IMG/VR virus record: IMGVR_UViG_3300047316_000726
Coordinates: 6,949-70,948 of that record
Source: a virus
DNA: 64,000 bases
Reading direction: 5' to 3' (one strand)
Shown here one piece after another: positions 1 through 64,000 of the stretch; position 1 is the stretch's first letter, and each line of letters starts with the position of its first letter. The notes below the pieces were generated by a model. The model was not told where the DNA came from. It was given only the letters and a program-made list of their open reading frames with translations, and made no database searches. The position numbers and the translations under genes are program-made.

Positions 1-1815
1 GCCCAGCGGCGCCGCTGGGCCACCACCGTCATCATCGCTGGCGGGGCATGGCTGCTGTGGGCCGCGACATTCGGCCCCACCGAGGTCGCGACGCTGCTGC
101 TCGCCGGTGGGGGTGCGGCGCTGATGCTGCCGTACTGGACTCGCAACAGCCCCTGGCAACCCCACCTCGATCACGACGACGAGGAAGCCCTCGAGGAGTT
201 GCCTGAGGCGCCGACGCTGGAGCCAGTCGAGGTCCTCGACTCCCGAACCTCGACCCAGATGTTCTGGGACACCGTCGTTGCCGTGACCGTGTCCGCACTC
301 CGCGGCACCTACCTGTGCGACCCGCAGGTCACCGACGAGTTCGAGCAGTACACCATCCAACTCGCGGGCGGAACCCAAACCACCGCCGGCGCGATGGGCG
401 CGGCGACGAACGTCGCCTCAGCGTTCGGTCGCGGCCTGGACACCGTGTCGGTCCTCCCTCACCCCAGCGGCGCCCAGGACAAGGCGTTGCTGCGGCTACC
501 CATCGCGAACCCGCTACAGACCACGTTCTGGTACCCGGGCCCCGAGCAGGCCATCGACCTGCGCGACGGCAACATCCGGGTCCTCATCGGCTACCGCGGT
601 GACGGCACCCCCGTGTGGTGGACGTTCTACCTCGCCGACTTCGGCGGTCTCGGTGGCGCTGTGTTCGGCGACACCGGATCCGGTAAGAGCGAACTGCTCC
701 GCAGCCTCATCACGTCCGCCGCCTACAGCAACCTGATCACCCCGATCGTCGCGTGCCCGCAGGGCGGCGCCAGCTATCCGATGTGGATGAACAACGGGCA
801 CTGGCCCGCGGCGAACATCGACGAGATCCTCCGGCAGGGCCGCGCCCTGTTGAAGGCGCACGCCTCCCGCTCCGTGCTCAACAAGCTGATGAACCGCGAC
901 ATCCACATCCCCACCCCGCAAGCACCCGGCCTGATCTGGGTTGTCGACGAGTTCCACAAGATGAAGGGCAACACCGAGTTCTACGACATCGCCGACACCC
1001 TCGAACGCGAAGGCCGCAAGACGTTCATCCGCCTGCTGGCCGCAGACCAGGACCCCAGCGTCCCCGCCACCTTCGGGAACCGGTCGACACTGCGGTACTC
1101 GCTGCTGGCCGCCCAGGCGGTCACGCTGCGCCTGGGCGGCAACGTCGACTCCATGCTGCCGGGCATGCAGCTCGATCCCAGCAAGCTCGCCAAAACGTTC
1201 CCCGACGGCACACCCACCGCAGGCCTGGGCGTCCTGGTGGGAGAGTCCGAGGCGTTCCGGGTCGCTCGCCTGCGCGACGCCGCCGGGCTGGCCGCCAACG
1301 CGCCGACCGGCGCCATCGAGCCCGCAGTCGCGAACCGCATGGGCGAGGACTACACCCAGCGCCACGCCCGCAACCTCACCGACATCGCCGAAGCCGCCGC
1401 CGAGATGGAGCAGTGGGACCCCGAACTGGTCGCCGCCCTCGTCGCGGACAACCCGGAGCTGGCCGCCGCACTACCGCGGGTACGAGCGGAGCAGGCACGC
1501 CGTGCAGCCCAAGCCGCCACCCAGCCCGCCGGAACACCTGCCGCAACTGTGGTGCTGGATGTGCCGTCCATTCCCACGCTGCAGCTCATCCTCCCGTCGC
1601 CCACGGCACCGCCGCGTACGTGGACGTGCGTCGAGCGCGTCGACGACCTGCTCCGCCAAGGCATCACCCAGTTCGGCGAACTCATGGCCAGGGCCCGCAA
1701 GCCTGATGGCACGACCTACTCCGAGACCGCGATCCGCGGAGCACTGCGCGACCTGATCAACCAGGGACGTGCGCGCGACGGTGGCCACGGCCTCTTCGAG
1801 ACCACAGCAGCCTGA
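1..1815 (+). CDS. TraB/FtsK-SpoIIIE family DNA translocase (5' end lies outside the window)
   Basis: Frame open from base 1 with hydrophobic TM segments (WATTVIIAGGAWLLWAATF); Walker A GDTGSGKS; Walker B IWVVDEFH; C-terminal wHTH-like segment (SETAIRGALRDLINQGRA). This is the layout of actinomycete TraB proteins. Confidence 0.8.
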   Translation, partial: AQRRRWATTVIIAGGAWLLWAATFGPTEVATLLLAGGGAALMLPYWTRNSPWQPHLDHDDEEALEELPEAPTLEPVEVLDSRTSTQMFWDTVVAVTVSALRGTYLCDPQVTDEFEQYTIQLAGGTQTTAGAMGAATNVASAFGRGLDTVSVLPHPSGAQDKALLRLPIANPLQTTFWYPGPEQAIDLRDGNIRVLIGYRGDGTPVWWTFYLADFGGLGGAVFGDTGSGKSELLRSLITSAAYSNLITPIVACPQGGASYPMWMNNGHWPAANIDEILRQGRALLKAHASRSVLNKLMNRDIHIPTPQAPGLIWVVDEFHKMKGNTEFYDIADTLEREGRKTFIRLLAADQDPSVPATFGNRSTLRYSLLAAQAVTLRLGGNVDSMLPGMQLDPSKLAKTFPDGTPTAGLGVLVGESEAFRVARLRDAAGLAANAPTGAIEPAVANRMGEDYTQRHARNLTDIAEAAAEMEQWDPELVAALVADNPELAAALPRVRAEQARRAAQAATQPAGTPAATVVLDVPSIPTLQLILPSPTAPPRTWTCVERVDDLLRQGITQFGELMARARKPDGTTYSETAIRGALRDLINQGRARDGGHGLFETTAA

Positions 1816-1826
1816 GAGGGCACGAC

Positions 1827-2414
1827 ATGAGCACACTCATCCCGTCCGTGCCCGGCACCGGGCCCACAGCCAGGCGGCACGGCAGCCGTGCACGCGGCGC
1901 GGGCCGCACCTCGACACCAGCGGTTGTGGTCACGGCACTGGCTGTCGTCGGTGTGATCGGCTTCGTCGGCATCCACGCCGCCACCACAAACACTGTGGTC
2001 GCCGAACCCGCCGGCAGTGCGGTGGCAGACATTCCCGCTGACCATCTCGCCCTGTACCGGGCTGCGGGTTCGATCTGTCCCGGCGTGGACTGGGCTGTGC
2101 TTGCTGGGATCGGGAAGATCGAAACCAACCACGGCCGCTCCACCTTGCCCGGGGTCCACAGTGGGGCGAACTCCGCTGGCGCCGAGGGGGAAATGCAGTT
2201 CCTGCGCGGCACGTGGGACGCGGTCCGTGCACGGCACCCCGACATCGGACCCAACCCGTACGCGGCGAGCGACGCGATCCCCGCGGCCGCCCACTACCTG
2301 TGCGACTCCGGCGCCACCGCAAACCTGTACAGGGCGATCTTTCAGTACAACCACGCCGACTGGTACGTCCGCGAAGTCCTCGACCAGGCCGCCGCATACC
2401 GCGCCGCCGGATGA
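1827..2414 (+). CDS. Lytic transglycosylase (SLT-like), membrane anchored
   Basis: N-terminal TM helix; WAVLAGIGKIETNHG (catalytic Glu), GAEGEMQFLRGTW, AIFQYNHADWYV motifs. Confidence 0.85.
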   Translation: MSTLIPSVPGTGPTARRHGSRARGAGRTSTPAVVVTALAVVGVIGFVGIHAATTNTVVAEPAGSAVADIPADHLALYRAAGSICPGVDWAVLAGIGKIETNHGRSTLPGVHSGANSAGAEGEMQFLRGTWDAVRARHPDIGPNPYAASDAIPAAAHYLCDSGATANLYRAIFQYNHADWYVREVLDQAAAYRAAG

Positions 2415-2432
2415 CTTTTGAGGAGAATCCAC

Positions 2433-3086
2433 ATGATCAAGCAGGTCCTCGTGTCTACCGTCCTCGTCCTCGCGGTCGGCGGCACCGCAGGCGCATGCAC
2501 AGCCGAATCGCTTTCTCCAACCGCGTCCACCCCAACGACGCGGCTGGCGACACTAACGATCCGGCCAGCCGCCCTCACATCGGTACCCGCTGATATCACC
2601 ACCGCGTTCGCCATCGATGGTGACCCCGACCGGGATCGGCCGCTGGGCTCCCGATGCTCACTCCGGTCGCTAGTGATATCCGGACAAGGCACGCATGGCC
2701 ATGGCGATACCGGTGGCCTTTGCGGCACAGCAACTTCCGGTGATTGGACCCCACTGCTGGGCGGCCCGGTCGCGCACGACCCGACCACGCTCGACATCGG
2801 CTACGTGATTCCCCTGGCCGAGGCGTGGCGCTCTGGTGCAAACCAGCCTGACTTCGATCGTGCCGCGTTCGCTACGGACCCCACGTGGGAACGGACTGTG
2901 ATCACGCCCGGCTCGGACCAGGCGCGCGGCGACCATGCCCCGGATGCCTGGCAGCCTGCGGCATCAGCACAGTGCCACTACGTCGGGGCGTGGATCAACG
3001 CCAAGTGGGCCTGGCATCTGAGCATGACCCAGGCCGAACACGACGCGTTCGCTGCTGCCCTTGCCACCTGCCTGCCCACGCCCTGA
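2433..3086 (+). CDS. Secreted/lipoprotein DUF1524-like (HNH-fold) protein, catalytic residues degenerate
   Basis: AGGAG RBS; signal peptide ending GAC; LDIGYVIPLAEAWRSGA...WQP...C.Y...W...K..W.LS matches the DUF1524 pattern, but DH is replaced by GY. Confidence 0.7.
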   Translation: MIKQVLVSTVLVLAVGGTAGACTAESLSPTASTPTTRLATLTIRPAALTSVPADITTAFAIDGDPDRDRPLGSRCSLRSLVISGQGTHGHGDTGGLCGTATSGDWTPLLGGPVAHDPTTLDIGYVIPLAEAWRSGANQPDFDRAAFATDPTWERTVITPGSDQARGDHAPDAWQPAASAQCHYVGAWINAKWAWHLSMTQAEHDAFAAALATCLPTP

Positions 3087-3103
3087 CCTCCAGGAGTCCG
3101 ATC

Positions 3104-3463
3104 ATGCGTAAGTTCGCGCTCGCCGTCATGGCCGTCATCGTGGTGCTCTACATCGTCGGCCACCTCCCGACGTCGGTGGCTGACCAGAAGTCGATCCAGC
3201 AGCAGGTGGCTACCTCGGGCACCACGCCGATCCCGGCCGCCGCGCTCGCCCCAATGGTGGTCAACGGGCCCTCATACCTTCGTGCCGGAGGCGTGCAGCG
3301 GTGGTCCGTGATCTGCATTCCTGCCGACACCGTGCCATTCGAGTTCGACGCCGCCGTGCACTGGCGGGAGGTCGAAGTGTCCGAGCAAGGCCCAGACGGA
3401 CCGGACGGCTATTGGAAGTCGGGCCGCCCGTGCCCGACCGGCAACCTCCTCGCGGGCGGCTGA
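3104..3463 (+). CDS. Hypothetical secreted/membrane protein
   Basis: AGGAG RBS, N-terminal hydrophobic helix, operon packing. Confidence 0.65.
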   Translation: MRKFALAVMAVIVVLYIVGHLPTSVADQKSIQQQVATSGTTPIPAAALAPMVVNGPSYLRAGGVQRWSVICIPADTVPFEFDAAVHWREVEVSEQGPDGPDGYWKSGRPCPTGNLLAGG

Positions 3464-3464
3464 C

Positions 3465-4262
3465 GTGTGCACCGGACGTACTCACGCGATGCAGGGCGCG
3501 ATCGTCGGCCTGGTCGTGCCCGCGCTGTGCCCGACCTTGTTCGGCTACACGCCGAACCTGCCTGCCGTCCTGCTCGGCGCCGTGTTGGCCACGGGCGGCG
3601 CGTTGATCCCGGACTTGGACACTCTCAGCTCGACCGCCACCAGCTCGTTCGGCCCGGTCACCGACCTCGTGTCCAGGATGTTGAGGTGGCTGTCGCGCCT
3701 GGCGTTCCGGCTCACCGCGACCCGCACCGACCGTGCCCGCACCAAGGGCACCCACCGCGGCCTCACCCACACCCTCGTGTTCGCCATCGCGCTGGGCGCC
3801 GCGACCGCATGGCTGGCCGGCTACGGGCTGCCTGCGGTCCTGGCCATCGTGTTCATCGTCAGCTTCCTCGCCCTGCGTGGCCTGCCGCCGGTTGAGAAGA
3901 ACCTGACTGACGTGGTCACGGCGGCCGCGATCACCGGCCTGACGTGGCTCACCGTCGACGTATCGGCACTGCCGGGCTGGTGGGTGGGCGCCGCGATCGG
4001 CGCAGGCGCCCTAACCCACACCCTCGGGGACGCGATCACCGACCAGGGCGTGCCACTGCTCGCACCGATCCCGCTGGGCAACCGAACCTGGCGTCCACTC
4101 GGGACACCCCGGTTCTTGCGGATCTCCACCGGTCACTGGGTCGAGCTGAAGCTGCTGCTGTGGCTCAACAGCGCGGCGTTGGCCGTGCTGCTGATCAACC
4201 TCACACCGGGCGGCCACGAGGACCTGGTCGCGATCCTCGGCCACCACCAGGCCGCGGCCTGA
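3465..4262 (+). CDS. Membrane metal-dependent hydrolase (YdjM-like)
   Basis: GRTH, LIPDLD, HRGLTHT and THTLGD motifs; several TM helices. Confidence 0.85.
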   Translation: MCTGRTHAMQGAIVGLVVPALCPTLFGYTPNLPAVLLGAVLATGGALIPDLDTLSSTATSSFGPVTDLVSRMLRWLSRLAFRLTATRTDRARTKGTHRGLTHTLVFAIALGAATAWLAGYGLPAVLAIVFIVSFLALRGLPPVEKNLTDVVTAAAITGLTWLTVDVSALPGWWVGAAIGAGALTHTLGDAITDQGVPLLAPIPLGNRTWRPLGTPRFLRISTGHWVELKLLLWLNSAALAVLLINLTPGGHEDLVAILGHHQAAA

Positions 4263-4311
4263 GCAACGTCCGCGCGTACTTCCCCGGCGCGCGGCAGGCG
4301 GAAACGCCAAA

Positions 4312-4350
4312 AGGCCCTCGTGCTCACCAGAACGGTGAGCACGAGGGCCT
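4312..4350. terminator. Bidirectional terminator-like hairpin between convergent modules
   Basis: Perfect 17-bp inverted repeat AGGCCCTCGTGCTCACC-agaac-GGTGAGCACGAGGGCCT. Confidence 0.8.
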
Positions 4351-4370
4351 CATTGCTGTGTGGGTACTGC

Positions 4371-4709
4371 TCAGTCGCTTGGTGGCATGCCGTCGTCGTC
4401 AGCGCGCTGACTGTCCGTAGTGTCGGCGGTGAGCGCTTCGAGGTCGCGGGCGCATTCCTCCGTGATCTCATCGAGGCGCCGCCCGAACCTGCCGAGCGAG
4501 CGCAGCGTCCCGATCAACCGCTCGCGGTCTTCGTTGTCTGGTCCTATCGAGAACCGCATCGGCTGTCTCCTTGACTGCTCGGCGTCAACTCGTTGCGCCT
4601 CCAATGCGCATGACGGGCAGAGATGGGGTCCACCGCACGGAAACAGTGGCGGGGAAGGGACTGTGGGCTCGCCGTGACCTACCCAGTGGCCATGCGTCGT
4701 CCAGCTCAT
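4371..4709 (-). CDS. Hypothetical protein with CxxxxxCxxC cluster
   Basis: ORF follows the lysis cassette co-directionally. Confidence 0.5.
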   Translation of the reverse strand: MSWTTHGHWVGHGEPTVPSPPLFPCGGPHLCPSCALEAQRVDAEQSRRQPMRFSIGPDNEDRERLIGTLRSLGRFGRRLDEITEECARDLEALTADTTDSQRADDDGMPPSD

Positions 4710-4724
4710 CGGGCAGCAGGTTCC

Positions 4725-5588
4725 TCAGCGGGTCGGTTTCAGAAGCGGCGGGGCGGTCGAGGTGGACGGCGTCACCGCGGGGCACGAGTAGGTCGGGGAA
4801 CTGTCCGGCGATTTGGGGTCCCGCGTGCACTGATAGGTGCGCCCCAGCGTGTCCGTCCATGTCCATCCGGCGGGCGGCTGCCCAGCGGTACCCGGCAGTC
4901 CTTGCGGCCCAGTCGGTCCTGGTGGTCCTGCGGGGAGCGGACCGGCGTCCTCGGTGATGCTGTCGGTGTAGGTGACGATCAGGTGCCCGTTGTTGTTCGT
5001 GACGGACTGGACCCCGCGCCCGGCAGCGCCGGTCGCGCCGACGGCACCGTCTTTCCCGACGACCTGCCCGGCGTCCGCGGTCGACCCGTCCGAGTAGGAC
5101 AGCACCAGGTGCCCGCTGGTCGCGTTCGCACCGGTGATCCCACGACCAGCTGGTCCGGTCACACCGGCCGCGCCTTGAACCTGCCCCTTGTCCTCCGTCG
5201 CACCGTCCGAGTACGTGACGAACAGATGGCCCGCACTGATCGACGTCCCGGTGATCCCGCGCCCCGCCGGACCAGTCGGCCCCGGTGAGCCTGTGGGCCC
5301 CGGCGGCGGCTCGACCTTCGGCGTGCCGCCCAACTGCTTCACCTGATCGGCAAGAGTCTGCGCGGCATCATGATTCACCTCGGCCGCCGCACGGTTCTTC
5401 TGATCACTCGCGGCAAGCGTGTCGACCTCCGCCTGCAACCCGTTCGCACGGAGCAGGAACAAGGCCGCCAGAGCAAGAAACGCCGCGACGGCGACCGCAC
5501 CGAACACCGCCATCTTCACGTGCCCACGACGATCCCGAGCGCCCTTGGCGGCCGGTGTGGACGCTGCCTCCCGGATGTCATCGGTCAC
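4725..5588 (-). CDS. Collagen-like membrane-anchored protein of the lysis cassette
   Basis: N-terminal TM helix, coiled coil, G-X-Y triplets interrupted by three AGRG(I/V)...GHL..(T/S)Y(S/T)D repeats, C-terminal Cys pair. Confidence 0.75.
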   Translation of the reverse strand: MTDDIREAASTPAAKGARDRRGHVKMAVFGAVAVAAFLALAALFLLRANGLQAEVDTLAASDQKNRAAAEVNHDAAQTLADQVKQLGGTPKVEPPPGPTGSPGPTGPAGRGITGTSISAGHLFVTYSDGATEDKGQVQGAAGVTGPAGRGITGANATSGHLVLSYSDGSTADAGQVVGKDGAVGATGAAGRGVQSVTNNNGHLIVTYTDSITEDAGPLPAGPPGPTGPQGLPGTAGQPPAGWTWTDTLGRTYQCTRDPKSPDSSPTYSCPAVTPSTSTAPPLLKPTR

Positions 5589-5842
5589 TCGCCCTCGACC
5601 TCCTTCCGGTGCCGCTTGGCATGCAGTTCACGCAGCTTCGCCAGCTCGTCGACAGTGATCTGCCCGTCCGCGACCGCGGTGAGCATCTCTTCCACCGCAC
5701 GGTCAGCCGCATCAGTCGCGGCGTCCTTCCGTTCCCGCCTGGACGACCGCAGCCACGTGACGACCAAGGCGACCGAGGACGTGACTCCGGTGAACATGGT
5801 GCCGATCGCGCCGAGCAGAGTGGCCAGATCACCCACGTTCAC
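5585..5842 (-). CDS. Single-TM holin-like protein
   Basis: N-terminal TM helix, basic stretch, position in lysis cassette. Confidence 0.55.
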   Translation of the reverse strand: MNVGDLATLLGAIGTMFTGVTSSVALVVTWLRSSRRERKDAATDAADRAVEEMLTAVADGQITVDELAKLRELHAKRHRKEVEGE

Positions 5843-5878
5843 CTCCCCGCTGCGTCACGGATGCCACGGCGAGCAGGC

Positions 5879-6211
5879 TTACTGCTTGAACGAGGATGGA
5901 GGCGTGGACCGGGATCCGATGCGCTGCATCGCCACCGTGGCACCGACTGGCTTCCAGAAACCCAGATGGCTGCCCACCCCGAAAAGGAACGTCCCGACGA
6001 ACGTCAGGAGCGTCGCGCCAAGATCGAACGGGGTGTGGTTGGCCAACGAATCACCGAAGGTCATGACCGCGGTCGTCAAGGCTGACAGGGCGATCAGCAC
6101 GACAGCTTTCACGCCCGCGCTGGTGTTGACCTGCGTGACCAGCCCGGTCAGGAGCGGGAGAACTACGCCGACCAGTAGCGAAATCACCTGAGCAGGATCG
6201 AAGTGCACCAT
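5879..6211 (-). CDS. Holin
   Basis: 110 aa, three TM segments, basic C-terminus, next to lysins. Confidence 0.75.
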   Translation of the reverse strand: MVHFDPAQVISLLVGVVLPLLTGLVTQVNTSAGVKAVVLIALSALTTAVMTFGDSLANHTPFDLGATLLTFVGTFLFGVGSHLGFWKPVGATVAMQRIGSRSTPPSSFKQ

Positions 6212-6224
6212 GATGTTTGTCCTT

Positions 6225-7193
6225 TCAGGACAGGCCCTTCACGGCCAGCCAGGTTCTGACGGCAGTGGCCGCCTTCTTGTTGTCACCGGTGTGCCGCTCG
6301 CTCAGCCACGTCCGAACAGCTGTTGCCAGAGCCCGGTCGGCCGAGTCCACAGCTGGCGCAGGAGGCTCCGGTGTCGGGGAGGGGCTGGGAGTGCCGCCGG
6401 GAAACGGACGCCCGGTGAGGGCGGTGTAGTCCGCTGCGAGAGAGGACAGGTTCACCCCCTGCTGGAATCCGGTGGCGCCGAGGTGCTCGGGCCAGACCAC
6501 GACGTAGGCCTCCTGGACCTGGTGCTGCCAGAAGGAATCCGTGAGCGCCACGACTTCGGCCCACGTCACGACGGACAGGTCACCGCCCGTCGCCGACGAC
6601 GTGTACGCGCCAGTCAGCACGGCGTGGCCGCCCCACTGCGACGAGGACTGGTAGTCCCACAAGCCGTTGTTGGTCTGCGTCTGCTGTGCCACCTCGAGGT
6701 CGACACCGAGCAGCAGCGATCCGAAGATGGAGACCGCGGCCCGCACCTCGTCCAGGTTGGACACATCGACCGATGCGAACGCCAGAGCCTTCACGCCGCC
6801 GATTCCGCCGGAGACGACGGCTTGCAGCATGGTCTTCATGTCCACGCCGTTGTCGTCGACACCAGTGGCCGGGTCGAAGGTCGGGTTGCCGCTGCGCCGG
6901 TACAGGTCGAACACGTCGGCCTGCGACGGCGAATGCTCGGCGCCGCCCAGGTAGCGGGTGATCAGCTTCCGGCAGTTCGCGACCGACGTCGGCCCGCAGT
7001 CACCGAACTGGTCGTTCTCGTACAAGCCCCAGTCCACGACTTCCGAGAAGTGGTTAGCCGCAGCGGGATGTGCGGGCACGACGCCGGTGAGGTAGCGACC
7101 GAGCTGGAGAGTGCGACGGTTCGGGTCGTGCGGGCGCCGCCCGAGTCGACGGCCGGGCACGAGCTGCGTCTCGACGTGGGCGTCAGCAGGCAT
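6225..7193 (-). CDS. Papain-like cysteine peptidase, putative second endolysin
   Basis: NDQFGDCG (Gln...Cys) and GGHAVL (His) motifs; Pro-rich linker plus helical C-terminal domain; start chosen at GAGAGGA RBS. Confidence 0.6.
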   Translation of the reverse strand: MPADAHVETQLVPGRRLGRRPHDPNRRTLQLGRYLTGVVPAHPAAANHFSEVVDWGLYENDQFGDCGPTSVANCRKLITRYLGGAEHSPSQADVFDLYRRSGNPTFDPATGVDDNGVDMKTMLQAVVSGGIGGVKALAFASVDVSNLDEVRAAVSIFGSLLLGVDLEVAQQTQTNNGLWDYQSSSQWGGHAVLTGAYTSSATGGDLSVVTWAEVVALTDSFWQHQVQEAYVVVWPEHLGATGFQQGVNLSSLAADYTALTGRPFPGGTPSPSPTPEPPAPAVDSADRALATAVRTWLSERHTGDNKKAATAVRTWLAVKGLS

Positions 7194-7240
7194 GCTGTGG
7201 GTCCTCTCGGTTCTCATGGTTCTCGGCGTACGTATCCCCG

Positions 7241-8032
7241 TCAGTCGTTGGGGTTCGGGTCGGTGCCGAGGCGCTCGGCGAGTTCGGCCGCGACAGCGTT
7301 CTTCAGCTGGGCGGCCAACTTGACGGCGACCTTGGTGGCCAGCGCGTCGAGGTCCACGTTCGGCGCCACCACCTGAGAGATCAGGCTCGAGATCTTGGTG
7401 TCCACCTCGGTGCGCACAGTCGCGACGTCGGCGTGCATGGCGGTGATCTGCGCGTCCGACCAGGCGGCCATGGCGAGCAGTGACGTGGTTCCGGTCTGGC
7501 CGGCTCCTTGCCGCTGGATCGGATAGTTGAGCAGTTGCAGGATCTCGTCGGGGGTCACTGGTCCTCCTTGGGGGGCGTCCACGCCTGGCCAGTAGTCAGC
7601 CACGACCGAGAGGTCGTAGCCGCCTGCGTCGGTGTGCTGGTGGGCCACGCTGCCGGGGTAGAGCACAGGGCCAGGCCCCGGATAGGCGGCGACCCAGTAG
7701 TGCGGCTCAGGGACACCCTGGGACTTGAACGCGTTGATGACGTAGGGCCACCACGCCTCGGAGCAGTACACGGTGGGGTCGACACCAGCGCGGCGCCGCA
7801 TGAGCACCCAGGGGGGGCACTGATCTGGTGTGGCGTCGCCGGTCTCGCAGTCGAGCACATGCCCGTCGCTGGTGGACGGGAACACGGCGATGCGCACCTT
7901 CACGGTCCCGGTTCCCCAGCGAGCCCAATCTGCGGCTGACCACGCATACCGGCCGTCGACATACCCAGCGACCATCGCCGCAGTCGTCGGGATCGCACTC
8001 GGCGTCACCGAGTCGTACATGAGGCGCGTCAT
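7241..8032 (-). CDS. Endolysin, GH25/DUF1906-like muramidase with helical C-terminal domain
   Basis: MYDSVTPSAIP...VAGYVDGRYAW...VLDCETGD...PTVYCS...YWVAAY...AHQH pattern; ATGA overlap with the upstream gene. Confidence 0.75.
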   Translation of the reverse strand: MTRLMYDSVTPSAIPTTAAMVAGYVDGRYAWSAADWARWGTGTVKVRIAVFPSTSDGHVLDCETGDATPDQCPPWVLMRRRAGVDPTVYCSEAWWPYVINAFKSQGVPEPHYWVAAYPGPGPVLYPGSVAHQHTDAGGYDLSVVADYWPGVDAPQGGPVTPDEILQLLNYPIQRQGAGQTGTTSLLAMAAWSDAQITAMHADVATVRTEVDTKISSLISQVVAPNVDLDALATKVAVKLAAQLKNAVAAELAERLGTDPNPND

Positions 8033-8484
8033 GAGATCAGCCCTCTGACGTAGATCTCGCCCTCGAAATCCGCCACCGACGCGACGTGCTTTCCGCCGTG
8101 CCCGCGGTGATGGAACACGCACAGCAGCTCAAGGTTCTCCGCCTGATCGAGCCACGCCCCGATGCCCTGCGCGGACACCCCGGGGTAATCGCGCTCCAGC
8201 AGCGCCAGGTCCACGCCATTCTGCAGCGCGAACTCGATGTGCTTGTGGTGGCACTCCAACGGCTTCGTCAGATCACACTCAGACTCGTCGCCACCGCGGT
8301 GCTCGACAGCGAAGTCACAGTGGTAGGTGCCGTCGACCTTGCGGCGTCGTTTGTATTCGTCGAAGTCATGTTTGTGCGGGTCGTGCTCGCGGGGCTCATG
8401 GGCAGGGAAGCGCACCGAATAGGAGTGCGTCATCTTCTGATCGTGGGCGGCGACTTCGTCAGTGGGACCTGCTGATTCGGCCAT
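8029..8484 (-). CDS. His-rich HNH-like protein
   Basis: LECHHKHIE...NLELLCVFHH...H resembles the HNH beta-beta-alpha-metal motif. Confidence 0.5.
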   Translation of the reverse strand: MAESAGPTDEVAAHDQKMTHSYSVRFPAHEPREHDPHKHDFDEYKRRRKVDGTYHCDFAVEHRGGDESECDLTKPLECHHKHIEFALQNGVDLALLERDYPGVSAQGIGAWLDQAENLELLCVFHHRGHGGKHVASVADFEGEIYVRGLIS

Positions 8485-8494
8485 CGGTCGCTCC

Positions 8495-9034
8495 TCAGCG
8501 GATCGGCCGGGGACCGTCAACCGGCGCGGCGTCGGGCTCGGGCTGCTCGGGATCCAGCGACGGCACCATCGGCACCTGCGGGACCGGGGTCACGGTGGCG
8601 TGCTGCCAGTCCAACTCGCCCACACACATCCCGTATTCGTTGCGGTGCGGCCAATCGACCGTGAGGACCTGATAGTCATCGGCCCCGATCCTCACCTGCT
8701 GGCCTGGTTGCAGCGGGGCGTGATGGCAGCCCGCGAACAACTCGATGCCAGTTTCGTCCAGGACCCGCACCCGTGCCTCGGGTGTGCCTGTGACCGGCCG
8801 CAGGTGCCGGTCGAGGTAGAGCGGTGCTTTCGGTTCGGAATGGATAGTCAGCTCGGCGGAGTTGCGGTCGGCGGCGACGGTGACGGCGACGAGGACGTGC
8901 CAGAACGCTGGGTCCAGCCCAGGGCACTGCACGCGGGACTGCAACCACTCCCCGAACGACGTGGGGAGGAATCCGCCGCCGCCAGTGGGTTGGGCCGGGA
9001 TCTCGGGATAGACGGTGAGGCGGCAAAGGAACAT
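8495..9034 (-). CDS. Hypothetical protein at end of tail module
   Basis: Co-directional ORF between tail and lysis genes. Confidence 0.55.
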   Translation of the reverse strand: MFLCRLTVYPEIPAQPTGGGGFLPTSFGEWLQSRVQCPGLDPAFWHVLVAVTVAADRNSAELTIHSEPKAPLYLDRHLRPVTGTPEARVRVLDETGIELFAGCHHAPLQPGQQVRIGADDYQVLTVDWPHRNEYGMCVGELDWQHATVTPVPQVPMVPSLDPEQPEPDAAPVDGPRPIR

Positions 9035-9065
9035 CGCGGGCGCCCTTTCATGAAACGTCGTGGGG

Positions 9066-9638
9066 CTAGTAAGGGGCGTCCCATCGGGCGCTGAGGTAGG
9101 TTCCCGGTACCGCGCTCAGCAGGTTCAATGCGCCACCAGAGCTTTGGTAGATGTACCCGTAGACGGTGGCCCCTGCCGCGAGATGCTTGTATGCCTGGAC
9201 CTGGAACCAGATCGACCCGGACGCCGCCGAGTTCTGGAAATCGTTCTTGGCTACGGAGTTCACGCTCTCGGTGAGTCCGTTGACCATGATCCCGCAGTTG
9301 CGTTCGGACAGTGTGCCGCTGGCCCAACTGACCTGCATCAATATCGAGTACCAGCCCGACGTTTGGATTGTCAGCGACGCCGGGGACGACACAACCCACA
9401 TGTTGTCGGTGTTGCTATTGGCAACGTTCCAGGAGATCACCTGGACCGAGTTGTTCGGCATGGACTGGTTCGCGTTGAGCGCGACCTCGATCAGCGGCTT
9501 CGTCGACACAGTACTGGCTGCTGTCTTGCCAGTCGTCAACTGACACAGGGTGTCAATGTTGGTCGAAAGGTTGTTCACGCCCCCCTGGTGCACCACCACG
9601 GAATCGGTGAACGTGGTGAGCGCGGACATTGACGGCAC
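9066..9638 (-). CDS. Minor tail / receptor-binding protein
   Basis: Ser/Thr/Asn-rich beta protein after the large tail protein; TIQTSGWYSI...GIMVNG...HLAAGATV pattern like tail-tip head domains. Confidence 0.65.
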   Translation of the reverse strand: MPSMSALTTFTDSVVVHQGGVNNLSTNIDTLCQLTTGKTAASTVSTKPLIEVALNANQSMPNNSVQVISWNVANSNTDNMWVVSSPASLTIQTSGWYSILMQVSWASGTLSERNCGIMVNGLTESVNSVAKNDFQNSAASGSIWFQVQAYKHLAAGATVYGYIYQSSGGALNLLSAVPGTYLSARWDAPY

Positions 9639-9647
9639 AGGGACCCC

Positions 9648-12137
9648 CTAATAGATCGGGACGGTTGTGACGCCCATGACGCTGTACGTCGAATCGCCCA
9701 TTACCCACGCTGATGGCACGAACACGGGGGACAATTGCAGGTCTATTGTCCAGTACGGTGTCGACGAGTTGATGTTGATCGAGTGGTTGATCTGTTCCAC
9801 GTAGTAGTTGCCGCTGATCGTGACTCCGTTGACGCGGCGAGTGACCGTCACCCGCTGCGAGATCTCCAGGGCCAGTACGACGGGCCACATCCCCGCGTTG
9901 CCCAACGGGTTCAAGGTGAGCTTCCGAATTCGGGCTTTCGGGGTGCCGTATCGTTGCAGGTAGAAGATTGCTGCCTGCCCAAGGTCGAAGTCGGTGTTGA
10001 CCTGCAACTGCTGCGTCAGAATCCGCTGTCCGTACGCGGCCTGTGAGGTCGCGTTCATTTGCGGCGCGTACATCTGGTTTGCGGGTCGACCCAGGTTCGC
10101 CTGTGAGTACACGTAAGTTGGGTCGAGGTCGTACTCGAGGTTCTCGTACGGCAGTTCGCCGATCCCGTCGCCAAAGGTTGCGACGCTGGATTGTGTCGCG
10201 TACCTGCCGGATCGGTCTTCGAACACAATCACGCCAGTCCGGTCGGCATACACCAGCCCGTTCTCGGTGTTGCAGATTTCCTGCAGCACGTCCAGCATGC
10301 TGCGTGTGGTGTACCCGAAATCGGCCGCCAGCTGGATGTAGCCAGCCGCAACAGACTTGGGGCCACCCCAGTACTGGGTGAGCAGGCGCGCGACCCTAGT
10401 GCCCGACAGTTCCCCGATGTAACCGATACCTCGCTGGTAGTGCGCGGCCCGGGTGGTCGAGCCGATATCTCGGGTGTAGACCGCGACACGGGACGCCGAC
10501 ATCTGAGCCTGCGCTGAGCCGAGTCCCGTATAGCCGTTGAACTCGACGGTGTTGAACCCGATATTGTGGGCATTGGCGAAAGGTGACGAGATCGCGAGTT
10601 CGACGCCATCCAGGGTCAGGGTGACCCCCGGCGTCCCGCCGCCCAGGTCAGTGAGGGTGATTGCGTAGTAGTGCCAGGCGCCGTCGGCATAGCGATTGAC
10701 CGCGGGGTTCACCTGGTCGAGGGTGTACAACTTGAGGGTAGCCGTATCCTGGTCGTACAAAGAGAAGGCGATCTGTTCGACGATGCCAATGTAGTTGGTG
10801 ATCTCCAGGATGCTGCCCGCGGCCGGAGTCGTGGACGTCAGATCGAACGCCTGGGACAGTTGGAACAGACCCAGAGTTCCAGATATCGCTTTGAACCATC
10901 CCTCCACTGTGGTTCCGGTCGTAGACAGGCTCAGTGGGCTGCCGATCATCTCCAACACGGTCCGGTTATTGGGCACGCCTCCAGTTACCGGAACCGGGTT
11001 GCCGGGGTTCTTCTGCGTAAGTGATACCGCCGGCGTGCCGTCCTGGACACTGTCACCGGTCCACTGGATCGACCCGTTGGACGAGTTCGGCAGCTCATAC
11101 GGCACGAACGACTCGGTTTTGATTCCCCCTAGCGCACCCTGCACCGATGAAGTTTTGTTGTTGAGCGGCAGGTAGAACCGCGGGCTGTCACCGGTGATCG
11201 TGAGGTCATAGCCCTGCGAGATCGCCGCCCTCGACAGCGGCGCCAGCGCGTCCACGCACTCCAGCGGCCGCACACCCCGAAATCCCTGGTCGGTCCACGT
11301 CTGCGGCCAGCGCTCGACGTAGCCGGTGTAGATCGGGTACAGCTTCGGCCCGCTGGTCGTGAACGCACTGGCCGCTACCCCGAACTCGAGCTGGGTCGCA
11401 TCCACATAGAACGTCGGCGTCGCCGTCACGCTGCCGTAGACGGTGACGGCCTCAAGGGTGTCAACACAGTTCCACGTGATCGACAGCCGGGTCCATGTGT
11501 TCTGTGTGGACGCCGTGGCCGATGTGTGAATGACACCGCCGTCGTCGGCGACCTGCGCGGTGACCGAGCATCCACCGGTGGGATAGACGTAGACGGAGAA
11601 CGTGTAGGTGATCGGCGGGGTCGTGGGGAACGTGTTGACCACGCCACGGGTGACGCCAGCGGAGGACTGGGTGACCAACAGGCTCTTGGTGCCCGAGAAA
11701 TGCTGGGCGCTGGACACAACGCAGGTGGTGGTTCCACCTGCTGGCGCCCATAGGCCGGTGGTGGTCTCGAAACTCGGGTCGTAGCCGGTGTTGACACCGG
11801 AGTTGATGATGTTGCCGCTCCCGACCGCGGTCGGCCACATCACGGGAATCTGAACACACCGGTACGGCAGGATCGTCTGTGCGCCCGAGTTGAAGACGCT
11901 GCCGGTGTTGCTGGGGTTGAGCTGCTCCTGCGGGTCAAGAACCGTGACCTGCGCGGTCCCAGCCTCGCAGACCGCGAGTTCGTACTGGCGGCCACGTCCT
12001 GTGGCGACCTGTCCGATCCCCAACCCGCGGCGTTGCAAGCTCATCCGCGCCGCGCCGGGCAGGTTCGGCGGCCCCTGCGTGTTGTCGACCTGCACATCCA
12101 CCAACGGCCACGACGAATTGGGCAAGATCGTGGCCAT
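9648..12137 (-). CDS. Large minor tail protein with CBM-like and LamG/concanavalin-like inserts
   Basis: Directly after tape measure; PSFE...W...G.KSL...YTFSVYV...FYVDA.QLE (CBM4/9-like) and VEGWFK...DGAWHYYAIT..LDGV (LamG-like). Confidence 0.75.
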   Translation of the reverse strand: MATILPNSSWPLVDVQVDNTQGPPNLPGAARMSLQRRGLGIGQVATGRGRQYELAVCEAGTAQVTVLDPQEQLNPSNTGSVFNSGAQTILPYRCVQIPVMWPTAVGSGNIINSGVNTGYDPSFETTTGLWAPAGGTTTCVVSSAQHFSGTKSLLVTQSSAGVTRGVVNTFPTTPPITYTFSVYVYPTGGCSVTAQVADDGGVIHTSATASTQNTWTRLSITWNCVDTLEAVTVYGSVTATPTFYVDATQLEFGVAASAFTTSGPKLYPIYTGYVERWPQTWTDQGFRGVRPLECVDALAPLSRAAISQGYDLTITGDSPRFYLPLNNKTSSVQGALGGIKTESFVPYELPNSSNGSIQWTGDSVQDGTPAVSLTQKNPGNPVPVTGGVPNNRTVLEMIGSPLSLSTTGTTVEGWFKAISGTLGLFQLSQAFDLTSTTPAAGSILEITNYIGIVEQIAFSLYDQDTATLKLYTLDQVNPAVNRYADGAWHYYAITLTDLGGGTPGVTLTLDGVELAISSPFANAHNIGFNTVEFNGYTGLGSAQAQMSASRVAVYTRDIGSTTRAAHYQRGIGYIGELSGTRVARLLTQYWGGPKSVAAGYIQLAADFGYTTRSMLDVLQEICNTENGLVYADRTGVIVFEDRSGRYATQSSVATFGDGIGELPYENLEYDLDPTYVYSQANLGRPANQMYAPQMNATSQAAYGQRILTQQLQVNTDFDLGQAAIFYLQRYGTPKARIRKLTLNPLGNAGMWPVVLALEISQRVTVTRRVNGVTISGNYYVEQINHSININSSTPYWTIDLQLSPVFVPSAWVMGDSTYSVMGVTTVPIY

Positions 12138-15100
12138 CAGAACTGCACCGCCGTCCCCTGCCCAAGACCGTTACCGACGTTCCGCCCTGCGTGCTGTAGA
12201 ACGATGTCCTGGATGTAGCGGCGCAGATCCCCTTGGTGCACAAGGTTTCCCTGCACGGTGAGCTGGAACACGATCGGCTGCGCACCGCCGTTTCGACTGC
12301 CGGCCCCTCCGCCGCTGGCGAATGCCGGGTTGAGCGACATGCCTGTGCTCGAGGAGAGCGGGACAGCGCCGACCATGGACGACATGGCTGCGGCGACAGT
12401 GGCCTGCTGCGACATCAGCCCGGTCGCGACCATGCGGCCGACGGTCGCGCCGGCCAATTCCGGCGAACCCTTACCCGAGAGTGGGCCTTCCTTCGCAGGG
12501 CTGTGTGGCAGCCGGTTGCTCATCGCGCCGGCCAGGTTATTCGCGGCCAATTCGACGTTGAGGACCTGTGCGGAAATTCCGCGAGCGAAATTCGCGCCCA
12601 CGCTGCTGCCTGAGGCAAAAGCGGAACCGACCACGCCCCACAGCGGACCCACACCGGTGTTGGCCAACTGGCCTGCGGTGGCGGATACCGTGGGGACGGA
12701 GTTCGCGATTCCTCCGGCGTAGTTGTTACCAACAGCGGCCCCGGCAGTGCCCGCCGCCGGGATCACGCCCCATAGGGGGCCTGTGCCCGAGTTTGCCAGT
12801 TTCCCGGCGCTGGACTGAACCTGCGGTAGCGTATTCGCGATGCCTGTCGCGTAACTATTTCCTGCCGCCGAGCCGGCCGTTCCGGCGGGAGGGGTCGCGC
12901 CATTCATTGTGGCGACCAATCGGCTCACAACCTCGTCTCCTGCCGCGTCCACGGCTTGACGACCGGTCAGGATTCCAGAACCGAACTTGTCCGCGATTGC
13001 GCGCCCGGCTGGCGTGGGGTCAAATAGCCGGAAACTATCGCCGACGTCGCCTGTTACCTTGGTTGCGGCATCCAGTGCGTCCCCGACGGCGTTCTTCATC
13101 CCTTCGGAGAAGTCCCGCGTGGTCTTCATTCCTGCGGTTGTCCAGTGCTGCTCTGAAAATACTTGCTGGATTGATTGCGTTAGTGCGGTTGCCGCGGCGG
13201 TCGTGCCGGAAATCCCAGATCGGATAGCGTCGCTCAGATGTTTCGTGTACGTGTCGCCGATCGAGGCTGCGAATTCTTTGTTGAAGTCGGCTGCGCTGGT
13301 CATGGTGCCGTTGAGAGAGTTGACCGCGTCGGCCCCGGCCTTCGAGGCATCCGTCATATTACTGCCGAGATTTTTGAACGCGTCCCCGAGTTCCCGGAAG
13401 CCCTGCTGCGCTTGGTCCGTGTTACCGGAGGTAATGCCATGCATGATGTCTTGAAGGGCATTGAATCCCATGCCCACGGACGTGACCGCGTTGATGATCA
13501 ACTGAAGGGCGTTCGACACACCCTTAGCGAAAGCGTCCATCGTGTCCTTGTTGCTGACGATGGTGTTGATGCTATCGAGGAAGTCCTTCAGCTTCGGCAG
13601 GACGGCTGTGCCGATCTTGATGGCGAGCGATTCGAGGGTGCCCTTGAACTCCGAGAACTTCTGGTTGAAAGTGGACTGCACATCAGACCACCCCTTGACG
13701 CTGCCATCTGCCTCTGTGGCGGCACCGGCGACGGCCCTGATCGCCGTGTTCGTTGTGTCTGCGTTCTCGCCGGTCAGCATCAGCGCCGTGTTCAACGTGG
13801 TGGAGTCGCCGGTAGCCCGCTTGAGGGCGTCCGCGAACGCGAGTGCGTCGGGGTTGCCCTGCTTGAGCATCGTCGAGAAACCGGTAGCCCGGTTCGCGGT
13901 CGTCTCGAACTGCTTGCCCAGGTTTGCCATCTCCGGCGGCAAACCCTTGATGGCCTTCGTCAGATCGCCTGCGGAAACGGAACCCTTCAGGTATTCCTGG
14001 GCCACGTTCTTGACCGACGCGGGCATCTTGTCCATCATCTGCTGGAGAGCCTGCGCCGCATCCTTGGAGTCGTTGAATGCATTGACAACAATTTTCCCGG
14101 CCGGGCCCATGTGGTCGGAGATGGTCTTCTCGATCAATTGCAGCGTGCCTGACAAGCCGCGTTCGCCCAGCTTGGACGACAGGTCCTGGGCGGACAAACC
14201 CAGCTCGCCGAGCATGTCGCGCTGTCCCTGTGTAGTGGTTTGCAGGTGCTGAATTGTGTGCGCCAGGTTTTGTGACGCCTGATCGGCCGACATTCCGTGG
14301 ATTGTCATGCTGGCGAGGTCGCCAAGGATGTCGTTCAGAGAGATGTGGCTGGCGGAAGCGACCGGAAGCACAGAGTGCAATGCGCCGGTGAATTCTTCGA
14401 ATGTAGACTTTCCGGCGCCGACCGCGGCGACGAGTTTGCTCGTGACCAGCGCGGAGTCTTCCGCCTTGAGGTGATAGTCCTGCAATACGCTCGTGACTGC
14501 GTCGGTGACTTTCACCAGATCCGCATTCTCGGCCTTGGCGCCCTGTGCCGCCGCTTGCAATACCTTGAGTCCGTCGGCGCCGTGCTGGCCGCCGGACTCG
14601 ACCGTGTACATCGCTTTCGAGAGTTCCTCGGCCGAATACCCGACAGATCCAGCCATCGCAAGGATTCCGTCGCGGACCAGGCCGAGGTTGTCGTGCGTCT
14701 CCCCTGCGGAGGTGACCAGTCGGTTGGTGGATGATTCGAAGTCGGCGGCCATCTTGACCGTGCCCGCGCCGACAGCGACTGCGGCAAGAGCGACACCGAT
14801 GCCGACCTTGCCCAACCGTGCCACCGCGCCGTCGGTGGCCGCCGCGTTCGCGACCGCGGATTCGTCAGTCTTGGCCGCGAGCGCCGTGATGGACTTCGCC
14901 GCGCGGGCGTCCGCGGCTTCCATCTCGGTGGCGACCTTCGCGGTCTCGGCCCGCATCGCCTCCATCGCGGCCGCGTAGTCGACCGCTGCTTTGTCTGCGG
15001 TCGCGGCAACGGACTCCACGGAGGTGTTGAGCCGCAGGACCTCGGCTTCTACAGATGCGGTGAGTTCAGCGGTCGCCGCCGCGACGGCTTCGTTGGCGGC

Positions 15101-15430
15101 GATCTCCTTCGCCGCGGCTTCCTCCGCTGCGGTGGCCGCCGCTGCTTCGGCCGCGGCCATCTGTGCTGCCGCAGCTTCTTGTTCGGCTGCTGCAGCGGCC
15201 GCCCCGGTGCCTCCAACCGCGCCCGCTTCGGCCGCGCCGGCCATCGCCGCCGCGTCGGCGGCGCCTCCGCCACCGATGGACGCCATGCGGGCGTCAAGTT
15301 CGGCGATCTGCACGGTGGTGGCCTCGACGAACGCGGCCATGCGCGCTTCTGCCTCGGTGAGCATCGCGGCATACCCGGCCATGTCCCCAGCCAGCACTGC
15401 CACAACAGGGGCAAGGAATTCCTCAGACAC
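12137..15430 (-). CDS. Tape measure protein (TP901-like core)
   Basis: 1097 aa, Ala-rich helical; AADFES...ELSKAMY...LKVL.AAAQGAKA core; located after the chaperone genes. Confidence 0.9.
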   Translation of the reverse strand: MSEEFLAPVVAVLAGDMAGYAAMLTEAEARMAAFVEATTVQIAELDARMASIGGGGAADAAAMAGAAEAGAVGGTGAAAAAAEQEAAAAQMAAAEAAAATAAEEAAAKEIAANEAVAAATAELTASVEAEVLRLNTSVESVAATADKAAVDYAAAMEAMRAETAKVATEMEAADARAAKSITALAAKTDESAVANAAATDGAVARLGKVGIGVALAAVAVGAGTVKMAADFESSTNRLVTSAGETHDNLGLVRDGILAMAGSVGYSAEELSKAMYTVESGGQHGADGLKVLQAAAQGAKAENADLVKVTDAVTSVLQDYHLKAEDSALVTSKLVAAVGAGKSTFEEFTGALHSVLPVASASHISLNDILGDLASMTIHGMSADQASQNLAHTIQHLQTTTQGQRDMLGELGLSAQDLSSKLGERGLSGTLQLIEKTISDHMGPAGKIVVNAFNDSKDAAQALQQMMDKMPASVKNVAQEYLKGSVSAGDLTKAIKGLPPEMANLGKQFETTANRATGFSTMLKQGNPDALAFADALKRATGDSTTLNTALMLTGENADTTNTAIRAVAGAATEADGSVKGWSDVQSTFNQKFSEFKGTLESLAIKIGTAVLPKLKDFLDSINTIVSNKDTMDAFAKGVSNALQLIINAVTSVGMGFNALQDIMHGITSGNTDQAQQGFRELGDAFKNLGSNMTDASKAGADAVNSLNGTMTSAADFNKEFAASIGDTYTKHLSDAIRSGISGTTAAATALTQSIQQVFSEQHWTTAGMKTTRDFSEGMKNAVGDALDAATKVTGDVGDSFRLFDPTPAGRAIADKFGSGILTGRQAVDAAGDEVVSRLVATMNGATPPAGTAGSAAGNSYATGIANTLPQVQSSAGKLANSGTGPLWGVIPAAGTAGAAVGNNYAGGIANSVPTVSATAGQLANTGVGPLWGVVGSAFASGSSVGANFARGISAQVLNVELAANNLAGAMSNRLPHSPAKEGPLSGKGSPELAGATVGRMVATGLMSQQATVAAAMSSMVGAVPLSSSTGMSLNPAFASGGGAGSRNGGAQPIVFQLTVQGNLVHQGDLRRYIQDIVLQHAGRNVGNGLGQGTAVQF

Positions 15431-15436
15431 GGTCGG

Positions 15437-15886
15437 TCACCTCCCGATGCCGGTGGCCGACCACATGGCCCGGAAGATCGCGCGGAGTTTCGGTCTCGCC
15501 TTGGCCAGACCTGGGGCCACGTAGGGCCGAGCGGGCAGGTGTGCGCCGTGTCCCGCGGTGCCGCCGAGTTCGTGGATCCGCGAGTACGGGGCGGTCGGCC
15601 CGACCTTCGCTTCGGCTCGGGTGAGACCGATTGGTGTGGCGGGAGTGGCTCGAACCGATGCCTTCAACCGGCCGGTGATCATCGCCGGGGGCTCACCTGG
15701 CGACGACGGTGTCTTCGTGCCCTTCGCGTGTTCCTTCAGCATCAACTGGTCGACGATGTCTTCGCGGACCTGTTTGGCCGCGGCATCGACAGCGAGAACC
15801 GTGGCGGCACGCTTCTCGATCTGCATGGACCGCAGGCACTCTTGGAATCCGCTGACACCACGCCATTCCAGAGCCACCACACCCAC
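15437..15886 (-). CDS. HK97 gp10-like tail/neck protein
   Basis: SSPGEPPAMITGRLKASV...YSRIHELGG...LPARPYVAP motif. Confidence 0.75.
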   Translation of the reverse strand: MGVVALEWRGVSGFQECLRSMQIEKRAATVLAVDAAAKQVREDIVDQLMLKEHAKGTKTPSSPGEPPAMITGRLKASVRATPATPIGLTRAEAKVGPTAPYSRIHELGGTAGHGAHLPARPYVAPGLAKARPKLRAIFRAMWSATGIGR

Positions 15887-15907
15887 CCCGTTCCGTGCTG
15901 GCAGGGG

Positions 15908-16147
15908 CTACGGGGGGCGGTTGGTGTCGTGTGCGGCCTCGGCACGGACGGCGGCGACCGTGGGGATTCGGGCCACCAGCCACGCCGGGAGGTCGGCCTT
16001 CTGCGCGGGGGTGAGGTGGTACTCGCGCAGCCACCACTCGGCGTCAGCGGCCCGCTCGAGCAGTTCGGGCTCGCCGGGGTGAGGTGGGTTGTTGTCGAAA
16101 CTCCAGCCCGCGAACCGTGCTCTCAGTCGTTCGCGGGCGCGGTAGGG
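15908..16147 (-). CDS. Tail assembly chaperone C-terminal extension (-1 frame, G/GT-like)
   Basis: Protein-like -1 frame (PYRARERLRARF...WWLREYHLTPAQ..DLPAWL) with no start of its own, overlapping the chaperone 3' end. Confidence 0.6.
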   Translation of the reverse strand, partial: PYRARERLRARFAGWSFDNNPPHPGEPELLERAADAEWWLREYHLTPAQKADLPAWLVARIPTVAAVRAEAAHDTNRPP

Positions 16148-16491
16148 GACGCGGGATCGTCGTGGTCGTCGACGGAGGCAGGCTTGGGGAACAACATTTC
16201 CCGCGCCTTGAGGATGTATGGATCCAAGGCATCGGCGTCGCGGATCTTCAATTCCCGCAGCAGCGCGGGATTGTCCGCGGGGAGTGCGTCGGGGTCGGGA
16301 AGGTAGGGGATGTGCCATGCCGCGATGAGCGCGAGCTTGAGGCCGGTGACCAGGTCCCAGCCGAAATGCAGTGGCTTCCCGGCGTCGAACTTTCCGAGTC
16401 GACGTTGGACGTCTTCGCGGTCGCCGTCGCGGAGGTCCTCGGGATCTCTGAGCTCGACCCAGCCCCCTGAGGGCAGTTCGACACGGTCCAT
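16123..16491 (-). CDS. Tail assembly chaperone
   Basis: Small acidic protein right after the tail tube gene. Confidence 0.75.
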   Translation of the reverse strand: MDRVELPSGGWVELRDPEDLRDGDREDVQRRLGKFDAGKPLHFGWDLVTGLKLALIAAWHIPYLPDPDALPADNPALLRELKIRDADALDPYILKAREMLFPKPASVDDHDDPASPTAPAND

Positions 16492-16503
16492 GGCGGAGGG
16501 TCC

Positions 16504-17775
16504 TTACTGGTAGGTGTTGGGGGTGGTGGCGTTGGTGACGGTGGCTTTGACGGGGGATCCGCCGCCGGATCCGCCTGCGTTGGTGGTGTTGGTGATGCCG
16601 TCCCACATGATCTTGTAGCGGATGTTCTCCTTGGAGGCGTCCATCTTCGCGGCGTTGTAGGAGGCCTGGTTGGCGTCGATCTGGAGCTGGATGAGGTTCG
16701 CGCCGGCGAGTCCGTTCCCGACGAGTGCCTGGAACTGCGGCTGCGAATTGTTGATCATGTTGAGGTACTGGGACTCACTGTCCGCAATGATCTCCATCTC
16801 GCCGGCCACATCCACCGCACCGCGCTGGATGATGTACGGCGTCTGCACACCAGACAACGTCCAGTCAGGCTCAAGCTTCCGCTTGAACGTCAGCTTCAAA
16901 CTGGGCAGCGCGTTCACCTTCGTGCCACCCGACGCCGGACCGCCAATACCCACCGCGCCACGCCACGAGGCGATCGGCAGCACCGACGACGGCGCCGACA
17001 CCGGCAGCGCAGGAGCGATCACCGACGGCCAGCTCTGCCACTTCGAGTCGAACTGCACGAGCGACGACTCCGCGTTGAACATCAACGACAGCTCCGAGCA
17101 GCACGCCCCCGGGAACTGCCGGGCCCCGACCGTCGCGGTCACGCCCTGGTAGTGGGTGATCGTGTGCGTCGGAGGCTGACCCTGCCCGTACACCGCGGTA
17201 GCGCCAGAGTTGAGCACGCTGAACGCTGAGGTGTATGGGGCGGTCACCGCGGTCACCGCGACACCTGAGGTGTGCGGGTACAGCAACGACCTTTCCCCGG
17301 CGGCGAACGGGATCGTGTACGGACCTGCGCCGCTGGGCGTACCGGTCTTGCGGATCTCAGCCAGCGCACCGGTGTCGATCTGGATAATCGTCCCCAAAGG
17401 GATGGACGCCGCGGTCGTGATCGACGTGATCGGCGCACCCACCGTCGGCGTTGCTGTCGTGGCCGACAGAGTCGTGGTCGGAGTCGTCGTCGTCCCCGTC
17501 GGAACCAGATCCCCGAACAGGTTCGACAGTACGAACGGCAGCACGTCGCCGAAGAAGTTCCCCGACATCGAGAAGTCGTTGATGAGGGGACCGACCTGAC
17601 GGCCAGCCAGGGGCGACATCCACTGCCGCCAGCCCTTGTCATCCAACCACTTGGGCTTGTCCTCCCAGTCGAACTTTTCGACGATCATGGTGTTGCTCAT
17701 CGCGATGGGTGTTCCGGGCGTCGCCTCCAAGGCGATGCCCACGAACTGCCTGGCGGATGCGTAAGTCGCTGGCAC
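16504..17775 (-). CDS. Major tail (tube) protein with internal insertion
   Basis: FVGIALEATPGTP N-terminus, RQFPGACCSELSL...RGAVDVAGEME, position before the chaperone. Confidence 0.8.
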   Translation of the reverse strand: MPATYASARQFVGIALEATPGTPIAMSNTMIVEKFDWEDKPKWLDDKGWRQWMSPLAGRQVGPLINDFSMSGNFFGDVLPFVLSNLFGDLVPTGTTTTPTTTLSATTATPTVGAPITSITTAASIPLGTIIQIDTGALAEIRKTGTPSGAGPYTIPFAAGERSLLYPHTSGVAVTAVTAPYTSAFSVLNSGATAVYGQGQPPTHTITHYQGVTATVGARQFPGACCSELSLMFNAESSLVQFDSKWQSWPSVIAPALPVSAPSSVLPIASWRGAVGIGGPASGGTKVNALPSLKLTFKRKLEPDWTLSGVQTPYIIQRGAVDVAGEMEIIADSESQYLNMINNSQPQFQALVGNGLAGANLIQLQIDANQASYNAAKMDASKENIRYKIMWDGITNTTNAGGSGGGSPVKATVTNATTPNTYQ

Positions 17776-17778
17776 AGC

Positions 17779-18111
17779 TCACTCCTCAGTGTTCTGGTCG
17801 CTCACAGCAGGAGCGGGCTCGGGCTCAGGGACTGGCTCCCAGTTCGTGTCCGGAGGACCATCCGGCCAGGCAACAACCTGACCCGGCTCGATCCACTGGG
17901 ACACCCGATCTGGGGTCGTATAGGCACACGCGTACGCACCGGTGAACCGAGACAGGCTGGCAGCGGGTACCGCGCCGGCGGTTGTAGCCGTCGATGGCGC
18001 GGTGCGCAGCACAGTCAAGCCGTCTGCCCCATGCATTCCGCCGGCATCAACCGCGTGCATGTCCTCGTCCTGCAACGACTCGGCGGCAGGCGGGCGTGAT
18101 TTGCTGGGCAT
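17779..18111 (-). CDS. Hypothetical virion-module protein
   Basis: Operon packing. Confidence 0.55.
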   Translation of the reverse strand: MPSKSRPPAAESLQDEDMHAVDAGGMHGADGLTVLRTAPSTATTAGAVPAASLSRFTGAYACAYTTPDRVSQWIEPGQVVAWPDGPPDTNWEPVPEPEPAPAVSDQNTEE

Positions 18112-18120
18112 CGAGGCTCC

Positions 18121-18666
18121 CTAGGCGATGATGTACTCGTGGGCTTCGAACGACACCGGCAGCAACGCCTCTGTCCGTTCCGCTGTGGACTCGACTTCGC
18201 TGTCACTCCACCGGATCCAGGGCTCGCCGCCCTCACCGACCTGGAATCCACCGTTCTCGATCCCACCGGAACCACAGGTGCGGTCGGCGTGAATGCGGGC
18301 CCGGATCGCGTCCTGCAGCGCGTACAGCGCGTCTTGGACGTCCTCGGCGTACGGGGCGGATGACCGGATCAGGCATAGCATCTCGACCGAATGGGAGACC
18401 CGCTTCAACCCTGCGGTGGCCCCACCGAAGCCCACACGGGACTCCACGCCGGGCTTCAAGAAGAAGAACATCTGACAGCCGATCCCCGTGCCCGGTGCGC
18501 CGAGGAAGTAGTCGGCTTGGTCGAAACGTTTTGGCTTGGCGCGGCGGACCGCGCCCATCGTCAGCCCCGGCACGCTCAACGCGGGTGTGCGGTAGGAGTG
18601 GGACTTCCAATCGTAGGCGCCACCGAAGTAGACGCACAGCTGGTTGACGACACTGACCGCCGTCAT
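18121..18666 (-). CDS. Tail terminator-like protein
   Basis: Position; C-terminal DAIRARIHADRTCG motif seen in neck proteins. Confidence 0.55.
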   Translation of the reverse strand: MTAVSVVNQLCVYFGGAYDWKSHSYRTPALSVPGLTMGAVRRAKPKRFDQADYFLGAPGTGIGCQMFFFLKPGVESRVGFGGATAGLKRVSHSVEMLCLIRSSAPYAEDVQDALYALQDAIRARIHADRTCGSGGIENGGFQVGEGGEPWIRWSDSEVESTAERTEALLPVSFEAHEYIIA

Positions 18667-18715
18667 CACCTCACCCCGATTCCCGTGGCGTGAGAAGGAC
18701 AACTGACAGGCAGCG

Positions 18716-19609
18716 TCAGATGGTGCGCCGGTAGCGCTGAAGCAGTTGCTGCGCTTCGAAAACCAGCCCCGAGCCGTCTTTGCGAGAGTCGGCCAGTCGA
18801 GTGGACACACCGCCGCGCATGTCGGGGAACGCGTCCTCCGCGCTGGTGTCCGGTCGCATGAGCATCGCGATCGCGTAGTACGCGGTGGCTTGCGTAATGT
18901 CGTCGCCGGCCGCCGTCAACCGCACCGGGCCTGCCGTCGACGAGTGCGAGTTGAGCAGGCCTGCCGCCAGCGGCACTGTCGCGGCCCCAGTTGTCGGAGT
19001 CCAGGTGGTCGCCACGTACACGGTCTCGTCCGAGCCCGGGTCGTAGATCCGCAGCGGTTGCCCCGGTTGGATACCGATCGCATCCATCACCGGCAGCGCG
19101 ACAGCGGACGCGGTCACATTGGTGGCGAGCAACGTGTTGGCGAACCCGGCGGTGTAGTTCCAGATGGTGTACAGCTCGGCGCCGGGCGCGGGAGGCCCGA
19201 ACTGCAGCGAACCCGACCACTGCGATGTGCCCGCCTGGAGATCGACGACGACGTTGCGCAGGTCCTCGACGAACACCGACGGGTTGAGATAGGTGCTGAT
19301 CTGCCCCATCGTCCGGCCGTACCCGACCGACTGCACCGAGATGACCGGGATGTGGTCCGGGTGCCACAACAGACGCCCGTACCTGTCTGGGCGCATCCGC
19401 TTGTTCTCGACCCTGAGATGGGCGGTGAGCGTGCCGTCCGCGCCGAGTTCGCAGTGCCCGTCAACGAACTGGGAGGCCATCAACAGGATCTTGTTGAGCA
19501 CCGACGTCTGGTGCGCCAACTCGGAATCGTTCGAGCGGAGATTCAACAGGTCCAAGAACGTGGGGTACTCAACGAACTCGCTGGTCGTGATGTACGGGAC
19601 CGTGAGCAC
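18716..19609 (-). CDS. Head-tail adaptor with inserted beta domain
   Basis: N-terminal PYITTSEF..PT.LDL..L...ILLMASQFVDGHC and C-terminal DITQATAYYA..LM, typical of adaptors. Confidence 0.7.
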   Translation of the reverse strand: MLTVPYITTSEFVEYPTFLDLLNLRSNDSELAHQTSVLNKILLMASQFVDGHCELGADGTLTAHLRVENKRMRPDRYGRLLWHPDHIPVISVQSVGYGRTMGQISTYLNPSVFVEDLRNVVVDLQAGTSQWSGSLQFGPPAPGAELYTIWNYTAGFANTLLATNVTASAVALPVMDAIGIQPGQPLRIYDPGSDETVYVATTWTPTTGAATVPLAAGLLNSHSSTAGPVRLTAAGDDITQATAYYAIAMLMRPDTSAEDAFPDMRGGVSTRLADSRKDGSGLVFEAQQLLQRYRRTI

Positions 19610-19650
19610 CAGCCGTCACCTCCAGCACGTGGTAGCGGCCGCGCTCGGCA

Positions 19651-20169
19651 TCAGGGGCGTCCCACCACGGATGCCGAGAACGTCACCGACGTCGGGCTGC
19701 CGGTGAACGTCCACCCGAACTGGGCCTGGGTGGTGAGGACGCTGGGGACCCAGATCTGCGTTGCGGTCGCGGTTCCGGACTGGCCGGGGCCGACGTTGAC
19801 CGACACCGTCCCCGCCGCGGACAGCCCCACCGCGGGCGCCCACATCGGATACCACAGGCCGTCCGCGCCCAGCCGGTTGAGGAAGAACTTCACGGTCGGC
19901 GAGGTGCCGCCGGTGAACGCGGTGATGCTCAGGTCGACGGCCAGCGCGGTGAACGGCGTGGTGAGTACCGTGTCGCCAGCGTTCGGGCTAGACCGTGCCA
20001 GCGCCGGGTACGTCAGGGAGTTCTGCGCACCAGACAAGGATGTTGGCCCGACGAGGTTGCCTTCGCCGTCGGACAGCACGACAACCGTCGCGGGAGGGGT
20101 GGCGGGGTTGGTGGTGCCTTGGGTGACGGCCCGGACGTTGCTGAAGGACGTGATGATCGTGGCGGCCAT
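19651..20169 (-). CDS. Putative capsid decoration/beta-sandwich protein
   Basis: Thr/Gly/Ser-rich beta pattern, downstream of the capsid gene. Confidence 0.5.
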   Translation of the reverse strand: MAATIITSFSNVRAVTQGTTNPATPPATVVVLSDGEGNLVGPTSLSGAQNSLTYPALARSSPNAGDTVLTTPFTALAVDLSITAFTGGTSPTVKFFLNRLGADGLWYPMWAPAVGLSAAGTVSVNVGPGQSGTATATQIWVPSVLTTQAQFGWTFTGSPTSVTFSASVVGRP

Positions 20170-20459
20170 CAGTCACCAGCCGTCGTGGGACGTTCCCACT
20201 GGCCGTCCACGCACCCGGCGGAGGTGACGACCTCGGGCCAGCCGTCGGGGAAGTGCACGCGGCACAGCGGGTTCGGATCCGGATCGGCCGGATCTGCAGC
20301 CGGCGGAGTGGTGTCGACACCCTGCTCGTCGACGGGGGTTTCCGGCTCCGGCTCCGGCTCGACAGGGTCCGGCGCGCTGACCTCGTCCTGGGTAACGTCC
20401 ACGGCGGGGTCGACGTCGGCTGCCGGAGCGGTCTTGCGGTTGGGTACGCCTCGTGGCAT
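20169..20459 (-). CDS. Small acidic Pro-rich protein
   Basis: AGGAG RBS, operon packing. Confidence 0.55.
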   Translation of the reverse strand: MPRGVPNRKTAPAADVDPAVDVTQDEVSAPDPVEPEPEPETPVDEQGVDTTPPAADPADPDPNPLCRVHFPDGWPEVVTSAGCVDGQWERPTTAGD

Positions 20460-20461
20460 GA

Positions 20462-20728
20462 CTACGACTCCTCTTTCTGACACTGGTTTCCGCATCGTCC
20501 GCAGTGGACGAAGAACGAGGCAAACCCGCACTCACTGCAGTGGTAGCCACCGACTGCGGCCGCGGTGCCGCTGATGCTCGCCGGGAACGCGCCCTCAGCA
20601 CGCAGCGCACGCTCGTGGCGCGGGTTGTTCACCTCGACGATCTGGCCCTGGTACTTGGTGGAGCGCCCGGTCTGGGCGCCTTCCACCGTGATCCCGCGGC
20701 AGGACGAGTCGGGCATACACAGCCGCAT
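20462..20728 (-). CDS. Small zinc-ribbon protein
   Basis: CSECGF...CGRCG motif; GAAAGGGAG RBS. Confidence 0.65.
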   Translation of the reverse strand: MRLCMPDSSCRGITVEGAQTGRSTKYQGQIVEVNNPRHERALRAEGAFPASISGTAAAVGGYHCSECGFASFFVHCGRCGNQCQKEES

Positions 20729-20761
20729 GGTCGGCTCCCTTTCAGACGCTGACACACATCA

Positions 20762-20796
20762 GCCCCGCACCTGTGGAGCTGCGTGAGGTGCGGGGC
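20762..20796 (-). terminator. Hairpin after the capsid gene
   Basis: 11-bp inverted repeat GCCCCGCACCT / AGGTGCGGGGC. Confidence 0.6.
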
Positions 20797-20819
20797 CGAT
20801 GCGTGGTTGGAGTGGACGG

Positions 20820-22559
20820 TCAGGCGAGCTGAATGCCCCGCACAGCGCCATTCCAGGCGGGCGCGTAGCAGACGAACGTGCCGAACCAGTACGACGAGGA
20901 CTCGTAGCTGAACTGCTGGACCGGCCAGTCCATGCCCAGGTAGTCCTGCACGTTGAACGCTGCCCAGACGTTGCTGACCTGGGTGTCGGGGATCGGCAGG
21001 GTGTCGGAGATGATCGCGGAGTTGCCCTGCGGCATCCACGGGTGCACCTCGACGTCGACGGTCTTGCCGGTGACCTCGTTGACGATGCTGGAGACGATGG
21101 ATCCGAGGGTGACGCCGGTGACCTCGTCCTGGGTGACCTTGAACTGGTACGGGCCGCCCGAGGTGCTCTTGAGCGCGTCGGAGAGCTGCTTGCGGTCGCG
21201 GCCGTTCTGCATGATCCGGTCCGGGTCGGCCTTGACCGCGTCGAACATCGCGGCGAACGCCGTCTGGTACTCCGCACCCGGGTTCGAGGTGGAGAACGTG
21301 GTGTTGATGGCGTTGTTGTAGCCGGAGTTGGCGCCGGTGCAGTAGGCCCAGATGCCGTCGTAGCCCGCGGCGAATCCGGTGCCGCCGTCGGCGGCCGCCA
21401 GGTTCACCGTCGCACCGGACGGGAGGGCGTAGGCGGCGACGCTGGACCCGGAGGTCGGCAGCGCGCCCTGGAGCGTGATCTTGTTGTAGCCCGAGCGGAT
21501 CGAGGTGACGAACCAGCGCGCGGCGTCACCCGGGTCCGAGGAACCGGTGCTCACGAACATCCTGGCGCCGGTGGCCCCGGCGGGGAGGGTGTAGGTGACG
21601 TCGACGACCTGAGTGGACGGTGCGGCCGACACCGCGGCGGAGGTCTGAGAGACACCCCAGTCGCCGAGTTCGGCGACGATCTTGACGTACACGTTGGTGG
21701 AGACACCGGTGATCGCGGTCTCCCCGGCTGCCGCGGACCGGGCGGTCGCGGTGCCGATGGTCGGTGCGGCGAGCACACCGACGTACGGGGAGGTGGTGCC
21801 GCGCCCGTACAGCATCATGCGCTCTTCCATCAGCATCGAGCTGTAGAGGAGGTGGGTGCGGGAGACCTGGCGGATGTCCTGGTATCCCTGGCCGGCGTAC
21901 TGCGCGGACCACGTCACCTCGTCGGAGAGGCTGAACTGCATGTAGGGCAGCGACGTGTCGATACCGGCGTAGCTGATCTTCGGGCCACGGTTGTAGTACA
22001 GGGCGTTCGAGGAGCCGGACACCGCGAAGTTGTTCTGGGTGGTGTCGACGATGCCGGGGTGGACCACACCGACGCCACCGGTGCCGCTACCGGTGAACCC
22101 GGTGATGGTCTTGAACCGGTGTGACGTGCCAATCCCGCGCTCGCGTGGGATCCGGTTGCGGATCGGCGTCGGGCGCGGCGCCAGCTCCTTCATCGGCGCC
22201 TCGAGGTCGAACGCGACCGCGCCGGTGGGGATCGGGCTGGTGAGATTGAAATCCTTCATCAAGTCAGGCGACGTGGACTTCAGCTGCTCCAGCGAGGCCT
22301 GGATGGAGGCCAGGGAGTTCGCGTCCAGTCCCTTGGTCGCCTGCGCGTTGAGGGTCTTGGTCAGCGCCTCGAACGCGTTGGTCGGCGTAGCGGAGAAGTC
22401 GACGCCTTCGGTGCGGAACCGAATGACTTCCTCGCGGGTCAGGTTCTTCTCAGGGGTTTCGTTGAGCTTCCCGAGGAACCTGTCGAATGTCTTCGACAGC
22501 TCAGCGCTGTCCATGTCGCGGCCACCGAACAGAGTGCTCGGGGTCAGTGCCTGCACCAC
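20820..22559 (-). CDS. Major capsid protein (HK97-like) with N-terminal delta-like segment and internal insertion
   Basis: AAAGGAG RBS before GTG; follows protease gene; FDLEAPMK.L.P..TP.RNRIPR and EVHPWMPQG.....S..LP motifs. Confidence 0.85.
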   Translation of the reverse strand: MVQALTPSTLFGGRDMDSAELSKTFDRFLGKLNETPEKNLTREEVIRFRTEGVDFSATPTNAFEALTKTLNAQATKGLDANSLASIQASLEQLKSTSPDLMKDFNLTSPIPTGAVAFDLEAPMKELAPRPTPIRNRIPRERGIGTSHRFKTITGFTGSGTGGVGVVHPGIVDTTQNNFAVSGSSNALYYNRGPKISYAGIDTSLPYMQFSLSDEVTWSAQYAGQGYQDIRQVSRTHLLYSSMLMEERMMLYGRGTTSPYVGVLAAPTIGTATARSAAAGETAITGVSTNVYVKIVAELGDWGVSQTSAAVSAAPSTQVVDVTYTLPAGATGARMFVSTGSSDPGDAARWFVTSIRSGYNKITLQGALPTSGSSVAAYALPSGATVNLAAADGGTGFAAGYDGIWAYCTGANSGYNNAINTTFSTSNPGAEYQTAFAAMFDAVKADPDRIMQNGRDRKQLSDALKSTSGGPYQFKVTQDEVTGVTLGSIVSSIVNEVTGKTVDVEVHPWMPQGNSAIISDTLPIPDTQVSNVWAAFNVQDYLGMDWPVQQFSYESSSYWFGTFVCYAPAWNGAVRGIQLA

Positions 22560-22591
22560 GGCAGACTCCTTTCTGCGAAGTAGAGAGGGGG

Positions 22592-24466
22592 TTACTTGTC
22601 GGCCTTCGCGATCAGCTCGGCCGCGCGCACCCGGTAGCCGTCGGCCAGTCGCGCGTCGTGGTGCTGGACGTCGGCGGCCTTCGACAGGAGCGCTTCGGCT
22701 TCCTTACGAAGGGCGACGGCGTCACTGACCCGTGCGACGGCGGCCTGTGTGGCGGTTCGGGTGATGACCGGCCCTCCCGGCTCCGGCAGCGACAGCGCCT
22801 TCTGCAGGTCGGCCTCCAGCGCCTGGATGCGCTCTTCGGAGGTCTTCGTTGCGGCGGCGACTGCGCTCTTCACCAGTTCAGTGAGGCGGTTCTGTTCGTC
22901 CGTGCCCGGTGTGGGCGCGGTGGTCTTGGTGTCCACAGGGGACTCGGACTTGGTGGCGTCGGAGGTGGCGGCGAGGTACACCTCGACGACCTCGACACCG
23001 TCACTGTCGGGCTCGACGTAGGGCGAGGTGGTCTCGCCGCCGCGGGCTTCGCCCTGCCACCACCGCAGGAACATCGACAGGGAGCACAGCAACTGGTCGA
23101 CGTCGCACAGTTCAGGCTGTCCGGCGCGCAGCTCGTCGAGCTCGGCCTTGATGACGGCCACGAGGCTGTCGCGGATCGCGGCCAGCTCGGCGGGATCGTG
23201 GGTGAGTTCCGAACCCGCGCCGCCTCCAGACTCGGCGGTGTTCTCGCCGTCGGCCTTGACCAACTCGGCGAGGACTGCCTTCCAGTCGTCCGGTATCAGC
23301 GCGCTCTGCCCGAGGCGCTTGGCCTCGGACTTGATGTGCGCCTGGATCTTGTCCTTGTCGGAGTCCTTGCCGCGGCCGAAGGCCAAGATCGCGTCCTTGA
23401 GGTCCTGGACGCTGTCGATCGGGTAGCGGGGCTTCCCGCCGGGCTTCAGTGGCGGCATCGCACCCTTGGCCACCAGGAGAACCTGGACGTTCTCGGGAAT
23501 CTCAGCGACCTCGGCCGGGGTCAGGCCGTAGAGCTTGACCAACTGCTCGCTCCGTGCGACGGCGGCCTTCTCCTCGTCGGTGCCCTGGAACGTGTTCAGC
23601 GTCGCGGTGAGGGCATCGAGGAACGTCTTGGAGTCGACGGAGGCCCCGTTGAAGGTGATCACGTCGCTTGCCGCGGCTCCCACAGGCTCCGTGACCACCG
23701 CGGTCACCGGCTCGACCGCTGGTGCGTCGACAACCGGCCCCGGCTCGACGTCGGAAACCACGGCCTCCGGCGCGGCAACAGCCGGCTCCTCGACCAGCAC
23801 GGGCTCGACCACGGCCGCGGTCTGCTCGACGACCACGTCCTCGACGACCTCGGTCACGGTCTCGGCGTCAGGCTCGGCGACCGCCGTGGTGTTCTTCCGC
23901 GACACCAGCTTCGCCAGATCGGCAGGAGAGAACTTCGTGGCACCGACGGAAATGGTGACCTCATCGGAGGCGGGCTCAACCTCGGCCGGCTCCCAGTGGG
24001 CTTCGTTCCCGCCGGCCATCTTGCAGATCGCCAGCTTCGCCGTCGGGTTGCACGGCCGGTCGACGTAGCTGATTTCGCAGATGTTGCCGCCGACGATCCA
24101 CTCCTGACCGTCCCGGACGGTGATGTGCGGGGAGTTGATGCCGATGCTGTAGCCCTTGAGGACTTTCTTCTCGATGCGGTTCGCCGTTCCCGGATCGACG
24201 ACGAGGCTCTTGACGTACCAGTCGTCGCCCTGCTCCAGCAGTTCGACACCGACACCTGCGGCGACAGGCTGGTGCATCTCCCGCACATTGGCCCACTCGA
24301 ACCAATCGGGCATCGCCGACTTCAACCACGCGGGGTCGCAGCGCTGTCCGTCCAGGTCGAGGTCCGCGCCGGTCGCCTTGCCGTACACGAACAGATCACC
24401 TGTGACGGGGTCTCGCTCCGTCTTGGTGATGTCCGCCGCGTAGGCGTAGGCGAGGTTGGTGGTCAT
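22592..24466 (-). CDS. Prohead protease fused to scaffold-like regions
   Basis: VYGKAT..DLDLDGQ...VREMHQP..AG...KGYSIG protease motifs (His/Ser), acidic linker, C-terminal coiled coil. Confidence 0.8.
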   Translation of the reverse strand: MTTNLAYAYAADITKTERDPVTGDLFVYGKATGADLDLDGQRCDPAWLKSAMPDWFEWANVREMHQPVAAGVGVELLEQGDDWYVKSLVVDPGTANRIEKKVLKGYSIGINSPHITVRDGQEWIVGGNICEISYVDRPCNPTAKLAICKMAGGNEAHWEPAEVEPASDEVTISVGATKFSPADLAKLVSRKNTTAVAEPDAETVTEVVEDVVVEQTAAVVEPVLVEEPAVAAPEAVVSDVEPGPVVDAPAVEPVTAVVTEPVGAAASDVITFNGASVDSKTFLDALTATLNTFQGTDEEKAAVARSEQLVKLYGLTPAEVAEIPENVQVLLVAKGAMPPLKPGGKPRYPIDSVQDLKDAILAFGRGKDSDKDKIQAHIKSEAKRLGQSALIPDDWKAVLAELVKADGENTAESGGGAGSELTHDPAELAAIRDSLVAVIKAELDELRAGQPELCDVDQLLCSLSMFLRWWQGEARGGETTSPYVEPDSDGVEVVEVYLAATSDATKSESPVDTKTTAPTPGTDEQNRLTELVKSAVAAATKTSEERIQALEADLQKALSLPEPGGPVITRTATQAAVARVSDAVALRKEAEALLSKAADVQHHDARLADGYRVRAAELIAKADK

Positions 24467-24502
24467 GACGTCCTCCAGTGGTGGCCGACAGACCGGCCGA
24501 AC

Positions 24503-25701
24503 TAGTGGTGCGGCTCAAATCGTCAACCCGGTAATTGATCTTCGCTGGCAGTGAGGTCAGGCTGGTCCCGTAGATCGAGTGCGGGAGGTGGTTGTGGCTC
24601 GTCGTCCAGAGGTGTTCGTCCGGTCGCTGTCGATGGAGGAAGGCCGGAAGCTGCAGCGGGTGACCAGGACCGCGAAGGACCCGGTCAAGATGCGTCGGGC
24701 GATCGTGGTGCTGATGTCCGGCCAAGGGCAGGCGGTCCGGGACATCACGTCATTGCTGCAGGTCAGCGACGACTACGTGCGCGATGTGATCCATGCGTTC
24801 AACGAGCGGGGGTTCGATGCCCTGAACCCAAAATGGAGCGGCGGGCGACCGAAGACGATCGGTGAGCAGATCCGTCAGCGGATCTGTCTGATCGCCCGGA
24901 CGTCTCCCGCCGACTGGGGCATCACCGCGTTCGCGACCTGGTCGCTGTCCAAGCTGGCCACACATCTGATCGACCGCGGCACCGTCGTGGCGATCAGCCG
25001 GGAGACCTTGCGGCGGATCCTGCGTGCCGGTGGTGTGTCGTGGCAGACCACCACGACGTGGAAGGCTTCCACCGACCCGGACTTCATCGCCAAGATGCAC
25101 CGCATCCTTGATCTCTACGATCATCCGCCCACCGATGGCCGGGTGGTGTGCGTGGACGAGTTCGGACCGCTGAACCTGATGCCACGTAAGGGAAAAGCCT
25201 GGCGATTACGCGGCAAGCCGCGGCGGCTGCGGGCGACCTACAACCGCAACGACGGCGTGATGCACATGCTCGCCGCCCTCGACCTGGCCACCGGCAAGAT
25301 CTTCTACCGGATCCGTTCCCGCAAACGCCACCGCGAGTTCCTCGACCTGCTCAAGACCCTGCGGGCACGCTGGCCCGGGGAGAAGCTCTACGTTATCGCC
25401 GACAACTTCTCCCCGCATCGCCACCCGAAGGTCCGCGCGTGGTGCGCCGACCACCACGTCGAGTTGGTGTTCCTGCCGACCTACGGGTCGTGGTTGAACT
25501 GGATCGAGGCCGAGTTCGCCGCGCTGCGGTACTTCGCCCTCAACGGCACCGACCACCGCACCCACACCGAACAGAATGCCGCGATCGAGGCCTACATCCG
25601 CTGGCGCAACGCCCGCACCCACCCCAAGACCGGATTCGCCACCGACTCACCCATCCGAACCTGGACCCATTACCCGGTCAAGGCTGCGTGACACGCCACT
25701 A
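24503..25701 (+). mobile_element. IS630-family insertion sequence
   Basis: Flanked by TA at 24503-24504 and 25700-25701, each in a CTAG context; imperfect terminal IR TAGTGGTGCGGC / TAGTGGCGTGTC. Confidence 0.85.
24594..25691 (+). CDS. tnp: IS630 transposase, intact single ORF
   Basis: N-terminal HTH region; DDE triad VCVDEFG / IADNFSPH / LNWIEAEF; GGAGG RBS. Confidence 0.92.
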   Translation: MARRPEVFVRSLSMEEGRKLQRVTRTAKDPVKMRRAIVVLMSGQGQAVRDITSLLQVSDDYVRDVIHAFNERGFDALNPKWSGGRPKTIGEQIRQRICLIARTSPADWGITAFATWSLSKLATHLIDRGTVVAISRETLRRILRAGGVSWQTTTTWKASTDPDFIAKMHRILDLYDHPPTDGRVVCVDEFGPLNLMPRKGKAWRLRGKPRRLRATYNRNDGVMHMLAALDLATGKIFYRIRSRKRHREFLDLLKTLRARWPGEKLYVIADNFSPHRHPKVRAWCADHHVELVFLPTYGSWLNWIEAEFAALRYFALNGTDHRTHTEQNAAIEAYIRWRNARTHPKTGFATDSPIRTWTHYPVKAA

Positions 25702-28362
25702 GGAGCGGTAGGGGAAGATCGCGCACCGGCACGACGGGTGCTCAGGTGGGCTGTAGGAGCCAGTGGGGAACGGTTGTCCAAACCGGACAGGGGAGCCTGC
25801 CGCGTTTTCCTGACAGCGGGGACAGGCGTCGGCGGCCGCCACCCACTCCAGCTCGGTGAGTCCGTTGAGGCGGGCCAGGTCGTACCGCGTCAACGCCGCG
25901 CCGGACACCGCACGGCTGACCTCGGTCACCGCGATCCGGCCGACCATCGCCTCATCGGTGAGGATGTCGGCCAACTCGGTGCTGAGGTCGTCGACAGTCG
26001 GCTGTCCACCGACCGCATCGGAGAGCGCCTTCGCCACCTCGCGTACCCGGGTGGAGTTGATGCCCTCCGAGATGCGGCCCGCATCGGCCAGGACGTCCTG
26101 CAGCCCCGGATCCATGCCGTTGGCGGCGATGAGCAGTCGAGTCTCGGCAGGACTGCCCGGTGTCCACTCGCCCCAGTCGACTTGTTCGGCACCGGCCAGC
26201 ACCGCCTGTGCAGCCTTGTCACCGACCAGGTAGGCGTCGACGTACAGGCCGAGCAGGACCTTGCGTACCAGCTTGGACACGCTCCAGCCGATGACGATCA
26301 GCCACTGCTCGGCGTCACGCCGCCGATCCTGATCCCCGGCCGCCTTGCGTACCTGCAGCCAGCGTTCAGCGATCGCCCGGGTAGGTGCTCCAGTCAAAGC
26401 CGACCGCAGCACGCCCGCCCAGTACTCGGCGACCTGAAGGTCTTTCTCCCAGGCCGGCCAGTGCCGGCCCCCGACTTTTGGGTCGGCTTCGCCTGCCTTG
26501 AACGCCACCAGACCGAGATCGACCTCATGCAGCATCGCCGTATTCCGGTCGATGTGGACGAACTCGAACGGGCGTCGCTTGGTACGCCCGTTGCGTACCC
26601 ACTTCCAGTAGGCAGCCAACTCCGCCTTGACCAGGTCCGCGGCGAGCGTCTTCCCAGCGGCCCCGGCCGATGCACCGTTTCCTGGCTTGGCTGGCTGCCC
26701 TGCTGGCTTGGCCACAGACTCGTCGTCACCATCTGCCTCGTCGGCGGACCGGTCCGTGGTCACCATGTTCAGCGGCGGCGCCTGCGGCGGAACGATCTCC
26801 TCCCCGGCGGGCGCGAGCAGTGACGCGTCCTCAACGAAGATGATGCCGCGGGCGGTCTGGACCTGTGGCATGTCGGCTTCGTCGAAGTCGTACGGGGCAC
26901 GGCCCATTTCCTCCCGGGCCTCGTTCAGAGTGATCCGCCCGGTCTTGAGCTGGGCCTCCACCACCGCGTCCGCGTTGGCCTGGTCCTCAGCATCGAGCCC
27001 AAGGAACTTGAACTCAAGCTCGCGCGGCATCCCGAGGTGGGTGCGGGAGATGTTGGTGAGCAGCGCCTGCAACCACTGGATCGTCGGGTTGGTGGCCTTG
27101 CGCTCCTGGACGTTCTCCTCGCCCTCGTGGAACCCGGCAGACCCCAGGCCCTTGGACTCGGTGAAACCGAGTTCGCTCATGGTGACGTCGAAGTGCATCG
27201 CCACGAGCTTGATCAGGTGCAGGTGGTAGTCCGGCTTGAACTTCTCCGGGATGTCCGCAGTGGGGATCGGCTCCATGCCCGGGGGCAGGAGGTGGTAGCG
27301 CATTCGGCTGAGCGTCTGGCCGGCATACAGGTCGTTGAACGCGCGGCTGTAGTCCGCCAACTGCTGGGGCGTCCACTGCTCCATGCCGGTGTTCTTGATC
27401 CAGCCGCTGGGGGCGACCCCATCGGTGTACTGGGCCTTGTCCCACTCCAGGCGGCGCAGGTACAGGTCGCAGTCCTGCAGGGCCTGCTCCACCGCCGAGT
27501 ACCCGTACGGGGTGATGGTGCGCACCGCACGGCGCCGGTAGATCAACCGGTCCGAGTCGAATCCGTTCAGGACGGTCCCGTCCTCGTCGGTGTCCGCGAT
27601 GAACTCGCCACGAGGAAAGCCCCACAGCACCTGCTGATAGGCCGGGTTCGGCGCCAACGGGCGTCCACCGAGGTGATCGAGCAACGGCTTGACCGTGGAC
27701 CCGTCGAGGATCCGCAAGCCCTGCTTGGCCTTGGCACGGTCCTGGAACGGCCAGATCGCGACGGCGTCGAGGACCAGGTGCTCCTCGAGGAGCTTCGAGA
27801 TCCAGTCGACCCAGGTCTCCCCCTGGTGGAAGTCCGGCATCTCCCAGAAGTCGCAGATGCGGGACACCTCGGGATCGAGCTGCTCTCGCAGGCGCCGCTG
27901 GATTTCCACACTGGACGTGTCTGGGTCCACCTTGCGGTGGGCCTGCATTGCCCGCTTGGTGACGACGATGTCCCATTCCAGGCTGGATATCTCGTTGGTA
28001 CGAATGCGGATGCAGTCCCGCACGACGGGGATCTCCGCAGCGTCGCGCAAAACTTTCCACGGGATGACCCGGTCGGTCATGCCCGGCAGGTTCATCGAGA
28101 CCGGGTACTCGTAGATCCGCGGCTCGGGGCGCCCACTCGCGGGGTTGAGCGGGTCGATGGCCCCGGTCTGCATCGGGATCCCGGGCCCGAACGGTACATG
28201 CGGCTCGGTGCGCGGCAGCGGGGTCGCGAGCTGTCCGGTGGACACGGTCTGCTGGTTCTGCAGCAGGGCCTGTACCTGGCCGGCGGTGAACGTCGCCGCC
28301 GGCTGGACGTGCTGACGGGGCGCCTTTTGGACCTGAGGAGAACGGCGTCGGCGCCTAGCCAC
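25699..28362 (-). CDS. Portal protein fused to MuF-like minor head domain
   Basis: Portal features (LVLDAVAIW, LDGSTVKPL, YGYSAVEQ, GRITLNEARE) followed by the MuF C-terminal signature EWVAA..ACPRCQEN...F......PPEHPSCRC. Confidence 0.85.
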   Translation of the reverse strand: MARRRRRSPQVQKAPRQHVQPAATFTAGQVQALLQNQQTVSTGQLATPLPRTEPHVPFGPGIPMQTGAIDPLNPASGRPEPRIYEYPVSMNLPGMTDRVIPWKVLRDAAEIPVVRDCIRIRTNEISSLEWDIVVTKRAMQAHRKVDPDTSSVEIQRRLREQLDPEVSRICDFWEMPDFHQGETWVDWISKLLEEHLVLDAVAIWPFQDRAKAKQGLRILDGSTVKPLLDHLGGRPLAPNPAYQQVLWGFPRGEFIADTDEDGTVLNGFDSDRLIYRRRAVRTITPYGYSAVEQALQDCDLYLRRLEWDKAQYTDGVAPSGWIKNTGMEQWTPQQLADYSRAFNDLYAGQTLSRMRYHLLPPGMEPIPTADIPEKFKPDYHLHLIKLVAMHFDVTMSELGFTESKGLGSAGFHEGEENVQERKATNPTIQWLQALLTNISRTHLGMPRELEFKFLGLDAEDQANADAVVEAQLKTGRITLNEAREEMGRAPYDFDEADMPQVQTARGIIFVEDASLLAPAGEEIVPPQAPPLNMVTTDRSADEADGDDESVAKPAGQPAKPGNGASAGAAGKTLAADLVKAELAAYWKWVRNGRTKRRPFEFVHIDRNTAMLHEVDLGLVAFKAGEADPKVGGRHWPAWEKDLQVAEYWAGVLRSALTGAPTRAIAERWLQVRKAAGDQDRRRDAEQWLIVIGWSVSKLVRKVLLGLYVDAYLVGDKAAQAVLAGAEQVDWGEWTPGSPAETRLLIAANGMDPGLQDVLADAGRISEGINSTRVREVAKALSDAVGGQPTVDDLSTELADILTDEAMVGRIAVTEVSRAVSGAALTRYDLARLNGLTELEWVAAADACPRCQENAAGSPVRFGQPFPTGSYSPPEHPSCRCAIFPYRS

Positions 28363-28390
28363 AGCTCACCCCCAAGGTGGTTGCTCGTGT

Positions 28391-29860
28391 TCAGCTGGCT
28401 TGGTGGTTGAGGAGCTGGTCGAGGAATCCGGTCGCTGAGCCGTCCAGCAGCAGCCGTGTGATGGCTTGGGTCATCGTGTCGACCTGGTCGTCGTGGGCGG
28501 CGGTGGGAAATCCGGCGCATTCCTCGACGAAGTCCAGAATCCACGGCGCCCGTGCCGCGGCGGGTAGATGGACGTTGCCCGCTTCGATGAACGGTGACAC
28601 CGCGGCGACCCTGGCGGCCTTGGAGTCCTTGGGGTTGATCGGGACCATGCCGGGCACCTTCTGCCGCAACTGGGCGATCACCGCAGGCCCGTTGGCTTTG
28701 TCTTCCACCAGTTTCAGTGCCGCTTGCGGCCACTTCGCTGACAGGGCCTGGACCGCGCGGCAGGTGGTCGGAAAGTCCATGCGATCCCGTACCTGGTCGA
28801 GGAGGAACACCTCTGCCCCACGACGCGCCCACACCTGCCCGACCACGTAGTCCGACGCATCGGTGTCCTTGAACGTCATGTCCCAGGACTGGATGACGGT
28901 GTCCATGGCGTGGGCGACCATCGTGCCGTCGGCCTTGGCGTAGGCGGCGGGTGCGTCGTCGTAGCGCCACCACGCCCGCTTGAGCAGGCCGCCCTCCGCA
29001 GGTGCGGGACGGCCCTGGCACAGGGCGGTGAACCCGCGGGCGCCGAAGTTCTTGCGGCGCTTCTCCCATCCGGCTGTCGAGCGGCCGCGCGCGGATTCCA
29101 GCCACTCGCCTGGTTCCCGACCGAGCGGGTCGAGTTCACCCTTGGCTGGGTCGTGGTCGGCCAGCGCGGGGATGTTGACCACATGCCAGTCTTCGGGGTA
29201 CTCGGCGAGCAGCCAGCCGGCGAGGTCGTCCTCGTGCCAGCGGGTCATGACCACGACGACTGGGGTGTGCTCGCCGAGGCGGGCGTTGACCGTTTCCCGC
29301 CACCATTCCTTGGCGTCCTCGCGGTAGGTCTCGGAGTCGGCCTCGGCGCGGCCCTTGACCGGATCGTCGATGATCATGAGATCAACAGGTCGGCCGGTCA
29401 GCGCCCCACCTACGCCAGCGCAGTAGACGCCGCCGGTATGGCCATCCAGCTCCCACTCGTGCGCGGCCGCAGTATCGGCCTTCACCTTCAGGCCCAAATC
29501 GGGGTGGGCCTTGATCTCGTTGCGGATCGCCCGACCCCACCGGCGTGCGGTGCCCAACTCGTAGGAGGCGATCGCGATCCGCAGGTCCGGGTTGCGCAGC
29601 AGCATCCACAGCGGAAACCAGCGGGACACCCGCTGCGACTTCCCTTCCTGCGGGGGCATGAACCACATGAGCCGGTCGACGCGCGCCTCGGCGACCTCGA
29701 CCAACTGCTCGTCGAGCAGTTGCAGTGCCGGCGTCTGGATGGTGACGCGCGGATACAGTGCCGCAGCGAGGGCGCCGGGCGTCGGGTAGGCGGGCCGCTC
29801 GTCGGACTCTAGGTCGGCTTCGATCTGGTCGGCGGCGCGAGAGAGAACACCCACACCCAC
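28391..29860 (-). CDS. terL: Terminase large subunit
   Basis: MPPQEGKS Walker A, LMIIDDPVK Walker B, VVVVMTRWHEDDL, nuclease SWDMTFKD..SDY and HDDQVD. Confidence 0.95.
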   Translation of the reverse strand: MGVGVLSRAADQIEADLESDERPAYPTPGALAAALYPRVTIQTPALQLLDEQLVEVAEARVDRLMWFMPPQEGKSQRVSRWFPLWMLLRNPDLRIAIASYELGTARRWGRAIRNEIKAHPDLGLKVKADTAAAHEWELDGHTGGVYCAGVGGALTGRPVDLMIIDDPVKGRAEADSETYREDAKEWWRETVNARLGEHTPVVVVMTRWHEDDLAGWLLAEYPEDWHVVNIPALADHDPAKGELDPLGREPGEWLESARGRSTAGWEKRRKNFGARGFTALCQGRPAPAEGGLLKRAWWRYDDAPAAYAKADGTMVAHAMDTVIQSWDMTFKDTDASDYVVGQVWARRGAEVFLLDQVRDRMDFPTTCRAVQALSAKWPQAALKLVEDKANGPAVIAQLRQKVPGMVPINPKDSKAARVAAVSPFIEAGNVHLPAAARAPWILDFVEECAGFPTAAHDDQVDTMTQAITRLLLDGSATGFLDQLLNHQAS

Positions 29861-29865
29861 CCCCT

Positions 29866-30399
29866 TCAGGCCACCCGCAGGACCCGCACCGCGGCGAGCT
29901 TCGCTGCCTTGCGCCGGTCCGCCGGGACCTCGGCTACATCAAAGGCGGCCTCAATGGCCTTGAGGACCAGTTCGGCTTCCTTCTCCTCGATCTTCACCAG
30001 GCGCTCGTCGATGTTGAGCTTCGCCATCGACGTGATGAACCGCTCGCATCGGTCGAGCGCCCGTTCCCACAGGGCGACTTCGGAGCGCAACTGCTCGGAG
30101 CCCTTGTCGTCGGTGAACCGCAGCCGCTCCAGGTCGTTGACCTTTCCAGCCAGCACGTCCTTGAATGCCAAGGCCTGCCCAGCCAGCACGCCGAGCGCGG
30201 AGAACGGATCCGCCACCGGCGCGACGTCGAGGCGGGCGAGGACCTTGTTGGCATCGGCTTCGGTCTGCCGGGCCGCGGCCTTGCCCCGCACCTGTTTCGC
30301 ACCGCCGCCGTGCATCCGGCACACCGTGCCGCCCCGGATGGCCCAGTTCCCGCATGGCTTCTTCGTAACACGGCCCTTGCCCCGGCACTTCGCGGCCAT
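29866..30399 (-). CDS. HGG-motif protein, probable terminase small subunit
   Basis: C...C..CRMHGG motif; immediately upstream of terL; GGAGGTGA RBS. Confidence 0.7.
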   Translation of the reverse strand: MAAKCRGKGRVTKKPCGNWAIRGGTVCRMHGGGAKQVRGKAAARQTEADANKVLARLDVAPVADPFSALGVLAGQALAFKDVLAGKVNDLERLRFTDDKGSEQLRSEVALWERALDRCERFITSMAKLNIDERLVKIEEKEAELVLKAIEAAFDVAEVPADRRKAAKLAAVRVLRVA

Positions 30400-30434
30400 C
30401 CCGGTCACCTCCAACCCGTTGCGGTGACGTGGTT

Positions 30435-30755
30435 TTAGGTGATGGACAGGACCCCGACGTCGATCACCGGGATCTCAGGGTTGTCGGTGACCCGGACCCA
30501 CATCATGTATTTCGCGACCGTCAGCGCGATGGTGCCCCCAGGGCCGACCAGGCACTGCGCGACGTAGCTCCCGTCAGCCCGTGGCGTGGTGCCATCCCAC
30601 GAGCCCACCTGCCAGTCCCCGCTGGCAGGCTTCGCGCCGACCGCGGTGAACGCGAACGCCACGACGTCGCCGGTCGGATTCACCGCTGTACCTTCGGCCG
30701 TTGTGGTAACCGACGCCTGGACGTACTGCAGGGACAGAGCGTCCTGGATCAGCAT
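30435..30755 (-). CDS. Small Ig/BppU-N-like beta protein
   Basis: SLQYV.......VNPTGD.V.FAF...W..GSW...AQCLVGP...Y.MWVRVTDNPE.PV pattern; AGGAGG RBS. Confidence 0.55.
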   Translation of the reverse strand: MLIQDALSLQYVQASVTTTAEGTAVNPTGDVVAFAFTAVGAKPASGDWQVGSWDGTTPRADGSYVAQCLVGPGGTIALTVAKYMMWVRVTDNPEIPVIDVGVLSIT

Positions 30756-32647
30756 CAGTCCTCCTGCCTGGAACGCCAACGCTGCTTCGGGGGACCGGCT
30801 CTCCACCGGCCAACCCACCCGGTGACTGCCCACCGCTGGAACGGTCCGCCAACGGCGACAACCAACGCGCGCAACCTGACGGTGAAGGCCGCGGTGGCAG
30901 TGGTGAACACGGTCGTGGTCAACGAGCGCGCCGCGGTTCGGGACACCGTCGCGATGGCAGTGACCGTCGCGACTAGGCGCTGCACAACAGCCCGAGCAGT
31001 CGCGACACTGCCGGTGGTGGTGACCGTGACGGACAGCGGCTTGGTCGTCGTGCGCGTCAGGCTGGTCGAGACACCGACCTGTGTCGACAGCCCGCGTGTC
31101 GAGGCTTTCGTGATGGTGCCCGTGGCGGCCGCGCTACCGGTCAGCGGCTTCGCAATCATCCTGGCGACGGTGGCGACAGAGCTCACCGCGGTGCTCAGGG
31201 TCTTCAGGAACACCTTTGCGACGATCAGTGCGGCGCTGGTCGTTACCGACACCGGCAGCGACTTGGCCACCTGCCGTCCCACGGTGCCCGACGTGGTGAC
31301 TGTTGTCGTCGACGTCTTGGACACCGACGAGGACAGGGTGCCCGTGGTGGACGCTGTGGCGGGTAGGGGCTTTCCTGTGGCGCGGCCCAGGGACACGGCA
31401 GTCGACACGGTGGTGGCGAACGTCCGTAGCGCCACCTTCAGTGCCGAAAACGTCCCGGTGGTACTGATCTGGCCGGGCAGAACGCGGCCAGTTTGCCGTT
31501 GAAGTGCGGCATTAGTGGCGACTGTGCTCGCTTGCGTGAGAGCAGCCTTGCGGGTCACGGTGCCCGTGGCACCGACAAGTCCAGACAGGACCCGGGATAC
31601 CGAGCGAATAACAGCCCCGCTGGTGGCCAGGGTCGCGGTGTAGGTCTGGGCTGCTGCCCGCACCAGCACGCCGGGGACGGCGACTGTCGCAGTCAGGTTT
31701 CGGCTGGTTCGGCGCCCGACCATCCCTGTGGTCGAGACGGTGCCCGCGCACTGCTTACCTACCTGCCGTGTCACCGTCGCCGCGGTTGATACTGCGGTAG
31801 TGAAGACCCGCAGCACGACGTTGGCGACCTGCAGCGTCCCTGTCGTCGATACCACTGTGGTGAACGCCGCCCGAGATACCGACCGCACAACCTGGGCGGT
31901 CGTGGTGGCCGTGACCGGCAGCGACTGGCCGATCCGACGAGACAAGGTGCCGCTCGTGGCTTGCGTACCGGGCAACGACTTGCCGGGCTGCCGGATCGCG
32001 GACACAGACGTGCTGACAGGGCCAGCCAGAAGCCGGGCAAGCTGCCGCTGGACCGCCCCCACCGACGTGACCGTGCCCGCGAGGATCCGCGCCGCCAGCC
32101 TGCTCAACGCCGGGACCGTTGAGACGACAGCGGCCAGGAACTTGCCGCCCTGCCGGGCCAGAGCCCCTGCCGTCGCGACGGACGCAGCCAAGGCCTTCCC
32201 CGGCTGCCTGGCAACACCGGCCGCCGTGCTCACGGTGGCGGACAGTGACTTACCGGGCTGGCGCTGGACGCTGCCTGTCGTCGTCGCGGTTGCCGCGCAG
32301 ACGCGCCCTGGCTGCCGGGCCACGGTGCTCGCCGTGGCCGCGGCACCGGCCAGCGGCTTCGACACCAGCCGGGACACCACCGACGACGACGCCACAGTCG
32401 ACGCCAACCCGCGCGCCGCCGACCGAACCAACACGGGCGTCGTCGTCGCAGTGGACGCCAGCACACGACCAGGGGAGCGGGTCACGCTGCCAGCGGTGAC
32501 CACAGTTGCCGCCACGAGCGTCGACGGCTGCCGCACCAACACTGGCGCCGTGCTCGCGGTGGCTGTCAGGGTGATGGTGTAGAGAGAGCCGCCGAAGCGG
32601 CCGTAGAGGACGTGCCGGCCGGGATAGGAACGTCCAAGGCGAGCCAC
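30755..32647 (-). CDS. Basic Thr/Ala/Val/Ser-rich 18-aa tandem repeat protein
   Basis: About 31 imperfect 18-20-aa repeats, e.g. ATVSTAAGVARQPGKALA. Confidence 0.8.
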   Translation of the reverse strand: MARLGRSYPGRHVLYGRFGGSLYTITLTATASTAPVLVRQPSTLVAATVVTAGSVTRSPGRVLASTATTTPVLVRSAARGLASTVASSSVVSRLVSKPLAGAAATASTVARQPGRVCAATATTTGSVQRQPGKSLSATVSTAAGVARQPGKALAASVATAGALARQGGKFLAAVVSTVPALSRLAARILAGTVTSVGAVQRQLARLLAGPVSTSVSAIRQPGKSLPGTQATSGTLSRRIGQSLPVTATTTAQVVRSVSRAAFTTVVSTTGTLQVANVVLRVFTTAVSTAATVTRQVGKQCAGTVSTTGMVGRRTSRNLTATVAVPGVLVRAAAQTYTATLATSGAVIRSVSRVLSGLVGATGTVTRKAALTQASTVATNAALQRQTGRVLPGQISTTGTFSALKVALRTFATTVSTAVSLGRATGKPLPATASTTGTLSSSVSKTSTTTVTTSGTVGRQVAKSLPVSVTTSAALIVAKVFLKTLSTAVSSVATVARMIAKPLTGSAAATGTITKASTRGLSTQVGVSTSLTRTTTKPLSVTVTTTGSVATARAVVQRLVATVTAIATVSRTAARSLTTTVFTTATAAFTVRLRALVVAVGGPFQRWAVTGWVGRWRAGPPKQRWRSRQED

Positions 32648-32681
32648 GGCTCACCCCCCGGCGGTGCGAAGGTGTCGCCGA

Positions 32682-33224
32682 TCAGAGTTCGACGATGACG
32701 TAGCAGTAGGCGTTTACCGAGGTGCCGAATGTCATCCGGATGCGCAGGAACTCCACCGTCTGCTTGCCGTTTAGCTCAGGCTCTCTAGAGAGCGGGAACT
32801 GTTTGACGTACTGGTTTGTGGGCGCGATCATCTGGCAGTCGAACATCCGGGCGTTCGCCACGGTCCCCTCGGTGACTGCGGCGGTGGCGAAGCCCGAGAG
32901 TCCGGTGCCCAGGTTGAACGGGACGCCACCGGTACCGGCCGTGTTGGCGGTGGTGTTCGGGTCACCGTAGGGCTGGATGTCACCCGCCACATAGGCGGTG
33001 GACAGCCCGGTCGCCGCCACCGTCGTCGCAAACAGCTCGACCTGACCCGGCGTCGCCGCCGCGCTCGCGTCGAACGAACAGCCCCACTCGATGATCCGAA
33101 TCGGATATCCGGCAGCGGGGGCGAGCTGCATCATCGTGCGGATCGCCGTGCCCGTCGGTTGTTTGACCGGGGCCGCCGTCGTGACCGCTGCCGAGTTATG
33201 GATCAGATAGGTCTTGGCAGCCAT
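32682..33224 (-). CDS. Hypothetical virion-like beta protein
   Basis: Operon packing, GAGGAG RBS. Confidence 0.65.
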   Translation of the reverse strand: MAAKTYLIHNSAAVTTAAPVKQPTGTAIRTMMQLAPAAGYPIRIIEWGCSFDASAAATPGQVELFATTVAATGLSTAYVAGDIQPYGDPNTTANTAGTGGVPFNLGTGLSGFATAAVTEGTVANARMFDCQMIAPTNQYVKQFPLSREPELNGKQTVEFLRIRMTFGTSVNAYCYVIVEL

Positions 33225-33237
33225 CGCCCGGCGCTCC

Positions 33238-33951
33238 TCAGTAGATTGCCGCCCGGTTCCGGGCAATACGTGTGGTGAACAAGGAGTTCGATACAGGTCC
33301 CGTTGCTGTGGCAGGCAGGACTTCGAAGGCGGCCAGCATGTAGGTATCCGCAGCGCCAGCCGACCAGCCGTACGTTGTGGCGCCGGGAGTTGTGGTCGCC
33401 GCCAGGGCTTTGAACGCGGCAGCGGTTTCGCCGTCGCTGGCGTTGTTGAACCAGGTTCCCGCTGTGGCGCTTGCCGCGTTTGCCGTCAATGCTGCTTGGT
33501 TGGTTGCCAGATCCATCATGCAGCCGTAAACCCACGACCCGACGGTGGTAGTGGTGAGGGCGATGGTCGGCGTGGTGCCTGAGGTATGCAGAGCAGTCGC
33601 GCCATTTTGAGTTTGCGCCGCGCCGTTCAATACCCTCACGGTCATAAATTCAGTCGTACCGCCCGCCGTCGGCGTACCGGTCACAGTGATCGATCCCGGC
33701 GCCGACGTCAGATACGTGTACCAAATCTCGGCATCCCCAGCCCCCGAGGCATTCGCTCTAGCTGGGCGCGTCCACGTATGAGATCCAGAATCAGTGACAG
33801 TGGCGGTGACGGTGCCCGATGCTGCCGCCCAGGACGTCAGCGCCACCAGCAGTGAACCTGATGGCGGAGAGAACGAAGCAGTGGCGAGGGCTGCGCTGGA
33901 GGTGCTGCGGGACACCGTTGCGGGCTGGGAGGCATCCTCGGTGATCGCCAC
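33238..33951 (-). CDS. Thr/Ala-rich beta-sandwich-like protein
   Basis: TASFSPPSGSLLVAL...VTDSGSHTWT...IWY pattern; lower GC than neighbours. Confidence 0.65.
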   Translation of the reverse strand: MAITEDASQPATVSRSTSSAALATASFSPPSGSLLVALTSWAAASGTVTATVTDSGSHTWTRPARANASGAGDAEIWYTYLTSAPGSITVTGTPTAGGTTEFMTVRVLNGAAQTQNGATALHTSGTTPTIALTTTTVGSWVYGCMMDLATNQAALTANAASATAGTWFNNASDGETAAAFKALAATTTPGATTYGWSAGAADTYMLAAFEVLPATATGPVSNSLFTTRIARNRAAIY

Positions 33952-34063
33952 CGATCACCCCCGGACTCGCCAACAAGTCTTGATGGTTTGGGATTGGCTT
34001 GCGGATCAATTGGCTTCCGTGTGGTGAGAATGAGTGGCGACTTACGTTCGCCCAAGGATAGAT

Positions 34064-34717
34064 CTACGAGTGCTTGATTTGCACCGTGCTTTGAAGACTA
34101 TCGTTCGTATTGAGCGCCAATCCCGTGAAACTGGCGTGGAGATAGAGGGTCGAGTTTGCGGTCGACGTTCCCGGTGCGTTCCCCGTCGTCACGATGTCCA
34201 CTGCCGCGATAGTCGCAATCGCCGACGAGCCATTCGCGCCGCGGGTGACCGTCAGGGCGGTTGATCCGGACCCGGCGGTGACCTGCATGACCTCGGTACG
34301 GACCTGCACGTAGGTGCCGTTGGCCGGGGTGTAGGTCGCGGCGACGTTGAGAGTCGTGGCGGAACTGGAGCCCACCACACCGCCGGCCGCGACGGTGGTG
34401 GAAAACGGCTTGGTTGTCGAGTCCGAGAGCAGCACCTCGGCGATCGTCTGATTGCTCAGCGACGTGATCGTCCCCTGCACCTGGTACGTGTCGTTCGTGG
34501 TGGTCGTCGTGACGATGCTGGAGGTTCCGGCTACGCGGGTCTCGGCGCCTTCCTGGAACGCGGCGACATCCGTCACGGCCGCGGTGAAGGGGCCGCCAGC
34601 GGCGCCCCCGGTGCCCCAGCCGAGGTTCTTGGGCTCGAGCTGGGTGGGCGTGGTGCCGATCATGCGGCCCGCGATCACCTCACGACCCTTGGACGTGACG
34701 AGAACGGTGTTAGCCAA
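34064..34717 (-). CDS. Virion-like structural protein with inserted beta domain
   Basis: GRE.IAGRM.G...LGWGTG...ETRVAGT...NDTYQV.GTIT...IAEV pattern, like small tail-associated proteins. Confidence 0.65.
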   Translation of the reverse strand: MANTVLVTSKGREVIAGRMIGTTPTQLEPKNLGWGTGGAAGGPFTAAVTDVAAFQEGAETRVAGTSSIVTTTTTNDTYQVQGTITSLSNQTIAEVLLSDSTTKPFSTTVAAGGVVGSSSATTLNVAATYTPANGTYVQVRTEVMQVTAGSGSTALTVTRGANGSSAIATIAAVDIVTTGNAPGTSTANSTLYLHASFTGLALNTNDSLQSTVQIKHS

Positions 34718-34723
34718 CGGAAT

Positions 34724-35011
34724 TCACTCCTTCTTGGCGCGCAGATTGGTCGCGCGCCGGTTCGCGCGCCGAACACGACGATCAGCAAGCGGCTTCCCCA
34801 CCAGTTGCCACCACGCCTGCCTCAAGGGATTGCGGTACTGCGCGGTCACAACGCCGAGATCCTCGACAGTGGGTGCCAGCGGATTGCCGCACACAGCACA
34901 CGGTTCGCCCAGATGCCGGCCAGCACCGCACGCCTGGCAGGCCCGAACGATGACTTGCCGCACCTCGGCGGTGGAGATGGAGTCCGCTGTCGACGGGGCG
35001 GGTTCAGTCAC
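34724..35011 (-). CDS. Zinc-ribbon hypothetical protein
   Basis: CQACG...CAVCG; GTGA overlap with the upstream stop. Confidence 0.6.
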   Translation of the reverse strand: MTEPAPSTADSISTAEVRQVIVRACQACGAGRHLGEPCAVCGNPLAPTVEDLGVVTAQYRNPLRQAWWQLVGKPLADRRVRRANRRATNLRAKKE

Positions 35012-35193
35012 GACACCCCCCAGCTGGGATCTACTTCGTTGAGCAGAGAACGAACGGCGCGGCGTTCCTTGGCCTTCGCGCGAGCCTGCGGTGTGCCACC
35101 ACCGTGCATCCGGCAGACGTTGGCGCCCTTCATCGGCGAGTTGCCGCACGGCTTCTTGGTGACCTTCCCGCGACCGGTGCACTTTTCCGCCAT
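35008..35193 (-). CDS. Short HGG-motif paralogue (61 aa) of 29866-30399
   Basis: KCTGRGKVTKKPCGN...CRMHGGG; same GGAGGTGACCGG RBS context. Confidence 0.75.
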   Translation of the reverse strand: MAEKCTGRGKVTKKPCGNSPMKGANVCRMHGGGTPQARAKAKERRAVRSLLNEVDPSWGVS

Positions 35194-35214
35194 GCCGGTC
35201 ACCTCCGGAGTCGG

Positions 35215-35490
35215 TCAGAACCGGTAGCGGTAGTAGGTCAGCGTCGCGGCTGTGCCGCACGGATCGTTCTCGCTATGACAGCGGTTGCACGTCTCCAGCA
35301 GGTGGCAGTGATCGTTGTCACTGCGGAGAAAGCCGCACGTCCGACACTGGCCGAGCCGGTCGTACAACGGGGGCACTGTCCGGACAGCGCACTTCTTGGG
35401 GTCGAGGCCAGGTACAGGGCGTACGTTGTCGCCCGGCAGTATCTGGTTCCGACCCTGCACGGCTCGGCGACTCTTGCGTGGGACGGTCAC
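35215..35490 (-). CDS. Cys-rich hypothetical protein
   Basis: Several CxxC motifs; overlap coupling. Confidence 0.55.
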   Translation of the reverse strand: MTVPRKSRRAVQGRNQILPGDNVRPVPGLDPKKCAVRTVPPLYDRLGQCRTCGFLRSDNDHCHLLETCNRCHSENDPCGTAATLTYYRYRF

Positions 35491-35864
35491 TGCTTGCGCC
35501 AGAAGTCGGCGCCGCGTGTTTCCTCGCGTTGGAGGTAGTCGCGTATCTCATCGTCGGTCGGCGGCCGCGCAGGTACCGCTGAGGCCCGTTCCGGGGTGAG
35601 GGCCTGCACGGTGTGTGAGCCGTCGCGCAGGGTCCAGTCCACGGCGACCATGTGCACCGGGTCGGGGCGGCCGTCGTGCCCGTACCGCGGGGACATCTCG
35701 ATCGCGTCCTTCGGGGCGTCGGGTGCGTCGATGGCGAGGAGCAGCATCGGCTCGCCGTCTGTGGTCTCGGTGCGGGCACCGACGATGCGCATCGTCGCGC
35801 CGAGGCGCATCAGCTGGGCCAGGATGTCGGCCGGAACCCGGAGGGCAATCGTGCGGCGGGTCAT
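35487..35864 (-). CDS. Hypothetical protein
   Basis: Overlap-coupled ORF. Confidence 0.65.
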   Translation of the reverse strand: MTRRTIALRVPADILAQLMRLGATMRIVGARTETTDGEPMLLLAIDAPDAPKDAIEMSPRYGHDGRPDPVHMVAVDWTLRDGSHTVQALTPERASAVPARPPTDDEIRDYLQREETRGADFWRKQ

Positions 35865-36292
35865 GACTCGACAGCCGGGTCATCGTCGGCGCACGATGCC
35901 GACTGGCCGAGGTGGTTCCGGTGTGGGAGAAGGTGCCCGCGTTCGCAGGTCGGTCCCGGGTTGTTCACGAACGCTTGGAACTGGCGAGCCGCCAGGACCT
36001 GTTCAGCTTCCTCGTGGGTGAGGGCCAGGCGCACCGGACCGCCGGGCAGGGCGATGCGCTGCTCGACGTTCGGCTCCTCGGCGACGGCCTCGATGTCGAC
36101 ATCGACCATCTCCAGGACAGCCCGAGTCGTTTGGGCAGCGTCGAGGATCACGGTGGCGCGAACAACGTTGGTGAGCTGGATGTCATCGACGAAGACCTTC
36201 GCCTTCGAGCCGTGCGGGTATTCGGAGACGATCCGCACGCGGGACTTATGGATCGCAGTCGCCTCAGGGGCGGGTTCCATGGGGGCGGTCAT
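35861..36292 (-). CDS. Hypothetical protein
   Basis: GAAGGA RBS, overlap coupling. Confidence 0.65.
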   Translation of the reverse strand: MTAPMEPAPEATAIHKSRVRIVSEYPHGSKAKVFVDDIQLTNVVRATVILDAAQTTRAVLEMVDVDIEAVAEEPNVEQRIALPGGPVRLALTHEEAEQVLAARQFQAFVNNPGPTCERGHLLPHRNHLGQSASCADDDPAVES

Positions 36293-36326
36293 GGGGGAGT
36301 CCTTCGCTGGGGCGGATGGTGGTACT

Positions 36327-36371
36327 GGCCAGCCCCCGCGAGAAGTCGGTGCGGTCTCGCGGCGACTGGCC
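36327..36371 (-). terminator. Hairpin downstream of micro-ORF
   Basis: 15 of 17 bp paired (GGCCAG..CCGCGAGA / TCTCGCGG..CTGGCC), 11-nt loop. Confidence 0.5.
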
Positions 36372-36386
36372 CCCAGAACGGTCAGA

Positions 36387-36431
36387 TCAGAGGTGCAGGA
36401 ACAGAAACAGGTTGAGGAACAGGTACAGCAC
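36387..36431 (-). CDS. 14-aa hydrophobic micropeptide MLYLFLNLFLFLHL
   Basis: Strong AAGGGAGGTGA RBS 5 nt before GTG; ends in TGA. Confidence 0.45.
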   Translation of the reverse strand: MLYLFLNLFLFLHL

Positions 36432-36461
36432 GCAGGTCACCTCCCTTGCCGGACAGATTGG

Positions 36462-36623
36462 TCAGGCTGTGGAGGCGAGGACCTCACGGTCGTCGAGTCG
36501 GGCGATCGTGTGCCCGTGGCGTTCGGCGAGGTGCCGGCAGAACCAGTCGCCTTCGTCGAAGTCGGCCCGGCACGGATCGCACCGGTCAACCCAGTGCGGG
36601 CCGGTACAGACCGGGAGCAGCAT
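36462..36623 (-). CDS. Small Cys/His hypothetical protein
   Basis: CDPC...FCRHL..RH pattern; start uncertain. Confidence 0.4.
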   Translation of the reverse strand: MLLPVCTGPHWVDRCDPCRADFDEGDWFCRHLAERHGHTIARLDDREVLASTA

Positions 36624-37077
36624 CGGACCTGGGCGCGCGGTACGGACGATCACCACGGACCTCCTCAGGGGCAACGCCAGCACTGGAGGCGGGTGTCGTG
36701 GATGCGAAGCGCAACCCGATCGGCACCCGAACCTGGGTGCCGTAGTGCTCGTTGGCGTGGGACAGGGGCTGGAACTGGAAATCGATCGGCAGCCCTGTGT
36801 ACGAGTGGCCCAGCGTCGACAGTGCGACGGTGATCAGCGACAGGTACTGGTTGGTCCACCACGGTTTGATCGTCGACGGGAACAGGGCGTCGAACTCGTC
36901 GTCGGGCAGCATCAGGCGCACGTCGACATCGCGCCATTGCTTGCCGACCGCGGCTGAGCCGACGAGGAACGGCGTGTGTCCGTAGGCGTCGAAAATGAGG
37001 CGCCCGAAGTGGTCGAGCCGAATCAGGCCGGGTCCGCCGACGCCGATCTGTGGACGCGGTTGCGTGGGAACAGACAC
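36586..37077 (-). CDS. Minimal nucleotidyltransferase-fold protein
   Basis: LVGSAAVGKQWRDVDV fits hGS-x-DhD; likely third Asp in LPIDFQF; GGGTGAGG RBS. Confidence 0.65.
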   Translation of the reverse strand: MSVPTQPRPQIGVGGPGLIRLDHFGRLIFDAYGHTPFLVGSAAVGKQWRDVDVRLMLPDDEFDALFPSTIKPWWTNQYLSLITVALSTLGHSYTGLPIDFQFQPLSHANEHYGTQVRVPIGLRFASTTPASSAGVAPEEVRGDRPYRAPRSDAAPGLYRPALG

Positions 37078-37084
37078 GGCTGCC

Positions 37085-37246
37085 TCACCCGGCGTGGAGG
37101 GTGAACAGGTCGACGACCAGGACAACACCGGCGAGGACGGCGGCAACGATGACCATCGATTGGGCAATGCGACCGCCGATGGCGAGACCGAGGAACCCGA
37201 TGGTCGCCGCAGCGGCGAGCAGGATGGCCAGCAGGGCAGGAGACAC
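37085..37246 (-). CDS. 53-aa two-TM membrane protein
   Basis: GGAGG RBS; sequence VSPALLAILLAAAATIGFLGLAIGGRIAQSMVIVAAVLAGVVLVVDLFTLHAG. Confidence 0.65.
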   Translation of the reverse strand: MSPALLAILLAAAATIGFLGLAIGGRIAQSMVIVAAVLAGVVLVVDLFTLHAG

Positions 37247-37274
37247 GTGGACCTCCACTGTCGATCAGAGCGAG

Positions 37275-37348
37275 TGACGAGAGCGGGATTCGAACCCGCA
37301 ACGATGCGGGTTTGAGCCGCACGCCTCTGCCAGTTGGGCTACCCCGCC
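37275..37348 (-). tRNA. tRNA-Leu(CAA), short variable loop, CCA not encoded
   Basis: Cloverleaf GGCGGGG-TA-GCCC AACTGGCAGA GGC-G-TGCGG CTCAAAC CCGCA-TCGTT-GCGGG TTCGAAT CCCGC-TCTCGTC-A. Confidence 0.85.
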
Positions 37349-37761
37349 GTGCGCCAGCGAGCCGGGGGAGGGCCCGCTGGCTCGTCCATGCCGCCGAGGG
37401 GCTGACAGCACAGACCGTTCCGCCGCATGAGCGACGGCGGCCTCGGGGCGCGGTGCTGGCCGACAGGACCACGCCCCGAAGAAGGGGTGCCGGTTCTTCA
37501 GGGCCCCAGAACCCCGCGGTGACCGGCCAACCGCTGTGCGGGTGCCGCGGACGTGCCGCCCCGCACGTCGACGACACCCGCAGATCGTGAGGTCGGACGT
37601 CAACATCGGACGATGTAGTGCCAGCCACGGAGTCGTCGCCCGGGGGCTCGTCCTGCTGGCTCTCGCATCGTCCGCAACCCCGTGCGGTACCGGCCCGGGG
37701 CGATCGCGATGCGAGGGGTTTGAGGTGATCGCCGTGTACGGCCAGTTACAGGCTGCCGTCC
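37349..37761 (-). ncRNA. Candidate structured ncRNA upstream of the tRNA
   Basis: 413-nt gap with no plausible CDS and about 10 nested helices. Confidence 0.4.
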
Positions 37762-38118
37762 TCAGTGGCCGGTCAGCCTCAGGTACAGGTCGAACACGAC
37801 CGCGAGACCCGCCAGGCCGGACAGCACGGCGACGATTCGAGTGAGCGGCGACCAGGACTGCTCGGTCTTGTCCCGGCGGGCCTCTTCAGCATCTTTCAAC
37901 GCGGCGGCAGTCGTCACGACCGTGGCATCCCTGGCCACCGCCTGATCCCCGAGTCGCTGCACCGCCATCCGGATTCCTGCCAGTTCGTCGGCGACCCGGC
38001 CAAGTTGGCCGTTGATGGCCTCGAAGTGCCGGTCGTGTCCAGCAAGCCGGGCATCGATCTGGCCCGCTTCGTGGCCGGCGTCGTGGCCGCGGTCGTAGTC
38101 GCCGCCCTGCACTGTCAC
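37762..38118 (-). CDS. Coiled-coil protein with C-terminal TM helix
   Basis: Heptad pattern and terminal hydrophobic helix. Confidence 0.7.
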   Translation of the reverse strand: MTVQGGDYDRGHDAGHEAGQIDARLAGHDRHFEAINGQLGRVADELAGIRMAVQRLGDQAVARDATVVTTAAALKDAEEARRDKTEQSWSPLTRIVAVLSGLAGLAVVFDLYLRLTGH

Positions 38119-38534
38119 AGCCGTGGCCGCGGGCGAGGGAGCCGGTTCTCGCCGGTTTCCGGGTCGATGCCGAGGTTGCTGGCCAGTGCCCGGACGAGAC
38201 GGTTCGTGTCGTCACAGGTGACGGCGATGTGTCCTTGAGCGACGTGGTCGACGTCGGCTTTCGCGTCCCGTTTCAGATCCGCCAAGTTCGTGCCCCGCTG
38301 CAGCACCGGTAGCGCCCATGCTTGGAACCAGCTGGAGAACACGATGCTGACGAGCAGCTTCACCGTGTCCGGGCCTGGCAGCACGACCAGGGGTACGAGG
38401 AATGTCACCCAGAACAGAGCCATTGATCCGAGGACGCTGGATGCGAGGCGTCCGACCATGTTGTTGAGCCAGGCGACACCGCTGCGTTCGACGGCGAGGA
38501 GGTCGCGTGGGTGCTGGACCTGGGGGTGCGTCAC
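38115..38534 (-). CDS. Membrane protein, DUF1003-like
   Basis: GSMALFWV...SSWFQAWALPVLQ...AD.DH pattern; GGGAGG RBS. Confidence 0.55.
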   Translation of the reverse strand: MTHPQVQHPRDLLAVERSGVAWLNNMVGRLASSVLGSMALFWVTFLVPLVVLPGPDTVKLLVSIVFSSWFQAWALPVLQRGTNLADLKRDAKADVDHVAQGHIAVTCDDTNRLVRALASNLGIDPETGENRLPRPRPRL

Positions 38535-38576
38535 GCCGTACCTCCCCGAATGGTGTGGCGTCGGCACGTCACGCTT

Positions 38577-38894
38577 TCACGCCGGAACCCAGCGCCCGCC
38601 GCGCACAAACCCGTGATGGCCGCAGGTGCCACACGCCACCGACGGGCTGATGGTCAGCGGTTCGCGGCTCGCCACCGTCCAGAACGGGCCGCGTGGCCAT
38701 GCACGCCTGGCGGCGTCGTTGTCGAAGTACACGGTGCCAGCGCAGAAGTCGTGCTTGCAGTCGTGCCACTCGTTCATGCCGATCTCGTTGCCGTCGTTGT
38801 CTTGGATGAACGAGATCCACGTGTTGTGGCCGATGGCCAACGCGTCGGTGATGCCGAAGTCCGTCGGTGATGTGGCCCGCTCAAACTCGGACAT
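38577..38894 (-). CDS. DUF6527-like protein
   Basis: WTV.SREPLTISPSV.C..CGHHGFVRGGRW. Confidence 0.65.
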   Translation of the reverse strand: MSEFERATSPTDFGITDALAIGHNTWISFIQDNDGNEIGMNEWHDCKHDFCAGTVYFDNDAARRAWPRGPFWTVASREPLTISPSVACGTCGHHGFVRGGRWVPA

Positions 38895-39208
38895 CACGTG
38901 CCGACCTTCTCCTCGGTGCCGTCCCACACGAACTCGCCGTGCTCGCCGACTGGGCGGTGCATCTGGCAGCGGACGCAGTACGTCGAGCCGTAGAAGCCGG
39001 GCTGGCGGGCGTAGGTCTCGGCGATGCCGCGCGACATGGTCGTGACCGCGCCACACCCGGTATGCACGTAGGACAGCCGCACCGGGCGTACGAATCCCTG
39101 TGCTCGTTCCTCTTCGGACAGCACTAGGTACGCGGCGTTCTGCGGTGCGGGCTCGTCGTTGGCGCCGTGGCCGAGACGCGGGTCACTGGGATCGGTTACT
39201 TCGCTCAC
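38894..39208 (-). CDS. Conserved phage-type Cys/His hypothetical protein
   Basis: YLVLSEEERAQGFVRPVR..Y.H..CG..T.M...AETYAR.P.FYG.TYC..C; GGAGGTGA RBS. Confidence 0.75.
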   Translation of the reverse strand: MSEVTDPSDPRLGHGANDEPAPQNAAYLVLSEEERAQGFVRPVRLSYVHTGCGAVTTMSRGIAETYARQPGFYGSTYCVRCQMHRPVGEHGEFVWDGTEEKVGT

Positions 39209-39248
39209 GGCGATCACCTCCGTCACGGTGCGGTGCAGACTGTCCAGC

Positions 39249-39644
39249 GTGGACGACGACATCGAGCCGTACCCGGCGCCAGCAGTGCTGTTCTTCGGTG
39301 AGCGGTGGGACGCCCCACAGCTCGACTACAACACTGTCCAGGTGGATGCCCCGGTCGGCCGGGCCTGCCTGCACTGCGGCGAGCCGGTCGAGGCCGGGGA
39401 CCGTGGACTGATGCGGCTCACGATGCGCGGCACCCGAGAGAACCCCGTCGCCACGCAGGAGCCCGCGCACATGGAGTGCGACCTACGCATGGGGCTCGGC
39501 AGCTTGGCGCACATGGAGGGCCGATGCCGGTGCTGCACGGGTATCGACAGCGAGCCGTCCTCGTGGACCGCGAGGGAGGAAGCGCTCGCGGTGCTGGCCC
39601 ACGTCAACCAACTGCGCGCGGCCGGTGGTCGGGCACCGATGTAG
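39249..39644 (+). CDS. Divergent zinc-binding hypothetical protein
   Basis: CLHCGEP...H.EC...H..G.C.CC; followed by a terminator. Confidence 0.6.
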   Translation: MDDDIEPYPAPAVLFFGERWDAPQLDYNTVQVDAPVGRACLHCGEPVEAGDRGLMRLTMRGTRENPVATQEPAHMECDLRMGLGSLAHMEGRCRCCTGIDSEPSSWTAREEALAVLAHVNQLRAAGGRAPM

Positions 39645-39662
39645 CCGGGCCCCTGGACGTGG

Positions 39663-39690
39663 CGAAGGCCCCGCCGAAGCGGGGCCTTCG
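39663..39690. terminator. Hairpin between convergent genes
   Basis: Perfect 12-bp IR CGAAGGCCCCGC-cgaa-GCGGGGCCTTCG. Confidence 0.75.
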
Positions 39691-39742
39691 AACGCCGTGG
39701 CTGCGCACGAGGCACAGCTCTGCTAGCCGAATGAAGTGGATT

Positions 39743-40678
39743 TTAGACACAGACCGGGGGCGAAGCGCCAGCACGGGCTTCTGCATCGGCGTGTCGCTTC
39801 GGCTGCCGGATCCGGACTGCGGTCGTGAGGGCCAGGTTCACGATGTCGCCAAGCCGGTACAAGGCGGTGTCGGTGTCCGGGTCGACGCCCTGTTTGACAA
39901 GGCGACGTTCGCCGGTCTCCTTGTCGTCGGTGTTGGCCCAGTTGCGGACCGTCTTCACCGACAGTGGGCGGCCCAGCAGATCCGGCAACGCACGTGAGGC
40001 CTCGGCAGCGGTGACCAGGTAGTGGGCCGATTCCTTGAGTAGCCAGTCCCGGCGTTCGGTGGCGTCGTACTGGGTGCCGCACTCGTTGCATTTGGCAAAG
40101 TCGTCGCCGGGGAAGCCGAAGACCTCGCCGCCGCATTCGGGCACGCACGGTCCGGCGTAGGCGCGGTCGGCGCCCCGGTCGACTGCCCATTCAGCTTTCC
40201 TGATCGCGTCGACAATCTGGGCGTGGGCTTGCCCGGCGATGTCCATGGTGCGCAGCAAGTGGTGGTGGCGGAGTAGCCAGTTCGCCGAGTCGACTGGCGA
40301 GTACATGACGTCTTCGGTTTTGCCGTGGTATCCGGCGATGGTGGAAACCCAGCCGCGTAGGACTGTGTGCAGTTCGCGGAGTGCTCCGGAGGCGTGTTCC
40401 TTCCAGGGCAGTGTTGTTGCGGAGCTGCGGACGGTGATGCCGAGGTTGCGTGCGGCGATCCGGTCGCAGCTGGCGATGGTGAGGTGCAGTTCGTCGACGA
40501 GTGTCCGGTCGGGATTGTTGTTGCCGTCGCGGGCGGGTTCGCAGACCTTGAGGAGTTCACGCCACAGTTCGTCGGCGCAGTCGGTGCAGAGGAACGCGTT
40601 GAAGGCGGGGCGTCCGCAGTCTGCGGTGCACAACCGTTCGGCTGTGGGCGCGGTGGGGTGGCGGGATTTCTGGGACAC
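39743..40678 (-). CDS. Putative late-gene transcription regulator (Zn fingers plus C-terminal HTH)
   Basis: C..CGRP...FLC..C; GPC..CGG...CNECG; C-terminal VTAAEASRAL...LSVKTVRNWA...YRLGDI; early/late boundary position. Confidence 0.65.
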   Translation of the reverse strand: MSQKSRHPTAPTAERLCTADCGRPAFNAFLCTDCADELWRELLKVCEPARDGNNNPDRTLVDELHLTIASCDRIAARNLGITVRSSATTLPWKEHASGALRELHTVLRGWVSTIAGYHGKTEDVMYSPVDSANWLLRHHHLLRTMDIAGQAHAQIVDAIRKAEWAVDRGADRAYAGPCVPECGGEVFGFPGDDFAKCNECGTQYDATERRDWLLKESAHYLVTAAEASRALPDLLGRPLSVKTVRNWANTDDKETGERRLVKQGVDPDTDTALYRLGDIVNLALTTAVRIRQPKRHADAEARAGASPPVCV

Positions 40679-40727
40679 GGCGCACTCCTCGCGGTCGGCT
40701 AGTCCGGAGGGTAACTCCGAGGTGACG

Positions 40728-40814
40728 GAATCAGTCGGATCCGGGCTCGGACTGTGGTGAATCAGTCGGAGTCGAACTCATTCAGTCATGATATGGCTGG
40801 TCAGAGTGACTGAA
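40728..40814. promoter_or_regulatory. Operator-like TCAGTC repeats in a divergent intergenic region
   Basis: GAATCAGTCGGA twice (40728, 40759) plus inverted pair TTCAGTCA / TGACTGAA. Confidence 0.45.
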
Positions 40815-40832
40815 AACGTTCACACTGGTTTC

Positions 40833-41099
40833 ATGGAGACCGTGATAGGTGTCTCCCGCGCATGGGGCCGGCGGGACGGCACTGACGAACTGGCCAGCGA
40901 AGTCGACGGCGAAGACTGCCCGGACTGCGACGCGCACGCGGGCGAGCTGTGCGTGAATTCCTTCACCGGCAACCACACCCGTATCCCGCACCCGCGCCGA
41001 CTTCGCGCGGCACACCGGCGCGGACCGATCACCAACTGTCCACAACGGGTCGAGGTCGTGGACGAGCGGCTAAGCCGCCGCTGGGCGGACTCGGCGTAG
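40833..41099 (+). CDS. Small zinc-finger-like protein
   Basis: CPDCDAHAGELC...H..R motif. Confidence 0.6.
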   Translation: METVIGVSRAWGRRDGTDELASEVDGEDCPDCDAHAGELCVNSFTGNHTRIPHPRRLRAAHRRGPITNCPQRVEVVDERLSRRWADSA

Positions 41100-41264
41100 C
41101 TGCTCCACCTTGGACAGCTCCACCGCGGTGATGTGGTGCGCGCAGGCAGGCGCGTGTCGACTCGGCCACGCAAGGCATTCCCGGCCGCTCCGTGTGGTTC
41201 GGCCGCAGCGCCGCGGTCCGGGCGGGACGTCGACTGGCGCGAGTTCGAAGAGGTAGGCGGTCAC
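41070..41264 (-). CDS. Small zinc-finger protein
   Basis: CGRTTRSGREC...ACAHH. Confidence 0.65.
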   Translation of the reverse strand: MTAYLFELAPVDVPPGPRRCGRTTRSGRECLAWPSRHAPACAHHITAVELSKVEQLRRVRPAAA

Positions 41265-41387
41265 ACCTCATTGACGCTTACCGCGCCGGGCGGTGTCCAA
41301 CCCGATCTCGATACCCTGGCCGTGGTCGTCCTGTTCGGGGTCAGCCGCAGTGCGCCCGGTCCTCGGGGGGACCGGGCGCTTCCACAT

Positions 41388-41672
41388 TCACTGGGAGCGG
41401 CCTGACGAATACCGCTCGCGCAGGTTCTGCGGACCCCTCGACCATGACGTGCGGTCCGGCAGCACATGCTCCTCGCGAGACACAGGCCGCCGTGGACCCG
41501 GCGGGGAGCTGACGCGCGCGATGGCGATCTCGAAGCCGTTGAGGCCGCGGGCTTGCTCGGGATGCAGCTGAACCCACAGGTGGCCGTCAGCGAGGATGTG
41601 CGGGCGCTCGGATGCCGAGATGTGGTTGGTGTCGGCGGCTGCGGTCCAGGTGGCTTCGTCCATGCTGGTCAT
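41388..41672 (-). CDS. Hypothetical protein
   Basis: Plausible N-terminal half; C-terminal half low complexity. Confidence 0.4.
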   Translation of the reverse strand: MTSMDEATWTAAADTNHISASERPHILADGHLWVQLHPEQARGLNGFEIAIARVSSPPGPRRPVSREEHVLPDRTSWSRGPQNLRERYSSGRSQ

Positions 41673-41708
41673 CCTGCGACAGGCCCGGCCTTGATCGCCA
41701 GACATGCG

Positions 41709-42260
41709 CGAGCGCCAGGCCCCATCGTCCGGTGGGATCTCCTGGCGCTCACTTCCAGACCTCACCGCGGTGGACCTGGCAACGGGTCGAGGATAGCCTC
41801 CGGGTGGGCGGGTTCGCTGCCTTCCCAGTCCAGGCGTCCGTGACGGCGATGCCCCCTCACCTGGACGCATTGGGCAGCAGGGTGTTCCCGCGCCGGGTCG
41901 TTGTCACGATCGGCACCGACGGCCAGCCCGTACAAGCCGGGCCGGGAACACCTTCACCCAGAACATGACGGTGCCCCCGAGATCACGCTTCTCGGGGGCA
42001 CCGCGCGGCCTGCCCAGGCCAGAGGCGTAGTCAGCGCCTCGATCATCTACTCCGCACCCACCTGCCATCTAGAGGAGCAGTCTCGACGGTATAGAGCAGC
42101 CGACGACATGGGCAAGCTCGCTGCGAAACCCGGGACGTTCCTGGACGTCCACGGCAAGACAGGACGATGCCCCCGGACCACGAATCCGGGGGCATCACTG
42201 TGGTCCTTGGCAGGGACCGGTGTCCTCACGCACACCCAGTGCAACTTGGAGGAGATGGCC
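41709..42260 (-). ncRNA. Candidate ~550-nt structured ncRNA
   Basis: About 700-nt gene gap with perfect 14-, 12- and 10-bp stems and several shorter helices; TTGCTC-18-TAGCGT promoter-like motif at 42293-42264. Confidence 0.45.
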
Positions 42261-42386
42261 ACGACGCTACGGAGCGGGCGCCGGATCGAGCAAGCTGGTG
42301 GGCGAAGTCGGAGCGTTCATGAACGTTCGCGACGATCATGAAGGTGCTGCACATTCGCAGAGTGGACACGATTCAGAAGGTGCCGG

Positions 42387-42587
42387 TCACCTGTCCCGTG
42401 GCAGTACCGGGATGTCGACACCGGCGTAGTCCCGTGCCAGCATCTCCAGCTCGACCAGCACAGCCTCGATCTTCCCGCCCTTCAGCAGGACCGCGAGCGC
42501 ACCGAACACCTCGCCGAACGTGGTGACATCCAGGGACCCGTCAGCGCCGGGTATGGATGGGAACGCGTACAGCCGGGCGTCAGCCAC
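42387..42587 (-). CDS. Hypothetical protein
   Basis: Protein-like composition, GAGGAG RBS. Confidence 0.6.
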   Translation of the reverse strand: MADARLYAFPSIPGADGSLDVTTFGEVFGALAVLLKGGKIEAVLVELEMLARDYAGVDIPVLPRDR

Positions 42588-42669
42588 GACGGCTCCTCGG
42601 GCAGCGGGGACTCAACGGTAGCGCGGCACTCCGACAAGACCTTGGTCGCCACGGCGCCTATCGAGCAGA

Positions 42670-42990
42670 TCACTCGGGTGGCCTCATTGTGGTGAGTAGC
42701 ACGTTGAATGTGATCTTGGAGCCATGGGGGCATTCCAACACGTAGACGGACGTGTAGAGCGTCTTTGTGGGGTCTTCAGGATCTTCCCTGCTGGTGGTGC
42801 CGGTCGAGACCACTCGGGTGTCAATGCAGCTGGTGAGGTGCTCGTCCGGGAACGAGTCGTGGAGGAGGCGGAACACCGCCACGTTGTCACCCATGCCGTC
42901 CATGGTGACACCGGGAACCGTCACCCGCTCGTCACCCATCATCCCGAACCACTCTGTCGACAGCGCATCCTCGATTGGAGTGTCCGCCAT
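42670..42990 (-). CDS. Acidic hypothetical protein
   Basis: MADTPIEDAL... ORF. Confidence 0.55.
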   Translation of the reverse strand: MADTPIEDALSTEWFGMMGDERVTVPGVTMDGMGDNVAVFRLLHDSFPDEHLTSCIDTRVVSTGTTSREDPEDPTKTLYTSVYVLECPHGSKITFNVLLTTMRPPE

Positions 42991-43000
42991 GGATGGTAGG

Positions 43001-43258
43001 TGTCCGGGGTGGTGTCCGGCCAGGAGAGTGGACGGGTGTTGGACGTTCTTGGACGGTGTGGACGATCCCGGACAGTCAAGCCGGACAGCCGGACAGTGGG
43101 TGCGGACACCCCGGACAACGGTGGACAACCCTGGACAGCGGGTGTGAACTCGCGTGGCATTTTATGCCCCGTGCAGGTCAGAGGGCCGCGACTGTCCTGG
43201 CTGGACACGGCCGGACAGTGCTACGGACACCCCGAGGACGACACCGACTCCCTGGACA
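43001..43258 (+). repeat. Array of (C/T)GGACA short direct repeats with central palindrome GGCATTTTATGCC
   Basis: GGACA-core copies at 43067, 43081, 43089, 43102, 43111, 43122, 43131, 43201, 43211, 43223, 43252; inverted copies at 43001 and 43013; palindrome at 43156-43168. Confidence 0.75.
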
Positions 43259-43525
43259 GCGAGCGCGACGTGGTCATGACCGGCTGCTCTGGCGACGAAC
43301 GCGGCTACGGCGGCCAGGACTTGCAACACCTTGAGGACACCCGCGGCTCGGGCTGTACGACTACTGGGGCGGTGGGGTTGTGGACTCATGCCGCCGAGCA
43401 TCAACGACCCCGGCCAGCCCGCGCACAGATAGGAGAGTGAGAGGGCGGCGGGGACAAGAGGAAGTGGTGTTCATCCATCTGTTGGTCCCCGCCACCACGA
43501 GCACCGTACCGGGACGACACCGGGC

Positions 43526-43843
43526 TCACGCTGCGGCGCGGCCAGCCAGTTCACCCTCGGTCCATGCCTGCCGCCACAGCTCCTCCAGGCGCCCGACCGG
43601 GTCATGCCAGCCTGACTCGGTCATGTCCAGGCCGTCGTGGAGCCACTGTGCTGGCGGATCAGGGCAGGTGCCGTCGCCGACATGCACGAGTGCCCAGCCG
43701 CGGGCACGGAGGAACTCCTGGAACTGTCCCTGGGCGAGGCTCTCGCCGACGGCGTCGGAGATCGCCTCGCAGATCGCGTCGGCCGGGCGCTCCGGGCGCT
43801 GATCGACCTGACGGCGCCGTAGCAGCTCTACCTCGTCGCTCAT
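43526..43843 (-). CDS. Hypothetical protein
   Basis: Operon packing. Confidence 0.55.
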   Translation of the reverse strand: MSDEVELLRRRQVDQRPERPADAICEAISDAVGESLAQGQFQEFLRARGWALVHVGDGTCPDPPAQWLHDGLDMTESGWHDPVGRLEELWRQAWTEGELAGRAAA

Positions 43844-43845
43844 GG

Positions 43846-44484
43846 TCAAAGTCCCAGCTTCTCGAGCGGGTTGGTCAGATTGACGAACAGCGTGATCACG
43901 TCCGCGTCGTACGGCCACCGCGCCACACCGCCGTCGATGTCCAGGTGGCAGAGGGTGCGGCTGGGCATGGTGTAGCCGATCTCCAGCGGAACTCGGCCAG
44001 GACCGATGTGGTGCGGCATGATCAGACGCTCGGCGTAGTCACGCGGGCATGACGGCAGCAGGCTCGCCGCCACGGTGCGCTCGACGAGGATCGGCTCGTC
44101 CCACTCCAAGTAGCCGTCCTGGTCGGCGCAGTTCTGATCGACATCGACGACAGCGCGAAACGGGCCAGGCAGATCAGCGACCGCCGCCGCGTTCTCGGCA
44201 CGGCAGCGATCCGGCTGCGGCGAGGGCACGCGGCCGATGCGGATCTGTCCGTAATTGCCGACGTGCCTTCCTGCGAAGACGCAGACGAACGCGGCGACCT
44301 GGTTGAGCGGCCAGTTATTACGGGAACTCCGGAAGATCTGGCCGATCGTGTCCACGTAGCTGGCCTTGAATCTGCGCCCGGCTTTCAAGTCGGCGCGGAC
44401 GCGGGCGAACTCGGCGGCTCCTTCCGGGTCGGACAGGATGCTGGAGAGCGCCACGTCTGCGGCTTGCTCGTGAATGGTGGTCAT
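43846..44484 (-). CDS. Hypothetical protein
   Basis: AGGAG RBS, overlaps the recombinase stop. Confidence 0.65.
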   Translation of the reverse strand: MTTIHEQAADVALSSILSDPEGAAEFARVRADLKAGRRFKASYVDTIGQIFRSSRNNWPLNQVAAFVCVFAGRHVGNYGQIRIGRVPSPQPDRCRAENAAAVADLPGPFRAVVDVDQNCADQDGYLEWDEPILVERTVAASLLPSCPRDYAERLIMPHHIGPGRVPLEIGYTMPSRTLCHLDIDGGVARWPYDADVITLFVNLTNPLEKLGL

Positions 44485-45551
44485 GGGCGGGGAACTCCTC
44501 GACTCGCGTGGGCAGTAGGCGTGCCACCAGCGAGCGCGGCGGCGACCAAGGTGGACGGGTCACGTTCGAGTTCGTCGGCGACGTGGTCGTAGAGCTGGGT
44601 GACGGCGGCGGAGGAGTGGCCGAGCGCGTCGCGGCGGTCTTCCAGCGTCGCGCCGAGCTCGCGGGCGATCGTGTTCCAGGTATGCCGCAGCGAGTGCGGG
44701 GTGATCCGGTGGGGCATCGGTACGCCGGCGAGCGCGGCCATGCGCTGCACGAGTCGGAAGACCTGGTGGCGGCTGACTCGGCGACCGTCCCGGGTCAGCA
44801 GCAGCGCGCGGTCGGCGTCCAGATTGCCCGGCGCAGGCGCAGGCCGAGCCGCGAGGTAGGTGTCCAGCTTTGCGCCGAGTTCGGGTGGGATGACGCGGTC
44901 GCGCATCTTGCTGCCCTTCATACGGACGGCGATGATGCGCTTGCCCTTCTTCTGGCCGAGGTCGTCCAGGTTCGCCCCGCAGCCTTCGGACACGCGGATA
45001 CCGAGGTCCACCAGCAGTCCGAAGATCAGCGTGACGCACTCGGCGGTCAGCGTCCGTGGTGTTCCGGTCTCGCTCTTCGCTTGGACCGCGGTGGCCTGCT
45101 GGCGGTCGAGACTGGATGTGGGGGAGTGGGTGCGGTCGTACTTCGGGCGCTTGAGGTCCTTGGCCGGGTTGGCCTTCAGCACGTCGGCCCGGACGAGGTA
45201 GGTGTACCAGCTGGACACTGCGGCGAGCATGTTCGCCCTGGTGTTGGGCTTGTAGGGGCGCTTGGTGGTCGGACTGGTCATCGAGGCGAGGTGGACTCCG
45301 TACATCGTGATCTCGGGCAGACCGACGGTCAGCGGGTCGAGGTCGCGGCTGATGCACCAGTCGAGGTAGATGTTGAGCTGCCGCCGGTAGGACTCGCGGG
45401 TGTGCTCGCTGTCGGCCTGCTCGCCGAGCCACGCCATCACAAGCGCGCCGAGCGTGTGGCCCGTGCGGGTGCGCATGGAGAGCAGCGCGCCGCGCCGCGC
45501 GGCTGGTGAAGCTGGGTCGGCAACCGGGTTGATGATCACAAGGTCGGCCAC
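44481..45551 (-). CDS. XerC/D-like tyrosine recombinase
   Basis: SAM-like N-domain; catalytic R (GIRVSE), K (MKGSK), HxxR (HSLRH), LGHSS, Y (QLYD); GAAGGGA RBS before GTG at 45551. Confidence 0.9.
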   Translation of the reverse strand: MADLVIINPVADPASPAARRGALLSMRTRTGHTLGALVMAWLGEQADSEHTRESYRRQLNIYLDWCISRDLDPLTVGLPEITMYGVHLASMTSPTTKRPYKPNTRANMLAAVSSWYTYLVRADVLKANPAKDLKRPKYDRTHSPTSSLDRQQATAVQAKSETGTPRTLTAECVTLIFGLLVDLGIRVSEGCGANLDDLGQKKGKRIIAVRMKGSKMRDRVIPPELGAKLDTYLAARPAPAPGNLDADRALLLTRDGRRVSRHQVFRLVQRMAALAGVPMPHRITPHSLRHTWNTIARELGATLEDRRDALGHSSAAVTQLYDHVADELERDPSTLVAAALAGGTPTAHASRGVPRP

Positions 45552-45565
45552 GGATTTCCCTTCGT

Positions 45566-45593
45566 TGCGCCCATAAGCGTGATTATGCTCGGT
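45566..45593. promoter_or_regulatory. dif/res-like recombination site overlapping the recombinase promoter
   Basis: TGCGCCCATAA-GCGTGA-TTATGCTCGGT (11-6-11); - strand TTGGGG-17-CATAAT promoter overlaps it. Confidence 0.65.
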
Positions 45594-45681
45594 TTTCCTA
45601 GGTGCCCCAACCGGTCCGCCCCGATCGGGCCGGTGGTCAAGTCCGTCCGGTTCGGACGGTCCCCCAGCGTGCGGTGCTGAT

Positions 45682-46046
45682 CTACGCGGTGCCGACGTCG
45701 CTTTCCTCGGCGTCCATGACGATCGGGTCGTCCAGGGTGGCCGCCACGATGGTGACCACCTCGACATGCCCCCCCGAGCCTGTTCCTCGGTCGAGTACCG
45801 GTGGCAGTCCAGGTCCATGCTGCTGCCCTCGGCGAACACCATCGTCTCGAAGATCATCGGGATGCCGTCGCAGTGGCTGTGGTCCAGGCCGAGCCAGACG
45901 GTCGAGATGTCGAAGCTCTTGGTCGGGTCAGCTGCGCTGATCACTTTGGATCGAGCGACCCGCTTGTAGGTCATGTCTCGCAGGAGCCGCTCGACCTCTT
46001 GCATGTCGTTGATGGGGATGCCTGAGCGGTCGAACCAGAGGTCCAT
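45682..46046 (-). pseudogene. Phage hypothetical gene frameshifted at a G7 tract
   Basis: STVWLGLDH...IFETMVF...RYSTEEQARGG; one extra G restores HVEVVTIVAA...TAG and a 121-aa ORF. Confidence 0.6.
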
Positions 46047-46136
46047 CGGCGCTGCCCTCTCGTGTCGATCTTGGTGGGGTGGTCCCCCGGTGTATCGGGT
46101 CCTAGGGGCCCGAACACGGTGCAACGGGTCGGACGA

Positions 46137-46535
46137 TCAGTTCCCGTCGATCAGGTCGGCGAAGGCGCGCAGGGCAAGCGCCAGCCAGCGGCGCCCGTCC
46201 GGGAGCTGGTCCACGTTGCCGCCCTTCAGCAGCAGCAACCGGAACAGGGTGTCCGCTTGGGTTGAGTCGCCGTCAAGGTCGCGCTCTGCGGCGGCTGGCA
46301 GCAGCGCTTCGCGGAACTGGTCCACCGTGACGCCGAGGATGGTCGGGAGCAACCACTCCCGGTCGATGGCGTTGAGGGCTGCGATCACGGCAGGGGTGAC
46401 GGCCTCCTCATACATGCTCCTGGTGATCTCGGGTGCGCGGAAGCCGCCGTCGGTCCTGGCCTTCACCAGGAGGTCGACGTCGAGTTCGCGGATGGCCTCC
46501 GTGACGGCCTCGTAAGGAAGTGCGATTCGGGACAT
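46137..46535 (-). CDS. Hypothetical protein
   Basis: GAGAGGA RBS, helical composition. Confidence 0.65.
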   Translation of the reverse strand: MSRIALPYEAVTEAIRELDVDLLVKARTDGGFRAPEITRSMYEEAVTPAVIAALNAIDREWLLPTILGVTVDQFREALLPAAAERDLDGDSTQADTLFRLLLLKGGNVDQLPDGRRWLALALRAFADLIDGN

Positions 46536-46574
46536 GGGTTTTCCTCTCGTGTCGGTCGTGCCTGTGCAGGGCGG

Positions 46575-46817
46575 TCAGAACGGTGGTTCGTCGCTGGCAC
46601 CAGAGCGTCGCCGGCGCAGGCCCTGCGTCCACTCTTGGACGCAGGACCGGATGCGCCAGCGGAGGATGTCGAGCCGGGTCGGCTCGCAGCAGCGGCCGCC
46701 GAAGTCGTTGCAGACGTAGCAGTCCGGCTCCTCCTTCACCCACACCGGGTCGTCGTCGAACCAGTCGTCGCGCTCGGGTTCGTCGTCGAACTCGTCCTGG
46801 AGGTCCTCGACTGACAC
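46575..46817 (-). CDS. Acidic small protein with CYVC motif
   Basis: GAAGGAGG RBS. Confidence 0.6.
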   Translation of the reverse strand: MSVEDLQDEFDDEPERDDWFDDDPVWVKEEPDCYVCNDFGGRCCEPTRLDILRWRIRSCVQEWTQGLRRRRSGASDEPPF

Positions 46818-46831
46818 GCGTGCCTCCTTCG

Positions 46832-47113
46832 TCAGTGCCCGGCCTTGGGTCGGTAGTAGGTGCCGGGCGGGAACTCCAGCGACAGGCCGAACTTGGTCTT
46901 GTCCTCCTGGAGCCCTTCTCCCTTGCCCCAGTCGACCTGGCCGAATCCCGCGTCGAACACGACTTGGTCGCCGCAGATGTCCTTGCCGCCGGGCTCCTCA
47001 GCGACCCAGCAGACAACCGGCAGATCATCTGAGACACCATCCAGGGCGGCGCGGAGCTGGCCGACGGTCCAGGCGTCGACCTTGTGCTCGAACTTCTCTT
47101 CGTCTTGGTTCAT
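46832..47113 (-). CDS. DUF6225-like protein
   Basis: FEH...WTVGQLRAAL....DDLPV...AEEPG pattern. Confidence 0.6.
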   Translation of the reverse strand: MNQDEEKFEHKVDAWTVGQLRAALDGVSDDLPVVCWVAEEPGGKDICGDQVVFDAGFGQVDWGKGEGLQEDKTKFGLSLEFPPGTYYRPKAGH

Positions 47114-47529
47114 CGGCTGGGCCTCCTGTTCGAGTCGACCAGTTCGGCCGGGAGCAGGTTGTGGTCGGCCAGCCAGCGCTTGGTGACAGCTGTCTGGCGG
47201 CGTGCCGCGTCGACAGTGCCGGGGTCGAGGAGTGCGAGGGCGGCCGGGGTGTTCACGCCCCTGAGGAGGTCGAAGGTTGCGCGGTGAGCGAAGGAATGCG
47301 CGTCGAGCGCTGTCGTCTCGTCGATGGTGCCGTTGTCGATCCACGCCGCGCGCCTGCCCGCGGCATCGGCGACCGCTTGTTCGAGGCGGTGGACCTCGGC
47401 GCGGGCCGCTTCGAGTTCGGCGCAGCGCCTGTCCATGGTCGCGGTGAACGCCTCGGTGATGGTCTGCGTGGCCAACTCGACGTCCTCCGCGCTCTGCGGC
47501 GGCTGGACAGTCGTCTTCGCTCGTGCCAT
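47110..47529 (-). CDS. Hypothetical coiled-coil protein
   Basis: Operon packing. Confidence 0.6.
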   Translation of the reverse strand: MARAKTTVQPPQSAEDVELATQTITEAFTATMDRRCAELEAARAEVHRLEQAVADAAGRRAAWIDNGTIDETTALDAHSFAHRATFDLLRGVNTPAALALLDPGTVDAARRQTAVTKRWLADHNLLPAELVDSNRRPSR

Positions 47530-47534
47530 GACGG

Positions 47535-48050
47535 TCACTCCCCTGTGGTGTTGTTGACGGCCTCAGCCATCAGGACTGGAGCGGCAGTGACACGGGCGAA
47601 CTCCTGCTGGCATGCGGGCACCCGGCACCATGACGCAGATGGCACCCCGGACGCGGCCCGCTGCATCGTCCACCGCATCGTCGTGTGACACGCCAACTTG
47701 CCGTCGCCGCGGAGTGCATGCCAGCGGGCGTTGCGGTCGTACAGCACACCCTCAGCGGCGGTGGGGAGTGGCCCAGCAGGCTCCTCGACAACCTCAGGTT
47801 GGGTAGCCTTGGCGCGGGTACGGGCGTTGCGGCGCTTCAACGCACGACGCTCGTCCTCGCTCGTATTGCCCCACACCCCGGCGTCCTGGCCGAACTCCAA
47901 CGCGTACTCCAGGCAGGCCGACACCACCGGGCAACGGCGGCACACCGACTTAGCCTCAACGATCTGTAGCAACGCCGGACCACCGTTCCCCATGGGGTAG
48001 AACAGCTCGGGGTCCTCGTCCCGGCACGAAGCCCGGTGTCTCCAATCCAT
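47535..48050 (-). CDS. whiB: WhiB-family (WhiB1-like) regulator with C-terminal extension
   Basis: DWRHRASCRDEDPELFYP...CRRCPV...CLEYAL...GVWG.TSEDERRAL. Confidence 0.9.
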   Translation of the reverse strand: MDWRHRASCRDEDPELFYPMGNGGPALLQIVEAKSVCRRCPVVSACLEYALEFGQDAGVWGNTSEDERRALKRRNARTRAKATQPEVVEEPAGPLPTAAEGVLYDRNARWHALRGDGKLACHTTMRWTMQRAASGVPSASWCRVPACQQEFARVTAAPVLMAEAVNNTTGE

Positions 48051-48466
48051 CACTTCACCTCGGTGATGGCGTCGACGGCCTCGTACACGTCCTCCGGCTT
48101 GTCCTGCGCGTAGTCCTTGAGCTTCTCCTCCTGCGCCTTCGCCTTGAATTCCTCGACCACAGGCAGCAGCACCTCGACCAGGCGCTCCGCGAACACGGGG
48201 TCGGTGTGCGGCACCGGGTACTTGACGAGCTGCCAGCCCTTGTCGAAGCCGAACTTGCCGTTCCAGCACAGGTTGATGCCCTCACGCAGTGCGATCGCCT
48301 CGACGGAGTAGGCGGCTGGTTGCGCGGCCATCATGCCCATCAGGTCGGTAGGTATCGGCGCGGAGAGGGCACCGATCGCGGTCAGGGAAACGCCGGCGTT
48401 GGCGAGGATCGTCGCCGCGGCCTCGTAGCCAGCGAGGATCTCTGGGTAGATGGCCATGGTGGTCAC
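48050..48466 (-). CDS. Hypothetical protein
   Basis: TGATG coupling to whiB. Confidence 0.6.
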   Translation of the reverse strand: MTTMAIYPEILAGYEAAATILANAGVSLTAIGALSAPIPTDLMGMMAAQPAAYSVEAIALREGINLCWNGKFGFDKGWQLVKYPVPHTDPVFAERLVEVLLPVVEEFKAKAQEEKLKDYAQDKPEDVYEAVDAITEVK

Positions 48467-49053
48467 ACTCCAGTCGTTGTGGTGGCGGATAGGTCAAGGC
48501 TGGTTTGGACGATGTAGTTGAGCCGGACAGCCAGCGAGGTCCGATGGCTTCGATCAGCGCGGTGCATCAACGCCGACAGGTCGTGTGCGACACCGATGAG
48601 CGGGTCCGTGCGGGGACGGCGCAGGACGACCAGGCTCCGTTGCGCAGGGACAGTGGGGAACTTGAATGCGGGCCCGGTCAAGTGGCGTGGTGTGACACCC
48701 TCGGGGCCGACCAGGCGGTGAAGCCATACCTCCACAGCCGCGTTGTCGGTGATGACCGTAATAGGGCGTGTGGAGGACAGAGCCCGGATCGCCAGCAGCG
48801 GAGCCAGCAACTCGGCCAACGTCGAACCCGCGTCGTGGGCGTCGGGCCGGGTGGGCAGCACCCGCCGCCACGCCTGCCAACGGCCGTCGCGGGTGACCGC
48901 GGCGCCAGTGATGACGCGCAGGCCCTTGGTGTCGGTGATCAGGCTGCCGTCGGTGGCGACGGTGATGGTGCGGGGCCCCTTGGTTTTGAGCAGGGTGGGG
49001 TCGCTGTGGATGGTGAACGACGAGTCCTTGTAGTCACGGCGACGCCTGCTCAC
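48463..49053 (-). CDS. RNase H-like protein
   Basis: ATDGS (D), STLAELLA (E), VITDN (D) triad. Confidence 0.6.
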   Translation of the reverse strand: MSRRRRDYKDSSFTIHSDPTLLKTKGPRTITVATDGSLITDTKGLRVITGAAVTRDGRWQAWRRVLPTRPDAHDAGSTLAELLAPLLAIRALSSTRPITVITDNAAVEVWLHRLVGPEGVTPRHLTGPAFKFPTVPAQRSLVVLRRPRTDPLIGVAHDLSALMHRADRSHRTSLAVRLNYIVQTSLDLSATTTTGV

Positions 49054-49427
49054 CGGGACTCCTTGGCCTTGCTCTCCTCGCGGATGGCGTCGTGCCGCTG
49101 CCACAAGGCGACCAGTGCGGGATGGTCAGCGTTCCACTGGTCGACACCCTGCTGGTACCTCTTGGCGATCTCCTCCTCGGAGACGTTCCCGTTGCAGCGG
49201 TCGATAAACCGGTCCACGCTGCGCTGGACGTACAGGTGGCGGGCGTTGGAAATGTCGAGTACCTCGGCGCACATCTGCTCCTGGCGCTCCGCCTCCCACA
49301 GGCGGCGCAGGATCGGCAGGGATCGCACGAGCATCTCGTGGGCATCGGCGAACGGGATCTGCCCCGTATGGAAAGTCATGGCAGCCGCCACAGCATCGTT
49401 GGGGACCTTGACGATGACCTGGTCCAT
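49050..49427 (-). CDS. Hypothetical protein
   Basis: GGAGGAG RBS. Confidence 0.6.
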   Translation of the reverse strand: MDQVIVKVPNDAVAAAMTFHTGQIPFADAHEMLVRSLPILRRLWEAERQEQMCAEVLDISNARHLYVQRSVDRFIDRCNGNVSEEEIAKRYQQGVDQWNADHPALVALWQRHDAIREESKAKESR

Positions 49428-49741
49428 CACAACTCCTCCGGTTTGTTGTTGACCCTGCACAGTGCCCGGCAGCGCAGGCAGACCTCGCCGGTCTCGACTA
49501 CGTCCGGTGGGCACGTACAGGGCTGGGAATGGACGAACTCCGCGACCCGCCGGAGCTGGTCGACGATCAGCGACCCGAACGCGGCGTCACCGTCCCGGCA
49601 GCCGAACCAGTGCATCACCGCGCCCGCGATATCGGACGCTTCCCCGACGAGGACCTCGTGGTCCTGGCCCTCATAGTCATCCCGGACCATCTTGACGGAG
49701 CCACTGAGGGCACGGAGGTCGTCACGGTCGCCGACGCTCAT
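49427..49741 (-). CDS. Hypothetical protein
   Basis: Overlap coupling. Confidence 0.55.
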   Translation of the reverse strand: MSVGDRDDLRALSGSVKMVRDDYEGQDHEVLVGEASDIAGAVMHWFGCRDGDAAFGSLIVDQLRRVAEFVHSQPCTCPPDVVETGEVCLRCRALCRVNNKPEEL

Positions 49742-50037
49742 TAGGACACATCCGCGTCACAGGTGCAGTGCTCGGTACCAGCGAACGGGCATCCCTCAGC
49801 CGCGTCACCATTCAGTCCGGCCACCATGCACAGGTCCATCCCCGTCGGGTAGTTGCCGAAGTCGGCAAGGTACTGGCCGACCTGCTCCGCCTGATGAGGC
49901 GTCGTGATCGTGTGCAGCAGCCCCTCGACGGGTGGCTGGTGCGCGGACTTCTGTCCACGGATCGCTGCTGCCCCAGTAGCCCCGTACTTCTCTTCGGCCT
50001 CGGCGAGGCGCTGCGCGACGAGTTCCTGCTTGTTCAT
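49741..50037 (-). CDS. Hypothetical protein
   Basis: Overlap coupling. Confidence 0.55.
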   Translation of the reverse strand: MNKQELVAQRLAEAEEKYGATGAAAIRGQKSAHQPPVEGLLHTITTPHQAEQVGQYLADFGNYPTGMDLCMVAGLNGDAAEGCPFAGTEHCTCDADVS

Positions 50038-50195
50038 AGGGACTCACCCCGCAACTCGGATACGGCAGCCAGCTGAGTCGCGAGATCCGCATCCCCGAGC
50101 CCGAGAAGCCGGACGATCCGCACGTTGCGGTCCCACTCGCTCCAACCCAGGAGCGCCAGGGACGCATCGACTTCGAGGACGTTCGGGGCGCTCAC
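50034..50195 (-). CDS. 53-aa hypothetical protein (absent from the ORF track)
   Basis: VSAPNVLEVDASLALLGWSEWDRNVRIVRLLGL...; coupled at both ends. Confidence 0.5.
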   Translation of the reverse strand: MSAPNVLEVDASLALLGWSEWDRNVRIVRLLGLGDADLATQLAAVSELRGESL

Positions 50196-50716
50196 GACGC
50201 GTCACCCCGCAACGACCGAACCTCGGCCAGCATGCGCTCCCTGATTGCGGTCCCTGCAATGCCGTCCGTGACGATCCCCGCCTCCACACAGCGGGCGATC
50301 TCCCGGTCGGTGAACACCTCGGTCGGGTACTGGTCGGCGATGCTCTGAAGGTGATCGGCGACTAGCGTGGCGACGGCGCGCTGGTGGTCTGGGCTGGCGG
50401 TGAGGGTCTTGCGGGCGGCGCGCATGTACGCGGTGTGCCAGTACTGCGTCCGCCCTTTCCAGGTCATCTTGGAGTCGTCGCCGTGCTCAACCTCGAACAG
50501 TCGCTGCGCCTCGGCCTCAACGTCGGCGAGTGACGGCTCGGGCTGCTCGGTCGGCTCGGTAAGCGTCTGCCACCGAGCGAGCAGCTTGCTGACCTCGGAC
50601 CGGATCTTGCCGTTGGACCAGTTGTTGTCGCGTGCCTCGATCGCGATGCCGGTCATGACCGGTAGGAGGTCATCGGCAACGGTGACCTCCTGGCTGAGTC
50701 TGGACGTGGATCCCAC
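50192..50716 (-). CDS. Hypothetical protein
   Basis: Operon packing; start uncertain. Confidence 0.55.
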   Translation of the reverse strand: MGSTSRLSQEVTVADDLLPVMTGIAIEARDNNWSNGKIRSEVSKLLARWQTLTEPTEQPEPSLADVEAEAQRLFEVEHGDDSKMTWKGRTQYWHTAYMRAARKTLTASPDHQRAVATLVADHLQSIADQYPTEVFTDREIARCVEAGIVTDGIAGTAIRERMLAEVRSLRGDAS

Positions 50717-50749
50717 GGGACCCTCCCTGCTGGGGTTCGGAGGTGGTGG

Positions 50750-50974
50750 TCAGGACAGGCTGTGGGCAACGACGAGGGCCAGGGACAACACCGCCACGAC
50801 GGTGACCGCGGCCAGGATCAACGGCCAGCGGCGGCCTGCGGGTGCGGCGGCTGCCAGGACACGGAGTGCCTGCTCGACATCGGAGTCCACGTCGGCGTCG
50901 GCCGGGCTGGACGCGAGGGCGGCCTTGACCCTCACAGGCAACGGATCCTCGGTCTGGTCGTTGCTGGCGGTCAT
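50750..50974 (-). CDS. Small C-terminal TM protein
   Basis: Hydrophobic C-terminal helix. Confidence 0.55.
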   Translation of the reverse strand: MTASNDQTEDPLPVRVKAALASSPADADVDSDVEQALRVLAAAAPAGRRWPLILAAVTVVAVLSLALVVAHSLS

Positions 50975-51053
50975 TGGGTCGCTCCCTGGCTGGCTGAAGT
51001 AAGCGGAGGGGGTGGCCGTTCCGGGCGGAGAGCCGAAACGGCCACCAGGCGGG

Positions 51054-51614
51054 TCAGTAGCTGGCCTTGGCGACAGCGAGGTCGGCCAACTCGGCGGCGT
51101 AGTCCCGGCGCCCCTGGGCGCACGTGCCATCGCAGTACTCGGTGTCGCCGTTGAGACTCGGGTGCCCTGAGCAGAAGTCGGCCAAGTTGAGCTCCGCACG
51201 CGCCGCGCATTCGGCCTTATCCGCCTCGTCGTGAGCCAGCTCGACCGCCTTGGCCATGATCTCCGCCTCGGTAACGTCGATCCGGCCGGTACCCACGGTC
51301 AGCGCTCTCTCGGCCGCCACGTGGGCGATGAAGCGGGTACGCATGGCGTTGTTCGTCTCGCTCGCCTCGGCGTGCGCGAGATCCAGGCATGCCTGCCGGT
51401 CGTTCAAGTCGCGGCACCAGCGAGTCGCCTGCTCGGAATCGCGCGTGTCCAAGAAACCGCCGAGGCCGTCGACACCCCAGTTGCGCCACACGATGCGGCC
51501 CTGCGCGGTGGTGCGGGTGGTGTCGATGACGGCGTACTTGGTGCCGCCGCCGTCGCACGTCGGTGCGCTGTACGACTCGACTGCGTAGCGGTCGGCGGTG
51601 TCGGTGGTGGTCAT
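51054..51614 (-). CDS. Hypothetical protein
   Basis: GAGGGAG RBS. Confidence 0.6.
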   Translation of the reverse strand: MTTTDTADRYAVESYSAPTCDGGGTKYAVIDTTRTTAQGRIVWRNWGVDGLGGFLDTRDSEQATRWCRDLNDRQACLDLAHAEASETNNAMRTRFIAHVAAERALTVGTGRIDVTEAEIMAKAVELAHDEADKAECAARAELNLADFCSGHPSLNGDTEYCDGTCAQGRRDYAAELADLAVAKASY

Positions 51615-51717
51615 CTCGACTCCCTCGGTTGGCTGGCGGGTCTGGGTTGGTGTCCTGGTCTCGTCATGAGCGAGACGGCCCCGGCGGCCGGGGACAGGAC
51701 TGGGGTTGTTGAGCGCC

Positions 51718-52032
51718 TCACGCGTAGTACCTGCGCTGTACCCACCGGGGCTGGGTGTCCACAGCGGCCCGGATGATCTCGGCAGGGGCGAGGCCCTGCT
51801 CGCGGAGTGCGCTCACCTTGAACGTGTCGAAGATCAGTTCGCGGCCAGCAGGGTCGATGAACGTCTTGCAGGGGTGTGCGTCGGCACTCCGGTTGCCCAT
51901 GCCGATCAGGATCTCTTCCTGACGGTCGTGGGCGATCCACACGTTCGCGAGGACGTCGTGTTCGACAGCGATTTGCAGGGCGAGGATGGCGGTGGAGAGG
52001 ACCTCGGCGGCGGGGCGGAGGGTGGCGATCAT
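51718..52032 (-). CDS. Hypothetical protein
   Basis: AAGGAG RBS. Confidence 0.65.
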   Translation of the reverse strand: MIATLRPAAEVLSTAILALQIAVEHDVLANVWIAHDRQEEILIGMGNRSADAHPCKTFIDPAGRELIFDTFKVSALREQGLAPAEIIRAAVDTQPRWVQRRYYA

Positions 52033-52053
52033 GTCGGGCTCCTTGCTGGTCGA

Positions 52054-52106
52054 TAGTGGCTTGCCACTAAAGAATGGCACACCGGTCGACAAGTGGCAAG
52101 CCACTA
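52054..52106. promoter_or_regulatory. Paired quasi-palindromic operators in a divergent promoter
   Basis: TAGTGGCTTGCCACT (52054-52068) and its exact reverse complement (52092-52106); - strand TTGCCA-17-CATTCT overlaps them. Confidence 0.7.
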
Positions 52107-52121
52107 CGCAATACTTTCTGC

Positions 52122-52598
52122 ATGAGCAACGAGCACGCCGACCCGCCCCTCACCGTGAGGCCCCCGCTACCAGTCCTCGAGGCAGCCAAGGACGCGCTCG
52201 AAAGCCGCGGCCTCGACATGCGCGGATTCGTTGTTGCATCCCTTGACGAACTCGCCGACGAAACCGACCAAGTGCTCGCCCGCCTCGCGCACCGCTGGCC
52301 GCCACCCAAACCCCGCGGCCAGCCCCGCCCACCGGCCGGCGTCATTTACGCATTCCGCACAGCCGACGACCCATCGACTTGGTACGGGCCGCTGGACGCC
52401 CTGCCAGCAGGCGAGTTCGAGACCGGAACCCTGGACTTCCAGCCGGTTGCACCGAACCGCTTCACAGGACAGTTGGAGGTGCGCTACGGGCCGGTCGACG
52501 ATGACGTACTGCCCAGCTTCTACGCGTTCACGACGGTGGACGGGAAGCGAGTCAGACCAACGACTGAGGTGCACGGGTTGCTGTTCGGCGCTGACTAG
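52122..52598 (+). CDS. Putative ribbon-helix-helix-type regulator with extra C-terminal domain
   Basis: PPLTVRPP..VLEAAK..L...G.DMRGFVVASL strand-helix-helix pattern; divergent, no RBS seen. Confidence 0.55.
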   Translation: MSNEHADPPLTVRPPLPVLEAAKDALESRGLDMRGFVVASLDELADETDQVLARLAHRWPPPKPRGQPRPPAGVIYAFRTADDPSTWYGPLDALPAGEFETGTLDFQPVAPNRFTGQLEVRYGPVDDDVLPSFYAFTTVDGKRVRPTTEVHGLLFGAD

Positions 52599-52618
52599 CC
52601 TCGGACTGACTGCGCCGA

Positions 52619-52882
52619 TCACTGGACGTCGCTCTGGATCGGTGGCCCCTCACGGTCATCGGCGCGCGGATGACCTCGGTCAGCCGGTGGCCAGCGGGCG
52701 TCGACCGCGAACAACAACGCCAAGTAGACGGTCATGTTGGTCCCGTGGATGTAGACGTCCGGACCGATGCCCTTGAGGAACGCCATCAGGAAGCCGACCG
52801 ACTCGCCGGTGAGGGCAACGCAGATCAAGGCCAGCCCGAAGCTCGCGAGCAGAGGTCGGCCGGACCGGCTGAGTAGCGCCAT
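52619..52882 (-). CDS. Small membrane protein
   Basis: Two hydrophobic segments. Confidence 0.55.
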   Translation of the reverse strand: MALLSRSGRPLLASFGLALICVALTGESVGFLMAFLKGIGPDVYIHGTNMTVYLALLFAVDARWPPADRGHPRADDREGPPIQSDVQ

Positions 52883-52931
52883 CAGTCCTCACTCTCGGGG
52901 GTAGTGACGGGAGTGAGCCGCAGTGCGCCGC

Positions 52932-53429
52932 TCACCACAGCGTCGCCTGGGTCATAGCTGTGCGTGCCGACGGCTTGAACTCCAACACCGGCGGCTTCAA
53001 CGGCATGTCCTTGGCCTTGGTGTGGAACCGCAGCGTCGTCCACGACGCGTCGATCGCCTGGCTGGCCGGGCGCACGAAGTACGCGACCGTCACCCCGGTC
53101 AGTTCGGCCAGGGCGCACAACTGCTTCCACGTCGGGTACAGGTCACCGGACTCCCACCGGTCGACGTCCGGCTCGCGTGCCCCGCAGGCTTCGTCCACGG
53201 CTGGCCCGTACAGGCCCTTCGCGTCCAGCGCGGTGGTGATGTAGTGCGGTACCACCAGTCCTGCCGCCCAGCGCCGCTGGGCCTCCTGCTCGCCGCGTAC
53301 ACGCCGGTACTGGGCGTTCTGCCGCTGCTGCGCCTCACGATGCTGCCGCCTGCGACCCTCCACCGTGGTAGCGGGCAGACGCTCGCCAGGGTGGCCCCAC
53401 CGGCGTCGTTCGGTCTCATCGTCAGGCAT
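52932..53429 (-). CDS. XRE-like HTH protein
   Basis: ACGAREPDVDRWESGDLYPTWKQLCALAELTG. Confidence 0.7.
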   Translation of the reverse strand: MPDDETERRRWGHPGERLPATTVEGRRRQHREAQQRQNAQYRRVRGEQEAQRRWAAGLVVPHYITTALDAKGLYGPAVDEACGAREPDVDRWESGDLYPTWKQLCALAELTGVTVAYFVRPASQAIDASWTTLRFHTKAKDMPLKPPVLEFKPSARTAMTQATLW

Positions 53430-53712
53430 CGCGGACTTTCCTCCTCAGCCGTCGCCAGCGGGCGAACCAGCCCTCCCTCCGCCAGCAACAGTCGCCCGGC
53501 ATGTTGACGTACAACGCTCCCCGCGACACCCACGTCCGACCGCACGTGCCGCACTCCCACACGGTTCCCACCGGAAACTCCGACGACCGGGGCGGGATGC
53601 CGTAGTGGGTGCCAGGGAACGCGCTGCCCTCCTCGACGGGCTTCCACTCCCAGCCCGGCGCGCACGAGTGGCCAGTCGGCGGCCGGTACACGACGCGGCT
53701 CACGTGGCCCAT
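53422..53712 (-). CDS. Zinc-ribbon hypothetical protein
   Basis: H.C...WECGTCGRTW. Confidence 0.55.
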   Translation of the reverse strand: MGHVSRVVYRPPTGHSCAPGWEWKPVEEGSAFPGTHYGIPPRSSEFPVGTVWECGTCGRTWVSRGALYVNMPGDCCWRREGWFARWRRLRRKVRDA

Positions 53713-54176
53713 CCTTCTTGCCAGCCGGGCACCTGGTGCTGGTACCGGGACGCCACGGCCTTCACGATCCGATCGCGCCGTGCATCCACACCGCAGTCAC
53801 AGGGACCTCCAGCCCTGTCGTTCAGGCAGCCCGACCCTGGTTCGGCGTTGTCCTCATGCGGGTCGATGGCCTGCGCACACGAGTACCAGCCGTCGTCATC
53901 GAGGTAGAGGTGACGCCAGGACGAGACCTCGTCGAGGATGGCCAGGTCTGCGTCGCAGCCGTCGAGTACCGCCTGCGGTTCGTTCAGGCCGATGTGGACG
54001 CGGGCGTCGACCTCGTACACGTAGTCGACTATCCGGTCCATCGGGTGCTGGCCGATGATGTCGCCGCCGTCGACCGTCCACACCGCACTGCCCGTGGCCT
54101 TCTGTGCGGCCTCCGCAGCCGCGCGAACCGTCGCGATGGCCGCGGTCGTCCACTCCACCAGGTCGGTGTCAGCCAT
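53700..54176 (-). CDS. DUF6221-like protein
   Basis: CDADLAIL...PCDC...VKAVASRY..VPGWQEGW pattern. Confidence 0.55.
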   Translation of the reverse strand: MADTDLVEWTTAAIATVRAAAEAAQKATGSAVWTVDGGDIIGQHPMDRIVDYVYEVDARVHIGLNEPQAVLDGCDADLAILDEVSSWRHLYLDDDGWYSCAQAIDPHEDNAEPGSGCLNDRAGGPCDCGVDARRDRIVKAVASRYQHQVPGWQEGWAT

Positions 54177-54744
54177 CGGCGTGCTCCTCTTCCGCGCGGG
54201 CCTTGTCGTAGTAGCGGACGGCATCCGCCAACGTCGGCGGAGACGGCGGGTCTTCGCCGAACAGTTCGGCGAGCTTCGTATCCACCGCATGCATGTAGCC
54301 ACGCGTCAGTGCCACGCCCGCTAGACGCTGCATCTGTTCCCGGCTCACCTGGCTGTTCGGCGGCAAGCCCAGGATGGACCGCCACTCATCGTCCAAACCG
54401 AGTACCTGTGCGACGTCCTCGCCGGTCAGTGTCTCGTCGGAGCGCACTGTCCATTCGGGGATGTCCACGACAGGCCATTCGCGGTTTGCGGCTTCAGCGG
54501 CTTCCTGGTCGCGCAGGTAGGCGCGGGCCTGGAACCAGTACTCGAACCCCTGCTCACGGCGTACCCGCTCCAGCCGGAGAAACCGGGCGGTGGCGCCAGC
54601 CGCCCACGCCAAGTCGACGAGCTCGGGCGGAAGCTTTCGGGAGTCGACCACCGTGAATCCCTGATAGCAGGGTGTCTTCGGCTCCCCGGCGTGGTAGGAG
54701 ACGACGCTGTTGACAGGCGGGTCAGGCTGACGGGGCTGAAGCAT
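54169..54744 (-). CDS. Hypothetical protein
   Basis: Operon packing. Confidence 0.55.
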   Translation of the reverse strand: MLQPRQPDPPVNSVVSYHAGEPKTPCYQGFTVVDSRKLPPELVDLAWAAGATARFLRLERVRREQGFEYWFQARAYLRDQEAAEAANREWPVVDIPEWTVRSDETLTGEDVAQVLGLDDEWRSILGLPPNSQVSREQMQRLAGVALTRGYMHAVDTKLAELFGEDPPSPPTLADAVRYYDKARAEEEHADG

Positions 54745-55039
54745 CGGCACCCGGCACCTCCTCGATGTCGGTGACGGTGAACTGGAGTTCGGCGCCGACC
54801 GCCAGGGCGTAGCGGGAGATGGAGGACAGCCACGGATCGCCGCCGGTCCGTTCGAAGTCGGACACCTGCGACCGCTTCCACCCGCACCGCTCGGCAACCT
54901 CCTTCCTCGACAAGCCCTTGCGGTGGCGTACCGCGACCAGGTCGTAGATCAGCTGGCCGTGCGCCTCGGCGAGCCGCTGGGCGTGCTGGTTGAGCGGATC
55001 GGTCATGTCGATGCCCAAGAGTTCGTTCAGGTCGGTCAC
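54722..55039 (-). CDS. XRE-family HTH regulator
   Basis: GLSRKEVAERCGWKRSQVSDFERTGGDPWLSSISRYALAVG. Confidence 0.85.
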   Translation of the reverse strand: MTDLNELLGIDMTDPLNQHAQRLAEAHGQLIYDLVAVRHRKGLSRKEVAERCGWKRSQVSDFERTGGDPWLSSISRYALAVGAELQFTVTDIEEVPGADASAPSA

Positions 55040-55392
55040 TTCAGGGCCTCCCGGATTGTCAATGCCAGCTGCACCAGGTGCCCGTCGGCCTCCGAGATGC
55101 GGTCGAACCAGTGGGTGGCCGCATCCCTGAACGCGGCCTCAAGGTGCTCGGCGATGGCCGGGTTCATCGCTGCGATCCACGCCTTGTCCGGCTTGTTCGG
55201 CGCCCAGTCGTCCGTGTCCGTCTTGAGCACGTTCGCCGGGTGCGCAGGTGTCCCGCCGAACTCCTGCTGGTGCACGAGCTCCACACAGCCCCAGCCGTCC
55301 TGCCAAACCCACGGGCCAAGCGTGGCGGCTGTGGCGGCAGCGTGGAGCAGGTCGGCGGTTTCCCGCAGGACCAGCCACGGCTGATCAGTCAT
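55036..55392 (-). CDS. Ead/Ea22-like hypothetical protein
   Basis: AT.GPW...D.AWIAAMNP motif. Confidence 0.55.
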   Translation of the reverse strand: MTDQPWLVLRETADLLHAAATAATLGPWVWQDGWGCVELVHQQEFGGTPAHPANVLKTDTDDWAPNKPDKAWIAAMNPAIAEHLEAAFRDAATHWFDRISEADGHLVQLALTIREALK

Positions 55393-55600
55393 GGTCGCCG
55401 CCGGTCAGTTCCAGGCCGAGCATGTCCAGCAACTGGCGGCAGTCGTCGGCGTCGAGTGAGTTGTCGGCGACCCGGAGAGCTGCTGTACGGGCCTCATCGG
55501 GCGAGTTCTTGATCATCGACTTCGGCTGGTTCACCGCCCACCTCGTCGCCGCGCACGGATAGAACGACGCCGACACGCTCTTGTCTCGTTGGTCAACCAC
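55385..55600 (-). CDS. Hypothetical protein
   Basis: Operon packing. Confidence 0.5.
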   Translation of the reverse strand: MVDQRDKSVSASFYPCAATRWAVNQPKSMIKNSPDEARTAALRVADNSLDADDCRQLLDMLGLELTGGDHD

Positions 55601-55928
55601 TGGCCACCTCCTCCGGTGTGAGCGCAACCCGTGCGGCCTGCACGGCAGCCTTCAACCGGGCCTTGACCGCCGCGCCGTTGGTGATGGTGCAGCCGCGTCT
55701 GACTTCACCGTCAGGGATGCACCTGTTCGCGGCCAGGCACGCCATGATCAGCTCCTGGATGACTGCGAGGTTCGGGTTCTCGGCCTCCATGCGCTTGCGG
55801 ACGGCGGACACCACTTCACCCATCGCCGCCAGGTCTTCCGGTGACGGCGGCATCGAGCCCCGGACGATGATGATCTCTTCCTGCCCGTCGACAGTGACAG
55901 GGACGGGACGGCATTCGTCAGCCACCAC
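55593..55928 (-). CDS. Hypothetical protein
   Basis: Operon packing. Confidence 0.55.
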   Translation of the reverse strand: MVADECRPVPVTVDGQEEIIIVRGSMPPSPEDLAAMGEVVSAVRKRMEAENPNLAVIQELIMACLAANRCIPDGEVRRGCTITNGAAVKARLKAAVQAARVALTPEEVASG

Positions 55929-56097
55929 CGGTCTCCTCTCTCGGTATCCAGATCTCCCACATGCCGCAGCCGCCGCAACGGGTCTGGATGTGCGTCCTGC
56001 CCATCTCCTGAGCCCAGTCGTGCCAGATGCCGTAGTCGCTCGGTGCCGGGGTGTGCTGCTCGACCTGAGGACACACCGGCACAGGCTGGCCGGTCAC
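55918..56097 (-). CDS. 59-aa Cys/His protein (absent from the ORF track)
   Basis: VCPQVEQHTPAPSDY..WHDWA..M..TH.QTRCGGCG.WEIW; GAAGG RBS. Confidence 0.55.
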   Translation of the reverse strand: MTGQPVPVCPQVEQHTPAPSDYGIWHDWAQEMGRTHIQTRCGGCGMWEIWIPREETGGG

Positions 56098-56339
56098 TGG
56101 GGTCTGCCTTCCAGGACAGGGATGCCGGGCTCGTTCGCGATGCGCTCGATCTCCAGCGCGAGCCCTTCGAAGTGCGACCGGCGTGCGGGCGATAGCAACG
56201 AGGCGTGATCAGCCACCAGCACGCGGAGAACGGCGACCGCGGCATCCCGCGCGCCCTGCCTGGCGTAGTCATCGGCCGGGGTGGTGGGGATGAGCGCAAG
56301 GGTCGCGGCTTGAACGAGCCGCTCAGCAAGGTCAGCCAT
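56094..56339 (-). CDS. Hypothetical protein
   Basis: GGGAG RBS. Confidence 0.55.
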   Translation of the reverse strand: MADLAERLVQAATLALIPTTPADDYARQGARDAAVAVLRVLVADHASLLSPARRSHFEGLALEIERIANEPGIPVLEGRPQ

Positions 56340-56979
56340 CGCCAACTCCCGCCAGCTTGGCGAGCCGCCGATACTTCTCGACCGTGGAGTGCCCGTCCCA
56401 CCGTGCACGAGGATCATCCGCGGCCACCTGCTCGACATGGCCGAACAGGTCCACGTCCTCAGGGGACAGATGCCACGAGCACTGGCCCTGCGGGGTATTG
56501 ACGTACACCACAGGCCACTCCGGCTCCGCAGGGTCGCTGTAGGCCCACACCGACGGGAACAAGGACGCCAGGACGGCGACAAGCCGAGCACGTTCCCGGT
56601 ACACCACGCGCTCCTGCTGCTGCGCGTCGTGCAACTCTTTCGCCAGTTGCCGCCAACGTGGCGACTCGAACGCGACCAAGGCTGCGATTGCAGCGATGGT
56701 CTGCCGTTCGCCGCCGGACAGGTGGATCTGTCGCTGCCCTCGCCCGATCATCTCGACTGTGTTCGGCCCGAGGCTGATCTTGAACTCGCGTAGTGCCTCA
56801 GCGGCAGCGTCCACCACATCGAGCGGGGCGTTCGGTGCGGGCGGCCGCCACCCGGCGACGATCAGTGCGTCCACGACCCTCGTCGCGTTCTGACGGGCAT
56901 TCCCAACCTGCTCACCCCACAGAGCCGTAGTGCCGGTGCGTACGCCCGCGTCCCTGGAGGATTCCTGTTGCTCAGGCAT
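56332..56979 (-). CDS. Phage protein with C-terminal WDGH-motif domain
   Basis: WPVVYVNTPQGQCSWH...WDGHSTVEKYRRL. Confidence 0.65.
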   Translation of the reverse strand: MPEQQESSRDAGVRTGTTALWGEQVGNARQNATRVVDALIVAGWRPPAPNAPLDVVDAAAEALREFKISLGPNTVEMIGRGQRQIHLSGGERQTIAAIAALVAFESPRWRQLAKELHDAQQQERVVYRERARLVAVLASLFPSVWAYSDPAEPEWPVVYVNTPQGQCSWHLSPEDVDLFGHVEQVAADDPRARWDGHSTVEKYRRLAKLAGVGDG

Positions 56980-57571
56980 CTCGGTCCCCGTCCTGGCTGT
57001 CCAGGATCAACCGCACCTGCTCGACAGCGGTCGGGCTGTCCAAGATCCCCAACGACACCGGATCGGTTGCGCCACCCAGTGCTGCCAGGACCGCGCCGAA
57101 CGCGTCGATGACGTACCCGAATTCCGCAGTCCCTCCACCCGTCACGTACTCCTGGTGATGGCACGCCACCACCGCGGCGATCCTGCGGCGCTTCTCGGAT
57201 TCCTGGTACGCGGCGGGCAGGTTCCCGCCTGCGTCCTCCAGGACCCGCGACGCGTTCGGGCCGCCCTCAGACGGCGGTGTGGACGGGGCAGGCAGTGTGT
57301 GTTCGAAGCCGACCAGGGCGGCCAGCCAGAACTCGTTCCGGTAGTCGGCGCCCGCGAGTTGGTCTTGGCGGCCGACCTGGTACACCAGCGCGAGGTGACC
57401 GTGCAGGCTGTCGAGCGCCTCGACGGCCTCGACGAGGTGTTTGGCGTTGTCGGTGTCGCGCATGAATCCGATGATCTTGCCGCGCGGTGCGTTGTCCTTG
57501 TGCGAGTAGAGAGTCAGCCCCTCGGAGGCTTCTGACGTGCCGGTGTGCCACGGGCGCGGACTGGTCGTCAT
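56972..57571 (-). CDS. Hypothetical protein
   Basis: Operon packing. Confidence 0.55.
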   Translation of the reverse strand: MTTSPRPWHTGTSEASEGLTLYSHKDNAPRGKIIGFMRDTDNAKHLVEAVEALDSLHGHLALVYQVGRQDQLAGADYRNEFWLAALVGFEHTLPAPSTPPSEGGPNASRVLEDAGGNLPAAYQESEKRRRIAAVVACHHQEYVTGGGTAEFGYVIDAFGAVLAALGGATDPVSLGILDSPTAVEQVRLILDSQDGDRDA

Positions 57572-57611
57572 GCTGGGTATCCCGTCGTGGTGGTGTCGTT
57601 GAGGATCCGGA

Positions 57612-57830
57612 TCACCGTCGTCCTCTCTTCGTGGTGGCACCCGAACCGTGCGGTCCGGTGCCAGAGCAGCCTGGGCAGTAGTCCTTGCCGCCCGTGTGAC
57701 TCAGCCAGCCGAGCTGGCCAGCGGCCGACCGGGCGGTCTCGACGTCGGCGGCTTTGAAGCTGGTCCGGCGGGCACACATCGAATGCGCGTCGTGGGCTCG
57801 ATCGCACTCGAGGGTGATCAAGGCGGTCAT
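57612..57830 (-). CDS. Small zinc-finger protein
   Basis: LECD...C...GW...DYCPGC. Confidence 0.6.
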   Translation of the reverse strand: MTALITLECDRAHDAHSMCARRTSFKAADVETARSAAGQLGWLSHTGGKDYCPGCSGTGPHGSGATTKRGRR

Positions 57831-58042
57831 TGGCGTGCCCGTCCTTTCTTCTCAGCCAGCAGCGCAGGAGACATCTCGACCAGCACCCCCGCCTTGTCCT
57901 CGATCTCGCTGGCCGACTGCGGTGCAGGGATCCGGGACGGGTCCTCCGGGGCCAGGCGGCGACGTAGGCGGCCGTCGGGGATTTCGTCGTACTCGACACC
58001 CTTGCCGTCCCGGAAACGGCGCATGCGGCGAACCTCAGGCAT
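57827..58042 (-). CDS. Hypothetical protein
   Basis: GGAGG RBS. Confidence 0.55.
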   Translation of the reverse strand: MPEVRRMRRFRDGKGVEYDEIPDGRLRRRLAPEDPSRIPAPQSASEIEDKAGVLVEMSPALLAEKKGRARQ

Positions 58043-58472
58043 CGGGTACCTCCGATGCGGCTCGTGCCGCGGCCCTGTCCAACTCGACTGCCTTCGCCGC
58101 AGCAGCCCGCGCGCTAGCTCCGACCCCGGCCTTGTAGCCCTCCCGCCAGGCCTGGTTCCGACTCGCCAAACCCTCCACACCCGGCCGGAGCGTGGCGGCG
58201 AACTCCCGCAGGCCATCTCCCGGCAGGCGCCCACCGTCGCCACCGGCGCCGAGCAGTCCGTGCTCATACGCCCACGCCACCGCCTGGATCCGGCCAGCAG
58301 CACCAGTCGCCTGGTAGATCCGTCTCGCATGAGACCTGACCGTGTACTGAGACAGACCGAGGACCACGGCGATCTTCTCGTCGTTGAGTCCCTGTGCGAT
58401 CTGGACCAGCACCCTCAACTCTGGTGGGGACAGCGGTGTCCCCAACCGCTTACGACTGGCCACGGCTGCCAC
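58035..58472 (-). CDS. LuxR/NarL-type HTH regulator without receiver domain
   Basis: LSPPELRVLVQIAQGLNDEKIAVVLGLSQYTVRSHARRIY...RIQAVAWAYEHGLL. Confidence 0.85.
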   Translation of the reverse strand: MAAVASRKRLGTPLSPPELRVLVQIAQGLNDEKIAVVLGLSQYTVRSHARRIYQATGAAGRIQAVAWAYEHGLLGAGGDGGRLPGDGLREFAATLRPGVEGLASRNQAWREGYKAGVGASARAAAAKAVELDRAAARAASEVPDA

Positions 58473-58683
58473 CTGCCTCGCAGTCGTCGCCGGGTTGCTG
58501 TGCGTCCTCGTGCTCGCGGTACCAGTCGCAGGCCTCTGCCATCGCCATCACGTGAGCACCGGAGCGGCGCGGTGCCCGCTTGATTGCCTGCTGCAAGTGG
58601 AGTGGGAGTCGTGCCCAGCAGCCACCGCAGGCGAAGAACTGGTGGGGCACCATGCGCTCACACTTGCCGGGGCAACGATGCAT
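58450..58683 (-). CDS. Small Cys-rich protein
   Basis: HRCPGKC...FAC..CW..LP motif. Confidence 0.55.
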   Translation of the reverse strand: MHRCPGKCERMVPHQFFACGGCWARLPLHLQQAIKRAPRRSGAHVMAMAEACDWYREHEDAQQPGDDCEAGGSRGQS

Positions 58684-58693
58684 GCGGGTTCGG

Positions 58694-59209
58694 CTAGCCA
58701 CGATCCCTGCCTTCCTGTTGTTGCAGGCTCTGTCGAGCCCGCGCCAGCAACCGCCCCACGGCCGATGGTCCGATAGCGAGCAGGCGACCTACCTCGCACC
58801 TGTCCAAATCCCACACAGTGCTCAGCAGGACGACTTGGCGCTGGCGTCTCGGCAGTGCCCGTGTGATCTCCATCAGGTCATCGACACCGAGGCGTTCGCG
58901 GGCGTCATCCTCGGCGGAGGGGCTGACGTTCCTGGCGTCGGCGGTGGCGCGCAGAGCTGCCACGGTGTCCAGCGCACGGCGAACAGCACGCCGTGCGTCA
59001 ACGATTTTGTGGCTTGCGATGCCGAACGCGTAGCCCAACTGTGTGCCAGTGACGGGCCCGTTGGCCTGTGTGAGAGCCAGCAGCACGTCTTGCGCGATGT
59101 CCTCCGCTGAGATCCCGTCCGCGCACTGCCACCGGCGAGTGCAGTAGGCCAGGATCTGCCGATAGATGTCCCCGGTGCGCTCACGGGTTTCGACGCACTG
59201 CACGCTCAC
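58694..59209 (-). CDS. ECF (group 4) sigma-70 factor
   Basis: Region 2 SAEDIAQDVLLAL...YAFGIASHKIVDARR; region 4 LPRRQRQVVLL...EVGRLLAIGPSAVGRLLARAR. Confidence 0.8.
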   Translation of the reverse strand: MSVQCVETRERTGDIYRQILAYCTRRWQCADGISAEDIAQDVLLALTQANGPVTGTQLGYAFGIASHKIVDARRAVRRALDTVAALRATADARNVSPSAEDDARERLGVDDLMEITRALPRRQRQVVLLSTVWDLDRCEVGRLLAIGPSAVGRLLARARQSLQQQEGRDRG

Positions 59210-60453
59210 CTCTGGCTCTTCCCGTCTGAGGAAGGGCTGCCGGTCTGGACCGCGCGTTCGTTGTCCATCTCGTCCTGCCACGGCTGCCCGTACTGCACGT
59301 ACGTCGACTCGTCCTCGTCCTCTGTGCTGTCCCCGCCAGAAGAGAGCGGTGTCCACGGGTCGACAGACGGGGCCGACCAGCCTTCGAGGACGCCCATTGC
59401 CGCGCCAGCAGCACCACGCGCAATGTCCTCCGTGGACATCCCGCGCACATTCTCGGTGTCGAGCCAGGATTCGATGCCCAGTCGCAGTCCCTCCTCCGCG
59501 TCGGCGGGGATGGCCGGTGCCTGCTCCAAGTTTTGGAGCAGCTTGGAGCTGGCTTGGAGATCGTCGGCCAGCTCCGTGTCGTCTTCGGTACCGACTCGTT
59601 TGCCCTGCCACATCTCGACCAGACGGCAGATCCGGGTCCACTTCCCTGCGTCCTCGACGGTGAACAGCCAGCCGACCTGCTGCCGCCAGTTCTCGGGCAG
59701 CACCACCGCGTCGGCAGGGATGGCCGGGCGAGACGCCCCCAGCAACTCGCGCCGCAGCCGCTCGCCTTCCACCAGGAGTTCGCCGCGGTGCCTGTGCGCC
59801 TCGTCCCGCTGGCGGGTGAGCCGGTCGGCTTCGCCAGCGAGGCGCGTGTTCTCGGCGGCAAGGTGGTGGTCGTCCACCAGCGGCATCACGCCGTCAGCCA
59901 GCGCCAGGTAGTAGTCCATCTCGGACTCCCATGTGCGCGGCAGGCTGTGGTCGTGGAGGCGGAGAGCCTCGGCGATGCGCGGGCGGAGGTCGCCGTCCAC
60001 AGTGGGCGCGGCCGGGGCCTGGAGCAGGTAGCCGGCAGCCCCAAACGCATCTGGGTCGGGCTCGGGCATCGGAGCACCGTCCACCGCCGGAGCGGCAGCG
60101 GCGCGCTGACCGAGCTCGTAGCCGTACACCACGGCCAGATCCACCGGCAGCTTCGGCTTCGGATGACCGAGTACGAGAGCCACCTCGGCGAGCGGCTGGA
60201 TCGGCCAGCCCGCGACGTGGTCCGAGTGGACCGGATCAGAGCCCAGATGATCGTTGGCGACACCCGTCAGGCGCTGCCACCTGCAACCCTCGTACGGGCC
60301 GCAGTAGTCCGAGGCGTCCACGGCGATCCTGCGGCGCGCATCCGGGCTCTTGGGGTTGTCGTGGAAGTGGATGCGCACCGTGCCGATCGGATCCTCGGCG
60401 GCGGTGGTGGCCGGTATGGCAGCCGGTATGAGATCGGGGCGTTCGTCGGTCAT
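59206..60453 (-). CDS. Mosaic multi-segment phage early protein
   Basis: 415 aa, repeated PAIPADA linkers, coiled coil. Confidence 0.65.
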   Translation of the reverse strand: MTDERPDLIPAAIPATTAAEDPIGTVRIHFHDNPKSPDARRRIAVDASDYCGPYEGCRWQRLTGVANDHLGSDPVHSDHVAGWPIQPLAEVALVLGHPKPKLPVDLAVVYGYELGQRAAAAPAVDGAPMPEPDPDAFGAAGYLLQAPAAPTVDGDLRPRIAEALRLHDHSLPRTWESEMDYYLALADGVMPLVDDHHLAAENTRLAGEADRLTRQRDEAHRHRGELLVEGERLRRELLGASRPAIPADAVVLPENWRQQVGWLFTVEDAGKWTRICRLVEMWQGKRVGTEDDTELADDLQASSKLLQNLEQAPAIPADAEEGLRLGIESWLDTENVRGMSTEDIARGAAGAAMGVLEGWSAPSVDPWTPLSSGGDSTEDEDESTYVQYGQPWQDEMDNERAVQTGSPSSDGKSQR

Positions 60454-60767
60454 CAGTAGCTTGCCTCCAGCATCAGCACTGGGATCGCGTTAGGTGCGGT
60501 CGGCTCGCACTTCAACCCGAGCCAGCCGAGTGACTCCTCCAGGCAAGGCGGTAGTCCGAAGTGTTTGCAGTCCTCGTGGAACACATAGCCCTCGTCGTCC
60601 TTCTCGTGCAGGCACTTCTCGCCGCAGCCGCAGTTGTCGATGACCTGCCACCACTCAGGTTTGTATGAGACGACGTCCTTCATGCGGGCCTTGCAGATCT
60701 CGCGGACGTAGCGACGAACGGCGGCGATCGCGCGGCGTTCGTCGTGGGTGAACGCGGCGATGCCCAT
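60453..60767 (-). CDS. Cys-rich hypothetical protein
   Basis: TGATG coupling. Confidence 0.55.
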   Translation of the reverse strand: MGIAAFTHDERRAIAAVRRYVREICKARMKDVVSYKPEWWQVIDNCGCGEKCLHEKDDEGYVFHEDCKHFGLPPCLEESLGWLGLKCEPTAPNAIPVLMLEASY

Positions 60768-60949
60768 GTCATGACCGCCGCGATGCCGCAGATGGCTGCG
60801 ACGCCGATTCCGCCTGCGCGGAGTTCGGAGTCGTCGCGTCGGCGGTGTGCCACGATCGCTGCGAATACGGCGATGGCGGCGAGGACGGCGGCGACGAAGA
60901 GCCAGAACACGTGAGTTGCTCCTTGCTGTGGGGCGGGAAGTTGTTGGGG

Positions 60950-61183
60950 CTACATCCAGTTGGGGGCGACGTAGGCGGTGAGTGCGGCGACGAGGAGGAG
61001 CAGGGCGATTCCGATCGCGCCGTACGCGAGCTGTCGTCGGCCGACGAGGACAAGCCACACGGCCCGAACGAGCCGGTTCCGGCGTTTCGCGCGGGGCTCG
61101 GGGAGTTTCTGCTCGCTGAGGTCGGCCAACTCGGGATCGTTGGTGATGCGCCTGAACGCGGCATCGATGTCCGGATCGCTCAC
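60950..61183 (-). CDS. Small TM protein
   Basis: C-terminal hydrophobic helix. Confidence 0.55.
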   Translation of the reverse strand: MSDPDIDAAFRRITNDPELADLSEQKLPEPRAKRRNRLVRAVWLVLVGRRQLAYGAIGIALLLLVAALTAYVAPNWM

Positions 61184-61584
61184 CCCGCGACCTCGGAAGC
61201 CTGCTCGGCGGCGTCCGCCTTCTCGATGGGGAACTGGGCGACCGCGGCGTGATCCGGGGTGTGCCGGCCTGCCTGCTCCCGGTCTGCGAGGAACGCGGTC
61301 ATCGTGGCGTTGTGATCCCGCAGCAGGGTGTCGAGCTGTGTGATGACCTGGGCGAGGTTCGCGATGCCGTAGCTGGTGGCGAGCTGGGCGGCGACCAGGA
61401 CATCGCTGGTGATCGCGAACGGGTTGTCGGCGGAGATGGCACGGAATCCGGCGGCGGCGTAGTCGGTCCACTCGATTTGGGCTGCGCGGTAGTCGGGGCT
61501 GCCGACCGCGGCTTCGGCGACTTCGCCGTCGACGTGATCGGTGTCCTGGTCGACGCGGTGCTCGGCGTGCTCGGTGGTGGTCAT
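61180..61584 (-). CDS. Hypothetical protein
   Basis: AGGAG RBS. Confidence 0.6.
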   Translation of the reverse strand: MTTTEHAEHRVDQDTDHVDGEVAEAAVGSPDYRAAQIEWTDYAAAGFRAISADNPFAITSDVLVAAQLATSYGIANLAQVITQLDTLLRDHNATMTAFLADREQAGRHTPDHAAVAQFPIEKADAAEQASEVAG

Positions 61585-62114
61585 CAGGTGGTGCTCCTGT
61601 CGTCCTGGTCGGTGGTGTAGCAGCGGAGGAGGTACACGGCCGCGGCCAGCGGCGTGATGGCGGCGAGTGCGAGATGGGGCCACTCATGGCCGTCCTGAAA
61701 GTCCAAGACCTCCTGGACGGACACACCGATGGCCAGCAGGAGAAACAGGGCGTCGCCGGGCGCGAACTTCGGCTCAGGGCAGGTCAACAGGCGGGCCCCG
61801 TACAGGATGAACGCGGTACCGAACGCGACCTCGGTCACCAGGTGAGGCAACGAAAACGAGTCAGCGAACGCCACTTCCCAGGCTTCTTCGCAGATCCCGA
61901 GGAACAAGGCCACGGCGCACACGACGGCGACGGTGCGGAACCACCACCGGCCGCTTGCCGCGTCAGCGATGGGTGCCAGCACGCGGTACACGGCGGCGTC
62001 CGCTCGTTCGACGGGCAGGTCCCGGAGGTGGTGCGGGACCACGCGGTGACGGCCGCTGTCGGTCACTGCCGGTCGGGGTGAGTCCGCGGGCTTACGCGGG
62101 ATGGCGAGCGTCAC
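61584..62114 (-). CDS. Multi-TM membrane protein
   Basis: Four hydrophobic segments; AGGGAG RBS. Confidence 0.65.
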   Translation of the reverse strand: MTLAIPRKPADSPRPAVTDSGRHRVVPHHLRDLPVERADAAVYRVLAPIADAASGRWWFRTVAVVCAVALFLGICEEAWEVAFADSFSLPHLVTEVAFGTAFILYGARLLTCPEPKFAPGDALFLLLAIGVSVQEVLDFQDGHEWPHLALAAITPLAAAVYLLRCYTTDQDDRSTT

Positions 62115-62217
62115 GACACGGCTCCCTGTGCAGTGGTCGGGGCGGGCAGAGGCGGGATCCGGAATTCCCAGCACAGTCCCGGATCGATCACGCAGTCTTC
62201 GTCCTGGCAGGCGCCCA

Positions 62218-62640
62218 TCAGCCGGCCACCGCGCGCGGCGAGAGCAGCACGTACTCGCGGGTCGTGGCGGACCGGCGCAACTCGGCGAGCGTCAGCGGTG
62301 CCAAGTCATCGATGCCCTCGAACATGTACTCGCCGGTGCCAATGTGCCTCCACTGGCCGCGGTCGCCGAGGATCACAAGGTCCGGCCACTGTGGAGCGGC
62401 GGGTTGCTGGGCTTCGAGGACGGCGAGTTGCACGAGTGCCGATGCGGCCTGCGCCATCACGGTGAGCAGGTAGTCGGGGATGTCGAGAGGGTCTTCCAGG
62501 CTGTCCATCACAACTTCGCCCAGGTCCGCAAGTCGGTACAGGAGCCGCTCGGCGCGGGCCCTGTTGTTCTCGTCGGACAACGGCTCGTCCGAGCCGCTGT
62601 GATCGTCTGTGGTGGGCTGTGTGGTGTCGTCGGCGGTCAA
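62218..62640 (-). CDS. Hypothetical protein (start uncertain, TTG)
   Basis: Protein-like ORF, GGGAG upstream of TTG. Confidence 0.5.
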   Translation of the reverse strand: MTADDTTQPTTDDHSGSDEPLSDENNRARAERLLYRLADLGEVVMDSLEDPLDIPDYLLTVMAQAASALVQLAVLEAQQPAAPQWPDLVILGDRGQWRHIGTGEYMFEGIDDLAPLTLAELRRSATTREYVLLSPRAVAG

Positions 62641-62707
62641 CGGGTGTCTCCCGAGTGATTGAGGGCGCACAGAGGCGCTGAGGACTGGGAATCGGGCGCG
62701 TGGGTTG

Positions 62708-63787
62708 TCATCCGGCGTCCCGCACGATGCGGAGGTGGTCGCGCTTCTTGAGGGGGCGCAGGGCTTCCGTGGCGGACTCGAAGGCCGTCAGGTCGTGGAC
62801 GTCCGTCGGTGGTTTCGTGACGGCGTCCTGGACGTCGCGGGTGACGCCCTTGGCGTCGAGTGCACGGCTGATGCCTCGGATGCAGGCGGCGTTGGCGAGG
62901 CTGGGCTCGTCGAGTGCGATGCGCCAGCGTCGGCCGAGTTCGTTCAGGAGTGCGGGGACGCCCCACATCGACCAGTCGGTGGTTTGCTGCCGGTGCCTTG
63001 CGGGCGCGGGCTCGTGTGCGTACACGCGCTCGTGTGTGCGCGATGGGCAACTCTCAAGATCACCTTGAGTGGTAGAAAAAACATCTACGTAGGCCGCCCC
63101 AGTTTTCGTTTCGCGGGGGGTCTGGGGGCGCGCGAATGCGCCCCCAGGTTCATGGGTGGTTCCCTGGGTAGTTCCTAGAAGACAGTGCAGGTCCCCTGTC
63201 CGGGATTCTGAGTCCCGGATGTCCGGGCTGTTGAGTCCCGGACACCGGGACTCAGAATCCCGGACGTCGACCCCCGTGAGGCCCCCGTCAGTGCCCTCCA
63301 CTGCGATGGTTGTCCGGGATTCTGCGTCCCGGACAACCAGCATCTGCGGCAACTCATGTCCGGGATTCTGCGTCCCGGACAAGGCGGCCCCAGGCGCGGT
63401 CGCCTTGCCCTTCGCCCGGTACACCCGGCGGTACTCCCGCTCGGCCCTACGCCGCGCGGCGTCCTTCGCCGACAGCTCCTTCTTGTCCTCCATCTCCGGG
63501 CGCTTCAGCGAGATGGCCAACTTCCACTGCGTGTGGCCACTCACCTCGCCGTCCTCGGCAATCAGGCCGCCGTCCTGGAGCCGTTTCAGCGCCCGCTTGA
63601 TGACCCGCGTGTCGAAGCCAGTGGCATACCGGATGCGCTGGATCGAGGGATACGAACCGCTGCCGTCCTTGTGGGCGGCCTCGGCGAGCACGACCAATAC
63701 GTGCCGGGACGTGCTGTCCGGCAGGCCCTTGTCGGTCAGGAGCATCGGCGCGTCGAACAGTGCCCACTTCACGACGTCACTCTTCAC
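62708..63787 (-). CDS. Replication initiator/replisome organizer with N-terminal wHTH
   Basis: VLVVLAEAAHKDG..SYPSIQRI...TG...RVIKRALKRL...GLI (HTH_36-like); internal repeats typical of ori-containing initiators. Confidence 0.8.
   Translation of the reverse strand: MKSDVVKWALFDAPMLLTDKGLPDSTSRHVLVVLAEAAHKDGSGSYPSIQRIRYATGFDTRVIKRALKRLQDGGLIAEDGEVSGHTQWKLAISLKRPEMEDKKELSAKDAARRRAEREYRRVYRAKGKATAPGAALSGTQNPGHELPQMLVVRDAESRTTIAVEGTDGGLTGVDVRDSESRCPGLNSPDIRDSESRTGDLHCLLGTTQGTTHEPGGAFARPQTPRETKTGAAYVDVFSTTQGDLESCPSRTHERVYAHEPAPARHRQQTTDWSMWGVPALLNELGRRWRIALDEPSLANAACIRGISRALDAKGVTRDVQDAVTKPPTDVHDLTAFESATEALRPLKKRDHLRIVRDAG
63197..63381. repeat. Putative origin: five palindromic iterons inside the initiator gene
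   Basis: TGTCCGGGA-N7-TCCCGGA(CA) at 63197, 63220 (variant), 63245 (inverted), 63311, 63357. Confidence 0.75.
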
Positions 63788-64000
63788 GAGCCACCACCGG
63801 CTGTGGTGTGCCCACTGTCCGCACTTGGCGGCACTGGGATGGTGCGAATTCCACAGTGGACGTCCTCTTCTAACGGTGGTGCAGGACCGGGGTTCACTCG
63901 GTCCCGGATGTCGCAGGGCGCCAGCAGCACCAACCACAGCGGCGTTCATGCGGCGGCCTGCTTCGAGCCACGCTGAGCCGCCGCTGCGCTGCACAGACCG

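Follow-up and report, generated by a model that had tools for sequence, protein, structure and literature searches.

A Xer-type recombinase of an actinomycete phage encoded beside its own dif-like 28-bp site, a candidate system for the resolution of circular phage DNA

What does a Xer-like tyrosine recombinase do among the early genes of a phage, with a dif-like site directly in front of its own gene? The original prediction for this locus gave two answers, a resolvase/res pair for a circular replicon or a route to integration at the host dif. The window, by which is meant the whole stretch of DNA that was analysed (64,000 nucleotides), corresponds to bases 6949-70948 of a 77,174-bp IMG/VR record. 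IMG/VR labels the record as a provirus, which was cut from a contig of 91.9 kb, and 14.7 kb of that contig lie outside the record. The source is an actinomycete phage with a G+C content of 67 % and with nearly all genes on the minus strand. Genes for a terminase, a portal fused to MuF and a tape measure protein are present (Table 1), and small early genes occupy 30-70 kb. The left part of the record also holds plasmid-type genes, which encode a GntR regulator, a 740-aa FtsK-like (Tra) protein and a Rep-like HTH_36 protein, and five iteron-like repeats lie inside a second HTH_36 gene. ParA and ParB were searched for in the record and were not found, and the record ends showed neither att-like repeats nor an overlap indicating a circle. 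Searching phage records by blastn with 4.5 kb around the recombinase gene gave no match.

Table 1 Features of the recombinase locus and structural genes (positions given to the nucleotide are those of the window)
Feature	Position	Strand	Remarks
Tape measure protein	12.1-15.4 kb		
Portal fused to MuF	25.7-28.4 kb		
Terminase	28.4-29.9 kb		
Downstream gene, 212 aa, function unassigned	43846..44484	-	ORF list
Recombinase gene, 356 aa, GTG start (45551)	44481..45551	-	Xer-type, arm-less tyrosine recombinase
Shine-Dalgarno-like GAAGGGA, 5 nt 5' of GTG	45557..45563	-	Sequence
28-bp 11-6-11 core site (putative)	45566..45593	+	Reads TGCGCCCATAA-GCGTGA-TTATGCTCGGT
Same site on the gene strand	45566..45593	-	Reads ACCGAGCATAA-TCACGC-TTATGGGCGCA
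Left arm of the site	45593-45583	-	
Spacer of the site	45582-45577	-	TCACGC
Right arm of the site	45576-45566	-	
-10-like CATAAT	45582..45587	-	Within left arm and first spacer base; 5/6 match to TATAAT
-35-like TTGGGG	45605..45610	-	Weak; 3/6 match to TTGACA
Hairpin CCGTCCG-AAC-CGGACGG	45643..45659	-	7 bp, G+C-rich, 3' of upstream gene; sequence
Small upstream gene	45681..46046	-	Frameshifted at G7 run (45769-45775); relatives 111-118 aa

The GTG start of the recombinase gene is backed by the N-termini of homologues at 74-77 % identity. Its stop codon and the start codon of the 212-aa gene share the ATGA at 44481-44484; Pfam and PHROGs searches gave no match for this downstream gene and matched almost nothing among the early genes around the recombinase. 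The shifted frame of the small upstream gene enters the recombinase frame without a stop, which accounts for a database gene call of 521 aa (P0003). The hairpin behind the upstream gene is present in the minimum free energy and centroid folds alike and is possibly a terminator lacking a T-run; a terminator scan did not call it. The description of the gene as mid-operon holds in part. The gene lies deep among early genes of the same strand, and each end of the record is some 25 kb or more away, but it is separated from the upstream gene by a 129-nt gap that contains the hairpin.

The protein is a member of the tyrosine recombinase superfamily, having the complete catalytic set and the Phage_integrase fold. 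Pfam detected a SAM-like core-binding domain (SAM_1; PF02899, 22.6 bits) and the catalytic domain (Phage_integrase; PF00589, 68.1 bits against a cut-off of 27.1) and nothing else, and all six catalytic residues (R186, K212, H286, R289, H312 and Y321) are invariant in an alignment of 25 homologues. The AF2 model (mean pLDDT 87.8) has two domains; the approximately 35 residues before the core-binding domain contribute a single short helix but do not make up a domain of their own. Its top fold matches are XerA, XerD and XerH. The lack of an obvious arm-binding domain, as had been predicted, was thus borne out by both the domain search and the model, and a lambda-type integrase was rejected on the same grounds. 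When a family profile was compared with solved structures, the best match by sequence was E. coli XerD (1a0p, both domains, E 2.9e-41), followed by XerA, an archaeal XerC-like protein and XerH. The NCBIfam scores of the phage protein were nevertheless far under the cut-offs for XerC (123.8 bits vs 335), XerD (115.8 vs 330), XerS (60.9 vs 267) and likewise XerA, so the enzyme is Xer-like and belongs to none of those families. Its assignment as XerC or XerD was rejected because of these equivalog cut-offs and because its site is unlike the dif of the clade. The enzyme is the sole tyrosine recombinase of the record, in which no serine recombinase was found either. The closest relatives (P0004-P0007, 74-77 % identity, one of them on a 96.8-kb contig) form one clade with the phage protein in the tree (support 100/99), and this clade is sister to a group that includes chromosomal genes.

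The predicted 11-6-11 site with the inner ATAA-N6-TTAT signature is real and ends 14 nt upstream of the GTG. The signature occurs once in the 64-kb window and in none of 100 dinucleotide shuffles. The arms of the site are complementary at 7 of 11 positions. A second copy, the search for which had been recommended, is absent from the 77-kb record, the next best place having 7 mismatches in the 22 arm positions. Five exact matches to the site in viral contigs were discarded as chance, since none is accompanied by a related recombinase. A promoter had also been predicted to overlap the site. Both hexamers and the 17-nt distance between them were confirmed, the CATAAT lying 30 nt before the GTG; with a match of only 3/6 in the TTGGGG and no call from a sigma-70 promoter scan, however, the promoter, though plausible, is weak. 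Not all members of the family have a T after CATAA, so that the conserved feature is the site and not the -10 element.

The association of gene and site was then followed through the family. Profile scans of the genome and viral contigs were nearly empty with the single protein as the query and productive with an alignment-based query. The resulting homologue set comprised 44 loci at 31-61 % identity and 430 kb of sequence (14 chromosomal, 2 plasmid, 14 viral-contig and 14 metagenome-contig loci). It contained 29 strict ATAA-N6-TTAT motifs, 23 of which fall within -700 to +30 of the gene start, a zone making up 7.4 % of the bases; 22 of the 44 loci have a motif there. Whole viral records of 45-104 kb hold one or two such motifs each, one of them adjoining the gene. 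The arms of the family sites are complementary at 6-11 of 11 positions and differ along with the lineage of the recombinase, while the inner CATAA/TTATG is kept. One related phage contig of 82.9 kb (G383:C74), whose structural genes are 49-66 % identical, has one site about 70 nt upstream of its own recombinase. The module is found on the circular plasmid-prophages pSLE1 and pSAM1, where the site lies about 68 nt upstream of the operon, and on circular plasmids of S. pogona (86 kb) and M. zamorensis. On all four, the site heads a two-gene operon consisting of a small gene and then the recombinase; these small genes were considered as kin of the upstream gene of the phage and are not homologous to it. 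pSLE1 is a pZL12-like plasmid-phage with ParAB (PMC4487206). Linkage of gene and site is a trait of the family.

Chromosomal relatives were surveyed at the protein level in 201 Pseudonocardiaceae genomes. Exactly one strong homologue is present in 14 of them (12 at 56-61 % identity and 2 at 45-48 %), the genera including Saccharopolyspora, Allosaccharopolyspora, Haloactinomyces and Actinoalloteichus. At seven of the 12 close loci, 12-13 nt separate the ATG from the end of a chromosomal site, which reads ACCGCGCATAATCGCGCTTATGTGCGGT or is a close variant of it. This site was detected in 24 of 401 Pseudonocardiaceae genomes, compared with 2 for a reversed control pattern, and nearly every carrier has one copy; in three genomes a second site repeats the arms but has a different spacer. 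The chromosomal homologue lies 11-57 kb from the canonical actinobacterial dif (five genomes) and roughly opposite dnaA (four of five genomes in which dnaA was located). A prophage context of the chromosomal genes was rejected, since nothing besides the recombinase is shared with the phage, apart from one exonuclease match in G142, and the interval between dif and the module is filled with syntenic core genes. The identity of the chromosomal recombinase between species (87, 77 and 73 %) tracks that of these intervening genes. S. halophila encodes, besides the homologue, an XerD (338 bits) and an XerC-like gene (302 bits, slightly short of the cut-off).

The positions of these sites bear on one alternative explanation, namely that the palindrome is a promoter or operator only, bound by the recombinase or by another repressor, with recombination taking place elsewhere or not at all. 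The phage site does overlap the -10-like element and the leader, and the chromosomal site is placed as would be expected for a leaderless promoter. The 11-6-11 arrangement with inner CATAA/TTATG is, however, that of a Xer-type core site, and it is kept where the site lies 400-500 nt upstream, before another gene, or kilobases from the recombinase; moreover, the record offers no other candidate site. An operator without a recombination function is accordingly considered improbable.

Still less credit can be given to the possibility that the site mimics the host dif, so that host XerC/XerD would integrate the phage (IMEX-like) or resolve it (cer-like). The canonical dif of the Saccharopolyspora clade (S. 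spinosa) reads AACGCCGATAATGTACATTATGTTAAGT, and that of F. alni is CACGCCGATAATGCACATTATGTCAAGT (PMC3025954). The inner ATAA-N6-TTAT is common to dif sites, the arms of the phage site match the clade dif at 16 of 22 positions in the best orientation, and this clade, the likely host of the phage, possesses genuine XerC and XerD. Over the whole site, on the other hand, the match to the clade dif is 17/28 with 1/6 in the spacer, against 23/28 with 5/6 in the spacer for the chromosomal site that is not dif. In addition, a recombinase of the phage's own is encoded directly behind the site, classical IMEX elements are not known to have one, and the arms of the family vary with the recombinase lineage instead of staying dif-like. 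These observations speak against the second of the two predicted answers, integration at the host dif, and we regard it as very improbable.

The near identity of the phage site to the chromosomal one leads to a more serious alternative, in which the enzyme is an arm-less integrase, the site is its attP, and the candidate attB is the site beside the terminus-proximal homologue of the host; the record would then represent the phage while it replicates or is not integrated. The fold matches include arm-less integrases of the Brujita type, arm-less Xer-like actinophage integrases do integrate, and homologues in Arthrobacter and Gordonia phages (28-31 % identical) are annotated as integrases. The IMG/VR provirus label and the failure to find ParAB in the record point the same way. 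The site is, however, intact and internal in the record, so that the copy at hand is not integrated through it, and the phage spacer is one base off the chromosomal sites sampled. No pair of same-spacer sites flanking an insert was found among the 24 site-bearing genomes of the 401. Furthermore, the site on the related contig of the G383 genome is intact and is the only copy there, and the module resides on stably circular plasmids. The absence of flanking pairs and the intact sites of the record and of G383:C74 weaken the case for an integrase, which is the main rival of resolution and less probable than it.

A further and rather unlikely interpretation starts from the chromosomes of the Saccharopolyspora clade. 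Their module would be a third Xer-type system, so far undescribed, that is vertically inherited, in single copy and provided with a strictly conserved 28-bp site, and the phage pair would be its mobile counterpart. The phage, with an enzyme 60 % identical, would dock into the host site or cross-react with it, and a tailed phage would then exploit Xer while supplying a Xer enzyme itself. Alternatively, the host module would be a domesticated copy of such an element with a role in terminus processing.

The explanation that we favor, at a probability of roughly 0.55, is self-resolution of the Cre/loxP or MrpA/mrpS kind by the recombinase and its site, which would probably also form a self-repressing unit. 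The 28-bp element is taken as the recombination site of the enzyme because it has the Xer-type 11-6-11 layout and follows the recombinase through phages, plasmids and chromosomes. It would be the core site of the recombinase encoded just downstream, in a system of a single enzyme and a simple site, where each 11-bp arm would take one monomer and strands would be exchanged across the 6-bp spacer. As there is one site per monomeric genome, the natural substrate would consist of two copies in direct repeat, such as might be supplied by a dimer or concatemer of a circular phage or phage-plasmid genome, or by terminally redundant infecting DNA. Recombination would yield monomer circles, and the process would be one of resolution and perhaps of cyclisation. 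Recombinase bound to the site would sit on the -10 region and the leader and should lower transcription of its own gene; judging from this arrangement, self-repression is likely. We infer, then, that the enzyme binds and recombines the 28-bp site, that its role there is resolution and that the site also serves autoregulation.

The first of the two predicted answers, a resolvase/res pair for a circular replicon, is thus the best-supported one. It is carried by the conserved linkage and by the circular plasmid-prophages among the relatives; their plasmid setting and the plasmid-type genes of the record itself lend it support. What counts against it is the provirus label, the negative search for ParA/ParB, the lack of an end overlap indicating a circle, the precedent of Brujita-like integrases and the poor -35 element.

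Simple systems of one enzyme and one site, such as Cre/loxP, Dre/rox and MrpA/mrpS, are rare and are useful tools. The recombinase family described here provides many natural enzyme-site pairs from high-G+C actinomycetes, differing in their arms and spacers. The pair also bears on the plasmid lifestyle of large actinophages, given a record that carries Rep- and Tra-type genes as well, and its relatives revealed a terminus-proximal third Xer-like module in chromosomes of the Saccharopolyspora clade. The link to that chromosomal module and the explicit rejection of the host dif as the target are new here.

Among known systems, classical IMEX elements (CTX-phi, TLC-phi) use the host XerCD. They resemble the phage in being mobile elements with a dif-like site, and differ from it in that the phage has its own recombinase and agrees with the clade dif at a single spacer base of six. 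Brujita, which integrates at a tRNA gene, has a small actinophage tyrosine recombinase that likewise lacks an arm-binding domain and acts on simple sites, and its structure (5vfz) ranks seventh among the fold matches. By sequence, however, Brujita gp33 is a distant match to the family profile (E 4e-10 vs 3e-41 for XerD), the phage site resembles dif, and the analysis revealed no attB. XerH/difH is comparable in that XerH is among the top fold matches. The genetic arrangement resembles that of XerS/difSL of streptococci and lactococci, in which the gene of a single Xer-type recombinase and the dif-like site of that enzyme are immediate neighbors and form one genetic module (PMC1914069). The phage gene similarly adjoins its own dif-like site, at 14 nt, in a linkage conserved in the family, and the chromosomal homologues are likewise terminus-proximal modules. 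The differences are that the phage protein is well below the XerS cut-off, that its Saccharopolyspora relatives keep XerC, XerD and a canonical dif, and that the copy in the window is on a phage and not at a chromosome terminus.

In MrpA/mrpS of the Streptomyces plasmid SCP2, multimers are resolved at a short site of the size of an oligonucleotide, also in E. coli; the system shows that actinomycetes have plasmid tyrosine recombinases which carry out resolution at a simple site (PMC3218068, PMC4685060). As in the phage record, SCP2 has genes for a GntR regulator, an FtsK-like Tra protein and a recombinase together. MrpA was rejected as a close relative (69 residues of the N-terminal domain align at 25 % identity), and the 210 nt in front of mrpA show no ATAA-N6-TTAT; the two systems are analogous in function and not related.

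Cre/loxP of P1 performs the resolution and cyclisation of a circular prophage. The loxP site is built as 13-8-13, whereas the phage site is 11-6-11 with the inner ATAA/TTAT of the dif type, and the phage protein is much nearer to Xer by sequence, no Cre chain having appeared in the profile search; Cre structures do occur among the fold matches, but at rank 30 and below. P1 is a plasmid-prophage, and the phage described here is a candidate for such a state. In organization, the two share one phage tyrosine recombinase without an arm domain, one simple and symmetric inverted-repeat site without accessory arm sites, and a single site per genome or replicon.

The small gene 5' of the phage recombinase gene departs from the frame of its 111-118-aa homologues at a run of seven G residues (G7, window 45769-45775), and the frameshift could be a sequencing error or reflect a slippery homopolymer. 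Because the shifted frame is free of stops and reaches the frame of the recombinase, the database holds a fused gene call of 521 aa. The homologues P0117 and P0119 (database proteins) have the ending ...GHVE.V..VA.TLDDPIVMD..., and the tail of another, P0118, begins to diverge at the same point, which fits a frameshift in this G tract as well.

A conserved A+T-rich block (…TTACGTTACTAACGTTA…AAACGAAACGG…) was observed 60-100 nt 5' of the chromosomal site (loci L014, L016, L009, L019, L018 and L020) and may have an accessory or regulatory role; no counterpart of this block was found ahead of the phage site. Between the recombinase gene and its site lie 2.1 kb in H. albus and 25.6 kb in A. coralli (L035-L037, G019:C1:2262001-2322000). 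In A. coralli the intervening genes have the opposite order and orientation to those of S. spinosa, an arrangement that looks as though the segment adjoining the recombinase gene had been inverted. In three genomes there is a second site, which has the arms of the chromosomal recombinase site and a different spacer (CTCGGC, TCCCGG, CTCCAC). An ATG within the right arm of the second S. halophila site opens an ORF; at a distance of about 4 kb there is a recombinase-like fragment. In four of five Saccharopolyspora-clade genomes, another 11-6-11 palindrome (TTGATGGATAA-TGTTGA-TTATCCATCAA and variants) is located approximately 570-660 bp from the canonical dif, and no conserved recombinase gene adjoining it was found in these four.

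Features and their coordinates (L, locus read; G, genome; C, contig; G000:C1, the record of this phage)
Feature	Coordinates	Location or remark
Small gene upstream of recombinase, frameshifted	window 45681-46046 (-)	compared with 111-118-aa homologues
Second site, same arms, other spacer	L220:9809-9836	S. halophila C8
Second site, same arms, other spacer	G031:C9:13652	
Second site, same arms, other spacer	G318:C22:21924	
dif-proximal 11-6-11 palindrome	L026:6681-6708	S. spinosa; arms perfect
dif-proximal 11-6-11 palindrome	L031:19025-19052	G142; arms perfect
dif-proximal 11-6-11 palindrome	L034:14244-14271	S. halophila; arms imperfect
dif-proximal 11-6-11 palindrome	L038:6924-6951	H. albus
Five-copy 26-nt palindromic repeat	window 63197-63382	inside HTH_36 Rep-like gene
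740-aa protein, weak FtsK/SpoIIIE match	G000:C1:6541-8763 (record coordinates)	this phage
740-aa protein, weak FtsK/SpoIIIE match	L134:7468-9690	G383:C74
DUF6221-recombinase module	L222:2019-3457	pSLE1
DUF6221-recombinase module	L223:1941-3439	pSAM1

The phage also carries plasmid-type genes. Within its Rep-like gene (431 aa), the palindromic unit TGTCCGGGA-N8-TCCCGGACA recurs at a spacing of about 23 nt, and this repeat is, as predicted from sequence, an iteron-type origin within the initiator gene. A protein weakly matching FtsK/SpoIIIE occurs both in this phage and in its relative on the 82.9-kb contig G383:C74, so the combination of a phage with a Tra-like gene recurs; similarity between the two proteins was not detectable by tblastn. 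On the circular Streptomyces plasmid-prophages pSLE1 and pSAM1, the module is an operon of a DUF6221 gene and the recombinase gene with the site (…ATAA-TTACTG-TTATGTGGATC) about 68 nt upstream, and in pSLE1 a second integrase gene adjoins it.
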